In this document: positions 1 through 13,345 of the stretch, one piece after another | How the letters are laid out: each line of letters starts with the position of its first letter | Position numbering within the stretch: the stretch's first letter is position 1 | NCBI GenBank assembly: GCA_049699855.1 | Contig: JBNAWM010000040.1 | Coordinates: forward strand, 1-13,345 | DNA: 13,345 nt | Source of the DNA: Candidatus Cryosericum sp. | GTDB lineage: Bacteria; Caldisericota; Caldisericia; Cryosericales; Cryosericaceae | Direction of reading: 5' to 3' | Position numbers and translations under genes: made by a program | Notes under the pieces: model-generated | Database searches by the model: none | Told to the model about the DNA's origin: nothing | The model's input: the letters and a program-made list of their open reading frames with translations, nothing else

Positions 1-2
1 GA

Positions 3-272
3 CAAGAGCACTCGGGAACGACGGAGGAAAGACATGCGGGGACGACGGAAGAAGGGCATTCGGGAACGACGGAGGAAGAAGATATGGGAACAACGGAGGA
101 AAGACATGCGGGGACGCAGGGGTTCAAGAGCATGGATCATGAGAGTAGAATTGATGCAATTAGATCCGATTCGAGGAGGAGGGAGACTATGGATGGATTG
201 GGGCAAGTAATCGTTATGGCCATTATCATCTTTATCTTTATCGGGATTGCAGCGTGGATGTTCCTTCAATGA
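3..272 (+). CDS. 3' part of a hypothetical protein with 8-aa tandem repeats and a C-terminal transmembrane helix (probably 5'-truncated by the window)
   Basis: Frame +3 is open from the window edge to TGA 270-272: QEHSGTTEERHAGTTEEGHSGTTEEEDMGTTEERHAGTQGFKS...GQVIVMAIIIFIFIGIAAWMFLQ*. The ORF-track ATG at 84 lies inside a repeat unit, so it is likely internal. Confidence 0.55.
   Translation, partial: QEHSGTTEERHAGTTEEGHSGTTEEEDMGTTEERHAGTQGFKSMDHESRIDAIRSDSRRRETMDGLGQVIVMAIIIFIFIGIAAWMFLQ
9..119 (+). repeat. 24-nt coding tandem repeat, about 4.6 visible units
   Basis: Units are 9-32, 33-56, 57-80, 81-104 and partial 105-119. Consensus is about CA(T/C)(T/G)CGGG(A/G)ACGACGGA(G/A)GAA(A/G)G(A/G), encoding H(S/A)GTTEE(R/G/E). 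There are no spacers. Confidence 0.85.
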
Positions 273-302
273 AAAAGGGGCCAGCCATTGATGGCTGACC
301 CC
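272..302 (-). terminator. Rho-independent terminator of the cas interference operon
   Basis: The minus-strand RNA reads GGGGUCAGCCA-UCAA-UGGCUGGCCCC-UUUUU, an 11-bp stem with one U-G wobble followed by a U-tract. It starts 32 nt after the CARF gene stop at 335. On the + strand the same pair is a C-A mismatch and no U-tract follows. Confidence 0.85.
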
Positions 303-334
303 GTGTGTGGTGCAAAGAGAATCAGACAGCTCTT

Positions 335-1645
335 CTACTGATCCAGAAAGTCGGTGGGGAAGTCAAGCGCTCGAAGGCCAGCGTTGAACTTTCGTTTCTT
401 GGCCAAAAGTCCCAGAGCGGCTTCGGCAAAACCACCCATGCCTGTCCTCATGTCCTCGTCGTAGTCGGTCTTGGAAACGGGACGCGTACCGTGAGCGAGC
501 AGACTGTAGTTCCGACGCTCCATAGCGTGGCGGACCGGACCTTCCCACTCGGACCAGAGTTTTCCCATACTGGGTTCCAGCGCCGCAAGGAGTTCCCAAC
601 TGTGGAGAAAGCCCAGCGCCGGCTCTACCGCCAGGCTGTCGCGCCATCCGACCGACTTTGGAACCTGGTCAGGCGACACTCTGCCGGCATCCACCTTAAA
701 CATCGTCCACAACCCTGTCTGGGCCACCAGCTCACAGGCACGGTAGTTCCGGCCAATCGCGTCATCAAACTGTCCTCGCCCAGCCCTGCGCTGTCCATTG
801 GCCAGGATGTCCGACGCGAGCAGATACCCGGCGTTCGTTTTCCAGACTGGCAGAGGGGTGATATGATCCTCTTCGGTCAACCTGAGAGCTGTCACAATCG
901 ACTTCAGCGTGGCTTTGTAGGATCCGTATACCCCCTGGGTATCTCCCGCATCAAGAAGATCGAAGGCGGTTGCATGCTCAAAGCGGTCCCACGCGTCAAA
1001 TGCCTGGCATACCGTGTACCGATGTACTAAGGCTGCGGTCTTCTCGGAGGCCTGTTCCACATGGGAAAGTTCCAAAGCCGCAGCCGCATAGTCTCGCATG
1101 GCCAGGTAGGCTCTCGCACGGTTGAATGCACGCCGCTGGACAATCTCGCCGATGGGCGCCGTGACTGTGATCCCCATCTGCACTTTCTCCAGCCCCTTGC
1201 GCGATCCCGTCACGAGGACGAGCCGCACGTGTCCATCGTCAAGCGCCGCCGCAGTCAGTCCTGCCGACATGGACTTTGTGCCGCCGGTGTAGTCGGCGAG
1301 GATCTCCGCCTTTGGGTCGGCCTTGCGTATCTGAGCAATGGCATCGAACGACTTGCTGTAGCAGTCATCCAGGTTGTCGGCATCAATATTGAACACGCTC
1401 AGCTTCCACTTCCTTGGCTCAAGCTTGGCCTGAACCGGAATGCTGGGCAGGTCAGCCGGTGCGTTTGGAGGAGTGGTGGAGCTCCTGCAAACGTTCCCTT
1501 TCCCCTGCACCATCACCGCCGAAGCCTGACGCGTGGATTCAGTGGCACCCGAGCAAAGGAACACGACTCTGTCCGGCTTATGCGCCTCGATCGACTGCAC
1601 ATTTGGAACGGGCGAACCTCCTACTGTCAAGACAAGCCACTTCAT
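335..1645 (-). CDS. CARF-HEPN ancillary ribonuclease (TIGR02710 / Csm6-like), 436 aa
   Basis: ATG 1645 has an SD GGGAGGT 6 nt upstream; the ORF-track start at 2005 overlaps the previous gene. CARF motifs are LVLTVGGSP, PDRVVFLCS and ADYTGGTKSMS (D118-K124). The C-terminal part has YRACELVAQ and the HEPN motif RNYSLLAH (R378-X6-H385, nt 491-514). Confidence 0.85.
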   Translation of the reverse strand: MKWLVLTVGGSPVPNVQSIEAHKPDRVVFLCSGATESTRQASAVMVQGKGNVCRSSTTPPNAPADLPSIPVQAKLEPRKWKLSVFNIDADNLDDCYSKSFDAIAQIRKADPKAEILADYTGGTKSMSAGLTAAALDDGHVRLVLVTGSRKGLEKVQMGITVTAPIGEIVQRRAFNRARAYLAMRDYAAAALELSHVEQASEKTAALVHRYTVCQAFDAWDRFEHATAFDLLDAGDTQGVYGSYKATLKSIVTALRLTEEDHITPLPVWKTNAGYLLASDILANGQRRAGRGQFDDAIGRNYRACELVAQTGLWTMFKVDAGRVSPDQVPKSVGWRDSLAVEPALGFLHSWELLAALEPSMGKLWSEWEGPVRHAMERRNYSLLAHGTRPVSKTDYDEDMRTGMGGFAEAALGLLAKKRKFNAGLRALDFPTDFLDQ

Positions 1646-1649
1646 GTCG

Positions 1650-4079
1650 TTACCTCCCGTGTCTGTGGTTTCTGTCGAACTCTTCAAGATATGGCAGGCC
1701 TTGGTCCACTGCGAGGTCAGGTAATGCAAGACCTTTCGGGAGGCAACCTTTCGCTGATCGTTCATTCTCACTGAACCATTTGAATCCTTCGCCTGCCGGC
1801 TTGGGTGGCACACTGCTGGGGTCGTCCATCCTCCGACTCCTCGGATAGTGCGTCGGCAAGCTATCCTTGTATCCCTGGGCCGCCACGACAAACGCCTTGA
1901 TGTACGGCACCTGCTCGAACGCGACTCCGCCCGCCGCAGAAACTGCCTGCTGATATTGCCTGACCAACTCCGCACCCTTGTCCTGCACCACCACTGGCTC
2001 AACACTGGTCAGAGACCTGTAGTAGGCCGCCCAGTCGCTCCCTTTTCCCAACTGGCTGCCGTCCCAATCAATGGCAAGAGCAACACTGCCAAATCCGTAT
2101 GCCTTGCCGCTTCCAAGCTTGAGATACCTGTTGGGTCCCAGCGACAAGATCCAAACCAGGGCACCCAGCTCTACGCTGCTGAGGTTTGTGACATCTATAT
2201 CAAAGTTGAACGCTGTGCCGGGCTTGACCCAGCTCTCGACCGTGCGGTTCTGGGTATCCAACTGCTCCTCGCCATTGAGTCTCGGGCGCCGGTATTCCTG
2301 ATACCATCCAGGCGCTCCGGTTATCTCTGTCTGGGTCCTGTCCTCCGTCGGGTTGTCCCAATACCCTTGTGGCAGGTTCTGGTGGGGGAAGACCTTGCGC
2401 CCACGGAGACCCTTTCCCAGGCTGTATCCGGCATCCTGTTTCTTAATGCCATTGCTCTGGGCTATGCCCTGCTGGTTGGCAGCCACATAGAAACGTCCCT
2501 GTTCTGACTTTGGCTGACCCATGATAGCCAGAGGAAGTCCCGTCAGTTTGCCTTTGGCGAGCTTCATGATGGCATCGCCAGTCTCACACTGGACCGCGCC
2601 TATCCTCAAGTTTCCGCGATAGGCCGATTGTTCTTTGGATCCAGACACACCATCCTTCACCCATCCAAACACCCGGTCGGCCGGGGACAGATGCTTGATG
2701 TCCGAGGCCGGTTTCAGGCTCGCATCCAGCAATTGATCCGGTGATGCGTCCTGCAGGTCCCGAGAGATCATGACCGGGAACAGCCCGGTCAATTTCAGTG
2801 TCTGGCCGCTCCACTCAACTGCCGCGTAACACAGGGCGCCCTCTTTCAGGGTACGCTCCTCTTTCCACTCCCGAATGTGGCGCGAGTACTCACAGCCGTT
2901 GCCCAGCGCAGGTGGACAGACAGCACCGGTGCGGATGTCCCGTTCGTTTGCTTGATAGTAGTTGTCTATGAGATTCTCCCAGCGCTTTTCCTGCTCCTCA
3001 GGCACAAGAAGGCGCATCGGGGCCCCACCGTTGGCGTTGAAGAAAATCCGCTCGTCATGTTTCTTCTTTCCGGGAGGCATATTCTTGCCGGAAATACAAA
3101 CCCAGCCACCTTTAAACTGCTTGACGACTTCCTTGTTGTCTTTCGCCTTGTAGTCGCTAGGGACGACCCGCCAGTAGTCAAATGGCGCGCCCTTGTCGTG
3201 TGGCGTGCTGACAGCCAAGAAGCTCTCGACGTGGTCTCCGTGCTTCCAGCGCGTAATGTTAGTAACATCGTCATGTTCATGGTACATTGGCAGCCAGGCA
3301 GCGTACATGAACGAACCTTTGGGTTCGCCACGGCCGGTTGGGTCAACCTGAGTTGTTCCTGTGTACAGCTCTGCCTCGAGCCTTCCATCCGGGCGTGCGA
3401 CCATGCGTGCTGGGACCATTGCCAGCCCTTGCCTGGCTTCCTGGCGCATCCCTAGGGGAACACCATGATCGGAGAAGACACCCATGCGCGAATTCGTGAC
3501 CGCCTCGTAGGCAGAGCGAAGCATCCCCTTGAGAGAAGTGGGGGCAACTATTGGGCGGCCCGCCGCATCGACACGCATGGGATATTCTTTGTGATCTACA
3601 TCAGGGTCATCAGGCAGGTCCGGGATAAGCAGAGGGGTCTCGGTCGTCATGCGAACGTGCAGGCGGCCCGTCCATTTCTCTGTATCCAGCTTGTCATGAC
3701 GCGTATAGGGGTGGTCCGCCAGATCGGATTGCTCGGGGAGTGCCTGCCGTGGCATGGCCGGGATAAAGTTGTAAGGGTTGTGGTACCGTGCCTCTCTCGC
3801 CCCACGGCTGGCGCTTCCGGTACCAGCGGCAGCCAGTGGCGCTTGCGTCGCGGGCTTTTCCTCACCAGGGCACCAGACACAAATTGGGCGCCCTCCGTCC
3901 AATTCGACCAGCACGTCAAGATTGCCTGACTGAACAAACGCGGCCACTTGCTTGCTCCTCGTGACTTTTGCCTCAAGGGCATTGGGTGAGCCCAGCGTCC
4001 CCTTCTTGCTGGTCCAAGAGATGTACAGGCCTCCCTTGTCCTTGCGGTAAGTGACAATACCCTTCACTGGATCACTCAT
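1650..4079 (-). CDS. cas7: Cas7-group RAMP with large insertion (TIGR03986-like, type III-D Cas7-insertion), 809 aa
   Basis: ATG 4079 has an SD GAGGTG. Motifs are HNPYNFIP, TETPLLIPD, PTSLKGMLRSAYEAVTNS, LSPADRVFGWV, LRGRKVFPHQ, F-x-FDIDVTNLSSVELGAL and the G-rich loop LGSGKAYGFG. It follows csx19. Confidence 0.88.
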   Translation of the reverse strand: MSDPVKGIVTYRKDKGGLYISWTSKKGTLGSPNALEAKVTRSKQVAAFVQSGNLDVLVELDGGRPICVWCPGEEKPATQAPLAAAGTGSASRGAREARYHNPYNFIPAMPRQALPEQSDLADHPYTRHDKLDTEKWTGRLHVRMTTETPLLIPDLPDDPDVDHKEYPMRVDAAGRPIVAPTSLKGMLRSAYEAVTNSRMGVFSDHGVPLGMRQEARQGLAMVPARMVARPDGRLEAELYTGTTQVDPTGRGEPKGSFMYAAWLPMYHEHDDVTNITRWKHGDHVESFLAVSTPHDKGAPFDYWRVVPSDYKAKDNKEVVKQFKGGWVCISGKNMPPGKKKHDERIFFNANGGAPMRLLVPEEQEKRWENLIDNYYQANERDIRTGAVCPPALGNGCEYSRHIREWKEERTLKEGALCYAAVEWSGQTLKLTGLFPVMISRDLQDASPDQLLDASLKPASDIKHLSPADRVFGWVKDGVSGSKEQSAYRGNLRIGAVQCETGDAIMKLAKGKLTGLPLAIMGQPKSEQGRFYVAANQQGIAQSNGIKKQDAGYSLGKGLRGRKVFPHQNLPQGYWDNPTEDRTQTEITGAPGWYQEYRRPRLNGEEQLDTQNRTVESWVKPGTAFNFDIDVTNLSSVELGALVWILSLGPNRYLKLGSGKAYGFGSVALAIDWDGSQLGKGSDWAAYYRSLTSVEPVVVQDKGAELVRQYQQAVSAAGGVAFEQVPYIKAFVVAAQGYKDSLPTHYPRSRRMDDPSSVPPKPAGEGFKWFSENERSAKGCLPKGLALPDLAVDQGLPYLEEFDRNHRHGR

Positions 4080-4668
4080 ACTTCACCTCGCCTGCAACCA
4101 GCTCGAGCAATCGTTCCTCGGCGACTTCCACATTGCCATCCTTGCCATCGTCGGCGATGTCATACTCCCGAGCCCGCAAAGACGCATGATGGTGCGCGGC
4201 CATGCCTGCGATGGGAATGTCTATTGCCCCGATCCGCGGTTCCGCCAGACGGCTCCAGCCTTGGCCTATCTCATCGCCGGTTCCGGTCCCCCACAGCAGA
4301 TAGCAAATATCTTTGCTGGAGACGGCAGACCTCAGCCTGCTGGGCTCTGACCAGCCTGCTGGCAGACGTGTCAGCACCGATTCGACCTCCGTCAGCACAA
4401 CAGCAGGCCCCCTGCCCTCTGCCTGATGCAGCCAGCGGAACTCAGCAGACGGCGAAAAGACGCGCATCTCAAAGACAGGCTCTCCTTCCGGCCACGGATG
4501 GCCCGGCGAAAAACTCAGTTCACCGTTCACTCCGACACGCCCGAACACACAGTCGGATGGTCCGTAAACAAGTACAGTCGCTTCACCCCCGAAGATGCCC
4601 GCAACCTCCTTCATTGCCACATCGACCGGCACATCCTCTCGTCTGGCACTCATCAGAACATTACCCAT
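4072..4668 (-). CDS. csx19: Csx19, type III-D specific subunit, about 198 aa
   Basis: SD GGGAGG is followed by ATGATG (4671/4668), overlapping the upstream TGA; start 4671 is an alternative. Motifs are VFEMRVFSPSAEFRW, YLLWGT, LAEPRIG, REY-x-I and C-terminal EERL. Its position between the two cas7 genes is typical of III-D. Confidence 0.8.
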   Translation of the reverse strand: MGNVLMSARREDVPVDVAMKEVAGIFGGEATVLVYGPSDCVFGRVGVNGELSFSPGHPWPEGEPVFEMRVFSPSAEFRWLHQAEGRGPAVVLTEVESVLTRLPAGWSEPSRLRSAVSSKDICYLLWGTGTGDEIGQGWSRLAEPRIGAIDIPIAGMAAHHHASLRAREYDIADDGKDGNVEVAEERLLELVAGEVKYE

Positions 4669-6161
4669 CATACACCTCCCTCGTGATCGACCACGGCCTT
4701 CTGCCACGCCTTTCCCAGCTCTTCAAGCAGGCCCTGCGGCAGATGCCCGATGTCACCCTTCTCCAGCGTCAGTGCTTCCTTCATCCAATCGACTCCGGCG
4801 GGAACAAGGGTGATGCTGTCAACCGTGATGTCCCCCATCCCCCGGTTCGTGGCAAAGCCAAGCGGCACCCTGCCAGCAGCCAGGTCTCTCAGCGTCAACA
4901 GCAGCAGCGCCATCATCTGCTTCTGCTTCTCGGGTTTGTCCTCCAAACGCAGGAGATCCAGCGTGAAGTGCATGGGCTCCCACTTCAAGTCTCGCGGTTC
5001 CATCTGAGTGAAGAGCTTCTTGTCAGAGGCTCCACCCAGCCATCGGTCTATCGCCACATGAGCGGCGGTCGACAGCTTCTTGTCCAAGGCAGAGTCCGCA
5101 AGAGCGCTCCGTACGTCAGCTTCTTCAATGGCCGCCTCCACCTGCGCCCAGGCATCGCGCTTGACAGCATCGTCCTTGGCATAACAATCGTCGACGCTCA
5201 GCATGCCCATGCCCCCGACTTCCGGGTCTTTGTCCTTGTCCGCCCGCGAACTGCCAAACAGCATTGCCACAAGCTTGCCGGCTTCATGGCTGGCTTTGTC
5301 TGGTGATCCACCTGCGACCGTGTTGACGATGAGTGTGGCGCGGGAACGCAGAACGCCCTTCAGAGAGCTGCCGGGCACGGTGAGGGCAACCTGGCCTCCA
5401 TCCACCCCGCTCACCAGCGGAAGACTGTCGATGGCAATGCCGCTCACTCCCGACTTGACCATCATGGGCGCTGTCGTGTGCCATTGAATGGAGATGTCGA
5501 TGCGCCGACTGGCCGTTTCTGCTCCTGATGCCAGGCTTTCCAGCAGGATTTCGCTGTCGTGTCCACGCAGATGATCAATCATGCCCTGGCGCGTATCAAG
5601 GATCGCACAGCGAAGTTTGTCGTCTTTGAGAACAACCTTGCCCATGCCACGCGTCCGCTGGGAGCCAAGGCGAATGCTGGCGTGCTGCAGTGCCTCCGTC
5701 AGCATCTTCACAGCCGCCTCTGCCCTGGCAACGTCTTCACCACGCGGTACGCCAAGAGAACAGGTGAACTGCACGCTGGTCCCTCGCGGCAGGATGGTCG
5801 TATTATACTTGATGCCGCTGCTTGCTGTGCCGGTGCCTGCATCGATACCAACGCCGTCGCGGACTTCAGAAACGACGTCTCCTTCGACGACAGCATCTTC
5901 AACCGTAAACAGGCTTGCCAGCCCCTTGTCGCCATCCTGAAATCCCCACAGTGCATGAATCTCGTCTTCTCCACCTGAAGACATCCACTGACGGAGTGCC
6001 CCGGCCAGACTTGTTCCTGGAATGTAGTACCTTCCCTGTCCATCGACCGCGAGTGGCATGTCACTCATCGGATCACCCGCATCCACTCCTCCAATGTGCA
6101 GGGGAGTCTCGGCGACAAGACGGCCTGTCAGGGTGTAGACTCTGCTCATGTTACGCGACAT
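4668..6161 (-). CDS. cas7: Cas7-Cas7 tandem fusion (Csm3-group RAMP), 497 aa
   Basis: ATG 6161 has an SD AAGGAGG 9 nt upstream. Domain 1 has ETPLHIGG, YYIPGTSLAGALR, LWG, VRDGVGID and LGSQRTRGMG. Domain 2 has TAPMMVKSG, VPGSSLKGVLRS, LFG, HVAIDRWLGG and LGFATNRGMG. Confidence 0.88.
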   Translation of the reverse strand: MSRNMSRVYTLTGRLVAETPLHIGGVDAGDPMSDMPLAVDGQGRYYIPGTSLAGALRQWMSSGGEDEIHALWGFQDGDKGLASLFTVEDAVVEGDVVSEVRDGVGIDAGTGTASSGIKYNTTILPRGTSVQFTCSLGVPRGEDVARAEAAVKMLTEALQHASIRLGSQRTRGMGKVVLKDDKLRCAILDTRQGMIDHLRGHDSEILLESLASGAETASRRIDISIQWHTTAPMMVKSGVSGIAIDSLPLVSGVDGGQVALTVPGSSLKGVLRSRATLIVNTVAGGSPDKASHEAGKLVAMLFGSSRADKDKDPEVGGMGMLSVDDCYAKDDAVKRDAWAQVEAAIEEADVRSALADSALDKKLSTAAHVAIDRWLGGASDKKLFTQMEPRDLKWEPMHFTLDLLRLEDKPEKQKQMMALLLLTLRDLAAGRVPLGFATNRGMGDITVDSITLVPAGVDWMKEALTLEKGDIGHLPQGLLEELGKAWQKAVVDHEGGV

Positions 6162-8565
6162 GTTCTTGTCCCTCCTTGCTCTGCTTTGCGCTCTTTTCCC
6201 GGTCGCGCTTCTCAAACCGAATACACTGGTCCAACAGCGTCCGCACAGCCTCGACCCAGACCTTGGGGTCCTGATCCATCTTGGACGTGGAAGCGAATTC
6301 TCTCTGCCACGTTCCCTTTGTAAACAGCAGGTCCCAGACGGCACTCTGGTCTGCAAACAACTCCGTCAGCCTCTTCTTGGCGTCCTTTCCCCACTTTTCC
6401 GTGAACAGGTCCTTGTTCTTGCCATGCTTGCCTGTCTCGTGATTGATCCATGCCATGACCACGGCGTCGCCTGGCTTCTTGATGACACCGGCCATCGTGC
6501 GCAGAGTGCCCAGTTGGCTGTCGGTCGGCTGCTTCTGGGTAATACCAAGAGCCGGCCGGCGCTTTTCGGCATCCATTCCCACATCTGTGGCCGCTTTGCG
6601 CAATTCTGCGGTCATAAGTGTGGATTCAAGACTGCGCCAGTACTCTTGTTCCTCATCCGTCATGTGTGACGAACCACCGTTCTCCAATGGCCGGTCTCCA
6701 CTTTTCACCTCAGCTGATTCAACATCCTTCTCGTCAAGAAGGGAGCTGTTGAACAAAATCTGTCCATAGCCCTCGGGCCGGCGTTCACCAATGCCTTCCT
6801 GCTGAAGGCGTCCCAGAGCGGACGCATACCGCTGTTCGTCCTGCACTGAGGCAACCTTGTAAATGAAGCATGTTCCAGCGCAAAGTCCAACGAGGCTGGG
6901 GCGGGGCAATCCCCACCCGGTCTGCCATGAATCTGTTCGACGCCGGCGACCCACATAGTTCATCGGAGATCCATCTTCCTCAGGTTGATACATGGTTGTC
7001 AGTTCGCAGCCCAGTTCCTTTTCCAGAACCGCGTGAAGCACTTCGGGCGTTCCATCCAGCCCCAGGCGATCATTGCGCAAAAGGAGATCAGATGTCATCC
7101 ACACAGTCAGCACATCAGACCGCACAGCGGGGTGTTCCTCCACTGCGGGCCGCACGTCCTGGATGCGCACGACGCCATAGTCATCCTTCTTGGACGATCC
7201 GATCCTGAGCAGGGTCCCAACCAACTTCCTCTCCCACCCCGCGGGCATCGCAGTATCTGCTGCCACACGGATGGTTGCCCTGAAGGTCTGCCCGGGACGG
7301 ATGGCCATATAGGTGAACACACCACCGGCATTATCGTCTGGACGCTGGCGGGCATCATCGATCGTGTTGTGCATGCGTGCCGTCTGCTCGACGCTCTTGC
7401 TGGCCAGCCGCTTGCCATCCCAGTGCACATATCCGCCGCGCATGCCCTTGTACTGCCGGCCCTCTTTCAATCGCTCTCTCAGGGTATTCACCAGACGCGC
7501 CTGCGTGCCAGCCACGGGGGCTTTCTCCCGAAAGAATGCCCATGGGCATGGAAGTCCCTGCTGTCCATTAACATCGATGGTTGCGTTGGAAACAAGCACC
7601 CTGCTGCCTGCGATGGCAGTTGCCGCATCAATTCCAGAGTCGTTCAGCGCATGCGACACCGCCGGCAGCAAATAGGTTCCTGGCAGGTAGTCCAGCGACT
7701 CGACCACGTTCCCTTTCTTGGCAGATCTTGCAATGACAGGCGTCTCCGGCGCCAACGTCACCTCAAACGCCGACCACCCTGCATCGCCGCCAGACGCGTG
7801 CAGAACGGGAGAAGCAAACTTGTCTGTATCTGCGGGAGGAGATGGAATCTTGTCTGCGTAGGTGGCCAGCCACTCGACCTCGCTCTTCTCATCGATGCCC
7901 TGTCCCGCCATGCTTACGTTCACCCTGCCACTGCCGCGGCGGCGCTTGCCCCCGATCCGCTCTGTCAAGCGGCACCCAGCGGCCAGCAGGGCAAACACGC
8001 AGTGCTGCTGCTCGGAACTCAGGCCAGTGACATCAATCTGGCCATCGGCGCGCAGAGCAATTCCACCGCGAACCATCTCCACCATGCGAAGACAGTGATC
8101 CTCCGATTGGCCCGTCTTGGCATTCAGCATGACGCCCGGCTTGACGAACGTCAGTGACTGCCTCAGAGCATCATTCATCTCCTTTGCCTGCCCTGTTGGA
8201 CCGACACCTGTCAGCCTTGAGCAAATTCCGTCAGGCAGAGAAGCCGGACGAATGGATAGCGCGGCACCTCTTGGATGGTCAAATGGCGGAGTGTCTTCGA
8301 TGGACGGCTGGCTGCCAAAAATATACGTCACCCAGGCAGACCAGGGCCCTTCTGTACTGCCGTTGTCCAGGCCGAAGGCGGTCTGTTCGCATGCATCGCG
8401 CAGGATGCCGGTCAGCGTCTTGGCTGGGACGTATGGAAGATCCTGTTCGTCCCGCGCAACCAACGCATCGATGTCGCCTGGGCGGCCGTACCCTGAACCC
8501 ACGTGCCAGTCCGACAACATATTCAGACTGAATACGACTGTCCGCATATCACTGAGCTTGGTCAT
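6151..8565 (-). CDS. csx10: Cas7-Cas5-Cas11 fusion (Csx10-like), 804 aa
   Basis: ATG 8565 has an SD-like GAAGGGGG. The N-terminal Cas7 has SDWHVGSG, LPYVPAKTLTGILRDA and IGGKRRRGSG. The central Cas5/Csx10 region has SLDYLPGTYLL, IGSSKKDDYG, WQTGWGLPRPS and GIGERRPEGYG. A helical tail of about 170 aa containing SQLGTLR is interpreted as Cas11. Confidence 0.8.
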   Translation of the reverse strand: MTKLSDMRTVVFSLNMLSDWHVGSGYGRPGDIDALVARDEQDLPYVPAKTLTGILRDACEQTAFGLDNGSTEGPWSAWVTYIFGSQPSIEDTPPFDHPRGAALSIRPASLPDGICSRLTGVGPTGQAKEMNDALRQSLTFVKPGVMLNAKTGQSEDHCLRMVEMVRGGIALRADGQIDVTGLSSEQQHCVFALLAAGCRLTERIGGKRRRGSGRVNVSMAGQGIDEKSEVEWLATYADKIPSPPADTDKFASPVLHASGGDAGWSAFEVTLAPETPVIARSAKKGNVVESLDYLPGTYLLPAVSHALNDSGIDAATAIAGSRVLVSNATIDVNGQQGLPCPWAFFREKAPVAGTQARLVNTLRERLKEGRQYKGMRGGYVHWDGKRLASKSVEQTARMHNTIDDARQRPDDNAGGVFTYMAIRPGQTFRATIRVAADTAMPAGWERKLVGTLLRIGSSKKDDYGVVRIQDVRPAVEEHPAVRSDVLTVWMTSDLLLRNDRLGLDGTPEVLHAVLEKELGCELTTMYQPEEDGSPMNYVGRRRRTDSWQTGWGLPRPSLVGLCAGTCFIYKVASVQDEQRYASALGRLQQEGIGERRPEGYGQILFNSSLLDEKDVESAEVKSGDRPLENGGSSHMTDEEQEYWRSLESTLMTAELRKAATDVGMDAEKRRPALGITQKQPTDSQLGTLRTMAGVIKKPGDAVVMAWINHETGKHGKNKDLFTEKWGKDAKKRLTELFADQSAVWDLLFTKGTWQREFASTSKMDQDPKVWVEAVRTLLDQCIRFEKRDREKSAKQSKEGQEHVA

Positions 8566-10300
8566 TGCTGGCCCCCTTCGTCTTGTTGTCGTTTTCTGTG
8601 GGCAGGAAGGCCTCCGCCTCCATGGCATCCAGAAGCAGTGTCACATACGTGTCCTTGCGATCAAGCGCAAACAGGGTGTGCTCGCCCTCCGTCGTCGGCT
8701 TTTCCAACAGCTTGCTTATCTTTGCTTCCGCATAGCGATGTTCAATCAGCTGAAGAGCAGCATCGGCGGTACCCCTTCCCTTGAAGAGACTTGCACGCAG
8801 TTCGTGAATCTGGCTGTTGGGCAGGATTCGCCTGCCATCCTCGTCCTTCTCCCGCAAAACATCTGCGCGCATCGTCAGACGACCCCAGGCATGCAGGCCC
8901 AGCCATGCCTTCTGCTCCGTCTCCAGAGGAGCCTGCTCAAAATTGGCGCTGGGTGTTATCACATAGGGCGTCCCATACAGGAGCGTCACCCCGTCGTCCA
9001 CCCTCAGTTTGCGGCGAATCTCATCCAGTTCGGTTGCACTGCTGTCGTGCAGCACGTGAAAGTCCACTGTCGAGCAGGGCCAGATACCGCCGTTCGGGTG
9101 GCGCATCACCTCTTTGACCACATTCTTGGCGCGCGATGCCAGCTCCTCTGCCAGGTTGTAGGCCGCGTAGAAAGGATAATGAGACTTGACGATGGCGATG
9201 CCGGCACCTGCCGACAGCCAGGCGTTCGCCATGTCACCATGCGTCATGCGTGCCGCAACTGCCTTTGTGTCTTCATCGCAAGCAGTCTCGACCTCAAACT
9301 GCTCCAGGTACTTTTTTACAAAGGACATGACCAGCTGGGCGTCGCACGCGACGGTCATGTCGTCTCCGCCCAAAACGAGCGGCCGAAGAGGAAGCACGTT
9401 TCTTGGGCCCATCTTGTCCTGCGGCACCTTGGCTGCTATGTCAACAATACTGTTCACGGCTTCCTTGAACGCCTTGTGCGTGCATACATCGACAGCGCAG
9501 GAGAACCTGCGCAGCGTATCGACATATTTCCTGTTGTCGACGGGGATTGGGGACCCGCAGTAGTTTTCAAAGTTCATAAAGACCTGTCCCAGCCCGTTGC
9601 CATCGGCATGGACCACGGCCATCCAGTCTGCTTTGTCGAGATTGTAGGCAAATGTCCACCCTTCCGGTGCCCATTGCCTTGAGACTGCGTCATGGACGTC
9701 CTTCGCCGGCTCCCGCTTGGCGACCGTCTGCAGAGAAACCGGCACGCCGTCCTTGTCCACACCGGCCGCCGGCATGCCACTGCTGGCACACTCAGCCACA
9801 AACGGCAGACGCAGGAAGCGCGACTCAGGCCCGTGCATGCTGGTTCGCAGTTCCTCATACCGGCGATACGCTTTCTTCAGGCCCTTGGCTACACTGCCCG
9901 GCTCATTCCACTCGAACCCTGCTACCGCACCCTTCACATCGATACCGGGGGCCTCGTCCAGGGCCTTCTGCGTCACATGCTGGACAATGGCTTTGGCGGC
10001 TTTCTCATCCTTGACCAGCAGAATCGCCTTGCCGGAAATAGCCTCGACAACCTCGACCATGGCTCCTTCCGTTTCGATGTGGGGATTCAGCGCGGGATTA
10101 ATCAACACTTTCTTCTGTTCGACAGGGTCGTCCCTGTACAAGCTCTGTCGGCCAGTCTGCCTGGCAACGGCTTCGAGCACCCACTCCGTTCCGGCGCGCC
10201 GTGTCAGTTCCGACGCCCCCACGTTCTCCTTCAACTTGTTCGTGGCAAACACATACGCTTGATTGCCCGATGTTTCCAAGACGACGAGATAGCACTCCAC
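8549..10300 (-). CDS. cas10: Cas10, type III-D large subunit, no HD domain, intact Palm GGDD, 583 aa
   Basis: GTG start at 10300 has an SD AAAGGAGG. The protein begins directly with the Palm1-type motif ETSGNQAYVFATNKLKENVGASEL. It also has VVHADGNGLG, PLVLGGDDMTV (nt 9359-9370), SAGAGIAIVKSHYPF and AEELASRAK. Confidence 0.93.
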   Translation of the reverse strand: MECYLVVLETSGNQAYVFATNKLKENVGASELTRRAGTEWVLEAVARQTGRQSLYRDDPVEQKKVLINPALNPHIETEGAMVEVVEAISGKAILLVKDEKAAKAIVQHVTQKALDEAPGIDVKGAVAGFEWNEPGSVAKGLKKAYRRYEELRTSMHGPESRFLRLPFVAECASSGMPAAGVDKDGVPVSLQTVAKREPAKDVHDAVSRQWAPEGWTFAYNLDKADWMAVVHADGNGLGQVFMNFENYCGSPIPVDNRKYVDTLRRFSCAVDVCTHKAFKEAVNSIVDIAAKVPQDKMGPRNVLPLRPLVLGGDDMTVACDAQLVMSFVKKYLEQFEVETACDEDTKAVAARMTHGDMANAWLSAGAGIAIVKSHYPFYAAYNLAEELASRAKNVVKEVMRHPNGGIWPCSTVDFHVLHDSSATELDEIRRKLRVDDGVTLLYGTPYVITPSANFEQAPLETEQKAWLGLHAWGRLTMRADVLREKDEDGRRILPNSQIHELRASLFKGRGTADAALQLIEHRYAEAKISKLLEKPTTEGEHTLFALDRKDTYVTLLLDAMEAEAFLPTENDNKTKGASNDQAQ

Positions 10301-10441
10301 GAATCACCCTCCTTTCCAGAATTAACCTGGGATGCCCTGTACGGGCAAGATGAGACGCCCTCCTGGGCGCCACTGCACACACATGTTTTCGGTAGACTTC
10401 ACAAGAAATCCCCCTTCCTTTGCCTTCTACCAGTTCATTCT

Positions 10442-10459
10442 CAAACATATCAATGTTTG
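10442..10459. promoter_or_regulatory. Palindromic candidate operator overlapping the -10 box
   Basis: CAAACAT-ATCA-ATGTTTG is a perfect 7-bp inverted repeat with a 4-nt spacer. Confidence 0.5.
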
Positions 10460-10472
10460 CTTTCTGTGTCAA
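10444..10472 (-). promoter_or_regulatory. sigma70-type promoter for the cas10 operon
   Basis: On the minus strand: TTGACA (10472-10467), a 17-nt spacer ending in TGA, then TATGTT (10449-10444). This is a perfect -35, optimal spacing and an extended TGn -10. Confidence 0.75.
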
Positions 10473-10557
10473 GCCAAACAACCGTGTCACCACGACACAC
10501 ATGGCCCTTCCCTCCGATCCCTGCTAAAAAACTCGCTTCATCTCTTTGCCCGTTGAC

Positions 10558-10585
10558 GTGACACAACCTGCGATTGCGCTATTAT
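10558..10585 (+). promoter_or_regulatory. Candidate sigma70 promoter for RT-cas1-cas2
   Basis: GTGACA (10558-10563), 16 nt, then TATTAT (10580-10585), 45 nt upstream of ATG 10631. Confidence 0.45.
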
Positions 10586-10630
10586 GCAGGAGAGCGGAAG
10601 CCAACACACTGTATAAGCGAAGGAGGCATC

Positions 10631-12988
10631 ATGAGTCTGTACGAACACGTGCTTGATGGACTGAACCTGATGTCCGCATTGCAGGAGGTCATGGCGGCAG
10701 GAAAAGCCGGAGGCATCGACGGCATAACTCTGGCAGACATTCAAAGCAACCAGAACAAATATCTTGGTGATCTCCAGCACCAGCTTGAAGAACGACGCTA
10801 CCGGCCTCAACCCGGCGCCAAGATCGACATTCCAAAACCCGATGGAGAATCCCGGCATATCTCCATCCCAACCATTCAAGACAAGGTCTGCCAGCGAGCA
10901 GTGTTGCAGGTCATCACCCCCATCCTGGATCACCAGTTCTTGCCCTGCAGTTATGCCTATCGTCCGGAAAAAGGCCCCATCCGGGCAGTCAAGCGTGTTG
11001 TCCACGCCCTCAGGAACGAAAAGATGATATGGGTTTGCCTGGCGGATGTCGATGACTTCTTTGACTCTCTGGACATACCTCTGCTCGAGTCGGAACTCCG
11101 CACTGCCTTGGCAGACCGTGACCTGGTGGATCTTATGATGATGTGGGTCCGCATGGGTTCGGTCGACCATGACTGGCGCTGGCATGACCGCTCTTTCGGC
11201 ACGCCGCAGGGAGCCCCGGTCTCCGGTGTGCTCTCCAACCTGTATCTCAACGCGTTTGACAGGACTCTCACGGGACGTGTCGGCTCCTACGTCCGCTACG
11301 CCGACAACCTGGTTGTCATGGAGAAGACTGAGCGCCAGGTGCGCCAGGCGTTTGAGTTCCTCCAACGCACCCTCGACCGCCAGGTGCACCTGAAACTCAA
11401 CCCTGGAACAGTGATCAAGCCAGCACAGGAAGGATTTGAGTTTCTGGGAGTGCTGATCGACCCATCGCGCGTAACGCTGTCTCCCGCCAAGCTCGAAGCC
11501 ATAAAGTCACAGGCGTCCTCCGCTCTCCGGCAAGGCGTGAGTCCTGCCAGTCTGACCGCCCTTGGCGACTTGATGAAGGGGTGGCACAACTACTATGGCG
11601 ATCTTATTGACGAGGCAACCCTGAGCGTCGTGGACAGCCAGGTACTGTCGGCGCTGGGCGCCGCTCTGCAAGACTTGTCATGGAAGTCCCACTACAAGAA
11701 ACTTGAACTCTCGTCGGCACTCGAGCAGCTTCCCTTCGTTTCCGAGGGGGCTCGCCTTAACCGGACGGGGACCGTGCATGGACTCCTGAATCTCCTCCCG
11801 TCTCCCGTAGCCGAACCCCGCATTCCCTCGGCACGCGCACGGGACGCGAGCCAGCCAGCGCCAACTGCCACCTCGTCTGCCGATGCCAAGGCGCCCGTCA
11901 AACCGGCACCCCACTATGATGTGGACCGCGTGGTGGCTCAGCGCAAGCGCGAATATCAGCAGCGGGAACGGGCCAGCTCCGAATTGCTGGTCAGTTCACC
12001 GGGCAGTTTCGTGGGTGTTCGAGACCAAATGATCTGCGTCTCCCACAATCATGTCATCTCCCAGCGCATCCCCCTGCGCGTGGTGCGGCACATCACGATC
12101 GCATCAGCCGGCGTGAGCCTGTCCTCTAATCTCTTGCTCGACTGTTCCACCCAAGGCATCGGCATCGATTTCGTCGACAAGTACAACAACCCCTTCGCCC
12201 GTATGCAGTGGGAAGACGATCCCTCAAGCGCACTTGCGCTCGCTCAGGTGGATGCCCTTCGGGATGGCCGCGCCGGCAGGACCGTCCGTGCAATCGTCGG
12301 CGGCAAAATCAGCAACCAGATCTCGTGCATCCGGTACTTCCTCAAGTCGCGCACCACCAACCAGGAGCTTTCAGCCGAGTGCGACCACCGCTGTGATCTC
12401 ATGGAGAAACTTGCCCAATCCATCTCCACCCTCGAGCAGTACGACACCGACATGACCACCCTTAGAGGAAAACTGCTCTCCATCGAAGGACGGTCTGCCT
12501 CCCTCTACTGGGACTGCGTGAAGGATCTCGTCGAAACCACGTCCGACTTCCCGGGACGGCAGGGCCACGGCAGTACCGACTTGGTCAACTCCCTCTTGAA
12601 CTACGGCTACGGCATTCTGTACAATCGGGTCTGGCAGGCCGTTGCCCAGCAGGGTCTTACAGCCGGCATTGGATTCCTCCATACGGAGCAGAAGGGCAAG
12701 CCCACGCTGGTCTTTGATCTGGTGGAGGAGTTTCGGCAGGAAGCGGTGGACCGTCCCATCATCGCCACCATCACCCGTCACCTGCCCCTCGCCCTGGACA
12801 ACGGGCGCCTGACCGATGAGACCCGCAAACTGGCCGCCGCGCGCGTTCTGGAACGCCTTGAAACGCCCGTGCGCTATCATTCGACCTCCACCCCGCTCGC
12901 CGAGGTCATCGTCTCCCAAGTCCGCCTGCTTCGTTACGTCCTGCTTGGCGCTGCCCCTGCCTATCATCCGTACCACGCCAAATGGTGA
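10631..12988 (+). CDS. cas1: Reverse transcriptase-Cas1 fusion, 785 aa
   Basis: ATG 10631 follows SD AAGGAGG. Group II intron-like RT blocks are AGGIDG, YRPQP, IPKPDGESRHISIPTIQDKVCQ, SYAYRP, ADVDDFFD, GTPQGAPVSGVLSNLYL, YVRYADN, GFEFLG and thumb GWHNYY. The C-terminal Cas1 has VSSPGSFVG, EGRSASLYW, VNSLLNYGYGILY, GFLH and LVFDLVEEFR. Confidence 0.93.
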   Translation: MSLYEHVLDGLNLMSALQEVMAAGKAGGIDGITLADIQSNQNKYLGDLQHQLEERRYRPQPGAKIDIPKPDGESRHISIPTIQDKVCQRAVLQVITPILDHQFLPCSYAYRPEKGPIRAVKRVVHALRNEKMIWVCLADVDDFFDSLDIPLLESELRTALADRDLVDLMMMWVRMGSVDHDWRWHDRSFGTPQGAPVSGVLSNLYLNAFDRTLTGRVGSYVRYADNLVVMEKTERQVRQAFEFLQRTLDRQVHLKLNPGTVIKPAQEGFEFLGVLIDPSRVTLSPAKLEAIKSQASSALRQGVSPASLTALGDLMKGWHNYYGDLIDEATLSVVDSQVLSALGAALQDLSWKSHYKKLELSSALEQLPFVSEGARLNRTGTVHGLLNLLPSPVAEPRIPSARARDASQPAPTATSSADAKAPVKPAPHYDVDRVVAQRKREYQQRERASSELLVSSPGSFVGVRDQMICVSHNHVISQRIPLRVVRHITIASAGVSLSSNLLLDCSTQGIGIDFVDKYNNPFARMQWEDDPSSALALAQVDALRDGRAGRTVRAIVGGKISNQISCIRYFLKSRTTNQELSAECDHRCDLMEKLAQSISTLEQYDTDMTTLRGKLLSIEGRSASLYWDCVKDLVETTSDFPGRQGHGSTDLVNSLLNYGYGILYNRVWQAVAQQGLTAGIGFLHTEQKGKPTLVFDLVEEFRQEAVDRPIIATITRHLPLALDNGRLTDETRKLAAARVLERLETPVRYHSTSTPLAEVIVSQVRLLRYVLLGAAPAYHPYHAKW

Positions 12989-12994
12989 CCCTCC

Positions 12995-13282
12995 ATGAAA
13001 TCCACCTTTCTCGTCGTCGCATACGATATCGTCAGCGACCGCCGGCGCCTGCGCCTCTCACGCTACCTCAGCACCTATGGCACCCGCATCAACCTGTCGG
13101 TCTTCGAGTGCAGCGTTCCCGCATCCGAGGTCGCCGCATTCAAGAAGAAGGTTTCCTCCTTCGCCCATCTCTCCACCGACACGATCGTCTTCTATACCCT
13201 CTGTCTCAACTGTATCGCCTCCATCGACCGAAGGGGACTGGGGGCACGCCAGGCCGATCCTGGCATCGTCACCTCTCTTTAG
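12995..13282 (+). CDS. cas2: CRISPR-associated endoribonuclease Cas2, 95 aa
   Basis: It starts 6 nt after RT-cas1. Motifs are VVAYDIVSDRRR, YGTRINLSVFEC, DTIVFYTLC-x2-C, and the size is typical of Cas2. Confidence 0.93.
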   Translation: MKSTFLVVAYDIVSDRRRLRLSRYLSTYGTRINLSVFECSVPASEVAAFKKKVSSFAHLSTDTIVFYTLCLNCIASIDRRGLGARQADPGIVTSL

Positions 13283-13345
13283 CCCTCTGCCGCCCCCTCC
13301 CGAGATCTGAGACAATTTGCCAAGGAGGGCACAAAAGGCTGGAGT

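Follow-up and report, generated by a model that had tools for sequence, protein, structure and literature searches.

The window analysed here, the whole 13,345-nt stretch of DNA, is a complete contig from Candidatus Cryosericum sp. (JBNAWM010000040.1, assembly GCA_049699855.1) that stops 63 nt after cas2, so that the CRISPR array of the locus is unassembled. It carries a reverse transcriptase (RT)-Cas1 fusion gene followed by cas2, both pointing away from a divergent operon of type III-D-like effector genes (cas10, RAMP genes, csx19, TIGR03986 and a CARF-HEPN gene). The features are as follows:

335..1636, minus strand: CARF-HEPN ancillary gene (TIGR02710), start not fixed
1650..8565, minus strand: type III-D-like RAMP genes, namely Csx10-like, Csx7-like, csx19 and TIGR03986
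8549..10300, minus strand: cas10 (Pfam Cas10-Cmr2_palm2; GGDD in the palm), which opens the divergent effector operon
10444-10472, minus strand: divergent promoter match (consensus match only)
10558-10585, plus strand: sigma-70-like promoter match upstream of RT-cas1 (consensus match only)
10620-10626, plus strand: AAGGAGG ribosome-binding site preceding RT-cas1 (consensus match only)
10631..12988, plus strand: RT-Cas1 fusion gene, 785 aa from its ATG, without internal stop; RT and thumb at about 10631-11665, disordered linker at 11804-11896, Cas1 at 11984-12985
11045..11047, plus strand: D139, the first catalytic aspartate, in RT-3 (LADVDDFFD); conserved as D in 263 of the 265 homologs, the other 2 having gaps
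11204..11239, plus strand: RT-4 motif PQGAPVSGVLSN, with a clade-specific Gly199 (11225-11227) replacing Pro
11297..11308, plus strand: YADN motif of RT-5, residues 223-226, read from the sequence and aligned with the YADD of solved group II intron RTs
12995..13282, plus strand: cas2 (Pfam CRISPR_Cas2, E 8e-15; TIGR01573)

The RT-Cas1 and cas2 genes are linked to type III effector genes on the opposite strand, as in a type III adaptation module. Within the operon, the csx19 and TIGR03986 models score above their cut-offs and the Csx10 and Csx7 models match below cut-off. The promoter scan gave 2 matches for 0.3 expected. At the other end of the window, four imperfect 24-nt tandem repeats (4-123) lie within an ORF that runs off the contig start.

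No array of at least three repeats was found in the assembled source genome, which also lacks a match to the repeat of L001, the homologous locus of a same-genus genome (G054) in which 20 repeats lie about 500 nt after cas2. A two-copy repeat ending contig C62 was considered as the array of the locus and rejected, since it belongs to a second cas1 locus; this contig (L038, 1478-1577) bears a second cas1 and, where it ends, the pair of CRISPR-like repeat copies, which together constitute a second, RT-less adaptation module. A tblastn search of the source genome for another RT returned none, the only other match being this second cas1. Of 92 other genomes of the phylum, G054 is the only one with a full-length RT-Cas1 match.

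Several observations concern neighbouring genes. cas6 stands directly before RT-cas1 in L001 and L041 and is not in the window; contig C135 of the source genome (L200, 1069-2236) holds a cas6 homolog cut at the contig end, at 57% to the L001 cas6 and preceded by a 135-aa ORF. Upstream of cas6-RT-cas1, L001 contains two paralogous genes of ~700 aa (441-2597 and 6477-8567), of which the second matches Cas_APE2256 and HD-CE, with a ClpA/B-like ATPase between them; type III effector genes were not recognised in that upstream flank. In L041 (4928-5963, 11272-11744) and L101 (7168-14776), YADN modules lie between two arrays whose repeats are related but different, and the upstream array of L041 is degenerate.

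An RT of the group II intron-like type sits N-terminal to Cas1 in a single frame (Pfam; fold matches 6AR1 and 4N06), with RVT_1 at residues 67-274 and Cas_Cas1 at residues 452-717. The AlphaFold model shows a normal fold (mean pLDDT 93.2), and its best fold matches are 6AR1 (GsI-IIC intron RT, top) and 7KFU. The group II intron RT/maturase model TIGR04416 scores 239.8 bits, below its cut-off of 300, and a Pfam search for the PF08388 (GIIM) domain found it absent from this protein, which is fused to Cas1 instead. The codons TAC GCC GAC AAC at 11297-11308 encode Y223, A224, D225 (11303-11305) and N226 (11306-11308). An earlier sequence-only reading had reported this motif within an uninterrupted frame, and both points are borne out. 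It had further described every other block as intact, which holds for D139 and LADVDDFFD, PQG (residues 192-194), FLG (residues 271-273) and the Cas1 metal ligands E619, H684 and E699, all present, and does not hold for RT-4, which departs (PQGAPVSG, with Gly199).

We collected 265 RT-Cas1 homologs, made up of the best 120 matches at the 90% level and 145 new representatives from a 50% library; they are best matches to one query and not a census of all RT-Cas1. The motif is xxDD in 210 and xxDN in 55 of them, with no third residue type at the last position. More specifically, we counted YADD 195 times, YADN 45, YSDN 8, YSDD 5, YGDD 4 and FADD 4, and YGDN, FADN, YVDD and FGDD once each. The best 120 matches at the 90% level divide into 15 with YADN and 105 with YADD, and at the 50% level N is found in 41 of 150 representatives. 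RT-Cas1 fusions are canonically recognised by a (Y/F)xDD motif, in place of which the window protein has YADN; since 55 of the 265 homologs are xxDN, (Y/F)xDD is not strictly defining for the family. Carriers of Asn include one Nitrospirota genome (L121), whose close relative from Thermodesulfovibrionales (L120) has YADD, and one Flavobacteriaceae genome (L159). We examined 82 DNA sources and obtained the motif in 79, with YADN in 8; the Asn codon of these eight loci is AAC in four and AAT in four, and CRISPR arrays adjoin six of them, L001 included.

The clade of the window protein has seven members, down to 44% identity, and six carry N. The sequence-only reading had offered a recent single G>A knockout as one possibility and had proposed counting YADN against YADD in the nearest homologs. 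This count shows that the Asn is not private, and a recent knockout is refuted by its presence in 55 of 265 homologs, by the deep all-N clades and by six of seven members of its own clade. An error of base calling at 11306 is likewise very unlikely, because N is found in five of the six nearest relatives, which were assembled elsewhere, and is written AAC or AAT across loci. The YADD of the single nearest relative, P0002, is what a private change or assembly error at base 11306 would lead one to expect; with N in five of the six other clade members and at the clade root by parsimony, and with the same codon in the same-genus genome G054, we give this explanation almost no weight.

The Asn is absent from our intron RT controls. 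D occupies the position (YADD) in all 120 proteins closely related to one intron RT, a control shallow enough (71-100% identity) that a more diverse one was added. In this second set, 96 diverse intron-type RTs selected out of 120 matches by PF08388 and at least 82% coverage, neither aspartate varies; its first row resembles a truncated RT-Cas1. A plasmid search yielded, among the matches listed, intron RTs only.

D and N exchanged repeatedly. On a FastTree phylogeny of 194 of the 265 proteins, in which deep nodes are weak, at least 17 D/N changes are required compared with 42-55 for shuffled labels; this tree keeps all 55 N proteins, omits as redundant 71 D proteins among the best 120 matches and was built with column 226 removed. 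The Cas1 counterpart of this tree gives 19, compared with 40-53 for shuffled labels. A 261-row FastTree phylogeny (4 gappy rows dropped), its deep nodes likewise weak, again gives 17 changes, and in RT tree length a single all-N clade of 20 members amounts to 17.7 substitutions per site. Within the clade of the window protein, P0002 (75% identity, known from one contig) has YADD, with the codon GAC, and is nested inside the N clade as sister to the window protein with full support on both the RT and the Cas1 domain. Trees that group the N members without P0002 are rejected (AU p 1.8e-5 for RT and 1.8e-4 for Cas1, on 28 and 27 rows, respectively). The simplest history, by parsimony, would have N at the clade root followed by a return to D in P0002. 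The existence of close D/N pairs (P0001/P0002 at 75%; L120/L121; L078/L105 at 81% in RT) suggests that D and N exchange easily.

These repeated origins, together with the long life of the all-N clades and the lack of N in the intron RT controls, could mean that N226 was selected for a changed chemistry, for example short tailing or Mn-gated synthesis, that sets the rate at which RNA rather than DNA spacers are taken up. The two-aspartate site would then be a repeatedly evolved tuning device for slow, Mn-favoured short or tailing synthesis, switched at least 17 times. We assume that the last position of the GDN motif of viral polymerases is equivalent to position 226. All polymerases of the Mononegavirales are reported to have GDN fixed as motif C, and GDN to have arisen repeatedly elsewhere (10.1101/2022.10.18.512700), which favours tuning in that these working enzymes have a natural Asn at the last position of palm motif C, with repeated origins, although they are RNA-dependent RNA polymerases and the window enzyme is an RT. 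The terminal transferase activity of RT-Cas1, reported to be strongly raised by Mn (PMC11014452), points the same way. Selection of this kind nevertheless seems unlikely to us: an alignment search for residues that track N across clades found none of general effect, the best enrichments being partial and clade-bound, and the close pairs suggest easy exchange between codons that are one transition apart.

The remainder of the RT site is conserved. All 55 N proteins retain K69, R75, D84, D139, F144, G194, D225 and G273, which we take to represent the fingers, the metal ligands, the steric gate and the primer grip. Of the columns conserved in D representatives, 91% (RT) and 90% (Cas1) are conserved in N representatives as well. 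For the 6 N clades the ratio of RT to Cas1 branch length is 1.12, compared with 1.08 for the 16 D clades (p 0.083 for the whole RT); for the core RT it is 0.86 in N clades versus 0.78 in D clades (Mann-Whitney p 0.033, with only 6 N clades).

The window's own clade stands out in this comparison. Its RT/Cas1 ratios, 2.77 and 2.08 in two pairs, are the highest of the 22 clades, and Gly199 replaces the Pro of the RT-4 SPxLxN in all seven members, D and N alike, while 109 of 109 D-type representatives have the Pro. Given these top ratios, the higher core-RT ratio and the Gly for Pro, some relaxation of the RT in this clade is real. By simple counting, and at a dS between 0.7 and 1.9, RT dN/dS within the clade is 0.21, 0.11 and 0.18, far below 1 and indicative of purifying selection, and in two pairs it exceeds that of Cas1 (0.21 versus 0.11 and 0.11 versus 0.05); five D pairs range from 0.07 to 0.19, and all of these values are rough because dS, at 0.7-2.1 overall, is near saturation. 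The earlier impression of a gene that does not look decayed therefore stands as far as dN/dS (0.11-0.21) and the kept residues are concerned, with the qualification that the RT evolves about twice as fast as Cas1. N226 and Gly199 might be first steps in a slow loss of RNA capture confined to this clade, the RT being kept mainly as a folded N-terminus of Cas1, and the RT/Cas1 ratios of 2.1-2.8 and the twofold dN/dS in two pairs would agree with this. We find it highly improbable, since dN/dS is far below 1, D pairs have similar RT values and 7 of 7 members, down to 44% identity, retain D139, D225, K69, R75 and F144. As judged from these sequence comparisons, the RT is mostly not decaying.

The same data bear on the possibility, also raised by the sequence-only reading, of a non-catalytic scaffold, in which the RT would bind RNA or metal-dNTP and gate Cas1 via an RT helix, with spacers coming from DNA only. 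The RT and Cas1 sites are described as allosterically coupled, with crosstalk (PMC8102632), retroviral RTs are said to lose function through this substitution (PMC2148107), and an approximately twofold relaxation of the own-clade RT would be in keeping with such a role. A scaffold would not account for two catalytic aspartates and dNTP-binding residues that all 55 N proteins have kept unchanged along long branches, for a position 226 that never drifts beyond D and N, for the apparent N-to-D return in the own clade or for the reported activity of an FGDN protein (PMC11662929), and we judge it improbable.

The explanation that we consider probable is that of a slower, two-aspartate RT that would still be adequate for spacer-length DNA synthesis. 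We take the metal roles of the catalytic residues from HIV-1 RT structures. D139 and D225 would continue to bind the two catalytic metals, and N226 would stand in for the third carboxylate with its side-chain carbonyl in the same position and the charge lost. Judging from Ty1 D211N, the lost charge should slow catalysis, and Mn2+ may be the favoured metal. Little synthesis would be required, a tail of a few nucleotides on the RNA protospacer plus a spacer-length cDNA of about 35 nucleotides, and a slower form could therefore be tolerated, making D and N a near-neutral exchange while all other residues are purged. Intron mobility, in contrast, requires kilobases of cDNA. This difference between short and kilobase synthesis may explain why N is tolerated in RT-Cas1 and absent from the intron controls. 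In this reading the window protein would capture spacers from RNA. The strand bias of spacers would not reveal such an origin, as type III selection imposes the same bias on spacers from any template.

Published work is consistent with a slower, still active enzyme. In Ty1, D211N, which has Asn at the second YXDD aspartate as in the window RT, retains polymerase activity with a kpol 223-fold lower and a preference for Mn, as the sequence-only reading had noted in outline, while D211E is dead (PMC2148107); the D-or-N-only pattern agrees with Ty1, in which Asn is functional at this position and Glu is not. Ty1 D211N is a laboratory mutant of an LTR retrotransposon and abolishes transposition in vivo, whereas the change in RT-Cas1 is natural and recurrent. 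A short 3' dA tail is reported to be enough for ligation of an RNA protospacer (PMC11014452). The one experimental precedent is the type VI-A RT-Cas1 of Eubacteriaceae bacterium CHKCI004, a natural fusion with an FGDN motif; the tested RT-Cas1 proteins were all said to be RT-active (poly(rA)/oligo(dT), 25 mM Mg), and an FGAA mutant, with both residues removed, lowered acquisition six-fold (PMC11662929). In the same report spacer acquisition by the FGDN system was far below that of the YADD system of V. vulnificus, and RNA-derived spacers are described only for a YADD protein; the available portion of its text carries no remark on the Asn and no comparison of N with D. The CHKCI004 protein is likened to the III-D-like, YADN window protein by the Asn at the last motif position. 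Attenuation is thus the best-supported part of what the sequence-only reading had suggested, on account of the residues kept in 55 of 55 N proteins, the active FGDN protein and Ty1; for the altered chemistry that it named beside it, no compensating residue was found to track N across clades.

The window protein resembles other characterised fusions in part. The (Cas6-)RT-Cas1 proteins of Marinomonas mediterranea, Vibrio vulnificus and Thiomicrospira belong to type III modules reported to take up RNA spacers (PMC11014452, PMC8102632, PMC6821258); Thiomicrospira RT-Cas1 has FADD, whereas the window protein has YADN and no Cas6 fusion. 7KFU/7KFT are matched by both sequence and fold, at a low identity (16% in the fold alignment). 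Fusions of RT clade 2 (type VI-B 'Pm' from P. muris, type III from Bacteroides; PMC6013744, PMC11662929) are described with the same RT-Cas1 plus cas2 architecture, and the characterised member has YADD in contrast to YADN here. Bacteroidota proteins are among the matches to the window RT-Cas1 at about 31-33% identity, and the names of the matches give a lead that it belongs to RT clade 2 (clades 2/11 of Toro et al.).

The consulted parts of PMC5513706, PMC6013744 and PMC6753606 hold no mention of an Asn motif, nor those of PMC5850383 of GDN, and in the literature searched FGDN, YADN, YSDN or YGDN occurs together with Cas1 only in PMC11662929. Our literature search, of incomplete coverage, turned up no paper that treats xxDN as recurrent in RT-Cas1 and none on natural Asn variants of the RT motif, though a remark on the Asn in PMC11662929 or elsewhere is possible. 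YADN in plant mitochondrial maturases, a possible parallel, found no confirmation in this search and is not used.

By textbook accounts, YxDD does not vary among reverse transcriptases. A YxDN protein would normally be annotated as dead, and with about a fifth of the sampled RT-Cas1 family carrying xxDN under strong constraint, such RTs should not be called inactive on the motif. Near-matched natural D/N pairs would allow direct tests of what the third catalytic aspartate contributes and of how much polymerase activity RNA spacer capture requires. The recurrence of the Asn is also relevant when RT-Cas1 enzymes are selected for RNA recording. A merely neutral exchange would be of moderate interest; tuning, if true, would be a widespread natural exception to the YxDD rule that controls how often RNA enters the CRISPR array.

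Two further variations were seen among the homologs. At alignment column 272, the middle of FLG, 15 of the 55 N proteins have Cys in place of Leu (FCG), a change that is absent from the 109 D representatives and probably marks one deep clade. In the P0021 cluster (P0284-P0296, YADN), several members are broken after the motif into an RT of 239 aa and a thumb-Cas1 part of 586 aa, next to intact members of 828 aa, reflecting either a frameshift in a subpopulation or an assembly artefact; short RT frames also occur in the YADD loci L105 and L107.
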